Positions 1-60,819 are shown, counted from the first letter of the whole stretch. The stretch: 60,819 bases of DNA, filler included, from Sphacelaria rigidula (GCA_964200075.2; 5 parts of 5 records of this genome joined end to end with filler, not necessarily neighbours in it); one strand, 5' to 3'. Notes: generated by a model from the letters alone, not told the origin. Translations and numbers: made by a program.

Positions 1-59
1 TTTTGAGTTGAACCTCATTTTTTTTTTCAACCCCATTTTCGAAAATCGGCTGTTAATAA

Positions 60-2113
60 TAGGTTTTCAGGTATCACCAAAATGCCCTGAACTCATGGGG
101 AAAAAATAAAACTTTTGGTACTTCAGTAATTTTCTTCATTATGCCCTATGCCCTGTCCATACCAAATTTCAGGGCCCAACTCCAAATGTATAAAAGAGCA
201 CGGGCCTGCAAACTTCAAATCCGCCTCTAGGCTGGCCCAGCTCGTAGTTCTTTTGTTTCTGAGCTGAACCCCCAACATGGTCGCCATACTACTCTCCTTG
301 TGTCACCGGTCTTTTCCTGGCACTTGTCCTTCATCATCTTTTGTTGCTCTTCTTTTCTCCCGTCCACATTCGGCAGATAACAGTGTTTTCGTGAGATTGA
401 GAGTAGATGCTACGATTGAGAGTGGCTTTGATCATCCCCTTGAAGGGAGTGATTTGTTTATTGAACGTGTGCTTTTCTTTACCTCCGCATGTGCTTACAG
501 CTACACGTCGATATCCTACCCAGGGATATCTAGGGCCTCAGTGGCCAGCAATTGCAAAATGCATGTTGGGCCTCGTGGAAGTGCATTTCGGAACTGAAAC
601 GATTCACTGATGGACCGGTTTTCACTCTCAATCGTATCGTCTACTCTCTATCTCACGAAAATACTGTTAGATGTGGCGTTTGTTGCTCTTGTCTTCAATC
701 TTCCTTTTTCCTCCCTGTTGAACTTAGGGGGTACTTCTCACCGGCTTTCGTGGTGTCGCTCTTTTTATTCTCTTCTTCAAGGGAATGTGTCTGGTAGAGA
801 ATAGCGGGGGCGGTATTAGAGAGACGAGCTTACGTCCGTGACTACGAGTTCGCGAGATCAGACTAACGTGCGGAAACAGTAATACTAATAATAATAATAA
901 TAGTGATGGTGACCTCCAGTGAAAACGTCGAGAATGCAAGTACGTGCGTGGATGTGAGCTGAAAACGTGCAGACGTATCTACTTGGTCCAAGTATCAAGA
1001 TATCTTTTCAGATGAGTTCCAGGTCAAGAAGGGAGAATTGGTATGAGATCTTGGAGTTTCTCCATCAAAAGTTGTACGTTTGTTCCGTGAACCACTCTGA
1101 GACGCATTGTGACCAGCTCTTCTCCTCAAGAGCTGGACCAGCCTGAAAAAAGCAGATTCAAGATCTAAAAGCAATATCTCATCGACACAAACGAGTTGGG
1201 CCCTGATCCGCATATCATCCTAATCGTTCAACCAAGAGGAATGTGCCCATCTGCTCAGAAGTTTGGGCCCACATTTTCTCGTTGATCAAACCACATGTCT
1301 AGTAATTCCTATACATAATGGAGGTGGCTTCCATACTAAAATCTCCGTGAAACCCCCGATCGATGCATTCAGCGGATGGCGACAAATTTTGATGTGGACA
1401 TTCTCTGGAGCAAGGGGAGACGACAGATGCCCGCACCCTCACCCGACTCATGATCTATCCCGAGAAAATTGGCATGGGGAATCACATAAGTGTGCTGAAG
1501 AACAAAGAATGGGCCCCCCCTTTTCTTTCATAGGGTTGCGGATGTTCTCGCAAAAGTTAGTCCTGACCATGGTAGAACGCCCTGAATCAGTGAATAAGCA
1601 AATCGACTCAACCCATTTCTTTTGGTTCATGATGCCGCAGAGAGCGCCCACGACAAACGTCAGTACACGAAAATCGACCGTGGGCCGATCAGTGGACTGC
1701 GAAATACTGTTCCGAATTTCTACCGACCCCGTTTTGGTACGGTCTTCTCCTCATGAGTCGGACGACAATCGGTTGTCAGGTATCGTGAACCCTGTAGAAA
1801 CTCGAGTGATGGCCCTTGTTGAGTGAATCTGTGTGAATCGGCATCATTCTGACTCGAAAAATGACTGAAAATCAAGTCAAAATGATGCCGATTCACCCAG
1901 ACAAAAACCAGCACTCCATGGGGGGTTTAGCTCCTCAAGGGTCAAGATGCCTTCAACTCAGAGAAAAAATAACCTCTAGATACTTCATCGATTTTTCTTG
2001 TCATGCCCCATACACTGTCGATAACCTATTCCAGGGCCCAATTCCAAATGTATAAAAAAGAGCATGTGCCCGCACACTCCAACTACGCCTCTGGGCTGGC
2101 GCAGCTAGTAGTG
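60..2113. repeat. Two diverged direct copies (~60-250 and ~1925-2113) of a probable transposon end
   Basis: Shared CAGGGCCCAAyTCCAAATGTATAAAA..GAGCA..CGCCTCTrGGCTGGCsCAGCTmGTAGT, plus further similarity upstream. Confidence 0.55.
380..667. mobile_element. MITE with ~45-bp terminal inverted repeats and TA flanks
   Basis: ACAGTGTTTTCGTGAGATTGAGAGTAGATGCTACGATTGAGAGTG at the left end and its near reverse complement CACTCTCAATCGTATCGTCTACTCTCTATCTCACGAAAATACTGT at the right end. TA on both sides. The same TIR recurs at ~48198, 48578 and 48738. Confidence 0.75.
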
Positions 2114-3501
2114 ATGTTGTACCGCCTTACCCGTTGTACTGAAACCCGCGGACGACGTTAGAGGTGTGAGAAACTTGCAACCCTAGCAAAGACAATTGTT
2201 CCATTTACTGCATCAATTCAATAGAGGGGTGAGAAACTTCAACCCTTGCGAAGAACACATTTTTCTCATTTGAAACTGCCGACGTCTTTCAACCCGGGCT
2301 TGTTCAACCTACATGAGAAAAAATCACGTCACTACCTGCCTCCTTCCGGTGTACCACGATTGAAACTCAGCCAACATCGAAGTCCACACCGAGACTTCCC
2401 GTGTTCTCAGGTGCAATTCAACTCCGTTAAAACCGATTCCGAATTATTTCTCCCGTTCGATTCTCGGGGTGACAAAACACGATTCGAGATATTCAAGCAT
2501 CGTGTTTCGGTGCAAATTGGGCCAGGAATTCGTTTTTATAACTTCGTAACAGTGTGGAGGGCCCTGATCTGTCAATCACTCTCTTCCACAGACTAGTTCG
2601 AGGGACGGCAGTATTATGAGCGCTCTTCCTCAGTAAATTACGAAGTCGAAAATTTCACTGGTCGGGGTTTCTAGCATTACGATTGGGAAACTTTGAAGTT
2701 GCCCAAGGTGATGTTGACTGTGCACCTCCAATAGAATGCACAACCACCGTTCGCCATGTACTGTACACCCGCTTGACGGGTCACCAGGTGGGTGTATCAC
2801 CTAAAATAAAAGTACCCACCCGAAGGATGAGGATGGGGTAGGGTCTTCCGCTACGAAGCTTGGTGAACACGATATATTCGGGTACTCGCTACTGTATACA
2901 ATGTGGAGCGTTCAAGATGCTGGTAGTCGCGACACCTTGTCACTTCAAGGCTGGACCATCACAGAGAGTTTTACCCCAAGGATCATACATGGATTCGCCC
3001 GTTCAGAGTCTCTGACGCACCCGGTCGATTCCGTTGCAATATCCAGGGCGGTTCAAAACGAGCGCCATCGTCACCTGACAATTTCTTACCAAGTCTCCAC
3101 AAAGGAGTTCCGAACGTTGCTCGCTGCTGTACACTACACATGGGTGGCTCCGAATAAAATCGTCATCAATGTTCTCAAGTGTGGATGAGGATTGGCTCAA
3201 TATTTACCTCAAATGTGGAGCATCAGAGTGAGCCCTGCGTGAAAGCCAGCTCAACAGAGCAACATCCACTGTACATATCTACAGGTGGCCAAGATTGACT
3301 CTTGCCATGTTCCGTCCTGGAAGTCAATCAAGGTCGACTCTATATTTCACAACTATCCCCACATCGAAAACTACAAGGAACCACTAATTCGGACATTGCA
3401 CGGAAAACTCCCACAATATGGTTGTAAGCTAGTTCGGGACGCGAAAAAAAAGTCGATATTCGCGCCCAACAATAACACTGAAGAAAATTCACAAGCAGAC
3501 G

Positions 3502-3603
3502 CTACCGAATATCAAAACCCTCCGAACGAAGGCAAGCCTTGTGGGCTTCAATGGCCTCCACACATTCCTCCTCTCCGTTCATGATCACACAGTCGTCTCG
3601 CAT
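3502..3603 (-). CDS. COX17: COX17 exon 2 (twin CX9C region and stop); not in the ORF track
   Basis: CCGCAG acceptor, then MRDDCVIMNGEEECVEAIEAHKACLRSEGFDIR*. In phase with exon 1, giving an 80-aa protein with the CC-x-CX9C...CX9C pattern and the HKxCLRxEGF end typical of Cox17. Intron 3604-8473. Confidence 0.93.
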   Translation of the reverse strand: MRDDCVIMNGEEECVEAIEAHKACLRSEGFDIR

Positions 3604-6600
3604 CTGCGGATGTTCGGAAGTTTCGGGGCCGGACGAAAACGGGAGAGCGGGCAGAGATCCAGGATGGACTTGAAACATGTTTCAGACACCCAAGACACAG
3701 TTTGAACATTCGAGCAACGTATGATGGACACTCATCGCCCTGCGCTTGTACTCTTCCTCCGTACCGCCGGGAAGCCCCATGTCCAAGGGAGCGCGAAACA
3801 GATTATATATGATGAAGCGAATCGAGCGACCTCTCGCCGTGACGGCCAGTCCGTGATTGTTTTGAAATGAGGGTTACACTCTGTCGACCCGCAATTCCCC
3901 CCCTTGAATACATCATAGACCCAGTTTTTTTAGCGTTGTTTGTTGGCTTGCTCCGGGGAACCGAACTAGTTCTCCGATTGTTTCGACTTTGACTCTTGGT
4001 TCATCAGTTCTTCGCCACGATCGGAACACTTCCGTTCTCCCCTGGAATCGGAGACTCAAATCAGGGAATATGCCGGCGGCGGGTCCTGATTTGGGCAAAA
4101 AGGGGAAGGACTTCGAAATTACGTCCAAAGCATCCGAGATTTGATCTGGTTTCCTCGGAGGCAACCGAGAAACATCAACCCACGGATTGAGGTCCGAGAA
4201 ATCGGTGCCCGGGGCAGACACGTCTGTCGCCAAGCTAAATTCCCCGTTCTTGTACACATCCGGAATGGTTGCCATTATCGTGATCAAGGACCTGTACAAG
4301 CATCACGATTGCTATTTTCAGATAAATGGGATGACTTTTGACGTTCACCTCGACATCGAGATTGGTTCATGTCCTGATCGGATCCACTCTACACGATCAA
4401 CGACTCTGGTAGGGTAAGCGGTATTTGCATCAGTCGTCAATCATCCGCTTGCTCGACCTTCGAATGATGTCAGCTACAAAGTCTCAGCCAGTCAGGGAAG
4501 GCGGGCCGTTTTCGTCAGAGGCGAAGTCAAATGTTGACAAACTCAGATCGGGCTAGAAGAAATGGCGTGACCCTCATCGTGACCAGCGAATAAACTTGGT
4601 AGTTATCATCTGGTATAGTGAAGGCAGAGGCTGCAAAAGCCCTCACTTCTCGAAAAAAAAACAAATGAATGGCCTCGGACGGATCAATTGGAGTCGTTGG
4701 ATCTTCAAAAGACGACGAGTCGTTAGGCTACAAGAGCTGCCGCGGCTCCCCTCCTTCAGAGTATCATCGTTGTTTTTATCCTCACTGGCCATTCGTCACT
4801 TCCTCCGTGTTTTGTTCTACAGCAACTGATCACTAGAACCTATCACTACAAGTGATGACCCGATAGAATTACAACCCCATCGTACACATGAGCCACGATT
4901 CCACCCCAACCCACCGACGTAGTCGCGAGGAGTGTCAGATGATCATTCGAGGCACCCAACGGTCAAGCTGGATGTGATATGGCGATTTCAACGAATTGGG
5001 GGTAAAACGATGAGGCGTGCTGAAACCACCATGGCAATCGAGATTTCATTCCGGCAGCTACTCCTCCTCTCCTTTCCTTCAAAGGAGGTAGGGAGCGGCA
5101 GGTTGATATTTTGATCATATGTTCAGGTTCCCCCATGACGCTTTGACCGCGACGGAAGTCCGTCTGGGACGTCAACAGATTTTCAAAGATTGATGCCGAT
5201 TCAGCACATGCCCCACTCTCGCTGCCCAAGCGTCGAATGAGCGAATCGCCGTGTATGATCACTTCAGGCGTCAATCCCATGCACGGCTCACAGCGGCATC
5301 CGTTTGCTCCTCATCCCAGCAGGTGATTTGTGAAAGACAGGACCACGGTCGGGTCGGCCGCGACGTGTGCAAGAAACGATTTCCGCTACGGTTGCGGTGG
5401 ATTCATGACAGGAATATGTCCCTCGAGCACGAGTTCCTCGAAGTGCCACGCGATTTTCAACGATGATGCCATGGCGTCGTTGAACATGTCGGAACTCAAC
5501 TCGACAAGCCACCAACGGGACGGAACGTCGGATTCGGATCACTTTCTTTACACGTTGTTGCTCAAAGACCAGTAGCCTCGGACGGATCAATTGGAGTGGT
5601 TGGATCTTCAGCAGGAAAAAGGCGGCAGACCCTGTAAGGCTCCCGTACCCGTTTCCCTCCGAAGTATCATCGTTAAGTTTTATCCTCACCGGCTTGGTGT
5701 ACCTCGAGACAGAGTATTGGGGGAAAAACATACGATTTGCATACTACCAGATCCCGAATACAACGGCGGGTCCATGTTCAATAAGCGTCACGAATCGGAG
5801 AAACAACGGAGTCGCAGTAAGCAGGCATCACTCCGTCATTGTCAGTACAGTAATTCGCAGAGGCGCTTCCAGATGGGGCTCAGTTCTCAAAGATTATATT
5901 ACTTTCCCACGATTTCATGTCGAGAAATAAGTTTTCGTCGTCATAGCCCCCTACAGTTCGAAAGATGTGAATATTCTTCTCCTGATTCAACACGGTGTAC
6001 CGTCGTTGTACAAAAATGGGGAAGACTGCCGGTCACATGTGACCCCTCGTATTCATTAATCGCACGGAGCCGTGTAAGTATGAGGCGCACGCATGCTTTA
6101 CATCACGCACACTTGGCTGTTGAAACGTAAATCGCGACAGGTGGGAACAGAGCAGGAGACAATCAGCGGAACGGTCGTTATCGATAACTGGCGCACATCA
6201 TTTTACACCCGGCTACTTACGGTGGGTTCAGGGGAAGGCGAGGGAAAGGAGCTCAGTTCTCAAAGATCATAGACTATTCCACCATATGATGTCAAGTCGA
6301 AGTTTGTGTCGATCATTGCTCCTCGGATTTTCTCCTGCCGCCAGCCGAATATGTTACCACGACCACTACATCAAACCGGACACGTCACGCGAAAAGTGAT
6401 CCTTAGCGATCAGGGTGTGGGGGTGTCGTCACCCCATCCAGAATAGACGCAAGTCTACACCTTGCGGTATATGTGGGCGTATCAGACGGGGTCACACAGC
6501 AGGAACGCCAACACATCTCTAATGGCTCAGATATTTCAAGTTCAAAAATATCTCGTTTCACGCGATGACATCGACATCTTCACGGTTGTTCCAGTACTAC

Positions 6601-8473
6601 GGTAGTGGGCGATAGAACTCATTTTCTTTCTCGTATCGAACTATTACCTACTCGTCGCACCAAGGCAGAAAAATCGTGTTTCCCCGTCAAAAACACCTTC
6701 CTGGAAGAAGGTAGTCACATCCATATCTCGGGAACACCAACCGTCCCACTCAATACCCTATTTACCAATCTGTTCGTGGCAAAATCTACCGACGTCAGCG
6801 ATTTCGAGTTCCATCGAAGAGCAGTACGCGAGGAGAGACAAGAGACGTACCTGGAAAGTTCAACCGCCCACTTTTGTACTGCGGCTCGGCAAGTCAGTTC
6901 CGACTTCTGCAAGGACTCGGATTACGGGAAAGGCGTGTTTACACTAGAAGTTTCACGTCTACATGCGGAGACGTCACGAGAGCCGTGACCGTAACGAGTT
7001 TGCCGAGCACTTGACGTCCCGCTGATGGTCCCACACAGAACAAACGAGAGGTCGTCGCCTCATGCTCAACTGATGCGCACCACCAGGAGCCGCGATCATA
7101 CACGCACGAGCTGACTACAGCTGCTTGTACAACCCGGAACACGCAAGAGGGGGCCGACAGGTGTCGTACAGACGGCACAATACGTCGGGACAATACGCTC
7201 CCAAGCAGACAGCTGAACCTGATTGACGTTGTGACAGGTGAGCCACTCATCACGCATCCCCCCGGCGAACAGTGTTCTTCGCGTACCGGCTAAAAATTCG
7301 TCGATCACCACTGATCGCTTCGAAAATCATAACCCCCGTTAGTCTATCCGATCCATGCTCTGGACGTGGCCATGAGGCCACTAGAGTAAATCGCTTTTGT
7401 CGCGAAATCGGCAAGACTAAAAAACCGCATCAAAACCGTTACTGTGTGTATTTTGACACGGGGGAAACGCGGCGGTTAGTTCAGTTGGTGGCGACCCGGT
7501 GGCGGTGTCTGGGTCCAAGGTAAAACCCGTATGCCGGCTCACGTCCGTCACCTCTGATACCGAAAGAGATGGCGTCTGAGGGCGACTTTTGTTTCACAAC
7601 TAGGCTATCCATTTCTTCTGTCGCCACGCGAGACCGGCGACGCGGTAGGCGGTCGTCTATTCGCCACACAGACAGTTCAGGCACGACTCACTCCTGTTGA
7701 ATCACCCTCCACGTGTGGGGGCCTGAACTACAACACGTTCAACATCATCCTCGACCACACATTTTCGTAGCTTGCTTCTCTGTTTCTGAAGGGCAGCGAA
7801 CATGGAGAGGCGCGCCAACTTGCTATTTTGGCTCCGAGTTTCAACCGAGGGTTGTGGTACACAGCTCAAGCTGGCAGATGGAAGCACCGTGTAGCTACAC
7901 ATAGTTTTCGTAGGGATCACTTATGCGATTGGAGGATGGCACCCTCAACCGCACCAGGTGATCATATTACAGGAAAAGAGCGCACACGGACGTCCTGCGA
8001 GGACGCAATTCCCCGCTCTTTTCTAGAACAAAAAAGTTTCAGCCGTCAGCCAGCTACAGCGGCTGATTGTCGTCACATCTTGAACGTTGTCGCTCAGACT
8101 GTCGACAAGAGGTCCTATGCACGGCGAGTGATGTCACCAGCTGCCATCGATGGGATTAAACTCGGCAGGACGACTTCCTGCGGTGGCGAAATGGCTTCAG
8201 CGGCAGCTGGGTAGGGTATGGTTTTCTACTGAATTTACAGTCCTGTACTTGTACAAACGTCACGTGTAGGTACTGGCATAAAAACAGGAAGGGTATCGCT
8301 TCACCTTGACTACGCAATGACGCTCGCGAAGTGGGCACCATCACCTGTGAAGATTGCACACAAGGCAACCGTCCAACGCCCTCTCTGCACACATCCAGTA
8401 ACTGTGTGAGCCTGCAGGCTACACACTGTACTTGCTGTATCGACTGCTCTACAAACTGACTGCGTCGACTCAC

Positions 8474-8614
8474 CGCTTTGGTGTCTGGACACGAACAGCA
8501 GATCTTCTTTCCAGACTTTCCCACCTTCGGCCCGCAAGCCTGACCTTCGGCATCGGTAGGGGTAGCTTGCGAGACTTCTGGTGGCTCTTCGGGCTTCGAA
8601 TCTGATGATCCCAT
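8474..8614 (-). CDS. COX17: Cytochrome c oxidase copper chaperone COX17, exon 1
   Basis: ATG at 8614 gives MGSSDSKPEEPPEVSQATPTDAEGQACGPKVGKSGKKICCSCPDTKA, containing the KICCxCPDTK copper-binding motif. Followed by a canonical GTGAGT donor, phase 0. Confidence 0.93.
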
Positions 8615-8975
8615 GCCAGCTGCTTGTGGCTGGCAAGTTGCGGCTCGGGAGTGACTGACTGAGTGCGAGTCGAGTATGACCTCTAAAGTGTCAAATGAAA
8701 TGCCATTACCCATGAATCTGCGGGTCCAAGTACTAAAGTGGACGAATGTGAAGATATGAGAGCTGACAGTCCCGTGCCGGAGATGGGGTTACGAGCGCGA
8801 GCGGTGCAGGAAACAAAGAGAGGGTGGCGCAGGTTGAGATATAAAGAACCGACCACCAATTCCAATCCTATTTGGGCTCGTTCTTTGAGTCGTAGACGTG
8901 TTTTTCTCGATAGCTATCACGGGGCATAGAGATCAAATACAGCAAGTGATCCCGCGGAGCTACCATCACAGGATC
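8615..8975. promoter_or_regulatory. Short head-to-head intergenic region, candidate bidirectional promoter
   Basis: Only 361 bp separate the COX17 ATG (-) and the inferred RbgA ATG (+). TATAAA at ~8840 and CCAAT motifs at ~8856-8866. Confidence 0.45.
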
Positions 8976-9412
8976 ATGAACCACGTACAACAGCAGAAGC
9001 ATAGCAGCAGGCACCATCCAATAGCCAGCGTAGCACGAACGCGACGACGCTCAGCAGTACCCACAGCATGCATCTCTGCAACTCTATTCTGTGCGCTGCA
9101 TGCTCTCTTCCCGCTGGGGGGCTACACCGCAGACGCTTTGGTTGTGATGCCTTCTGCAAGGGTGACTTCGTCTCTTGCGGCGACCCCGAGGGGTAGTGCC
9201 GCATCTTTGCCATGTGGGGGGCGGGCTAATAATGCGGGTGTAAGGCGTTGCTATGGTGGCAACAGTTGTGATCAATATATTAGTGGAGGTAGGCAAAAGC
9301 TGATTTGTCGGTCGAAGGTCGGTGACGTGGAGGGTATGGGGGACATCCCTGCAGAGGATGCGTTCGACATGGACAGACTAAATGCGCTTAAGGGGGAGCA
9401 TGTAATCAACTG
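8976..9412 (+). CDS. rbgA: RbgA/YlqF-family circularly permuted ribosome-biogenesis GTPase, exon 1 (targeting presequence and INW)
   Basis: MNHVQQQ..., then a hydrophobic signal-like stretch (ACISATLFCALHALF..ADA-L) and an S/A/R-rich transit-like region, ending GEHVIN-TG|GTGGGT. Splices in phase 2 to YPGH. The start codon is inferred. Confidence 0.75.
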
Positions 9413-10601
9413 GTGGGTACCGTAAATGAATGCATTGGGTAGGTTCAACCGGCAGGTGCAAAACTCTGTCTATTTTGTACTGTTGTGCTGCTGCTTAGGC
9501 TGTGTCGTTGATGGGTTACATTGCCATGAAAGAGCATTTTTTGTCTTCATGCACCCTTGAGAAAATGAATTGGAGGTTTGGCGGTGTCCGCGTCTGCGAT
9601 GACTGTCGAAATTGTACGTACGCTACAGAGCCTCCAGTGGGGGTTCCTTCGCGGACAACCGTCCAGCGCGTCAACTTTCACGTGAACCCAGGAGACTCTA
9701 CGAAACTGTCTGCTGGTGAATGAATCAGTGCCGCAATGTTTTCCTTGTATACAGCGGAGAGAATAAGGTGCGGTAGCACAGACGTAGGTGTGCGTCATCT
9801 GTCCACGATACAAAAAAGCGCACACCAACCGTCGTGTTACCAAAATACAAATAAGTTGAAGTAATAATACTCCTTAGCCCACAGAGAATTGTAGCTCGGA
9901 TCGATTGAATCTCATCCAAGTGAAGAGTGGCAATTATCTTCTCCACTTATCGGTAGGGCTGGGTACTAGACCAGTACACACTGGTGATACTACTTGTACC
10001 GCCAGTGTACTGGTACTGGACAGAGCAGCCAGTACTGCCAGTAGTATTCCCTATTTATGTACGTCCCGCCGTAACGCCTCATTATTCGATGGAAACTCAC
10101 CTAATTGCGCAGCAAGTGAAGCCGAGTCGTATTTTTGCTCCAGTGAAGCCAATTCGCGTAAAGTTCGCCTCCGGCGCGGTGCCTCCAGCGGGCTTTCGCC
10201 GCGGACCGCAACCCTACTTATCTACTTTTTCGTCACTTGCATGTTCTCGAATTTGAAAATCACAACTCATGGTCAGTTCGAAATCGGACTCTGCACGAAG
10301 CGATTTCGACTTTCCTGCAGCCCATCCTTCTGTGCTGCCCTCGCATATCAAGTACTCCAGAGCATTAGGCATGCCGTAAAGTAACGGTGTCGCAAATGCA
10401 GTAAAGCTTTCGACAGTTCCCGGGGACCCTGGAGTGTGTTCGTACAGTGGCATTTGCGAAACCGTCTTCGTTTACCGATCGTTCCCTCGTAACCCCGGCG
10501 TGTTTTCCACCTCTGAATTCCGAACCTGTGGTTTGCACCAACATCCGGGAATGGGAAAAACGTTCGTTGTGTCGGTGATGATCAAAATGCACGTGGTGAA
10601 G

Positions 10602-10739
10602 GTACCCGGGACATATCGCCAAGGCGGAACGACAGTTGCACGACTACCTCGGGATGGTGGATGTGGTGATCGAAGTACGAGATTGCCGCATCCCGGCCGC
10701 CACAACCCACCAGATGGTGCCAAAGTGGGTCGGCAAAAG
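10602..10739 (+). CDS. rbgA: RbgA/YlqF GTPase exon 2; this frame is not in the ORF track
   Basis: (W)YPGHIAKAERQLHDYLGMVDVVIEVRDCRIPAATTHQMVPKWVGK contains the WxPGH and D(A/C)RIP hallmarks of RbgA. The donor is probably AG|GCAAGA. Confidence 0.9.
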
Positions 10740-11456
10740 GCAAGAGAAGTTAGCACATGAACAGCCCGCTTTGACGGGATAGCCAATATGCATGTGTTGA
10801 GAAAAAGCAGCGAGTCGTGTCAATAGCTTGTAAAGGCTGCCTCGTTCTCGTCCCCCATGGTGTTGGTGGATGTATTCCTGCAGACACCGCACGCCGAATA
10901 GCTTTTGCCGTCTACTACGCCTCGTTAGGTACTTTTGGGGTATTCTTCCGCGAAATTCGCTTCAAATCATGGTTGAAAACAGTAACACGCTTGTCATCAC
11001 CAACAAGGGACACTCGTTCATTCTGCTTGACACTGTTTTCATCCAAATACAACCGCACTGCAAGTGTGTAAGATCATTTGACACACCTATGAACCCCTGT
11101 TTTTGTGGAACCACCCCCACCCCTCCCCCTCCTCTGTGGTAGGATGACAAAAAGGGACATATTTACTTTTCTTTTCGCGGCTATTATTGCATGTTCCTGC
11201 CCTTGCTGAGCGGGTGATTACCACATCCTGCGCTGCGGGATCTTTACCTCTGAGGGCGATGCCATGCTTACACCCTCTCGTGATTCCTCAGTTGCATACC
11301 GCTGAAGTTATTGTTCCTGTTGTCGTTGTTGTTGCTTTCACTGTTGGGGCTGTTGCTTCTGCTGTACGTAGACACCTCCTCCCCTCTCCCTTCTCGCCCT
11401 GCGCCGCTTGCTCTCGTCCTCCCTCTTGTGAACCATATTTGCGTCCACCATTTCAG

Positions 11457-11619
11457 ACCGCTGATCGTGGTATTGAATCGATTTGACACCGCTCCCGCGA
11501 TCGCCGTGGAACAGTGGCGGAAGTACCTGGTAGCAGAAGGAGGCTTGCGTGCGGATGACCGCGCGGGCAACGTACCCGTCTTTTGCGTCGACTCGAAGAG
11601 AGGCAAGGGGGTCCACGAG
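11457..11619 (+). CDS. rbgA: RbgA/YlqF GTPase exon 3; no further exons found before the contig end
   Basis: TTTCAG acceptor, then (R)PLIVVLNRFDTAPAIAVEQWRKYLVAEGGLRADDRAGNVPVFCVDSKRGKGVHE|GTACCT. Contains G4 (NRxD) and a G5-like region. Confidence 0.88.
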
Positions 11620-11794
11620 GTACCTATTACTAATTGATTTGTTACGGGGGGGCGGCCAATTGTGTGTGTTGTTTCGTTATTTGCTTGTTGATTCATTTTT
11701 TAATTCATTTACCATGAGACCCCCTTTTTTTTCTTTTAGTTCTTGTTTCCTTTCCTTCCATTTTCCTTTTCCTGCTCGTTTTTTTTTTTTTTTT

Positions 11795-11870
<76 letters not shown>

Positions 11871-12088
11871 TTATTCTTTTTTTTTCCCATATTTTGTCCC
11901 CCCCCCCCTCCATTTTGTTTTTTTATAGTGAGCTTTTCCATTTTGTTTACCTTCGGTACATGTAAGTTATGATCACGGCTGGGTCCTTCGGGGATAACTC
12001 AATGTGTGACTAATGCCGAGATAGCCCTCCCACAAAAAGTGCAGCGGAATCCGTCCGACAAACCGGCTGCGATCCCACTATTGGGCTC

Positions 12089-12188
12089 NNNNNNNNNNNN
12101 NNNNNNNNNNNNNNNNNNNNNNNNNNNNNNNNTTAATTAATTAANNNNNNNNNNNNNNNNNNNNNNNNNNNNNNNNNNNNNNNNNNNN
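12089..12188. other. Artificial contig linker (also 24273-24372, 36456-36555, 48638-48737)
   Basis: Identical 100-nt N-TTAATTAATTAA-N spacers with stops in all six frames. Segment lengths are 12088, 12084, 12083, 12082 and 12082. Confidence 0.97.
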
Positions 12189-15100
12189 TGCCTTCACATA
12201 TCAGTCATTTTTCTGGGGGGGGGGGGGGAGGAGGCTATCGCGGCATCAGTCCTCACAACATTTAGATTTTGCCTCGGTCCCCACTACACTTTTCTGGGGG
12301 GGGCTACCACGGCATCACTCAACCGCCAAATTGCCATCAATGCGAGCAGGATTTGTCATCTGGCAAGGACTGTATCTCGCCGATGTCGCTCGATTACACG
12401 TCTGCCGAGGCCACGGGGGAGGCGGGTATCTCTCGGTGACTACATGTGTACATAAAAGAATACATGTTTCACGCCCAACGATACGGGTGCGTATTATGAT
12501 TCAGTTCAGATTGAGGAACGAGTTTGGAATCTCGCTCTTGCACCCCGCCAACAACATTATTGTACATGACACCTCTGCAGTACTTGCTCAGTTTGAGGTT
12601 TCAGAGCAATAAAACCGTGAGAAATACAATATGATCACCGTGCGGAATGTTTTGTGGCACAGCTCCACGGACGCGTTCGGGTACTCCTATCGTTAGTCGA
12701 CCAGTGCTGTGTAGAGTAATGACACTATAGAGTTGCGCAAAATCTTTCTGTGGTCTAAACCGTTTGGAGCCCTTCATCTCATCCAAAAACCGGCTTGGGA
12801 CATGTGCGAGAGCACGCCACGGTTAGTTTCAATACGCTAGGTATTTCTCGAGTGGATTTCAAAACGGGAATGTCCTAACCCGCATTCTTGTGCAGTTCCT
12901 AGCTTTAGGAACCCGTCGATGAGAAAGATCTGGATCCACATGTGCAACCCCTACCATGGTATGATTCTGCACTGAAAATGCAAGCGCACATGAAACGGTG
13001 TGGATGACGACACAATACGCGATGTGCCATTGGAATAAGCAAGTAACATACAGACGCAACTGCAACCCTCGTGCGCCCAGGAAGCCTATACCGAGGCGTT
13101 CAAACTCACTTGCTTGGAGGTTTGTCAGCTGCACAATACGGGCCGACCACATTCAAATCGTCTGGGCGAGGCGTGTAACAAACGGTGAGATTTTTTGTCT
13201 CATCGTATGCACTGAGACCACTAGTGTGCTCTGCACGCTGCAAGTACGTGTTGTTGCCCGTAACATGGCTACCCGTTTTTGCTCCCCGATCATTCGAGAA
13301 ACTGCTATGCTACACTGCTGTGGGGAATTTGAACTTCTGACCGTGCTGGTCGTCGATTTCCCACGAAACAGCTGCACGTTTCATGCATTACATCGCCACG
13401 ATATATGCTTTTAAGTGAAAACAAGACCCTTCGGTTATGATCTAAGACCTCAGGAATAAAATTCCCAGATCTGCAAGTATCATGCATTCGCTTGAACTGT
13501 ACTACTTTCGCATTTGACGTAACCGAGGAGTATAGATAGATTCTGGGTAAACGTGATTCTGGGTAAACGTGTAGTTTTCGCCACAATACGAAGAACAGTT
13601 GTCAAAAGTATTTCCATACAGTACGATGAACCTAGCTGACGCTTTGGAAATTTTGGGGCGAAACATCGAACGTTAACAGCACGAGAACGCAAAGCAGCAG
13701 GCCCGCTCCCCAGCATACGGAACTTCTCAAATTACCCCGGTCCCACGTCGTCCCAATATGGTGATACATACCCAAAACAGAAAGAGAGATGTCCCAAAAC
13801 CTGTTGCTCACAAGGCTTGCGTCGAGGGCTTCAGGGCAGGGTTTGCGGACACATCGGCGTTGATTATCAAGAAAATTGAAGAGGTGAGCATGGTAAGAGT
13901 AAGTGGTGTGCGTTTTCCAGAGGCCCTTGGCTGCTACGAAAACGCCGAACGACGTTGCACGACCGGAAGCTTGAATAGGCCATCGATAGGTCATGAGCAC
14001 CTCGACCCCATCGCATGAGAGCTGAGTAAGCAATAGCCTAATGCCGACGAATAAAAACATAGGAACACTGGAACCTAAGTCGCGTACGTGTACCGTACAG
14101 TTCGGCGTCTCCTCTATACCTTGCGCGACAATCACGGCTCAACACCCGAAACAAATAATACGAAAGAGCGCTGCTTCCACTGTATTACTATGTGACCTCC
14201 CCCTTGCAACAACGCGCATTGCTATGATAATTAGATAACGGCAGCCAGCGATAATACGCTATCCGAACACAGCACTTCTCTCCTCGAGACACTCAAAGTA
14301 GACGAGCATGAGACTACCTTAGAGACAGTGCACGTGGACAAGCCTCGAGAATCTCAGCAGGTGATACGAACAACGCGATCAGCTACACAAGATGACACAG
14401 TAGAGACAGAACCAACACCCCGCAGAGACGAGAAAAGGTGTCTCGGCTTGTCGTTTCCTGGACCTTGAAAAAAACATCAATGATAGAGATGGCAACGTTA
14501 CCGTCGCAGTGTATCAGTAGTGCAACTATTGTAGGGTAATAAACAGTTGCTAACAGGATTTTGACATCGTACCATTTGTTTGAAGTGATATAAACGGAGG
14601 ATACAGTGTAGCAATTTTGCGCAAACCAATTTCACCGATCCCTTTGAACTGATTGCTTCCGAACGACCCTCTTCGAAGTAGAGAGTCGAAGACAGAGCGA
14701 CGGGATATGGTGACGTTAGTGAAAACTACGAAAGAAACAACTCTGTGGGAGAGGTTTCGCCGTGTAAGGACGAGCACGGGGCATCGAATGAGTCGCAGGA
14801 AGTCGAAGTGGAGAAGGAAAAGGTGGGAACATAAGAGTTATAACAGGCATGCATACGGTTCGGTAGTGTCGAGTCAAGCTCGCGTCGACTCGAAGCTCTC
14901 TTGCGAATAGCAATGTTTGACACGACCGCTGGATGTAGTCGTTACAATTGCTTTCAGGATACAGTAGAGTACCTGGCGATGCGCAAATGAACGATTGGTG
15001 TGCCCCGTATTCCAAGAGAGTCTGGACTATGATCAGTAGGAAAAATTGAAGCCAGCGCGAAGACTCAGGTGGGAAGAATCAACATGATGTATACGCCACC

Positions 15101-15246
15101 TGAAGTGGGTTCACAAACTAAATAATCACTCAAATCGCGGTTCACTTTTCCACAACCTTCGCGCCCTTCTTCTGTTGTGCGGCAATCGAGTCTCTCGTAT
15201 TACTCGCATGGCTCGTCCTCTACACCCGTTGTCATGCGCCGAGCAG

Positions 15247-16425
15247 ACGAAAGACGGGCGATATTTGGAAACGCAGGGAATCCCAAAGGCTGACGCGAAG
15301 TTGACACCGCAAATGGAAGAGGAATCGCAGGACGACAAAGAGAACGACTCGGAAGAAATTGAAACAACTAGAGATCGCGACCACACGCCTTCAGACAATG
15401 AAGACCGAACTGCATCGCGGGTAGCCTCAGATGTGTTGCTTAAGGATATCGCCGGCGATGCAGGGGATGATTTGCCCGCTGTTGGTGACGTCGCAGAAGC
15501 TGATGAGCACGTTGAACAGGAGGTTAGCGTGGATGTGCTAAAATTCCACGGCGTGACCCAAGCGATGGAATCTGACGATAGTTTGGCAAATGTGGAAGAC
15601 GAACTGTCCGAGAACACTTCCGATTTCACCTACGGTTTCGTCAGCGTTGACGTTGATGACGAGGGAATCTCAAACAGTGATCCTGAAGGAACTCAGAATT
15701 TTGCTGGAGGCGTCGTGAAGGATGGAGTAGTATCCACCGAGGGGAACACGATGGCGGGAGCACAGCCGGCGCGAACACGGTCAGATGAGACAGAGATGAA
15801 GGACACTGCAGATAGAGCTGACGTGCAAGAAGTACGGCTTCAAAGTCAGGAAAGCGAGCATGACAACGGGTTGTCAAATACCGAAGGAGGTGAACCACCC
15901 AAATGTGATATTTTCGGGGATCCGCAGGACACCGCCGGGGGCAGCCGCCAGGACGAGTGCTTACTGACAACGCCGGCACATGACGAAAACAACCAGGTAG
16001 ATGCTACAGGGACAGAAGATGGTGGAGCCACCATCAGGACTAGTACTACCATCGCGGCGGATCATGAGAGCGCGGTAAAAACAAAAAATGTCGGCAATAA
16101 ACCAGACGATATCAGTGGGCAAGCCGGAATCGGTGTACATTACAAAAGCAGTGCACACGCCGCAACTGGTCGGCAAGATGAAACCGAACGGGTCGAAGCG
16201 CTGGGTGAAGACGCGCACGGGCATGATCTGAGACAACAGTTGGGGGGAGGGGAGGACGAACAAGCGACGAGCGTTTCTAACACCACGACCATCACCACCA
16301 CAGCAGCTACAAACGACGGAGATTCCCATCCCGCGGCTATCGACGATCGCCTGAGTTCTAGCTCCATTTTAACGTCCGATACAATCCCAGCAGCTGAGAA
16401 CATTCGATCTGTGTGGGAGGCATAG
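15247..16425 (+). CDS. Probable terminal exon of an acidic, low-complexity (D/E/T/G-rich) protein of unknown function
   Basis: 416-codon stop-free frame with a CAG acceptor at 15244-15246 and strong D/E bias. Similarly acidic coding-like segments with splice signals lie upstream at ~13781-13883, ~14244-14438 and ~14684-14822. Confidence 0.6.
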   Translation, partial: TKDGRYLETQGIPKADAKLTPQMEEESQDDKENDSEEIETTRDRDHTPSDNEDRTASRVASDVLLKDIAGDAGDDLPAVGDVAEADEHVEQEVSVDVLKFHGVTQAMESDDSLANVEDELSENTSDFTYGFVSVDVDDEGISNSDPEGTQNFAGGVVKDGVVSTEGNTMAGAQPARTRSDETEMKDTADRADVQEVRLQSQESEHDNGLSNTEGGEPPKCDIFGDPQDTAGGSRQDECLLTTPAHDENNQVDATGTEDGGATIRTSTTIAADHESAVKTKNVGNKPDDISGQAGIGVHYKSSAHAATGRQDETERVEALGEDAHGHDLRQQLGGGEDEQATSVSNTTTITTTAATNDGDSHPAAIDDRLSSSSILTSDTIPAAENIRSVWEA

Positions 16426-19400
16426 AGAGAGAATCACCTTTGGTGACGTACGATACTGAAAAAGTATTGGGGAGGCCCCGGGCGACGGTTCAAGATACGC
16501 GCGGGCGCAGCTGACGCAAAACCTTGCGTACTGCCGCAATATCTTGACGCATGCTTCCTGACACCTTGTCGCTGTGCTTGCTGCCGCGTAGCATATGCAC
16601 TCTTGCTAGTGCGCTGTTTGCAGCAACTGAGCTGTGCCAGTATGCGGATATTGGGTCAAGACATGCCGCAGAGAGCATGCGTCGACGAACTGTTGGTGTT
16701 GGTGTACGCTTGCTTCAAGATATATTGACGCATAGACACCAGAGTTTCTCGTGACAGTGAGCCTCCTCGAGGGAGCGTTGTGAGTGTTCGCTGCTTGAAT
16801 GTTATAAAACCCATCCTACACAAACACGCGCCTCGTAGATGCATATGCTTGACGGGACACTTGCCACACAAATCTGGGTGAATTCATGTATATTGACGGT
16901 TAGTGAAGAGGACGCCAACATCTCTGATCGTAAGTATTTCTTCGGCAGGTTGCTTGTGCTTAGTGCGCTGATACCGCTACGTGACCCATGGTGCACACGG
17001 GGTCAAGGAACTGTGATTCCTGAAAGGCCAGAAACCCGAATTGGCGTCGTGGACGGTCCTACCAGGCCCGTGTTTGGCGCGCAGAACACCCGATTCCCAA
17101 GATTACTTGTGCATATGCTCTGGCTGAGATTCTTTCTTGGTTGTTTGGAAGCCATGTATTCACATCTCCGCATGGTCTATGGTACTGTTGGCGCAAGCTC
17201 TACGCCACCTCTTCAGAGTAGGGAAGACCCGACGACCGCTCTGTCCCACAAGATCCATCGTGAAGGTGATTCTTTCGCTAGAAAATATTACAGTACGACT
17301 GCATGCTGCAAGCTGTTTCCCTGCCTTCTTGTGCCAAAGCAAGAGAATAGCAGCAACGCGTATCAGAACCTCCAACCTCCAACATTTACATGCTAAGCCA
17401 ACAATCCTCAAAACCCATTTGCCGATGACACACAGCGTAATGATCAACAGTGCGAGATCCAAATCGCAATTGCGACTGGTCCACACGCTGCCCGATTTCC
17501 CACCCCTCCCCGTCAAAACATCAATACTGTAGATACACACTTGGTGTACAAATCGACCGACAAGTAAACAATGCGCATGAAACATGTTTGTGAAGATATA
17601 ACACAAATACAAACAGAAACGCTTGTGGTACGATGTGCCTGTTGTAAGACTCCACTCATGTACCTGCGTTATACCAAAACAAGACACAGACATGTATAAG
17701 GACTCGGTGAATGCCCCCCTCCCCGCTCCCCCCACCCGCTTCTAGCGACTTCCATGATGCCGAGGGTGGTGACCAGTAACTCGATAACGTCTCGACTCGG
17801 AAGCCTCGATTTGATATCCCTGCCCAGAGTGTTTGTTTGGTCAACAGGAGCCTCCAGGCTGGAATGTAGTTACGAAATCTCATTCCTATCCCTGAGATAT
17901 CGTTTCGCCCCTGTAAAACAGCAACGACACGCAAAATTCTATTGATTGACCAAAACACAACGCGCAAAATTCCACACACACGTGCACACACGCACACGCA
18001 CACGCACACGCACACACACGATCAAGTACCACGGCCGGAGATATTTACCCACAACGGGTGAGAAGAGTCTTCTACCGCTGAAAAGTTGCCCACGATGTCA
18101 TTCAAGCATCGGTACGACTTCTACATATGACAACCTAAGTGCTGGCAGAAACGGGAGGTATCACCCAGCTATATACCCTGGTATACCCGACGAATGCATT
18201 CTGTCGTACATGAATGTAAGCACACACTACATTCCCCATCGTTGCTCGAAGCCTCACACGACACATACATTGGGGCGATGGACCAAGTCAACACCCATGA
18301 ACTCTGTAAAACGACTTCCAAACGAAAACGCCGCTCGCTGTAAACAGTCCTTGAAGTAATCAGAATGTGAACATTTTTCCTGACGTGCTAATTTTGTGCA
18401 CACTAAACGCCGATACGTAATTTTCGAGTGCTTTATTTGAACTTGCCTGAAACAGCCACGTGACACCGAGCATCATATGGCTCTCAAGGTGGGTACCCGG
18501 TTCATTTCGCATGTAACAACCGAGCATCATATGGCTCTCTACAACCGGGCTATCTTTGCCTCGTGAGCGTTCTACCCCCGCCGAACATGTACCCGCCCGA
18601 AGAATTTTCTTGAAGAGTTTTCTTGGTTCCGGATTTGCTTTTTCTTCGTTCTTTCATGTAGAAATGACTCATCATTGCGGAGAGCTCACACGCAACTTTC
18701 CCTCCCGCACCCTAGCTTGAAAATTCCATCAACAATCCGCCCACCGACACGTCAAGCTCCTCACCATACCTCAAGTACGGGACTCCGTAGCAGCAACATC
18801 ACTGGCGGATATCAAAAGAGAAAATTCACCCTCGCCACCAATCCCATCACCGACTTACAAACGGTCAGAGTCACAACAGGACCGCACAAACAAACGTGGG
18901 AACGAGATAATATGGAGAATACAAACTCTGGACGAAATTAACGGCCCTTCACGTGCCGGGAAAATGCACTTTCGGAAAACAAAATCCCAATTCCCTTCCA
19001 TTTGCACAACCTACACCAATATCTACCGTACCCGCTGCGTGGAGGATGAGCTCACAGTATGCCACATCACGCGCCCAACCCAGCCACCACCGCTATTCCC
19101 ACCCCAACTATCACCGATATGACCGCCACAAACGCAACCAGGAATATATCGACAAACGCATACACGTAGGTGGGTGAGCCTACACAAGCTTTAAGGCCTT
19201 GGATGCTACAGGCAAGGAAGGTGTGCCTCTCCGAACTTAAAATGTGGTCGCGTACAACTATTTTCCCAACTAAACCGTGCCGATTTCCCCACATCTACGT
19301 GAAATCATCCCTGAAACACGACGCAGAATATTCCCCCCAAGATTAGTAACCCTTCCAGCCAACCCCCGTCCCATCCCCCATAACGCTTTTTCGTGCGAAA

Positions 19401-22400
19401 TACGTTTTACTTTCAGCCTGAACGTTCGATGCAGGCAATCAGTGCTCCACGTAGAACACCATTCCACGCGGTCCTTAGTGTTCCAGATCACGATCCTGGA
19501 AATGTTCCTTGCGCGGTTCTGAAATCTTACTCAGGGTCCCGGAAATATCTGTCATCTCGCAGCGTCAACTAAAGGAAGGCCACCTGACTTATCTGAAAAT
19601 AATTTACTCTCTTAAAGAGTCACGTCCTTGCAGCACGAGGCAAGTCCGCCGCTGCTTCCAACTAGTCGTGGCCTTGCAGTAGTTGAGACATCAAAATAGC
19701 GTCGATCCACGCCCAGTACAAGTGCGTGGCCCGCCTGCGTGCTAGCTGCACGGGCTGATTCAGCTCGAATCCATACTTCATTCCCTTGACTGATGGAGGT
19801 GATCCAATCTGGACTCCGAGACAAACGCTTGCCGCAGAAGTAGAGGGGGTTGTACCCTGACACTAGACTATGAAGCAACAAACGCAAACACCAATCCAGT
19901 AAAATGCAGCTGAGGCAGCACCGACGCAACAGAAGCGAAACGACATCGAAGACAGAAAGATCCTTGCGGTCGACGACCACATCGGTTGATGACCACATCG
20001 ATACGCCCACACGCCAGGGAAAATAACATGCTTTCAGTCGTTTTCTTTCGGATCGATCCCTAGTACAACATACATACACAGCTGCGAAAAAGAAAGACAG
20101 CGTCGTGACAACAGCACCAACACGAGTATACATCAAACGGGAGCAAATTGCAGTTCTTTGAACCAACACCACACCGGAGCAAAACTCAAGACAAAGCAAA
20201 AATTCAAGCTTGCGTTCATGGAATGACACGGGAGGAAACCTACTACCGCATCAACCGGTGTGTGTACAACTCCCCCCATAGGGCAAGGCAACCCTCCCCC
20301 CCCCCTCCCCCCCCTTCCCGCCAGCTCGCCCCGCTGCACCCCCAAAAACAAGCACAGTACAAATAAACAAAGGGTCACAATCAGGGGGGGGGTTGAAAAC
20401 TTACAGACCTTTCACGACACTTCTTCTACTACCACAGGGATTGGGATGCGTCACCGCTCACCCCGAGTGTGTTGGACAGCATGCTGCCCAACCCAAGCGC
20501 CCGGGTAGTTGGAGTCGTAGTAGGGGGGAGTAGAGAGGCGGTGGACGGAAACAATTCAAACATGTCGGTCTGTGGGGACTGGTGACCACGGTAACGGCGG
20601 AGTGGGCATGGGACGGGAAGGATCGTGGAACGGCAAAGTGAGAGGTCAATGTTGGGTTGCTGGATTTTGATGTTGACTATTTTGCACAAGAGATTGCGGT
20701 GGTTAACCACGATCGCGCGTTGTTCCGTTGGTAGGGCGTTAGGTCGACCTGGCGGTAATCGCGAAGCTCGGGTAAAATCGACCCGGCCAACTTATCTCGG
20801 GAACAATATCCCCTCAGCTTTGTACGCTTGGAAATTTCCGGCGGTGCTGATAGCGGCACATTGCCCCCCTTAGCGGTCGTTCTTGTGGAGAAGTCACGCT
20901 CTCATTGCTAGGGATCTAATAGAACGCGTATGCAAATCCTATGGCGTGTCACCGACGCTTGCACAGTACCAACCAGCTACACACACACACACACACACAC
21001 ACACACCAAGGACCGAAGCTCTCAAGAGCAGGGCGGCGCGTGCACTGCGCCAAGTTGATGGAGGGTTTTAGTGGGAGCACCCCCCTCCCTGCCTTGAGCC
21101 ACCGGTCGAAGCGCCTTCCCCACATGACTGTCGCGAGGTGGTCTAGCCGAGCCCTCGGGTAATCGGCACACCAACTCGCTAGCGATCGCCTGCGAGTGTT
21201 GAGTTGGGTTTCCTCCTTTCTTCAAGGCAAAAAAATAATAGCTACACACCGCACCCATCAATGCTAGACCACGTGCTTTCAAGGGAAGTAATGCTCTCAA
21301 GCAATGTTTGCGGAAATATGTTTTTCTCCCTCCCGTTTTATTTCAGATCGGGGATCCTTTTCTGGTTCATGCATTTTTGGTATGAGGGAGAGGCTTTTCA
21401 GTCAACGTACGTTCAACACAGATTCATGTACTCACTCGTGAGAACAACATGTTGTACCTAGTTCGTAAATTTGACATGATGCGGTGAAATTTCAAGAATT
21501 TCTTTGCATTTGCCGAACAGTGGAATCGGTCCCCATTTTTCTCATCATCAGTGATGACGGATTCCTATACCTTCGCTGAATATTGTCGGATTGGAATATT
21601 TTGTCCGACATTTTTCACCACGAGTGAGGGCTGCATCGTTTATTCGGAACTGTTCAACATTAGCCCATGGTTGAGGTCAAAACCGGAAAAATTCAGTGCG
21701 AGAAGGGATCTCGAGCCTACAAATAAAAATATAGAGGAAGACTGATTTTCACGGACCCTTCGTTCGTAATGTTTGCGCGCAGACACGAACGACACTTTCT
21801 ACAATAGCCCCCCCCGAAAAAGTGCGTGGTTTGGGGAAGCAAAATCTTGACGTGAATTGAAATGGAAAAAGCCGAGCATAATATGCAGCTGGGGATTCCC
21901 ACACTTGGGTTTGTTCTAGCTCATGTCGCCCACATGAGGCGCTTCATGCAGCCTGAACTCAAACATCAGGCGCTGTATGACCATTTTTGTCGAGACACTT
22001 TTGGGCTAGTTTTTTCTTTGGGGGGAGTATCGTAGAAAGTGTCGAGCTTGCAAGGGTGGCACCGGACGGCGGAGAATAGTACCCGAAAAAGTCTCAACAA
22101 AGCTTCCGTCTTTTTTCTTTTTGGTCGCACTTCAAACGTTCCCCCTTTCTCGGTGCGAGTCCGTGATCTCACGGGAAGAAGCCATATCTTGCCCTGGACA
22201 TGACTTGCATTCTGTACTGCCGACTGGATTGGATCAGTACGTGCTCCCGTAGCGCATCAACTCTTCGTCAAATAAACTCTTGCGCTATTCACGTCTTCGC
22301 TTTTTCAACAGCGGAAATCATATACCTCTCAGTAATACTCGAATGCATTTGCCGGGAATCGTATCCGCAGTCTTCCGACCGAATGGTGTTAGGTTTTCCA

Positions 22401-23011
22401 CTCAATAGACCACCGGGGCGCGGCGGCTCCATTATGTTCACATACAGCCCTTTCATTCAGACTCGCTGTCAAACAATGGAAGCTCCCGGGAAAAAACGTG
22501 CTCATATAAACGTCACTTTGTTGAGGGGAAGTGCGGTCTCCACAAGCTAGCTGCAGTGGATTCTCTGTTGTTTCCCGGAAAGAAGACACACTACGTATCT
22601 CGGGTGAAACACTCGAGCAACGGTATTACCATCACGGTGACTTGGAGTAATCAGAAATACGACAGAAAGGAAATGGGAACAAATGACTGGGAAAACATGG
22701 AATCAACACAGTCACCAACGCCGGCACGAGACAAAAAATAAAAAGCAGAGGAAGAAACGCAGAATATAATCTACAAACGCCCCCCCCCCCCCCCACACCC
22801 CCCCCCACAACACACCAAAACAACACAACACCACANNNNNNNNNNCCCCCCCCCCCCCCCAAACAACATAAACGAGACATACCGAACACTGGACACCGCG
22901 TGCTGAATACCCATATGCATACCAGGCCAACGCCGGGTGTGTGGAATAAGACAGCATCTAAGCGTACAAAGAGAGACAAACTTGCTCGATAAACACAGCT
23001 GCACTGATCAC

Positions 23012-23147
23012 CTTGGGAGATGACTCCACGTTTGTCCGGTATTCTTGCAACAGAGGCCGCCACGCCGTCGACAGGTGCGCAGAGTCTTCCAGGTTGGTCT
23101 TGGACAAGGCGTTGTTCGCTCCCTCGGATACGTTCTCGGCTCCGGAC
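23012..23147 (-). CDS. Next exon of the same unknown gene
   Basis: CTAG acceptor, phase-compatible with the previous exon, reading (R)SGAENVSEGANNALSKTNLEDSAHLSTAWRPLLQEYRTNVESSPK|GTGATC. Further exons may lie near 21.1 kb and 19.6-19.9 kb but are unresolved. Confidence 0.5.
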
Positions 23148-23521
23148 CTAGTGTTGGCAAGGATAAATTTAGATCCATCATGCTCAGTTTAGGTTCAAAC
23201 ATTTGGTTTTTGCCTCGTTCGGTTATTGCCCCGTGGGGTTTGAATTCCGGGTTCGTACGGGTCACGTTCGATTCTTGGGTCCCGGTTTAGGTCCGTGAGC
23301 AAGAATCGAACTACATGCAGCATTGACAAGATTGATTCTGTGGTCCTGTGTACGTTGCCAGGGAAGGCTCAAGATGGACCAAAACCCCGTGCAGAAAAAC
23401 GAGCACGGCAGGAACGAGGACACAAAATACCGCGAGTGACACGAGCGTGGTCGGTTCAAGAACGACTCGGCACCGGACTGAACGGAGAAAACGCAAACTG
23501 TATGATCTCATTTTCACTAAC

Positions 23522-24089
23522 CTGTCATCCTCGACGCGTGGAGGAGAGTGAGTCGATCCAAACTGCTGCCCCTGCTCTCCCTCCTCCTTGTTGGACACCC
23601 GCAGTCCCTGCATTGCGAACCTTAGTGCCGCATCCGCCCCCCTCGCCCCCGCTCCCGCCCTAGCGTAGGGAGGGCACGAGGACTCCGCTGAATCTTGTTT
23701 CATGGCTCCGGCGATCCATTCGTCTCCAGCGCCGCCGCCGCCGAGGTTCCCGTCGAAGTCGTTGAAGTAAGCGGGTCGCAGCGACGAGAAGGACTTGGGC
23801 TGCTCGTGGGTAGCTCCAGCCGCCGCCGCCGCCGCCGGCCGTGGCGGCGGAGGTGAGCAGCTCGACACGGATCCGGCGGACCGGTCGGTACGGAGCACAA
23901 AATTGTCCGTGTGGAACGGGGTGTCGTAGAGAGTGGGGTCCCAGGTGGAAGCGGCCGTCTTCGAGGCAGCGGTGGTCGCGGTAGTGTTGTTTGAGGGAGA
24001 AGGGGTGTCCTGGTTCTTGAGGGACGACGAAGGCTCCGTAAAACCCGTCGAGTGTCTAGTGCAGCGGCAAGACTTGTACGTAGTAGTCT
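23522..24089 (-). CDS. Internal exon of an unknown protein (S/T/A/G-rich)
   Basis: ACACAG acceptor, GC3-rich codons (..TYKSCRCTRH..WDPTLYDTPFHTDNFVLR..PRVEDDR) and GTTAGT donor in phase 2, matching the next exon. Confidence 0.6.
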
Positions 24090-24372
24090 CTGTGTTGCGT
24101 AGATCAACGGGTGGGCGTTTTTGAGTACAATGTCGGTGCACGGGAGGCGGGCTGGCGGGCGGAGTGGAGGGTAAGGGGGGGGGGGGGGGGGGGGGGGGAG
24201 AATGAAATTGGGTGGGGGGGGGGCAAGGGGGGATCGGATCGCTAGAACATGCCAGCGCATTAAAGAAAAGAANNNNNNNNNNNNNNNNNNNNNNNNNNNN
24301 NNNNNNNNNNNNNNNNTTAATTAATTAANNNNNNNNNNNNNNNNNNNNNNNNNNNNNNNNNNNNNNNNNNNN

Positions 24373-24442
24373 CCCAGTACCAATGTACCGCGCAGATATC
24401 GGAACGGCTTTTAATGTGAAGACAACAACAACAACAACAACA
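24373..24442 (+). repeat. 3' end of the RTE LINE family with a (CAA)n tail
   Basis: TACCGCGCAGATATCGGAACGG..AATGTGAAGAC(AAC)n matches the reverse complement of ~58494-58545. Confidence 0.7.
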
Positions 24443-25632
24443 GTAGTAGAGAGTTTCGCAAAACATTTTTTCAAATCTTGGAGTCAGAGTGGAAGGAAAA
24501 CTAGCCGGTAACGGTGCACTTTCCGTTATGAAGATTCTTTCAAAGCGATCTTTCAGAGTCACAGTGCCGTTTGTACCACTTCTCTGAAACCCGTTCTTCC
24601 TCTTCAGAGCTCATAGCGGAATGAAGAAGAACCACGCCCACCTTCACCGCCATGGTCACGTTCAGTCCAAAGTCAACACACACGAACAAGCAAAGTGGGA
24701 CATTCATCATCCATCAAAACTGCCATACTCATCACAATGAGCCATTCACGAAGTAGAAAAGCTTGGCATGACAATCAGAAGAAGTCCCTGACGCCGCCAT
24801 GGTATCAGCATTCGCTTGGTTGTGCTGTGTGAATATTCCAATGCTCGACGGGCACACGTTGCCCTTGGGTGTAGTTCCTCACTCTTGCCAGCCTCAGCTG
24901 TAAGAAGACGGTGTGAACGATTGACTACAACGCACAAGCAGTGCTACACCTGGCTACAGTATCATTTCGTTAGAGGTCGTGACTTCTTGCGCCACACTTA
25001 TGGGTGGCATTTTGGGAAATCATCACGATGCGGCCTTGTCTGTTGTTTGCAAGTGTTGCCTACTACTGTACTATTGTGCTACTGTATTACTGTACAACTG
25101 ACTGTAGGGCGTCGCTGTAGTTCACCGTACCGCGATGTACTGTTGTAGGGTTCTGCATTGCACTCCCTATCCTGCACTGGCTGTACTCTATACTGCACAG
25201 CCCTACAGCACTACAGTACCCTGTGGTGCACCGTGGTGGATTTAAGTACTACAGGTGCAATGAAGCGTGGTGTACGGCACGTACGGTGCCGCAGGGTATG
25301 GTGGAGCAAATGCTGTCTTGACTGGTGCATTTTTGGACTGCACCACAGTGCACGTTGGGCGATCGCACATATATTTGGCGGCACAACCTGCGGCCAATAA
25401 CTGCGGGGAAGCAAAATCCACATCAAGCCACGTCACTCTACTATGAATGTTTTAGCGTCCACTCTGAAGTTTCAACGCTTCCACTCTGCACTCTGATTCT
25501 ATGATCAGAAACAAAATCTTCCGAAACTCTCTAATAGCGATAGCTTTTGAATGGATGCCTTTCACTACGGAGGTATGGCGGTTAGTGAACTTGACAGAAT
25601 ACATTCCGCAATTCAGACCAACGTACGCTCAC

Positions 25633-26367
25633 CTTTGGCACCACGCTCATGTCTTCCAGCCCCTGTCCGTCGGCGCCACTCTCCAGACGACGTGTCGCAA
25701 GAATCGTTGTCTCATTCTTGACTATTTCCGATACCACACCCCCCAACGAGTCGCCAAAGGCAGCGTCTATTTCGTCAATGGGAATAGACAAACCAGTGCA
25801 GATCCTGAGGGTAATTCTGGCGAGAGCAAGGGCAACCTCTGCAAGCGGCATTGCCTTCGCCACCCACTCCCTCAGTTGCTTCACCTTGTATCCCTGACCA
25901 TTAGGTCCGCACTCGACTAGGCTGTAGTCATGTGCACAGAGGAAGAACAGGCGCAGTTTACGGCTGATGTTGCTCCTACCAGCCTTCTTGCCATCGCGGC
26001 ACCAAGCACGCAGCAGGTCAGACCATCTCGAAAAACATCTGTCGTTGTCGCTCAGAGTGCCGACGTGTTGTGGCAGGAGACACACCCAGCGAGGGACAGG
26101 CCACCTCAAGCAGTTTATGTCTAGCGATAAGTTTCGCATAACTCTTTCCGAGTCACGCAGTCCGCCACTGGTGATGCGGTCTTTCCTCGCTTCAAGCTCG
26201 CGCACCAGCGACTCCACTTTGGCGTCAAGCGGCTGCGGGTCACCTTTGGCAATGTTCAGGCGGATATCGTCCAGAATTTGAACCAGTGTGTCGATCTTCT
26301 TGCCCAACTGTCCGAGTTCATTCGCCCGGCAAGCGTCAATAGTGTGATCCGGTGCAACCTCGAGACC
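25633..26367 (-). CDS. ROCO GTPase C-terminal exon (coiled coil and a conserved LRLFFLCAHD..VxCGPxGQGY region)
   Basis: Tandem CAGCAG acceptor, GTGAGC donor. 735 nt, phase 0. The motif resembles C-termini of brown-algal ROCO proteins (recalled, not searched). Confidence 0.75.
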
Positions 26368-27410
26368 CTGCTGTGGGTGATGCGCGAAACGGGAACGAAC
26401 TTCGACTGAATACTCAGGTTGCAAGGTGCTTCCGGTCGAATTCGACGTGCGCACTGTATACAGCACAAAGATAACAGCGAGGTTTTGCGACATCGATGAA
26501 GCTGGATACGACGGACCGCAAAACCTGACCAAGTAGCAATGACATATTCGGCGTGACCTGACAACAGCGATTCTTATCAAGTGCTCAAATGTTTGATGCA
26601 ACCCAAGCCCAGCCGGGTCAAGGGTCCGACATGGCCGACCTGGAAACAGCGCGCTGATTGAAATTCAGATATCACTCCACCGCCGATTTGTTTTGGTGCC
26701 AAGTATGAATGACACGTGCAATGCTGGGCGCTTTCAGCCTTCTTAACGTCAAATAAGATGAAGAGTGTGACGACGATGTTGCTCATCATATATCGATCGT
26801 CGTCGGTGACTACCGAGTAAAATGCATAGGCGAGCATGTATTCGTCGACGATACTCGAAATGCATGATCGTTCTAATCGGTTGGCTTTGGTATACTTCGT
26901 ATCAGCAAGTATCTTCACCTTCATCGCATTCTACTTTGAGGGAGTGAACAGAGAAGCATGCCCTATTTGCAGCATACCACGCTCCAACACTCGTCGACGA
27001 AACCTTACGGCGGAGGAAACATGTCCACTCGCTGTCTTGAGCGCGAGGGAGACCACGGATCAGGGAGTAGCAGTACGTATCAACTGTCAACTCACGTGCG
27101 TGCACACAGTGACAAAAACGGTACCTTACGTGTGCAGCTGGATCGTCAATGGATGATACCACACAGAGTGTTCAGCGCACTTATCAACAAAGGAACCTCG
27201 AGAGATACCCAAAGACAAACACCTTACCACAGTGCGAGATATATCTAATTTTTTATCGAATCCACACACCTCTCGTGGAAAATGCTACCTGCTGAAGTCA
27301 GGGTAAAAAATCCCCATACGACGTTGCATCCGCATCCCCCCCCAAAAAATATCGGAAAATATGCGACAGGTAGACTGACAACGGCAATACTTGGGACATG
27401 CCGCGCATAC

Positions 27411-28259
27411 CTTGTCGGTTTGACGTTCCAGATGCGCCTGCAGGCTATCCAAGATATCCTGCCACGCTTCAGTGCCCTCACTGAATTGAGGGCCGCCGGA
27501 ATAATCGAACGATAGCCCCGGGTACCTGTTTGAGAGCATATTGCTCAGCGTATTCACGAAAGCGAAGCCGTGTTCGGATACAGTCTTCCGAGTTCTACCT
27601 GCAATGCTAATCTCAATTCGCGCCTCAGATTCTTGGAGACAGACCAGGTGCTCCTCGCCATTCATGATAAACGCTGCACCTCGGCGCCAACATGAGCGGA
27701 AGAAAATGAGATTGCTCCTGGAGAAGCTCCCCAGAAACTGCGCGATGATCCCGGCGGGTACGTAATCGAGAAAAATCTCAATCACAAAGCGAATGCTGAC
27801 ACCGGTGGAAATCTGTCGCTTAAGCTCTGCAAGAGTGTGAAGATCCACCGCACCCGGTAGGCGGGCTGGCACCAGTAGCTCCCCCTCCACGCCTCGGCTA
27901 GGATCACATATCAACATAGCACCACATGTTGACATCATCTCGATCATCCGACGGAAGACTGTCGGGAAACTGTCGTTGTGAAGCTCTGAAACATCGCGCC
28001 ACAAAAACTTCAAGTACTCTTGGGTGAGCCGGCCCGTGCTGATGAAGCGTTTGTGGAGTCCTATCAGCTCCGAAGGAGGGATACCACACTTTGCGCTGTG
28101 GTCTTCAAGCTGCTCTCTCCACTCCCTCTGTAGTCGCTCATCTGCTAGGCGATGATCTACGAGCGCTCGCAGGAGTAAATTAATCCACGACGGGTCCAGA
28201 TGAACAAGCTTACATTCCACCAACAGCGTGCCTCCCGTTTGGCGCATCTTGAGGGCGTC
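27411..28259 (-). CDS. ROCO GTPase COR-domain exon
   Basis: DALKMRQTGG..VHLDPSWINLLLRALVDH..LLVPARLP..VPAGIIAQFL..CWRRGA are COR motifs. CAG acceptor, GTATGC donor. 849 nt, phase 0-0. Confidence 0.85.
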
Positions 28260-28524
28260 CTGTCGGAGCATCCAGAGCGGGCACACAGCACGGTATTAGC
28301 AAAATCGGCAACCGGAAGTTGCAGGCAACCAAACAACCGGTGCGACCATGTACGTGGACTACGTCGACGGTAACTTGATCACAAGAAGTCTCGTTACGTG
28401 CGTCGCTACTATCACCTTAACGCAACAACAATCATTCATAGGCGACGCGTCCACTCAAGCCGTATTCTAGAAGGTGTCGGCAAACATATTTTGCCCGAAC
28501 TTGGAGAGCTTCTAATGTTCTTAC

Positions 28525-29223
28525 CTGAAGAACTCGCTCCACGTCACGAGCTGTCGCCCCAACCTCTGCCGTCAAATCAAGGGTGCTCACTACTCTCGAC
28601 CATTCCTCCAGCATCACCTCCCATGTGACTAGCTTGTGTTTTTCGCGACATGCAACTGGGACCACTGGGTGACCAACCGAACTTGCCGCCGTGGAGGGCT
28701 CACCGCCCATCTGCAAGGCCTCCGCCATCGCCCACACCCTTGCCCAAGACACTGGTACTTTCTGACCTATACTTGGGAAAAGCCGCCTGCCATTCGACTC
28801 TAGGTCACATTTATCGGCTAGTCTGCAGATGTGATCCCGAATACAGTCGAGGTCGTTGGTGACCAAGCCGGAAGCCTCTACTACGCCACAAATCGTAACA
28901 TATGGTTTCTGTGCGGAATAACCACGGTTCTTCTGTTCAGCCCTTCCTATGATGGCTGCCGCACGCTCCCACTCTCGACGTTTGCACTCCAAGTGATTAG
29001 TGATGTCATCCTGTAGATCTTTCAAAGCAGCTGCGATTTGCCTCCAGTTCTCGCCGAAACAGTCTGAGTGGGTAGCCACAACCAAGACTGCGCACCCAGG
29101 CACCCGACACAACAGGGCGTCCAGCCAGATGAACAAAGTGTCTCCGCGTTCCCGACGATCACTTCGGGAAAACTTATACAGGTCCACGACGAGAAGTTGT
29201 AGTGCCCCGTAAGTCAAGAACAA
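28525..29223 (-). CDS. ROCO-family (LRR-ROC-COR) GTPase, exon with the C-terminal half of ROC and the start of COR
   Basis: CAG|LFLTYGALQLLVVDL...WLDALLCRVPGCAVLVVATHSD (ROC strands and a G4 THxD motif), later FPSIGQKVPVSW. GTAAGA donor. 699 nt, phase 0-0. Confidence 0.85.
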
Positions 29224-31369
29224 CTGGTATGACGGCAATTGAGATAGAGAGGTATCAAGGAAACAGAACACGTGAATGAGGTGCGTTTGATATGAGTTCC
29301 ACATCCCTTTGGCATGCGTGAGCAAGTACCAGTCTTTATACCATCGGATTCCTACCACAAGTATTGCCCGAACTGTGTTCCTGGGAACTCGAGCATACCC
29401 TCGAGGCCTACAGGCATCCACGCAAGCGAAGTCAGCAGTCCATCTACACATACCAAAAATCCAGCACAAACAAAAGGATACACGAAGCATTGCAGGAAAA
29501 AGGGTCTCGGCCCATACCTCTGTAGAGCAACGTAATCAACGAGACCACACAGTTGCCGCAGTGTGTTCTGTATACAGCTGTCGTTCTTCATCGGCAACGA
29601 ACACGAATATTGAAGCTGAGCACTACAGTGCCTTTCGGTGGTCACAAAAAAACAACTGATGAAAAAATTTAAGATGGAACTTCCGTTCAGAATGAGCAAG
29701 CACGGGAACGGTGCGCTGAAAGTGCCCATATATATTTTTTTGTCGTCAATATTTCACACCCTGAGCAATACAAAATGTAATAGATATATTGCCCGCTCAA
29801 AAGTTTGACGCGTCACGTGTTCAACATAAATTGGACAAGGAATATTATGGCACGAGAGACAGATCAATCCATATATATCGTGCCATCGATTTGTCAAGGG
29901 TCACGACGTCCAACATATATTGACAAAACAACATATTACGACACGGACCACCTCAATATATATTGGCCAATATGTTCGGGTGGTAAGATGCCTATATATA
30001 TAATGTATATATATCGAGTGATATATTTTGGCTGCCACACGAGGGCAGTATATATTGACGATTCAATATACTCAGTAGCCGAGGTATCAATATATATATA
30101 TATATTGGCGCCCAATATTTTGTGTATCAATGCATTCAATATACGGTGGGCGAACAATACACAAGGGATCGGACCATCACAATATATATTGGTGGAGCAA
30201 TATATATACAAGGCTACCTTCCGGGAGGTTGGTACGGGCCTCCCTGCGGTGGCTCAAGTCGAAAATATGGTCAAGACAGGCTGTTGTATCTCAATGTACA
30301 GTAGTGATCGTGGGCGCGAAACCCAGTGACACCTGAATCGTGGGTCCTAAGGACGCGGTTGACAGCTTTCGAGCTTCTCCTGATTCGGGAATATGCTACC
30401 AACACGTGTATCGCTTGTCCGTATGGACACCAGTATCGCTTGTCGATAACCAGGAGCGGTTGTCCGTGACGTTGACCGGTTGTCCGTAACCAGGCGCGGT
30501 TGCCCGTAACCCGAATCGGATGCCCCCAACCCGGACCGGATCATGTCCCTAACCAGGGGCGATCACCCGGGACCCCAACCGGTTGACCCTAAGCGAAAAA
30601 CTGCCCTCAACCGGGCATGGCCCTTGACCTACCACAGGTCCTCCGATTGCGATGTCAAGCGTTGCCACTTCGTGAGTGGTCCATTGTGACGAGAATGGCA
30701 GTTGTGATGGGTGTTCCAATTTGCTTGTCAGGCTATACTGAGTGTGGACTGGCTGTCTGTGGTCGTCGTGGTGAAGGTGAGGGTGGTTCTTTTTCATTCA
30801 GCCATGCAATTTGAAAAGACACATCGACTTTCAGACGGAAGAAGTCCAAACAAGACTATGACGCGAAAACATTTGCTCTAAAAAACTGTTCATTGTAGAG
30901 TGAGCACCGTTACCAGCTATTTTTCTATACACTGACTCTTAGATGCGAAAACATTTCGTCTGCATGCAGCAAAGAAGCACATGATGCCTAGAGGGTGGGA
31001 GTGTCGGTTCCCAATTACTGCAGTACATGTGCCCTGTACTCAGCTCGTGATCTATGCTGCAGGCTTGCGGTGTTTGTTGGGAAAATTGTGCGGGATTTGC
31101 ACTGTTCCGTAAAAAACTGGGATTCAGTGTTGTGGTCTGTAAGAGGAGCCAGGTGCTCCTTCGCTCTTTCTGCCTGGTATTTTCGATCGAGAAAGCTGAG
31201 GCCGCGCCTTGGCACATATTTGTTCGATTGAAAATGTGCGGTGGAGAAGGAAAATTCCGATCTGATGCGTCGTGATTTCAACGTAAACATAGTAAACAAT
31301 GTTTCCGCGAGATTAAGAGTAGAGGTAACGATCGAGAACGAAAAGCAGTGAATTTATTAATGGGCAATG

Positions 31370-31722
31370 ACGTAGAAAATGTATACCTTCTCGTTATTGC
31401 CCACGAAAGGTACGAAAAATAGCCAAGAATGCGGAAACAGACAAACACGCCATTTTGACCGTTTTCGCTCCGAATTCTTCACGCACATCATTCAGGGGGG
31501 GCATTGGCACCCGGGCCTCGAAAATAAACGGGGGGGGAAACATGTTACTCGAGAGATATGGCCACGCGAAAACGTACGCCTCGCCTCAAGAAACTGCTCA
31601 CTTTTTGTAGGCCAAATTTCGCCGAGGTACGCCTGATCTAGGAACTCTTTTTCAATCGTAACCTATCTGGGCCACCGATTGGCCAAGGACGTACATTTGC
31701 TAGGACATCGCTCTCTACACTG
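31370..31722. mobile_element. DNA-transposon terminal fragment (CAGTGTAGA end next to TA); second copy at 36556-36920
   Basis: About 350 bp of reverse-complement similarity to the start of contig 4 (GGCATTGGCACCC, GAGAGATATGGCCAC, CCTGATCTAGGA, TCTACACTG). Confidence 0.6.
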
Positions 31723-32096
31723 TACCTGATGCGGAACATCGCGCGCAAGGGAGTCTACCTGCCAAGTCCAACCATGGCGCCCACACATTCAGTTCTTTTC
31801 TCGCTCATTTGCCGTTGACGGACGCCACAACGACCACGCCCCTTTCTCGCCGGATCTGGTTCCCGAGTCTCGGCGCACCGACACAAAAACTGGACGCACA
31901 ACTCACAGCGCGTCGGTATTTTGTGATCCGGTGGATTGTCGAACACTGTTGTACTGTTGCGATCTCGGGGTGTCAAGGTCAACCTAACCTCTTCCACCAT
32001 CAACGGGCGGTTATCACATCATCGATGCTTGGTTCAAGCAACGGATACAGTACTGGTCGTCACGCATATAGAGATGGGGACAGAGCAGGACTATTA

Positions 32097-32929
32097 ATAG
32101 CGTTCAGCACTACAGTACAGAGTAACGTGCGCCCAACGAGAACATCCGTGGAACGAGGCTGGTTCACCCTTATTTGACCGCGAGGGTAGGTCACCTGCTG
32201 AGTCGGCATCGATGTCACTGGAATAAGTACGCGTGATCCACATGGACTACCCGCATCGCGGTCTAGGGGTTAACCGGCGTTGGGCTACAAATGTTCATGG
32301 TTGACACAATTTTACGAGTACCGCTACCCCTAACCCTAACCCCGACACAACGTACACCGAGAACCCTCGGGAAAGGGCGCTACATAGCACCCCTTTGGCA
32401 AAGTGCGGTCTTGGTAGACCCCAAATTGGTGCTTATGGCGCCGATTTCAACGAAAACGCGTTTTGCGCATGCGAAGAGCGCACGGGACTGTCAGCCCTAA
32501 TAGAGATCCGGTTCTCGTTGTACACACTCGAATGAAGTAATATCAACCATGGACATTTGTAGCCCAACGGTTAACCCTTTGATGGCGACCGTAGGTCACT
32601 TGCTGAATCGGCATCAATTTCACTTGAAAAAAGTATCGTGATTCAGATGGACTACCCGCATCGCGGTCGAAGGGTTATGGACCGCGAGGGTAGGTCACCT
32701 GCTGAATCGGCATTAATTCCACTTGAAAAAGTTTACGTGATCCAGATGGACTACCCGCATCGCGGTCTCAGGGTTACCTTTAGACCGCGGTCACCATACT
32801 TGTCCCAGTTAAACCAATGCCGATTCAGCAGGCAACCTACTTTCCCGGTCAAGTAAGGGTGAGCTAGCCTCGTTCCGCGAATGTTTTCGTTGGGCGCACG
32901 TTACTCTGTACTGTAGTGCTGAACGCTAT
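32097..32929. mobile_element. MITE with ~115-bp TIRs, TA flanks, internal ~90-bp repeats and a nested smaller MITE (~32278-32568)
   Basis: ATAGCGTTCAGCACTACAGTACAGAGTAACGTGCGCCCAACGA.. is inverted at ~32815-32929. The unit GTAGGTCACCTGCTGA.TCGGCAT..GGACTACCCGCATCGCGGTC occurs three times. The inner element has TIRs CGTTGGGCTACAAATGT.CATGGTTGA. Confidence 0.8.
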
Positions 32930-32942
32930 TACTGCTTTGTCC

Positions 32943-33203
32943 TGTAGCCAAATGATACCAAGCCGTAGGTTTCAGTGTAATCGCATGCATGATTAGAGCA
33001 GTGGCGGAGGACAGGAGATCTTGGATTGATTACCCTCATATGTGTGGTCTCTTGCTGTCTGGCTCTTGATGTGGTCTGTTGAGGATCACTCCGTGATAAT
33101 AACGAGTGAGAAGAAAGGATTCGTCGAGCACGAGGTCAGTGATACTGGAGGAATCCCTCGTTGGAAGTCCTCTTGTCCAGATTGTCTGGCGGAGGCAACA
33201 ACA
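32943..33203 (+). repeat. 5' LTR of a Ty3/Gypsy element
   Basis: TGTAG...AACA, followed by a PBS-like TC-TGG. Clearly homologous to the 3' LTR at 53852-54110. Confidence 0.75.
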
Positions 33204-36200
33204 TCTGGCTATTCTTCCGGCACTCTGTAAGAGGAGTTTGGCTGAGGAGAAGTGGGCTGCAGCTGAGAGCCAGTTTAGCCCGCAGACAGGAGGAGACCAA
33301 CTTCAAGCGCACAGCAGTGGGGACGCTCCGTGAGCTGGAGGACGCACAAGTCAGGCAACAGTCTCTCCGTGAAGTGTTTGAAGCATAGACGACATGGCTC
33401 AAGCGGCGGCAGTGCCGCTGGGGTTGGGTGAGCCACTAGAACCGCCCAAGTATGGCGAAGTGTGAACAAAGGAGGCATCACGCGTTCTTTTCGCAGCATA
33501 TCTTGAGTACGTACAGCGTTTGAATTAGGCTTCTACTTATTAGCGACCCCACATTATTTTCAAGATAAACGGATTCTTCAAAAACCGTGCTAGCATAATA
33601 GGTAGAAGTCTAGTTTGAATCTCGCTAATTCTCCAAGAGTTGCGAGGCATGAGAGGGTGAGCATAGGCCAACTTATCCCTACGTACCTTCATCGGTGTTC
33701 AAAATATATGTACACGGATGGTCGGGCTATGACCCCCGACGAATTGCTAGATGCTGTGAAGCAGCATGCCGGATATACTACACCTGGCGACAAGCATGAC
33801 ACTGCGCGGCCTGCAGCAGATCTGCGTAGAGTTCTGATTATGCCACAAAGCAGTGAGAAATCTGTCAAGGACCGTGCAATGATAGTCAGTTCAGCTATGG
33901 AAAGCTTATTCGCAGAAAACCTGACGGTGCTAGCCATGTACCGTGCGTAGGACAGGAGTTGGTTGCCAGGCCCGGCCGAGTCTGTTCCCATAGCTTTAAT
34001 GGACGGGATTTCGCCCCCGGCATTCAAGGCGTATGTTAGAAGTGTACTAACGTCTGTTGACGGCTGAGAACAAAACCCGACGGTGGAATTCGAAAACATA
34101 TTTGAGGCGGCCGACCAGTGGAAGTTCATTGAAGCACATAGCCGGCGCGATTCTGCAACAAGTGCACGTGGTATGCGCCGCAAACAGCAACAGCAACAGA
34201 AACAACAGCCACCTTCGCGAGCGTCGTCCACTTGCGCGTGCTACAACTGCGGCGACACCGGACATATCATCAAGGACTGCCCGAATCCTCGCGCTCAAGG
34301 CGCTGCACAGGGCAATGAGCGAGATTCATCAGGATCTCGGGGCTGTCGTCACGGTGAACGGGGCCGTGCCAATCAGGGACACGGGCGCGGCGGCCGCGGT
34401 AGCAAGCAATTGGCGGCAGATGGTGGTTCCTCCGCTGCTGTTTCTTCCACTGCATCATCAGGTGGTGACTCTGGATCTTGTGGTTCATCCGTAGCGGGGC
34501 GGACAGTGTACGTGGGAAATGCAAATACGTCGGTGGCTCGTCGCGTAGACATATTTCGTCGTGCGCTGCGTGGTGATTCGCCAGCGCGCGTGGAGCCAAC
34601 GAAGGAGGCTGTGAAGGCCAAGCCTCGCCGCTGCGATCCGGTGAAGACCGTGTGGCTTGCTTCAAGCATCACAGTTTTGGTCGCATTTGGTTTGTTGGTC
34701 AGGAATATTCAGGCTGTGTCGGCGAGTCCGGCGATGGCGGTGCCGAAGAGGGACACATTACGTTTGGTCAGCGACTATCAGGCGGTGAACGCGCAAGTGG
34801 AACAGTCTCCGGGGGTGATGCCAAGCCAAGGAGACATGCGGGAGTTGTTTGGAGCCCAACAACAATATCGGTTTGTCATTGAACACATTTCTGGAGTGCA
34901 CAATCGTTGGGGAGATTTGTTGTCTCGCTGGGTGAAGGTTCCTACCGTGCCTGTTCGTTCTGCCATCGTGTACAGCCCGTGTGATGCCGATGATTCGCTA
35001 CCCTCGTTAGATGTCATTCGTACCGCGCAGCGCAAAACAGTCGGCGATGGCGTTCATTCTTTTCCTACGACTTTTGGTCAACCTGCTATGGCTGATGATG
35101 GTTCGTTCCGCGTGCGTGTTGGCAGTAGTGATGTTTTGCGGATTCCGTCGAATATAAGGCTCTACAAACTCGCTTGATGGTGTGCGCTCACATGCGGTCG
35201 GCTGGTCACCGTGGTGTGGGGCCGACACTGTTTCGTTTGAAAAAATACTGCGTGTGGCCTCACATGGATTCTCACGTTCGTGAGTTCGTTCGCCAGTGTA
35301 TTGTGTAGAAACTCGTGCTGGTGAGATTGTACCTCGTCCGTACGGCGATACCTTGCATGGTACTGCGCCCGGTGAAGTTGTTCACTTTGATTCTCTGTAC
35401 GTCGGAAGTAGCGGACCTGACGGTGGTAATGGTCTGCCTGAGGAGGATGGTTTTCGGTATGTTTTGGTTATCATGGATGATTTGTCCAATTTCGTTTGCT
35501 CGGAGCCGACCGAGGCTTGCACCGCCGAGGTTACGGCTAAGCATTTGCTCCATTGGTGCAAGACGTTGGGGGTGCTGCGTGTTTGGGCTAGTGATACGGC
35601 GACGCACTTCACGAATGAGTGATCGCGCAGCTGAGCGATGCGGTCAAGGTGCAACACAAATTTGCTGTGGCGTAGACCCATTGGTCGAATGGTACTTGTG
35701 AATACATGGTGAACGAGGTTATCCGTGCGTTACGGTCTATTTTGTCGGAGCAGAGATGACCGGTGTCTGAATGGGTTGATGTTTTGCCAGCCGCTCAGTG
35801 GGCATTGAATATTTCTTTTCGCGAACGCTTCCGCAACACTCCGTATTGTGTGATGTTTGTGCGTGCGCCGCGTACAGCGTTTTCCGCGCTGGCTTCTGTC
35901 GCTGGCGGCGAGTGGAACGTCAATGTCATGGATGCTGATTCGTCGCGTGACAAGGTTCAAGGCGTGGTTGACGAGCAAGTGTAGTTTTGTAACGAAGTGC
36001 AAGCTGCTGTCACGGTGTCTCGCAAAACCGAACGCAAGCTTGCTCAGGGCCAGGCTGTGTTGCCCAAGTTTGCAGTTGGTGATTTCGTCGTGTATGCCCG
36101 TGTTCGTAGGCAAGGTGTGACGCCAAAGTTGATGTTCACATGGACAGGTCTGTGGCGAGTGGTCGGAGCCGATCACGCTCACGTGTATTTTGTGGAGAAC

Positions 36201-36455
36201 ATTATTTCTGGCGCCGTGCACTCGGTCCATGTCGCTCGTTTACGCTTCTATCCTGACTCGCAGTTGCATGTCACTGCGAAACAAAAATATGTATTTCAGC
36301 AATCGTATGCTCAAGGGGAATGTCGGATGAATGCTTTGGTGCACGTCGCTGAGAATGAGAATGGTGATCCCATTGTTTTGGTCGATTGGGGGGGTGTACT
36401 CATGATCATGCACGCCATAGTCATAAGACCATTGACCTCGCATCCCTACAAAGCC
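32943..36455 (+). mobile_element. Degenerate Ty3/Gypsy LTR retrotransposon (gag, RT stub, RNase H end, integrase, start of chromodomain), truncated by the contig end
   Basis: CCHC knuckle CYNCGDTGHIIKDC; RT N-terminus (AMAVPKRDTLRLVSDYQAVN); RNase H end (IEHISGVHNRWGDLLSR); integrase (AHMRSAGH, VHFDSLY, VWASDTATHF, WTGLWRV..VHVARLRFY). Stops and frameshifts throughout. Confidence 0.9.
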
Positions 36456-36555
36456 NNNNNNNNNNNNNNNNNNNNNNNNNNNNNNNNNNNNNNNNNNNNT
36501 TAATTAATTAANNNNNNNNNNNNNNNNNNNNNNNNNNNNNNNNNNNNNNNNNNNN

Positions 36556-36920
36556 CAGTGTAGATCTCGGTGGCCTAGCAGTGATAAAATCTCGGCCGAT
36601 CGGTGGCCCAGATAAGGTACGATTGAAAAACAAATCCTAGATCAGGTGTACTTCGGCGAAATGTGGCCTACAAAAGGTAAGCGGTTTCTGGGGGGGAAAT
36701 GTCCGTTTTCGTGTGGCCATATCTCTCGTGTAACATGTTTTTTTCCCGTTTTTTTCGACTCCTGGGTGCCAATGCCCCCCCCGAACGATGTGCGTGACAA
36801 ATCCGGGGCGAAAACGATCAGAAGGGCGTGTTTGGCTGTTTTCGTGTTCCTGGCCATTTTTCGTACCTTTTCTAGGCAAAAAAACGAGAAGGTATACCTT
36901 TTCTAGGCCATTGCCCTTAT
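36556..36920. mobile_element. DNA-transposon terminal fragment, same family as 31370-31722
   Basis: Begins CAGTGTAGAT and is an inverted homolog of 31370-31722. Confidence 0.6.
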
Positions 36921-37722
36921 TTTATTGGCCACATTGGAGCGTAGACGATCAGAATCCAAACTTCGTATTACCTCAGTGGGGCCCGAACATAATGTGTTCT
37001 CAGGTATCTCCAGTGGGAAACAAAGCCAAGTGAAGCGATGATGCTCAGAGACGTTCGTATTATCCATGAGAGAAAACACCGGCGCCCGGGTTCGATCTTC
37101 AGGCCGAACTGAGGGAAAAGTTGCCCCTGCCGCAGGTTGGCCGTCTGGATGTAACGAAACTCAACACCGTACGCTACACCATTGACACAGTGGTAGGCCA
37201 AACACGTGGTCGAAGCAAGAAAAACGCACTTCAATTGCAGGTACCAACTCAATGGCCGCGAGGGATCAAGAGACTGGGGTATAGAGCGGAAGAGGTTCTA
37301 TAATGTCCACACCGTATATACGCGTATACAATCGAACACAAGTTGATCGAAGCGTCTCTACCTGACCCTCAGTGTCGAAATACGAGGAAAACAAAGTGGA
37401 CTGGTGTAAAATACGGTGAGAATGCAAAAAAAAAAACGGTGATGCGGCCACGATACATCTAATATCCAGACAGATTGGACGACACTAAAGTGTCACCGGT
37501 GAAGAGAGACTTGGTGTGAGAATCAACTTCTTATCAGCAAAGGGGACCTTGCTGACCAGGATAGCCGTAAAAGCTCTTTCGACTCTGAGTAAAAGACGTC
37601 GAGGATAGACAGGCACACATATACCACCGTTCTGTCTCTGATATTAAGCCGTCCCTGGTTTCCATATACTGAGGCAGCCGCAACAGGTTCCACTCTACTG
37701 CAAGTCATAAACGGACCCCATA

Positions 37723-38083
37723 TGAGGAAGGCGTATCGCTAGGGTAGACAGAGACCTACGGGGGAGACTGTTGTTGGAGATGTCGCCCTGATGCCGAAGG
37801 AATTCCGATGCTGGCGATGATTTCCTCTTGTGATTGTAGGCAAGAAGTGGATCAGACGTGAATGTGATCACCGTGGGGTGACCAGCTCCTCGGGGGATGC
37901 AGGGTCGTCCTGAGATCCGGCTCTTCCTGGCATCACCCCGAGTTGTCTAGTATCGTTGGCATTACGGGGTCTCGGTAATCTGGTCCTTTCGGACCGTTCC
38001 TAGCTTGTACGTTCATGCGCTGTTTCTTTACACATGTGTGGCATCAATCTCTGATATGTCACTACAAAGAGGTGTCTTCCACA
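37723..38083 (-). repeat. 3' LTR (361 bp)
   Basis: Direct repeat of 45082-45442 with 7 mismatches counted by eye. Adjacent to the polypurine tract at 38084-38097. Confidence 0.92.
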
Positions 38084-38343
38084 CTCCCCCCCCTTTTGTG
38101 CGCCTCAAGCTCATCAGGACAGTGGCTGGTGGGACAAGGCGATCATCAGTTTCGCTAATGATATAATCGTGAAAGTGTTTTTGAGCGATAATCATTTATT
38201 GAGTCACGCCACCGCTAATCGCCAAGGTAACCCTTCTCTATACTGTGGCATTGATTAAACACCTCAAGTAATTTTTAGCTACCTGGTCATTAACAGTGCA
38301 TGCATTGCAAAACCCTGTAAGTTCGTTTTTCCTTCCATGTAAC

Positions 38344-38914
38344 TGTGTCATGTGTGTGACACATTTCCGATGAGATGCATTTGACCTTTAGTGCTGGTTG
38401 AATCTACCGGTTATACATGGCTGGGCAATGGGGTGCTGTTCGGTCCACGGGCGCCTGGGTTATTTATGCACGGGTTCTGGGGTGCCTTTGGTTCCGCTGA
38501 CACCGGAGTCGGACAAAGTCCTTGCGTTAGTAACAAAGCGGTGCATATTATGTTTTTATCTTGTGAGCATTGTGCTCCTTCGGCAAAACATCGTCAAAAT
38601 AACCCTTGCTGCTTGTCAGTTTGTGTCATGTTCATGTGTCATGTGTGACATATTTCCATTAGATTTATTTGCACTTTGGTGCTGGCTGCATCATCAGCTG
38701 GTTATACATGACTGGGCACTGCGACGCTGTTCAGTCCACGGGCGCCTGGGTTATTTATGCGCGGGTTCTGGGATGCCTTTGGTTCCGCTAACATCGGAGC
38801 AGAACAAAGTCCTCGCTTTAGTAACAAAGCGGTGGATATGGTGTTTTCATCCTGTGAGCATTGTGCTCCTTTGGCGAAATACTGTCGAAGTGACCCTTGC
38901 TTGCTTCTTGTCAG
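38344..38914. repeat. Tandem duplication with a ~290-bp unit in the 3' UTR of the LTR element
   Basis: GTCCACGGGCGCCTGGGTTATTTATGC..TAGTAACAAAGCGGTG..TGTGAGCATTGTGCTCCTT occurs twice, ~291 bp apart. Confidence 0.8.
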
Positions 38915-39070
38915 CAACAAACCCCATTGCTGAGAGGCTATCTTCCTCGGGAAGTTGTACCCCTGTCACCGCTGACATGCCAGATGCTATTCCTTTCATG
39001 TCTGTATTGCTCTAACGTCGTTCTATGTGTAATTCTCATTGATCTCCGAATTTTACCCTGGGGCTACCGC

Positions 39071-40324
39071 TTAACCCTGAAGCGTTTCGCTTAGACGCTC
39101 GAACATTATGTTGAACAGCCGCTTCCGTTCGGTTTTCCCGGTATTTATGGATTTTGGATCTGGACGTGAACACTCTGCTAGCCCAATCTCATGACGGTAT
39201 TTGTCGATGAGATGTTTGCATTGTGGTACTTCAACGGCTCGGTAGCTTAGGTCGGCTGCTGGGCCGTAGCCTTTGAGTCTTGACCGATATTTATAGTTAC
39301 GAAGATTTCTCCGACCTGGTCCTGGAGCTTGATCCACTACTTTTTCCACAGCATATCGTCCTATTTTGGGCAAACTTTCGTCTGGTTGGTCTATCTCTGG
39401 TAGAGGTATCCATTTGCCTAGGAACAACTCGCTCAAATGATCGAAATCTGGTGCTGGTGGTGATTCTCTGTGGTGATATTCCTTCAAGTGAGCGAGATGC
39501 ACTGAGACTTCCTTGGAGTCATCGCCTATGTGATTCTGTACAAAACCGGCAATCGTTTCTCGGTTATCGTGAAAGGTTCTCTCCATGATTATTTGAGTTT
39601 CGGGTTCGGTCCTTCTGAGTCCTGGTTTGGTCGGTAAAGGGGTACCTTTTGACCGGGTTTGAACACTGGGAACGGCTGCCATCTGTTGTTTTTGTTTTCC
39701 TGCTCATTCGCTTTTTCTCATAAAGCTTGTCTCGCAAGTTCAAATTCCAACCGTAAGTTTTCCCGTGTTTCTTCGGAAAATTCTCCGGTGTTGCTGCTTG
39801 GCTTTCCTCACGGATGCCGAGGATGATGTCAACTGGTAATCTGGGCTGTCTTCCGAACAATGAAAAGTACGATGTTTCCTCTACTGTATTATGATGGGAT
39901 ATGTTGCTCGCCATTTCGATGAACGGAAGCATGGATGCCCATTTTTTTTCCAACTGATATATGCATAGCTAACATCGCGTGCATAGTGGAGTGGACTCGT
40001 TCCGACACTGAATTACCTTGCGAGCGTAACGGTGTCGTGCGAGTCTAATTAAAACACAGTTTGATGCAGTGCATTTATTAGCTTGTTTTCAAATTCGGCT
40101 CCATGGTCGGAATGCAGCTTTTCCGGAATTCCAAATGTAGTAAACACTCCATTAATAAGAGTTTTGGCTATTGACGTGGCCTGTTTATTCGGCATCGGAA
40201 TGAGCAAAGCATACCTTGTGAGGTGGTCCATTACGGGCAGTACATATTTACATAGTACTCCAGCATTTGGCATCGAAGCTGTTTTGTATTCGATAGATTG
40301 CTCTGCTTTGCATCGCGCTTCCAA
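39071..40324 (-). pseudogene. Frameshifted retrotransposon integrase and chromodomain
   Basis: VMDHLTRYALLIP..FGIPEKLHSDHGAEFEN; NISHHNTVEETSYFSLFGRQPRLP; YAVEKVVD..YRSRLKGYGPAAD, spread across shifted frames. Confidence 0.85.
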
Positions 40325-41919
40325 TTTTCTTATTCTTTCTTACATTGGAATGGAAAAGGGACAGAAGAGACAGATGGCCCCGATGAAGAAGAAGAGCAAG
40401 TACGGCGTACAAGCAGAAATAGGGACGGAAAGAAAGTAAGGGCTATAGATTGACGATGACAATTCTTTCGCGCATCGCACCACGCAAAGTTCAGACATCA
40501 TCGTTCTAGTCCGAGTGACGTCTTTCCACGTGCGTAAGGGCGCGCAGTAAGGCGGAGCTGAGACCGGAGTCGTCGCTCGGCAAGTTCCCGCTAGGTTCTC
40601 CCCTACTATCCCTGGCCACTACTAGTAATTCCGTCTTGACGTACACGTACAACACCTGTCTCCCGGAATTCCATTGGGAATCAAACGAGGCAGACGTTCT
40701 AGTACTCGTGCCACTTCCCCTGGAAACGGAACTGCGTGACGTAGTGGGCGCCCACCCTGTTGAGATCCCGCGTGAAGGTCAGGCCCTCCTATGAATCGCG
40801 ATCACTTTCACTTGAAAAAATAGGACACAACTCAGAGCCAGCGCATAACCCAGGATACCGGGAGCCGAGTTTCAGATACATCTGATAAGAGACAATTATT
40901 GTGTAAATGATCCTCATGCCAATGCACTCGAACTATATCCCAATAACGTGCAATCGCTACCTTTCTCAAGTCGTCGAAGTGACCTTCACATGAAGAAATG
41001 CGTGCCGATTTCTGCTCTGTATTGGGCATCTCATGCTCACGCTTTCATGCATGTAAGTGCGGGGATAAATTGCCCATTCGGTTGTTGTTGAAAACTTTTG
41101 ATCTCGCTCGCGCGAAGTGTTCGAACGACGGAAACACGTGCTTGCACATGAGATGAGTCATCCTACGATAGGGGGGCGGGTATTTGGTTGCACGAAAAAC
41201 GAGGCTCACATGTGTGTCAGACATCCTTCCACACTTGCGTTACGCTTGTTTTTGGTTCCAAACGGTGTCAGGTAGTATGGATGAGCGTTTNNNNNNNNNT
41301 TCGAACAACCGTTGCTTCTTTCACCGACGATATGACTCGAAATTTCGACAAACAAATGGCCCAAAATACCCCCCCCCCTATCGTAGGATGACTCAGATAC
41401 ATACTACTGTTGCGGAGTCTGCCCATGTTTGTCCTCTGCATTTCAACACAAGATCGAATTTTGAAAATTTCGCAGCCTCGGAATGCAGGTGTCACAGCCT
41501 TGGGGGGCAGTATGTAGCAACAAGTTGATATATTGAAAACCATATTTGATATGTATGCATATCCCATAACCCTCGTTGACTGCTTCCGTCACAAACAAAG
41601 ATGCAGTTGCGGGAACCCAGTGTAGCGCATCACCAGGCGGCAAAACCCACCTTGTAGTGTCACGAAGTGTTCATGCGAAACAAACAGGTGGATGTACAGA
41701 TAGAGCACCCAGCTACTACAGCACTTCGCATATCTCATTACTGCACCTGTCCTTCATGCGGGTCTAGACTAAAATCCTATACTGCATCTGCACACAAGCC
41801 GTAAATTTCCGAGAACTATCTTGAAGTACCAAGTGGTAAAGTCTACTGCACGTCTGTTGGCACAAATTGATTTGTGGCATGCCTTTTGGCCTGGCACAAA
41901 AAACACGATCACTACTATT

Positions 41920-42442
41920 CTCTTATTTTCGCCTCCCACGACATCTTCACATATTGGTTGCAATCGACTAGCCTCTCCATGCTTGCTGCTTCATCGACGA
42001 CAAGCAAAACTACAGCACAAGGGGATTTGCTGCACAACAGTAGCACTACAGTAGTTTGTAAAGTTTCATAGCTGCCTTGCGGGATCGGATGATCAGCGGT
42101 ACGGTAGCTCCCTTGCGGGATTGAATGATCAATGCGTACGGTGAGGGCACTGCTGGTAGAAAGTGTGTACAACAGTACTTCCAATCTTTTCATGTACAGT
42201 AGTATAATATCAGACATACCGTCGTGGTCTTTGCTTATTTTCGCGCCTTACGACATCTTCACATATTGGTTGCGATCGACTCGCCTTTCCCTGCTTGCTG
42301 CTTCATCGATGACAAGCAAAACAACAGCACAAGGGGATTTGCTGCACAACAGTACCACTACAGTAGTATGTACAATTTCATAGCTGCCTTGCGGGATCGG
42401 ATGATCAGCGGTAAGATAGCTCCCTTGCGGGATTGGATGATA
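41920..42442. repeat. ~210-bp direct repeats with 312-bp period, inside the LTR element
   Basis: CGACATCTTCACATATTGGTTGC..CAGCACAAGGGGATTTGCTGCACAACAG..TAGCTGCCTTGCGGGATCGGATGATCAGCGGTA occurs twice. Confidence 0.8.
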
Positions 42443-44795
42443 CACCATCATTGTAATACAAGTACCGTTGTCTGCTGTCTGCATTGCGGTATCTGTATGT
42501 ACAGTAGGATTTAAAAACTTTTAATAACGCTTTAGGACTTCTGTGTTGTGTTCAGTGTAGTACTCTGTACTACTATGTATACTGTAGGACTTCTGTATTT
42601 TAACCATAGGGATTAAAGTATGTTCGACAGCCTCACCGCGAAACCGGTTCTCAACACAGCCACGGCGGAAGTGGCCACACAAGGCGTTATAGCTGGTTCA
42701 GACTGGATGAAGCGCCTCGCATGGACACTACTGGCAAAACCCCAAGCGTGGGAATAACCTTTACCCCGTTGTGTGTGTCTGCAGCTTTATTGCGGGGCAT
42801 CCATTTTATCCAACTAGCGACTGTACTGTGGTGGTGCTGTAATCTGGTGTGCTGGTATATCTCAGCAGACTGCTGAATGATGCTGCGTTTCAAAGATCGC
42901 TGGCGTCTGTCGCCGCATTGGATTGTTTCGCTGACGGCGGTCGTCGCCGGCGCAACAGTATGAAGTCTCTCTCAGATACTCAGCAAGAGGCGCTCGAAAT
43001 CTCGATGTCTAGTCCAAAGAAGTATGTTTTCAGCATGCTTTGTGACGTGTTCCGTAGCGCTTAGACGCAGGTCCTGCTCAAAAGATGCCGCACAATCAAT
43101 GACGGCGATTTTTCTGTTGTACTGCTCATCATCATGCTTGCGCTGCCGTGCACAAATTTCTGGGTTAGGGTTACATGGTCAAAACCGCTTGCGAATCCCG
43201 AGCCTTTTGGACAAAACAAATGAAATTTCGATGGTCAGTTGTACCTCACCCAAATGTTGAACCTCAAACACGAATCCAGACTGTTATACGTTGCGTCTGT
43301 TCGACGCATGCGCTATTTGTACTCTGCTTATTGCTGCTACGCTTCTGCTCTTGCTCATCTTGTACGTTGTTGACATCTACCCGAGACCTCTTACGTACTC
43401 TTCGTGGTTGTTCCACTATACTTTCAGAAAATGAAACTCTCCAATCTTACAACTCAGAGGTTTGACGATTCTGAGTCTTTTTGTTTTCCTCGACTTCATA
43501 CCGAAGGTTTACTACTTATGCTCCGTTCAGACGAGGGATTTTCCCTTGGGCGTCTTCATGGGTTGTACTTTTTGGCAAACTCTACGTAACTCTGCATGAG
43601 GCGACAGTCTGCCGTCTCGTGCGTGTTTTTGTACCTACAGGGTGCGTACTCGCAACGATTTGACTTCTTCGTTTTACCGCTGGTCTGCTTGTCGTTGTTC
43701 GTGCTTTTATCGTTACTGCCCCTGAAGCGTACACTTTTTACTTCTCCTCCCGCTCCACTTGTGCTCCTGTCCGGGCTGGTAGACCGTTCCTTTAATCGCT
43801 TTCAACTGTGACTAAAGATCCGTTAGGATTGCACCTTGATCGGCTATCATTTCTGCCAAGTGTGTGATCCCTTTGTCCTGAGGTAAAGTGAAGCCTAACG
43901 CTTGCATTATCCACGGAGCTGGCTCCGTTCCCTCCTTATCGCTCCTCTCCAAAGCTTTGTATGCTAGTTCTGCTGCCCGCTCTTTCATGACGGACTGTGG
44001 TGCTGGGGCTTGCGTAGAGGATGAGGACGAGGTTGAAGAATCGCGTAACACATGGAGCCGTCCCGTGGATGCTTGGCGAATATCCATGCTCCGTTCAGAA
44101 TCGTCAGAGTCGCCGCTGTCACCCTTCTCCTCGTGTTGATATGGTGGCTGGGTTGACACGGACGTTAGCCGACGCGGTTATAGCTGGCTGGACTGCGTCT
44201 CTTGACTTTGCAGCCTGTGCCGACGAGGCTCAAGTAGATGGGGTGACATATTTGGATTCACGTTTGATGGTTTTTGCGTTGTACTTCGCTTGAGTTGTTG
44301 TTGTTGTTGTGCTGGCCAGGTAGGTTCTCGTGTGGTTCCTGCCTTGTTGGTTTGACTTCTTGTGAGACGTTTTTATCGTGGCATGGGGTAATGTTACAGG
44401 ATGGATAATGACCCGGTATAGAAGACTATAGGGTAATGGGATTGCGGGTCTGCCAAACCAGTCTTCAGCCCAATGACGATTCATATAAGATAAAGACATG
44501 CTACCCACCTGCTACCGCGCACACGGTCAGAAGAAAGAACGACCTGAAACCATTCCTATCCGAGGGCAAAATTGATATATCGTCTCACGATAACTGAACT
44601 GCACTCCACCATTGCTGACCGCTGAATACGACACCACCCACCCTCCACTAGGGATCGACCTACATGCTACCCGCAGTGCTTATTGCGTGCCGTCTTGCTA
44701 CATCGACTCGTACGGGCAAGATATATCCGTGACATAGTCTCATTGTATCACTACTGTAGCCGTTGTAAACTATAATAGGGGGTCCTAGGATACCT

Positions 44796-45022
44796 TGCGT
44801 GGACAATGCACCCATCTAGTAGGCTACCTTTCAAGTCTAACCAATGCATAAGATTGTCCATGTAACATGGTGTCCAATCTGAGGATCGAACTCGGGTTTC
44901 CACAGGCACAATGTGGTGTACTTACGACTATACTAATTAGAGCCATGCTTTGCGTAGACAATGCACCCATCTAGAAGGCTACCCTTCACGTGTAAACAAT
45001 GCATAAGATTGTCTGTGTAACA
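44796..45022. repeat. Pair of 72-bp TG..CA direct repeats (44796-44867, 44951-45022) flanking the tRNA-like sequence
   Basis: TGCGTrGACAATGCACCCATCTAGwAGGCTACCyTTCAmGTsTAAmCAATGCATAAGATTGTCyrTGTAACA occurs twice, with 8 mismatches. Confidence 0.9.
44868..44943 (-). tRNA. tRNA-His(GTG)-like sequence with encoded CCA, probably degenerate
   Basis: G CTCTAAT TA GTAT AGTCGTAA GTAC A CCACA TT-GTG-CC TGTGG AAAC CCGAG TTCGATC CTCAG ATTGGAC A CCA is a 76-nt cloverleaf. Anticodon stem 5/5, D stem 4/4 (one G-U), T stem 4/5, acceptor 6/7, A73 discriminator. Confidence 0.75.
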
Positions 45023-45081
45023 GTAATGTTGTTTTCTTCTACTGACTGTCTTGCCTGAGTTCTTTTCTGGTGTCGCCAATA

Positions 45082-45442
45082 TGAGGAAGGCGTATCGCTA
45101 GGGTAGACAGAGACCTACGGGGGAGACTGTTTTTGGAGATGTCGCCCTGATGCCGAAGGAATTCCGATGCTGGCGATGATTTCCTCTTATGATTGTAGGC
45201 AAAAAGTGGATCAGACGTGAATGTGATCACCGTGGGGTGACCAGCTCCTCGGGGGATGCAGGGTCGTCCTGAGATCCGGCTCTTCCTGGCATCACCCCGA
45301 GTTGTCTAGTATCGTTGGCATTATGGGGTCTCGGTAATCTGGCTCTTTCGGACCGTTCCTAGCTTGTACGTTCATGCGCTGTTTCTTTATACATGTGTGG
45401 CATCAATCTCTGATATGTCACTACAAAGAGGTGTCTTCCACA
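45082..45442 (-). repeat. 5' LTR (361 bp)
   Basis: Direct repeat of 37723-38083. Followed on the - strand by TAT-TGGCGACACCAG (PBS). Confidence 0.92.
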
Positions 45443-45448
45443 CTTACA

Positions 45449-45800
45449 CTGTGTGTGTTGTCGTCCAATCTATTCTGGACGCCGGTCTACACCTTTCGGT
45501 ACATGTGGGCGCACCAGCCGGGGTCACACAGGAACATCAACACAGGAGTTTTTTTTTTTTATTTGATTGAGTGCTCCACCTTCCTTCTGCGGTGCTTGCC
45601 TTTGTTTTATATCGCGAGAGGGGTTCAGCGGTCCCTTTCCCTCGTCGACTATTCAGTCGTATTTTGTCTACCCACGACGAAGTCGCTCTCCACTGTTGAG
45701 CATCGTTTGAGAAAAAATGCGAGATCGCTCCGAGATTCGAACCCACGACCCAACCGTCAGACGATCTTGAGGTTACCAACTGAGCCACCGGGGCGACCGG
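45449..45800 (-). mobile_element. tRNA-derived SINE; a 3'-end copy also lies at ~6415-6515 in the COX17 intron
   Basis: The head has an A box (TGGCTCAGTTGG) and a B box (GGTTCGAATC) but no full cloverleaf. The 3' part (GACGC..GTCTACACCTT.CGGTA.ATGTGGGCG..GGGGTCACACAG) recurs at ~6446-6500. Short (CA)n tail. Confidence 0.7.
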
Positions 45801-48577
45801 TTATATGTATACACTGGCCGATCATTTTACACGGTAACCTATGCAGGTCGTTGATCCGATGCAAAGTTACCGGACACAACTTGCATAATTGTATGTAATC
45901 GAGGAAACCCGGAGTTTCCCAAGATATCTTTGCGTGAGCGAGACGTCGACAAGAGAATTGGCTAGGGTTTTTAACACCCAGCGTGGAGGATATGACGCGT
46001 TCAACAACAGCCCACTATGGAAGTTACTAGAAGCACATGCAAAATAGATCCCTAGAAATATCATTATTTCGAATATCCGCCACGATCCATTCAAGAGGGA
46101 CTCGATGCGCATCAACAGGGGGGTTGATGTGGAGGTGGTTACATTGTACGTGCGGAGTGATTACTTATATGGCATGTGAAGCGGTGACGAAGCCAGGACA
46201 GGAACAAGTCCAACCGTGGACTACTCAAGGCAACAGTTCTCAACGGTGCAAGAGCTCTACATAGCAAGAGTCACCGTTCAGCCCTGGGGGTCACAACTGA
46301 ATTCCAGTTGTCCGATACAGAACACAAGCTATTCTGTACCTTGTGCAGGTTAATTTCAAGAGCCTAACCCCCCGACTACGGTCAAATTTCTGCCTAAATA
46401 ACAAGGGAGAAAGTCATCATCTAGCCTCGACAGTTGCTACCGTCCACCATAAGTCACGCTAGTTTAACAAGTAGCCTTGAAAACTGACGAGCCAACAACG
46501 GTTTGTACACTTGGTCGGCCATGACTGTACACAGCGACTCATAGGTGGACACTTTGCCACACCCGCCTTGGAACATCTTCTGCAGGTAGGGACCCTCTGT
46601 CGACCCCCCAAAGGTCCAGAACCCCTGCGGCGACCCTCTACAGGCTAGGCCGCCTCAGAATCAGACTTTACCTCAGCCGGTTCTAACTGACGATTTATCG
46701 CGAGTTGTGCCTACTATGACACATGGTGGTAACCTTCAAATCAACGCGCGTCTTTCACTTCACGTAGCACTGCGATCTAACAAGTTGCAATTGAACGAAA
46801 TACCAAACTGTGGTCAGCTGCGAAGTGTAGAGAGTTGAGGGTGGCATGTGCGGCGGGATTAGACGGGGGAAACGGCTGAAAGCACATTTTCGGTTACAGT
46901 CGGTTGTGCCGCGGCCGCAACGTGATGGTGCTGCAAAAGTTGTGGTTGTACAGCAAAATATGTCGTACTGTAGGCACGCAGTGTCTGAGATGGCACGCAG
47001 ACGAGACCTCCAGCGCGCCAAGGCGTCTGGTAGTAGTGTGCGAACCGGTGCAATTGTAGGAAACGTCAAAGTTCCGGCTGAGGTTGTACTTTAAAAGCAA
47101 GTCAACCGGGTCTCAAGAGAAAAGCGCGGTCACGCTGGTCATTTTTGAGGTGTTTGCCATATTTTTTTTACACGATGTACATGAGGTATGTGCGAAGCCC
47201 CTGCCGTATATCCTTCATATTTTTTCTCTCCCCTCATCACCTGCTCGTGATCGAAGTTTCGGAACAATATATTTCGGTACAAAATCGTTGACAACTCATT
47301 GAAAAAAATCAAGAGACGACAATGGGGTGTTTGTAGATCCAGGTGCGTGGACTACGTCGACACGCTAGGCAGCACTAATGCGCCGGGGTATATCAATACA
47401 TGTATCAAGTTGACTCAACTCCTCGTATTAAAACATGAGGAGAGCTCCAGACAGGAGGGTCACTCAGGGCGAGTGATCCAGGGGAAAGGCACAGGTATTG
47501 ACTGTACTCCCCGGTTCCTATAGTCATCATCCATACAATTCCCTGGCTACTATCCGTAGATCGTTATCTCGTACCGAGTACCCCAAGCAGCCCCCCTAGT
47601 CGGAACGGGATAATGATCACGAACACTTTCAAGAACTGTCACGAATAAACAACAATCAATCGAACGTTAATCTTCTCCTTCATATCGATATTGAATCTCC
47701 CAGATATTTCAATTTCAATTCCAAACACTTTCTGGAAGATATCGAACACATTAAAACTAAAATCAGTTCCAAAACAATCAGCCCTCTTGAGAAAATATTT
47801 CATCAAATTTCACTTCATCTCAATAACTTCTTAATCCGCGCCGAATATAATTCCCCTGGGGAAAATATTCTCAACTCGAAAACAACAATTTATCAGAGAA
47901 ATAGTTCTCGCATTGACGTGCACCCTTGTGGTTGTGTGCCCATAGAATGTAAGTGTACCAGAATTCTCTTCGTGGGGAATGCGGCAATGTATCTTTAGAC
48001 AAAATTGTATTTCAACTATATTGACCGATTCTAACCAGGTTTCGGGAGCACATAAGCCTCAACGGTGATTCAGCGAAATATGTCAAAAACCCGTCGATCA
48101 ATACATCACGAAAAGCAAAGCAGTACGCGGCGAAGTAAAAACCTCAGCTTGTGAAGATCCAACGGAAAACCTTCCCCAATGTTCACATTCTATACTGAAC
48201 AATGTTTTCGTGAGATTGAGAATCTACGATACGACTGAGAGTAGGCTTTTATGGCTTTAAGCGGCGGGGAGTGTCTGCATCATTAATGGACAAAACGCTT
48301 ACCTCGCACATTGGTGCAAAATCCTGCCGGCAAATCTAACAGTGTTTCCGTGAAATCGAGCGTTGAAAGTACGATCGAGAGTGAGGTTTTATTCAAAACA
48401 TGTCTCGCTGCACCGGTTCCGATGATGAGACGAAAAGTTTTCATGTGTACCACGTTGGAACATTCCTGCCACCCGTTGCCTGAATGGAACGGCAGAATAA
48501 TGTTGGACAATGTTGCGCGCTGGCCCACAGGCGCGCATTTGTGAAAGAATGCACCGTTCAAGAGGTTTCCAAAGTAA

Positions 48578-48790
48578 ACAGTGTTTTCGTGAGATTGAGA
48601 GTAGATGATACGATTGAGAGTGAAAAGCGGTCAATCANNNNNNNNNNNNNNNNNNNNNNNNNNNNNNNNNNNNNNNNNNNNTTAATTAATTAANNNNNNN
48701 NNNNNNNNNNNNNNNNNNNNNNNNNNNNNNNNNNNNNCCGCTTTTCACTCTCAATCGTATCATCTACTCTCAGTCTCACGAAAACACTGT
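48578..48790. repeat. MITE TIR copies at the end of contig 4 (48578-48637) and the start of contig 5 (48738-48790)
   Basis: Same TIR as 380-667, in opposite orientations on either side of the linker. Confidence 0.75.
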
Positions 48791-49359
48791 TATGCATGAG
48801 AAAAATGTTTTGCGCTTATTGTTCGATTCGTAGACCATAGACTACAGGGTTTTGAGAACCTGTTTATACAGAATGGCGAGGTATATCGCCATGTTGCGCC
48901 ACATCCACACCGGCTAAAGTTGTGTAGCGCTGACGTGTAAATATACACTCGTATGTGGGACTTGAACAGCAGAGGCTGCTCGTAATTAAGTCTTTCCTTT
49001 GCCCAATTACAGGATGGATTGAGGGGCAAACTGAATAAGATTTGTTTCGAACAGCCTTCGCTTCACTAATTCCACCTACCAGTGTATATGGGATTGTTAC
49101 AGTCTGTGCTGTCCGAAATACGTCCTTTGCTTTATGCCCGACGTCGGGCATGAAGGGTTTATTTTGAACACCAGAGGTTGTCCGAATTGCGTTTTCCACA
49201 GTATGCGTGTGCCTTAAAAAATAATCCAAACGATTTCGACACCGACGCAGACCTTCGAGCAAGACCCCAACCTGGAGAACCTTCTAGAGGATTACAAATG
49301 CCCAATACCCTGTAGAGGAAGGGTTTCCTTTTTCGAAATCCTCTACAGGTAGCCGAATG

Positions 49360-49690
49360 GCCGCGTTTGCGGTGCTGCAACGGTACGACTGTCGCCGTTA
49401 GGGTGGAGAGAACGGAGGTTCGATTCCCGATGCGTTGGGGTCTTTTTTCGTCTTGTTGCCACCGTTAAAAGCGTGAGAACGTGAGTGAACAAAGTAGTCG
49501 ACAGGGTTTGTGTGACGTGAGCTGACGCGGTGCGAGAGTGCTGATCCAATCCGCGAGACCAAAATGAAAAGTACGTACCGGGAGGGAGATGGGTTGATCC
49601 CATGAGATCACGAACACATCCCGAGGAAGGGGAGGGGTTTAAAGTGCAGGAATGTATATATGTATGTGTATATCTATATGCATATTCTTA
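49360..49690 (+). mobile_element. Putative second SINE family
   Basis: B box GGTTCGATTCC at ~49417, a weak upstream A-box-like segment, and a TATG/TATA-rich tail at ~49652-49682. Confidence 0.35.
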
Positions 49691-50347
49691 GATGCTCAAT
49701 CTTTAACCAACAATGAACACATCGTACTCAACCACTGCAGTGCTTATCCATCCTTGAGCCCAACTCTTGCTGTGTGCTGCAGGGTTACGGTGTTGGCAGG
49801 GGATAAGTTGTGTGGGGTTTGCACGGTTCGATATATGCTGTGAAGGGCGAGTGATATCTAACGCCGTCTTCTACACTAAGCTGGCATGGTTCGATTCAAC
49901 CTGCTTTCATGTGTGAAGGAAGCACAATTGGTGTTGAGATCCATCACCGTGTGAGTCAGGGTATACAGTATGTCAACCATCGTCTATCAACAGGTCAGGA
50001 ATTTGAAAACTGCTGTTTGGACGCATACATGAGCAGTCGTGTATGGAATGTCAACACCGGAGACTGCCGAAACGTTCCTGTCCCCTCCAACTAATTTTAT
50101 TAGGAGGCAAGATGAGTTTTCGACGATCTCGACAGTTCGAGTGTCATACGCTGGCAACAGCATAGTATATCGGATCTGAACAGCGAAGGCTGCTCGCAAG
50201 TCCTCCTTTTGCCCCATTTTAGGTGAAAGTGGTGGCCACAACGAGGACTTTCGATAATCCTTTGCAGTACATCTCCCACATACTAGTTTATGGGATTCTA
50301 CAGCAGGGGCTGTGGAATCCTTATTTTTCCCTATTTGGTCTAAAACA

Positions 50348-50637
50348 AAATCCGAATTGGGCAAAACGAGGATATGTATAAAAACATGGCAGCGATTCAA
50401 ATCCTCGTTGTTCCCAATTTGGCATTTGAAAAAAACAGAAATACGAATTGGGGAAACGAGGATATGTATAAAAACATGGCAGCGATTCAAATCCCCGTTG
50501 TTCCCAATTTGGCATTTGAAAAAAACAGAAATCCAAATTAGGGAAACGAGGATATGTATAAAAACATGGCAGCGATTCAAACCCTCGTTGTTCCCAATTT
50601 GGCATTTGAAAAAAACAGAAATCCAAATTGGGAACGA
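50348..50637. repeat. 90-bp tandem repeat, ~3.2 copies
   Basis: Unit AAATCCrAATTrGGGAAACGAGGATATGTATAAAAACATGGCAGCGATTCAAATCCTCGTTGTTCCCAATTTGGCATTTGAAAAAAACAG. Confidence 0.9.
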
Positions 50638-51739
50638 CGAGGAAAAATCCCGAACAACCCCGCGCGCTGTACAATTTCCGAATATGCTGCAGCAAGAATG
50701 GGATTTTAGAAGCATGCAGCCCAGAGAATTTCGATCATGGCGCAATATATCAGACCCCGTCATTATGGTCACTCACACGAGGTGCTCTTACTTACTTTGG
50801 CCAAGTTGCCTTCGAGAAGGCAGCCTCAATACATCTTTGCCCTGTAAGTTCTCACGAACAGAGGCTCGAGCCGTATATGCCAGGTTGCAATGCAACTGTC
50901 AGCAACAATCAATACAGATCCAACCACAGTAGCAGTTCAAATCCAGATATTCACAGATATAGATGATCTCCTTGTGGCCTCTAAAAACCTCGCCATCATA
51001 TTGTGTGTATCTTAGACCTCACACGAGGTGTTTACCCGCACAAGGTGCTCTATCGAGAGAACCCTTTCAGTCGTGCACATTGTCGAAGGTCAATTTGAGG
51101 CCATCTGGACCTTCCGAAGGTGGCAACAGGGTCGTCCACAGGGTCTCCACTTCCCGAAGGTGTTCACAAGGTGAAGCAAAGTGTCCACCCGTGATTGCGT
51201 CGTGGAGGTTCGAATCACGGTGCAGTCACACGATCTGGGAGTTTTTTTTTACACCATGTGTCATGTTTCAGACAACCGCGTGCTTAGCGGATCGCATCGT
51301 ACAGTAGTTCGCGACACCTCAGGATTTACGTTTTTCGTGACCAATCGGGCCAGTCCCTGCAGGGACCACGCCCCTGACCCTAACCCCAACACTACCCCTA
51401 ACCCTCCCCCTAACCCCAACCCTGACCATAGGGATGTTCAAAATTTCGATGCGGTCCTCTCACGCATTGCACCGTGTCCAACAGCGGAAAACGACTATGT
51501 CGTGAGTACACAAAACTTTGACTTCACGGTTTACGAGGGAAATTGACTGCCGAGCCCCTCTCGCCATGAAAAACAAGGCAAGCACCGCAAAAAGGAAGGT
51601 GGAGTACAAAAACAAAAAAATAGTAAGCAGCTCCTGTGTTGGCCTTCCGACTCTCGTTCAGGGTGCGTTGTTCTGATGCTTCCAGATGCTTCTGATATCC
51701 GCTGGGGTAGCTTTTGAAAACACGTGCCTGTCGCCGAGA

Positions 51740-54110
51740 ACATGTCACACGAACGGTTGGCTTTCCTGAGTGGTAGCTTCAATAGTTCACAGTTGCGGTC
51801 GGCGACAGTGGACATACAATATTTCGCGATAGTCAAAACAACTCAAATGCTAGCGTGCTTGCTGTGGGGTGGTGTTAGCATTTTCACCGATCATCGCAGT
51901 CTGAAACACATTTTCGACCCAAGAGATATTTTTCATCGATGACGAAGGCCATGCCGCAACAGCTTGGAAATTGGAAGAAAGTGGTCGACCAATATCGGTA
52001 TGCCATTGAACCCATTCCTGGAGAGCGCAATTGTCGGGAAGATTTGTGGTCTCGCTGGATAAAGGTTCCTACCGTGCCTCTTCCTTCTGCTGCCGTGTGC
52101 AGTCCGTGTGAGGTCGCTGATTCACTGCTCTCGTTAGACGTCATTCTTACCGCGCAGCGGAAGACAGTCAGCGACGTTTTTTTTCTGTTTCTACGACTTT
52201 CGGTCAACAGGCGTTGGCTGACGATGGTTTGTTTCGTGTGCGTGTTGGCAGTAGGGAGGTTTTGTGGATTCCTTCAGATGAAAAGGCTCTACAAACTCGC
52301 TTTTGATGGTGTGCGCTCACATGCAGTCGGCTGGTCACCGTGGAGTGGCGCTGACTCTGATTCGTTTGAAACAGTACTCTGTGTGGCCCCACATGGATTC
52401 CCACGTTCGCGAGTTCGTCCGTCAGTGTTTGCATTGTTCGTGCTAGTGAGATTGTACCTCATCCGTATGACGATACTGTACATCGTACTGCGCCTGTTCA
52501 CTTTGATTTTTTGTACGTCGGAAGTAGCGAACCTGTAGGTGCTAATGGCTTACCTGACGGGGATTGTTATAGACCCGTTTTCGTTATCATGAATGATTCG
52601 TCCGATTTCGTTTGCTTCGAGCCAACCGAGGCTTGCACCGCCGAGGTTACAGCTAAGCATTTGCTGCATTGGTGCAAGACTTTGAGGGTGCCGCGTGTGT
52701 GGGTTAGTGATACCGTCACGTACTTCAAGAACCGAGTGATTGTGCAGCTGAGCGACGCGTCGTCGAGTGGTGCAATGCGGTCGAATGGTGCAATGCGGTC
52801 GAATGGTGCTTGTGAACTCATGATGAAAGAGGTTGTTCGTGCGGTGCGGTCCATTTTTCCAGAACAATGACGGCCGGTGTCTGAATGGGTTGATATCTTG
52901 CCAGTCGCTGAGGGGGCCTTGAATACTTCTGTTCGTGAACGCCACCGTAACACTTCGTATTGTGTGATGTTTGGGCGTACGCCGGGTACCGTCTTTTCAG
53001 CGCTGGCTTCTGTCTCTGGCGGCGAGTGGGACGTCGATGTCATGGATGCAGATACGTTGCGTGACAAGGTTCTAGGCGTGGTTTGTGATACATGGGCGTG
53101 GTCCCTGCAGACTGGCCCGATTGGTTTTGAAAATCGTCGATCCAGAGGTGTTTCAAACTTTGATGCGATCCCCTAAGAACGCGGTCCTCTCACGCATTAC
53201 AGGTTGACGAGAAAGTCGATTTTGTCACTAAGTGTAAGCTGCTGTCATGGTGTCTCGCGAAACCAAACACCAGCTTGCTCAGGGTCAGGCTGTGTTGCCT
53301 AAGTTTGCCGTCGGAGATTTCTTTTTTTCTTCCCGTGTTCGTGGGCAAGGCGTGACGCCCATGTTGATGTCCACATGGGCAGGTCCATGGCGAGTGGTCG
53401 GAGCCAATCACGCCCACGTGTATTGGGTACAGAGCAGTGTTTCTGGCGCCGTTCCCTCCGCCCATGTCGCTCGTTTGCGTTTCTATGCTGACTCGCGGTT
53501 GCACATCACTGCGGAACTGAAAAATGTATTTCAGCATTCATATGCTCAAGGTGGAAGTCGGATGAATGTTTCGTGCACGTCGCTGAGGATGACAATGGTG
53601 ATGTCATTGTTTTGGTCGATCGGGATGGGTTCGGTGCTTGAGAACGTACGTGGGAGTCTCTTCGCAAGATTCATTCTTCTACGCCTGAATTTGTTTTGGA
53701 GGAACTGCGTACACTGCGGTTGACTCTGGCACCGACGACTAAATTCGCGTCGGAGTATGGCGTTTCTTTGTGAGCTGGCGCATGCGATTTCGCCTTGGTT
53801 TTTGTTGGTTGTCAAGCTCGTTCGTTTGTTTTGAAGTCGCTTCGAGGGTGTTGTAGTCAAATGATGCCAAGCCGTAAGTATTCAGTATAACCGCATGCGT
53901 GATTGGAGCAGTGGAGGGAGGACAAGTGATTCTGGATTGATGGCCTCTGCTGTGTGGCCCCTTGTTGTCTGGCTCGTAATCTATTGAGAATCACTCCGTG
54001 ACAATAACAGGCTAGAAGAAAGGACGTGTCAAGCACGAGGCCAGTAATACTGAGGGATTCCCTTGCTGGAAGTCCTTGTGTCCAGATCGTCTGGCAGAGG
54101 GTATAAGACA
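51740..54110 (+). mobile_element. Decayed Ty3/Gypsy 3' half (RNase H, integrase, chromodomain) plus 3' LTR at 53852-54110; same family as 32943-36455
   Basis: LAFLSGSF..IFTDHRSLKHIF; EPTEACTAEVTAKHLLHWCKTL is shared with the contig 3 copy; WAGPWRV..AHVARLRFY; LTR TGTAG..GACA. Confidence 0.88.
53084..53201. mobile_element. 118-bp insertion with TGTGAT..ATTACA ends and a GGTT target-site duplication
   Basis: The empty site is visible in the contig 3 paralog (GGCGTGGTTGACGAG at ~35961). Here the sequence is GGTT-[118 bp]-GGTT. Confidence 0.8.
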
Positions 54111-57100
54111 GACCGACTACCGTCGCGTGAAGAGAAGTGTACGGTAGAAGTTGCACAGTGGTGGATAAACCACTTGCTTCCGCAGCAGACAGAAAGTAAA
54201 GCTACTGATATATAATGATCGGGGCTCTTCAATTTGCCGAACAAACTCAAGCAGCCTCTTTTGCAAAAGGAGGGCTGAAGGAAACGAAGGAGAGCTGGGT
54301 AATCTCGGGATTGCAAGGGCGGCGGTAGATGCCACCGAATCCAAGCTATCAGATGGCGCCCAAACCCGAACGGTAGTGTACCGCTGAGCCCTCTCGGTGT
54401 GCTGCAATGGGACGTGTGGGATAAAATGCCTTGCCGCCAGAGGAAACTCGGCAAAAGCGGTGAAAATGTAAAATGATACATGTACATGATACACCTTGCG
54501 CGTAAAAGCGCTGACAGCGCTTGCACGACCATGCCTCCTGAAGTGAGAATTCTACAGGCGATACCAAGATACGTACCGCGGAAAATGACATCATCCAGAG
54601 TGTACCCAATAATGATCGATGCTCGTCTGTCGGGGCAGGAAATACCCAGCAGGTCATGATGTGGAAGTGAGCGCATCCGCGTGTCTATATTTGCATCCAC
54701 TGACGTTTCACACAGTGTGGGCCGAGGGGACTCCGTTTTGAGGGTGTATCGATGGCATTGCCCAGAACCCGTATTCACTTCGTGCGTCTGGTGCGTCAAG
54801 TATAACGTGCCACGGATCCGGGAATATGCTGCCTGTGTTGTGGTCTACCTGTACCATTTTTCAGGCTGGTTCGTTCAGATATGGCGGAGGAATCCACAAG
54901 CAAAGTAACGCTTGACTTGTACTGAAATTACAGTACTAAGCCGTCGAGAGATACATGCGGTGCGTACTCGCATTTTTCTTCCTGTCATCCCTGTCACAAG
55001 GACAAACCTGTCAACCCCGTCACAAGGACAAACCCGTCAACCCTGTCACGAGGATATCCCTGCGTTCACAGATGCATCCCCTGGGTTGCATGATCACAGG
55101 GATTTCGGCACCCCGATTTGCTTGTGTTACACATTGACCCACAGTAGTGGGGACGTTTGCCCACGTGTGTGCCTTGTTCAACTCGTCCGAGGCTCAGCGC
55201 ACGGTCTGGTGTTTGCTGCTGACTGATGCCAGGGCAATGTTCAATTGTTTTCAACTGCATTGCTCTCATGTTCTCGTGACATTGGCGGCATGGGCGGTGT
55301 ACTCGTGCTCCCAGATGAACGAGGAACCGATGAAGACAAACACGGGGGGGAAAATACCCCGCCAACAATCATTCTGCTGCTTGAAGTGGTTCATGAACCT
55401 GGGAAGGCTTTCGTGATTCGGGATCGACACCCCGCAAACAAGAGTCAGTGCAAGCGACTTTCGATGGCCAGAAGACGCGCCACAGTTATCAGATGACACC
55501 CGAACCTGAGCGGTAATGTACCGCTGCGCCTCCTTCGTGCACTGCAAAAAAAAGCGCGTGATGTGACGCCTTGCTGCCAGAGAAAACTCGGCAAAGGTGG
55601 TGAAAAAAGTGAAACGTTACATGTACATATGGAATTTATACCTCAGAAGCTGCCCAGAAGTCTTTGCTTTTGCACAATTTTTGAATGAATTGGCGGGCAA
55701 AATGACTACTTCCGAGCAGTCTGCTGGTCAAATCCTCAATGCCAGTGCATGGGAGTCGAAGAGCAGAGAAGTTCGAAATAAACCCTCGTTGCGCTCAATC
55801 AAATCGGGAAAAACGGCGGTTTATCTTGAAGTGGGACAAACAAGGATATATCTCGAACAGCCTCTTGTACAAATCCCATATACTGTTTACTGTATCGACA
55901 ATACATATGAGATTTTTTATTTCTCAAACAGCCTCTGCTGTACAAATCTTATACATGTTGTAAAAAATATGAGATTTCCACATCACGGGTGCGTTCAAAA
56001 ACAACCCAGAGGATTATATTGACAAAAACCTTTGAGGGATACCCCAACCTTGAAAACACATGCGGTTATTTACCTGCCCCCCAAAATGCCTCCAGAGGGA
56101 TACGCGACCCTCCAGAGGCACAACAAGCCTCCGGAGTTCTTCAATTCCTCTGGAGGAAGCCAAATTACCGCCGTAGAGGGCCGTCCACCCCTCCGGAAGA
56201 ATTTGGGGATAGAAAAATGCCTCCGGAGGGATGCGCGGCCCTCCGGAGGCAAAAAGAAGCCTGCGGAGGTGTATAAACCCTCTGGAGAAAACCAAAACAT
56301 ACTCCTCCGAAGGGCCGCGCACCCCTCTTGAGGACCACGTACCCTTCCAGAGGTGTTTCATTCCTCTGAAGGCTCGAAAAATTGAGCGCCCTGGAGGAAT
56401 TTTGGGGGTAGACAAATGGTCGTGTGTGAACCCTCTAGAGTATTGCGAATGACTAAGGTCCTCCCTCCAGTGGGGAGTTTCGAAACGGACGACATATAGG
56501 GAGGCGTTTGGAATATCCTCTAGACGACTGCCCAGCCTAGCCGCAGGCCGCGTGTGCTACGCGACAATGCACTGTAGTACAGTTCAGTATACAGTACACA
56601 CGCGGCCAATCGGTTCCTCCAAAATCCCACTATCGCGTTTTTTCAGAAGGCTCTGACGTAATTTTTGTGACACAAGGGGATCCGGACGGCCACCTGGCGG
56701 CGGGCATCTAAAAATACAACCCCAGGCACCCTCATAGAACACTACCGCAGCTGTTCGGAGCGACCGCAGAATTACTACAATAGTGAGCGTACCACCCGAT
56801 GGACTACTGGTTACTTTCGAAAGGCCCTCGGTAGGCCCTGGGGGAGCTCTGGTGGTGGCACAGCAAAACGTTCCTTGGCGTGGCGTGCTTTCGTCCAGGT
56901 TGCCATGTAGAAGATGATAACCTCCTCCTCTACAAGTCGGGACCATTCGGACACATCTTGTACATAACAAACAATATATCGACAGGAAAAATCAAGCAGC
57001 ATCATTTGTCTCTTAAACCGCATACGTGCACAGGTAGAACCCTATAGGACGTGCTGCACAGGAATCTTCTCAGTCTTTTGTGATGAATCCTGCACTGCAT

Positions 57101-58408
57101 TTGCGAACCCTAGTACCTCTACCAGCATTTTGCATAGCTTTTTTGTCGAAACCCTGCAAGCAACCCTGTGGAGATGCCCTCCCAATTTCGAAAATTCCAA
57201 ATTATTTTGGTATAAAACCCGTAAAATTGATAATTTCGAATAGCTTTTAAAGTAGGACAATCAACCACTCAATCTGCTGCTGTTCGAGATGAATTCCTTC
57301 TTGATCGAGTTTGAGATCAAAAGTCGGGCAAAAAGGAATTTATCTCGAACAGCAGGAGAAGCTATTCAAAACAGATCCTTTTTTTGACCAATTAAAGTGG
57401 GCAAAAAAATGATCTATTTCAAACCGCTTCTTCTGCTGTACAAATCCCATGCACACTGGCATATTTGGAATTTGAACAGCAGAAGAAGCTCGATATAAAT
57501 CCTCACTTCGCCCGCCAATTTATCCGGAAATTGGGCAAGAAGAGAATTATTGCGAACAGCATCAGCTGTGCACATCCCGCATACTGCACCGTTATCAGCG
57601 GATGGGATCTGAGACGCAGAAAGAATTGCTGAATATATTTTATCCCCTTGCCCCCCAGTTCGTGTATCAAGTGGGCTAAAGAATGAATTCTCAACAGCTT
57701 TTGCTGAAAAAACGTTCCACAAACTGCTTACAAGTGTATGAACAACGTGCAGCTTTGTACTGACGATGCCTGCGCCCATACATCAACTATGCGGTAAGTA
57801 CATGCTATTTCAAACCCGTTTATAGTCGATCCCTCGCCATGCGATGCCGCGCCATCATGAGAGAAGATGCTCAAGTTTCCATGCACCAACAAGAAATAAT
57901 TCATACCCAACCACGGCAGTGTTTATGTATATCCCTGTGCCCAACTCGTGCTGTTTGCTACGGACAGTATATAGGTTTGTGCGGTATAGCTGGGAACAAA
58001 AGTGTCAGTGTTACGGGTTCTTTGCGTGGATATACAAGTACTTTGAAGTGCAAAGTTGCTGGGGTCCCAAAGATCAAACTCCAGAGGTAAATTACACCCG
58101 GGAGAGCACTCTTCTCCCAAAGTTGCCAACAGGCAACCATTTTGAGATTACAAAAGAAGGGTGCTCATGTTTTCGTTTCTGCGGTTATATTGCTCGATAT
58201 ATCCATTAGAAACCCCAAAATATTGCCCATGTTGACATTAAGATGAAGGTGGTTCAAAACTCAGTGCGTACTTTTCCCGTCCACTAATTATCGAGGTCGG
58301 ATCCATCCCCTGTCAATGTTGAGCATATTGATGTGCGTTAAAATACTTTACATCATATTGACAGCAATGAACACTACACGGAGTGACGAAACCCTGTGTA
58401 GCGTCCTC

Positions 58409-58482
<74 letters not shown>

Positions 58483-60760
58483 GNNNNNNNNNNGTCTTCA
58501 CATTACAAACCGTTCCGATATCCGCGCGGTAGATTCGTACCGGGCATCTGGTGTGGACACCTTCCGTGATCATAGGCTGCTAGCAAAAAACCAAACAAAC
58601 AACATAGACCCAGATTGAAACTCACAAAACGCGATACAAGCAAGACAGGGATAAATAATGAAGAAATATAGTACATATGGCTAACCTTAGAAGATCCGTT
58701 GCGCAGGTGCCCATTCGGACTTCAGGGGGTGACACCCGGGTTTCCAACTCGACGCGCGACGCCAAGTAGAAATGAACACAGGGTCGACGAAGCACATGTA
58801 AAGAGGTATTTTCCGCCGCCGTTGCAGCTCCTGTAGTCGGCGCACTACAAACAGGTTGTCGACAGTGGATCGGTCAGGTCGGAAGACGCACTGTTCCTCC
58901 GGTAATATCCCGTGCGTTTTGCGGTACTCGCTGAGGCGGTTGGCCACTTTATTCACGAGCACTTTCCCTGCGTGCGATACTAGAGAGATTCCCCTGTAGT
59001 TATTGCAGTTGGACCGGTCCGATTTCTTATACAGCACCTTGATCGTTGCATCTTTCCGCTCCTGCGGGACATTATCTCCGTTCCACACCTCGATGAGAAT
59101 GGTATGGAGGCGTCCGAGGACGATCGGCTTGACGCGGCCGTCGATCTCGAGTACCTCCACAGGAAGCGAGTCGTGTCCTGGCGCTTTCCAGTTGTGCATC
59201 CCCCGGACTGTTCGTCTGGTTTCCTCTAGTGTTGGTGCTTCCCCGAGCGGTACTGAATCCCCGGTGGTTGACGCTGCCGGTCGCTGCTTCACCTCCTCGA
59301 TGATGGCTGGGTTCAGCGTGGGCGATTTGGCGTTGAGCAGGGTGCGGAATAATCTCGCCGGCCGTTCAAGGATGACAATTGTTTTCCTCAGTAGGACGCC
59401 GTTCTCGTCCTTTATGAACTGCTGCCCCCCGGATTACCTTCCACCAAGACCCACCGATCTCTTGAGGTGTTTGTACAGGTCTCTCATGTCGCAATCCTTT
59501 TACATCGCTCCTAGCCTTGCCACATACCTCTCCAGATGCTCATGGATGCCACCATCGATTGCTGTACGCACGTTCTTACACGCGCCTCTGAGTGCTTTCC
59601 ACGATGCTGGGGTCCGGTGCTGCTTCATCAGTTGGCGTTCTTCCTGTCGTTCGGCGAGCGCTGCTTCCACTGTTGCTCTCGTGCCGGGGTTTTCACACCA
59701 TTCCGGCATACGTGGTATCCTAGCCTTTTCTGGGAGTACTGTCTGCGCTGCTTCGAGGAAAGCTTCGGTAAACACTTTCGCGGCCGCCGGTGCGGTGATC
59801 ATTGGCTGGTATTTTTGCTCTGCGAAGTCATGTAGGAACCTCCCGGTCACGTGCCACCTTGCCATTTCGGTCTGCAGCTGCTGTCGGCTGAATTGCTGCT
59901 ATTTCGACTTGGTGGGTACTCGGCGATTGTGGGCAAGGCAGCCACCTAGGTCGACAGTGGCCATCACCATGTTGTGGTCCGAGTCCGCTTTAGCCGGGGG
60001 TGCGGGTTGGGGGTGTACGACTACGTTGCGCGCTCTACCTCGGTGTTCCTGCCGGGTAAGGATGTAGCCTATGCGCTTAAAGTCGCTCGTGCGATTCCTC
60101 ACAACACCGTTGTATGTGTGCGAGATTCCGCCTTTACGCGTGCTAAAGAAGGTATTCGTGATGACTAGCTTGTTGTCGGTTGTGAAAGTTAGTAGAAGTT
60201 TGCCGTTATCGTTCATTTCATCACGACCATAGGCGCCTTGGGCCCCTTCGTCCGCTAAGCCCTCTCTTGCTTCGTCCCCCGTCCGCGCGTTGGCATCCAT
60301 AAAAAACATACACACATTCCTTCGACGGAATTCGCTGTACGAGATCGTCTAGCCCATCCCAGAACGCTTGTTTTGTTTTGTTCTTAGCGACTTCACTTGG
60401 TGCATACGCAGCTACGAAATTGATCGCTCCGCTTCGCCCAGATATTTCAAATCGCATTGCCATGAGGTGCTGATCAAGGTACTCAGTGGTAGAGGTAGCG
60501 TTATTGCAAATCGACTCTTTCACGGCTATTGCCACACCGTGTTGCCCACCTGACTCGCTCCCACAGCAGATGATTCTGAACCCTGCTGCTCTACAGTCTG
60601 TTCGCCCCGCCCTTCGTGTCTCCTGCAGTCCCACCACCGAGATGTTGAGTCTCGCACCCTTGTGCAAGACGCTGTAGTCTCGCCCCCATCCGTTGGCCCC
60701 TTTCACAGCTAGAGTTCTGATATTGAAAGTGGCTACCTTAACAAGTTGACTCCTGTGACG
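58409..60760 (-). mobile_element. Degenerate RTE-type LINE (APE endonuclease and N-terminal RT, RT core deleted) with a (CAA)n tail
   Basis: VATFNIRTL, VVGLQETR, AYAP, DANAR and SDH mark the APE domain. [36 protein letters not shown] and MCFVD mark RT. Frameshifted. The 3' end runs into (CAA)n at 58409-58483. Confidence 0.9.
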
Positions 60761-60819
60761 AAATATCGCCTACATGATGTGCTATGTAGTGATCAGCAGG
60801 ATGATGACCGTTGACTGTG

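Follow-up and report, generated by a model that had tools for sequence, protein, structure and literature searches.

How did what appears to be a copy of a finished tRNA come to lie between two short direct repeats in the leader of an LTR retrotransposon? In the window (the whole stretch of DNA analysed, 60,819 bases), ARAGORN calls a single tRNA, a tRNA-His(gtg) at 44868-44942 on the minus strand. Rfam RF00005 matches 44871-44942 with 41 bits (gathering score 29) over model positions 1-71 of 71, with E values of 4.6e-6 when 10 kb were searched and 3.7e-7 when the search covered 801 bp. The features of the copy are as follows:

44868..44943, minus strand: tRNA-His(GTG) copy, with G-1 at 44943, a 72-nt body, discriminator A and an encoded CCA (ARAGORN, RF00005)
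44944..44944, minus strand: second extra G on the 5' side of the tRNA (read from the sequence)

On the minus strand, CCA is encoded at 44870-44868, after an A73 of the eukaryotic type at 44871, and two Gs precede tRNA position 1, at 44943 (position -1) and 44944. Eukaryotic nuclear tRNA genes lack CCA, and the G-1 of tRNA-His is added by Thg1 opposite A73. With CCA, an extra 5' G and A73 all present, derivation from a finished tRNA by reverse transcription is well supported as far as sequence can tell; it would be the CCA and the G that mark the copy as mature, a combination with a chance probability of about 1 in 256. The G at 44944 may mean that the two Gs are G-1 and G1, with a 1-nt insertion after them, or that a non-templated base was added by reverse transcriptase; possibly, one or both extra Gs could be such additions and not G-1.

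In the ARAGORN cloverleaf and the RF00005 alignment, C1 faces C72 in the acceptor stem, which also contains a U4-G69 wobble pair. In the D loop, CG replaces the GG of the model (with C at position 18), position 37 is C, and the T stem contains a C50/A64 mismatch. A functional tRNA has an invariant core that includes G18-G19, a purine at 37 and fully paired acceptor and T stems; this copy is broken at G18, at position 37 and in both stems, and is therefore a pseudogene. The first-pass annotation of this DNA had described a whole tRNA-His with CCA and an extra 5' G, copied from a mature tRNA and now decaying; the ARAGORN call and the covariance-model search bear out the first point, the joint presence of CCA, extra G and A73 agrees with the second, and the broken positions (C1xC72, D-loop CG, C37, C50xA64) agree with the third. 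A second tRNA 5' end, suspected past 44796, could not be upheld, since an RF00005 search of the flanks of the repeats gave no tRNA match even at E<=10. Neither ARAGORN nor RF00005 detects a tRNA within the two repeats themselves. The substitutions might be taken as reverse-transcriptase marks of modified bases, with C37 at the site of m1G37, an attractive idea that was dropped. An origin from a NUMT or NUPT was set aside in view of A73 and of a D arm that presumably resembles that of cytosolic tRNA-His.

The tRNA copy is enclosed in an LTR element with the following features:

45076..45444, minus strand: host 5' LTR, limits from LTR-to-LTR alignment
37717..38085, minus strand: host 3' LTR, 97.8% identical to the 5' LTR
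45067..45078, minus strand: PBS-like TGGCGACACCAG, 1 nt after the LTR end, with high and uniform contig depth
38084..38097, minus strand: polypurine tract AAAAGGGGGGGGAG, adjoining the 3' LTR on its upstream side
39125..40294, minus strand: integrase core and C-terminal remains of a Ty3/gypsy-type pol (Pfam rve; tblastn to residues 264-655 of protein P0001)

The two LTRs differ at 8 of 369 positions (2.2%), and family-majority letters and loose ends in contigs place the ends of the 5' LTR at about 45080 and 45442. The rve match (E 2e-7, 31.7 bits) falls slightly below the Pfam cutoff of 32.6. No RT or protease was found among the 10 ORFs scanned out of 81 of at least 50 aa, and no target-site duplication is present at the ends as placed here. 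The host appears to be a Ty3/gypsy, chromovirus-like LTR retrotransposon copy, degraded or recombinant. Because the integrase is on the minus strand, the polypurine tract adjoins the 3' LTR and the PBS follows the 5' LTR, the host reads on the minus strand, and the tRNA is consequently in the sense of the host, starting 123 nt past the PBS, in agreement with the orientation and the distance of about 120 nt given at first pass. The host PBS is not complementary to this tRNA-His, for which it would need to read TGGTGTCCAATC.... The integrase relative P0001 is 65% identical and lies on a 4.3-kb contig of a bacterial MAG, in which no match to 44400-45444 was found. A search of the viral_contigs collection with P0001 gave no relative. 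Exact scans found no tRNA 23-mer and no LTR 24-mer in metagenome_contigs, and no tRNA 23-mer, repeat 27-mer or LTR 24-mer in viral_contigs.

Flanking the tRNA are two direct repeats, which together with it are called the cassette below. They are listed with a motif on their left:

44790..44867, plus strand: repeat B, 78 nt, with a TG..CA core at 44796-44867 that forms a hairpin with a 12-bp terminal stem
44945..45022, plus strand: repeat A, 78 nt, made up of 6 nt (ATGCTT) and a 72-nt core
44771..44777, plus strand: TATA-like TATAATA, 25 nt before the core of repeat B (read from the sequence)

Over their 78 nt the repeats show 87% identity, rising to 89% over 44795-44867 and 44950-45022 (BLAST E 1e-21), and their 72-nt TG..CA cores differ at 8 positions. 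To the left of TG, 4/6 nt match, or 5/6 if the majority letter G is taken at 44792. The direct TG..CA repeats of 72 bp that had been annotated do flank the tRNA, and only their length is to be revised, to 78 nt, with 6 nt to the left of TG. As the similarity starts before TG, TG is not the edge of the unit, and repeat A is best described as a partial copy of a longer unit, cut at the tRNA junction, as a re-landing in that unit would give. No third, decayed copy of the repeat was found in the flanks, where scores stay inside the shuffle range, and a search of the window for additional copies of repeat, tRNA or leader gave none.

On the plus strand, repeat B ends in ...GTAACA, and the next base begins TGG and the complement of all 77 nt of the tRNA copy with its extra Gs. 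The sequence TGGTGTCCAATCTGAGGA, directly after the CA of repeat B, is the exact complement of the last 18 nt of the tRNA (18/18, 0-nt gap). This is the layout of an LTR end and its PBS, except that the 'PBS' comprises the whole tRNA. Extension from the 3'-OH of a tRNA is a well-documented route by which DNA is joined to a CCA end, and the junction of CA to the complement of a whole tRNA including CCA supports a primer-extension origin.

The hairpin of the repeats points to the same strand. Its terminal stem is paired at 12/12 positions on the plus strand in both copies, and at 10/12 and 9/12 on the minus strand, where G-T pairs turn into A/C. Three of the 8 differences between the repeats fall in the stem, and all of them keep plus-strand pairing (G:C to A:T, compensated, and T:A to T:G). 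RNA fold z scores on the plus strand are -3.76 for repeat B, -1.67 for repeat A and -2.11 for the whole cassette, and on the minus strand -0.59, -0.39 and +0.54, respectively. The TATAATA would fit 44796 as a transcription start, with U3 to its left and R-U5 to its right. Taken together, the strand bias of the hairpin, the CA/TGG layout and the TATAATA favour a plus-strand LTR, running antisense to the chromovirus, of which repeat B would form the R-U5-like end. For repeat A we propose an incomplete second copy of that LTR end, attached to the tRNA on its 5' side.

We favour the explanation, to which we give about an even chance, that the cassette is an inert fossil of aberrant tRNA-His-primed reverse transcription by an LTR retroelement. 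In this scheme, tRNA-His would have served as minus-strand primer for an element with repeat B as its R-U5, and plus-strand strong-stop synthesis would have missed its usual stop and continued over the entire primer, G-1 included, as far as the 5' end. The nascent plus strand would then have transferred wrongly, to a point 6 nt before R in LTR sequence, so that R-U5 was copied again as repeat A, ending at the CA of U5. The short product, or a chimaera containing it, would have entered the leader of a chromovirus lineage, and would have been inherited with that lineage and decayed since. What the sequence and contig depth show are the anatomy of the cassette, the strand bias of its hairpin, its greater age relative to the host LTR pair and its scarcity relative to the host family; how the events followed one another, which element was the donor and how the product came into the host leader are our reconstruction. 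In retroviruses the usual plus-strand stop is m1A58, and reading through it frequently leaves a substitution there; A58 of the tRNA copy is unchanged, which we therefore count against read-through. The components by which a primer-tRNA read-through insert is defined in the cited part of PMC12657518, namely the CA of U5, a PBS, more tRNA complement and an abnormal junction back into element sequence, are all present in the cassette. Other points also count against this scheme. Because the cassette is antisense to the host, a separate entry event is needed, and not simple copy-choice between co-packaged sense RNAs. The supposed LTR has no defined left end, and a clean duplicated site was not found there; nor is there a purine tract ahead of repeat A or a target-site duplication around the cassette. 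The scans of metagenome_contigs and viral_contigs yielded no separate element that combines this LTR end with a His PBS.

LTR-element reverse transcriptases normally copy only about 18 nt of the tRNA primer, and to our knowledge the documented cases of primer read-through are mostly short inserts in defective HIV-1 proviruses. The open-access literature searched yielded no account of a retrotransposon that carries a primer tRNA copied at full length. The new features here are that the tRNA has been copied in full, that it has an LTR end on either side and that it is fixed in what appears to be an algal genome. In defective HIV-1 proviruses, as reported in the portion of PMC12657518 on which we draw, primer-tRNA read-through inserts extend 7-54 nt beyond the PBS, with deferred second-strand transfer, and are ascribed to a failed m1A58 stop. 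Like these inserts, the cassette shows the end of U5, the PBS and more primer-tRNA complement in one run, followed by an abnormal landing. Unlike them, it contains the whole tRNA including an extra 5' G, its re-landing in LTR sequence leaves an LTR end on both sides, and its setting is an LTR retrotransposon, apparently algal, where it is ancient and fixed in the genome. In a second HIV case, a retrotranscribed tRNA-Gly was integrated beside proviral DNA and linked to internal sequence loss; that tRNA was not the replication primer, and self-primed reverse transcription was proposed (PMC12220202, in the part cited). The two cases share a reverse-transcribed cellular tRNA joined to retroelement DNA, and differ in that the cassette has the geometry of a primer at a PBS. 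If the read-through explanation is true, the error would also occur in retrotransposons in nature, could reach the very 5' end of the tRNA, and could yield an inheritable product. The cassette would then record the primer tRNA of an otherwise unseen element, and would be a concrete candidate for the route by which tRNA heads join retroelement sequence, which bears on the origins of SINEs and of tRNA-bearing TRIMs. Annotators would then have to treat a tRNA prediction that includes CCA and falls within a repeat as a retro-fossil, not as a gene.

The first-pass annotation had offered, as one possibility, a TRIM-like element of about 227 bp, and the part of this that stands is the plus-strand order of LTR-end CA, TGG and tRNA complement. 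A discrete, mobile mini LTR element of the TRIM/SMART type, nested in the chromovirus leader on the plus strand, with 72-bp LTRs and an interior consisting of the primer tRNA copy, would account for the very short direct TG..CA repeats, for the PBS immediately after the left one, for the lack of coding capacity and for the hairpin kept on the plus strand. Elements of similar size exist, such as the SMART element FRetro129, which has 292 bp, 85-bp LTRs, a 5-bp target-site duplication and TGT..ACA termini (PMC3281118, in the part cited). Against this, the cassette has neither a target-site duplication at 44796/45022 or 44790/45022 (TACCT or CTAGG vs GTAAT) nor a polypurine tract, and the sequence before 44945/44951, which ends in ...TTAGAGCCATGCTT, has no purine tract ahead of repeat A. 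The similarity begins 6 nt before TG, the interior is nothing other than a tRNA copy, and the repeats are 11% diverged, as compared with 2.2% for the enclosing LTRs. At 227 bp the element would also be below the smallest one reported in the cited part of PMC3281118. We regard a discrete TRIM as very unlikely.

A different origin would place the error in the host itself. The reverse transcriptase of the chromovirus may have jumped from the leader RNA onto the 3' end of a mature tRNA-His in the particle, copied this tRNA in full and returned to the genomic RNA 78 nt downstream, so that a segment of the leader was duplicated. Such capture would explain why the tRNA is in host sense and why no target-site duplication is present, an insert flanked by a duplication is the product expected of two template switches, and non-templated addition would suit the extra Gs. 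A precedent for end-to-end switching onto small RNAs is provided by the U6 chimaeras that LINEs make. Retroviral particles moreover package many host small RNAs (PMC4997597 and PMC4378196, in the parts cited). On the other hand, the hairpin is kept on the opposite strand, the CA|TGG junction would be a coincidence, and there is no microhomology at either junction. A joint skipping 155 nt, as expected of a leader with a single repeat and no tRNA, is not seen among the best 15 of the 38 contig joints. Nor does capture in host sense predict that most of the host family should cease to resemble this copy precisely where repeat A starts (see below), and we consider such capture unlikely.

The divergence of the repeats bears on the age of the cassette. 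The 8 differences in 72 nt compare with 8 in 369 nt for the host LTRs (Fisher p 0.0015); a cassette as young as the LTR pair would be expected to show 1.6 repeat differences (Poisson p 2e-4 for the 8 observed), and at least 4 changes in the tRNA copy are disabling, compared with an expectation of about 0.8 over the period of LTR divergence (p 0.01). As the repeats (11%) are more diverged than the host LTRs (2.2%), the cassette did not arrive by normal insertion later than the origin of this host copy, an argument weakened by the lack of a target-site duplication of the host, since its LTRs may come from two copies. Judged from divergence, the repeat-tRNA-repeat arrangement would predate this host copy.

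Six public sequencing runs contain part of the stretch, the best of them labelled algae metagenome and none of them listed as RNA, and Logan contigs of four public runs were aligned to 44400-45500 at 80% likeness. The depth of contigs that match the locus exactly served as the single-copy yardstick (about 33 in run X1, 80 in X2 and 15 in X4). Summed contig depth is not a copy number, so the following values are to be read as orders of magnitude only:

Within 45076-45444, LTR: up to ~164,000 in X1, ~390,000 in X2 and ~100,000 in X4, thousands of times single copy
45029-45065, leader beside the PBS: 35,744 in X1, 49,477 in X2 and 4,476 in X4, ~300-1000 times single copy
44955-45028, repeat A: 143 and 104 in X1, 425 and 214 in X2, 27 and 23 in X4, ~2-5 times single copy
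44918-44954, 5' third of the tRNA and spacer: ~22-39 times single copy
44733-44843, repeat B and left flank: ~14-36 times single copy

The depth steps between the bins 44992-45028 and 45029-45065, so that the high-copy leader stops within about 6 nt of the CA end of repeat A. This fits a foreign piece whose right end is the end of U5. The difference between repeat A and the leader also means that the cassette is no general feature of the host family; the low-copy segment spans roughly 370 nt, from about 44650 to 45028. A leader-plus-tRNA cassette belonging to the host element, the other possibility raised at first pass, is accordingly not family-wide and would survive at most as a trait of a small subfamily. 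Each DNA run has at least 18-22 distinct contigs with sequence like repeat B and the majority G at 44792, so that repeat B and its left flank form a modest repeat in their own right. The number of such contigs would suit a discrete TRIM, whereas the gap in depth between repeat A and repeat B with its left flank would not. A contig 83% identical to 44621-44900 is present in X1 and X4, and in X4 continues for 82 nt that are unlike the window; the junction of repeat B and the tRNA is thus present in at least one old paralogue. The paralogue shares the left flank as far as 44621, so the copies would not seem to be at unrelated sites, which would again argue against a TRIM.

The tRNA bins at 44844-44917 reach a summed depth of ~335-520 times single copy and are high in three DNA runs. 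This depth could come from native tRNA genes, T-arm matches of other tRNAs, a SINE, or the PBS regions of other elements.

The high tRNA bins are also what might be expected if a tRNA-His pseudogene had been captured from a chromosome at the DNA level along with its flanking sequence, perhaps as a piece of a tandem array of tRNAs and 78-nt spacers, in which case the CCA and the G would be due to chance or be letters of the spacer. The order of repeat, tRNA and repeat resembles a fragment of such an array, and a chance of about 1 in 256 for CCA and G is not negligible. Yet the high depth covers only part of the tRNA, dropping ~13-17-fold in the bin of its 5' third, and as the repeats are far lower, no abundant array with these spacers is seen in the contig depth. 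DNA-level capture leaves both the CA|TGG junction and the plus-strand hairpin unexplained, no second tRNA or third repeat lies alongside, and we find this origin highly doubtful.

The cassette may instead be a working module, either a tRNA-like leader signal (for processing, packaging or Pol III promotion) or a self-spreading, SINE-like unit with a tRNA-His head and a strong-stop-derived body. It contains the B-box-like GTTCGATCC and an A-box-like region, going by what we take to be the Pol III box consensus. The first TTTT on the tRNA strand lies 296 nt downstream, at 44571, and the tRNA, repeat B and left flank stand at ~14-39 times single-copy depth. However, the tRNA copy is broken at G18, at position 37 and in two stems, and the module is missing from the bulk of the host family. 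Of the hallmarks of a tRNA-derived SINE the cassette has the B-box-like motif, but neither an A-rich or simple-repeat tail nor a flanking duplication. Precedents for tRNA-like Pol III promoters riding on LTR elements are the Helenus TRIMs, which with Cassandra and Ajax ('TRIMp3') carry tRNA- or 5S-derived sequence on non-autonomous LTR elements; among the fungal Helenus families, a tRNA-His or tRNA-Thr is predicted for some (PMC10886601, in the part cited). The cassette resembles these elements in that a small-RNA-derived sequence is carried on a non-autonomous LTR element. In contrast to them, as far as the cited part of PMC10886601 describes their tRNA-like Pol III promoter inside each LTR, the cassette has one tRNA between its repeats, at the position of a PBS and in PBS orientation. 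We assign a very low probability to a working module and retain the read-through fossil as the preferred reading.

Ohshima, Okada and co-workers reportedly put forward, in PNAS in 1993, a strong-stop-DNA model in which primer-joined minus-strand strong-stop DNA is the ancestor of tRNA-derived SINEs. As in that model, the minus strand here reads tRNA-CCA and then the complement of a 72-nt R-U5-like segment; unlike the SINEs of the model, the cassette has no tail and no duplicated target site. The tRNA-His-CCA and the 72-nt R-U5 complement might therefore be a heritable chimaera of primer and strong-stop DNA, present in ~14-39 copy-equivalents, and a natural intermediate between the replication of LTR elements and a mobile element with a tRNA head (a proto-SINE, or an LTR element smaller than any so far). 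We hold this to be distinctly unlikely; if true, it would give direct genomic support for a strong-stop origin of tRNA-derived SINEs.

Two further observations were made in the contigs. Run X5, which we guess to be an RNA run, covers the cassette thinly, which has no bearing on expression. A contig joint connects 44516 and 44780 on opposite strands, at single-copy depth, in 3 runs.

The host element, a degraded or recombinant copy of a chromovirus-like Ty3/gypsy retrotransposon on the minus strand (3′ LTR 37717-38085, 5′ LTR 45076-45444), is expected to encode its protease and RT at 40300-43550. No Pfam match was found in the ORFs tested in this interval, and a tblastn search with residues 1-263 of P0001, a relative of the host integrase, likewise gave no match there. 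The interval contains a pair of 208-nt repeats (41922-42129 and 42234-42441, 92% identical). The whole interval may have arisen by internal replacement, or the host may be a non-autonomous derivative.

Among proteins, P0001 is closest to the host integrase (65% identity). It is annotated on a contig of 4333 nt (L001) that was binned into a bacterial MAG. This contig carries a Ty3/gypsy-type pol with a chromodomain-like tail, probably eukaryotic DNA that was assigned to the bacterial MAG in error.

The U5 end and PBS of the host (45061-45086, minus strand; TCCTCATATTGGCGACACCA) are similar to the sense 3′ end of the decayed tRNA-His(GTG) copy at 44868-44943 (minus strand), with 17 of 18 positions matching and a 2-nt gap. 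A search of the whole window with the last 24 nt of this copy returned 45061-45086 as the top non-self match (score 25, compared with 21 for the runner-up). Two of the matching letters, at 45081 and 45083, are found in this copy of the host alone, the family majority among the contigs reading ...TTACAT.... The likeness may be due to chance, with the symmetry of the PBS (TGG...CCA) contributing.

Examination of the contigs also showed 44516 joined to 44780 on opposite strands; three DNA runs each have one such contig, at single-copy depth. The joint therefore represents an inverted version of that part of the leader at another locus. Its breakpoint precedes repeat B (44790-44867), one of the two repeats flanking the tRNA-His copy, by 10-16 nt.

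The chromovirus lies beside or inside a very high-copy repeat (45450-45531, and again at 6418-6499), which begins directly outside the host 5′ LTR. Hundreds of contigs start at 45450-45454, and the summed contig depth for the stretch peaks in this repeat. Two direct repeats of ~1.4 kb (34863-36284 and 51990-53519) are colinear, 81-88% identical and 17.1 kb apart in the window; two intervals, 36917-37396 and 52577-53110, give integrase-like tblastn matches on the plus strand. The two repeats look like copies of another gypsy-type element on either side of the chromovirus, in a region of nested TEs.

Paired 44-base N runs with 12 bases between them recur every ~12,167 bases (12089-12188, 24273-24372, 36456-36555 and 48638-48737), and shorter N runs occur at 22836, 41291 and 58484. 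These look like masking, not biology. A candidate repeat family, D1, was a product of the N runs and was rejected as spurious. Further repeats in the window are as follows.

11725-11893, T tract of ~170 nt
32176-32776, 97-nt repeat family, three copies
50342-50632, tandem repeat with a 90-nt period, three copies
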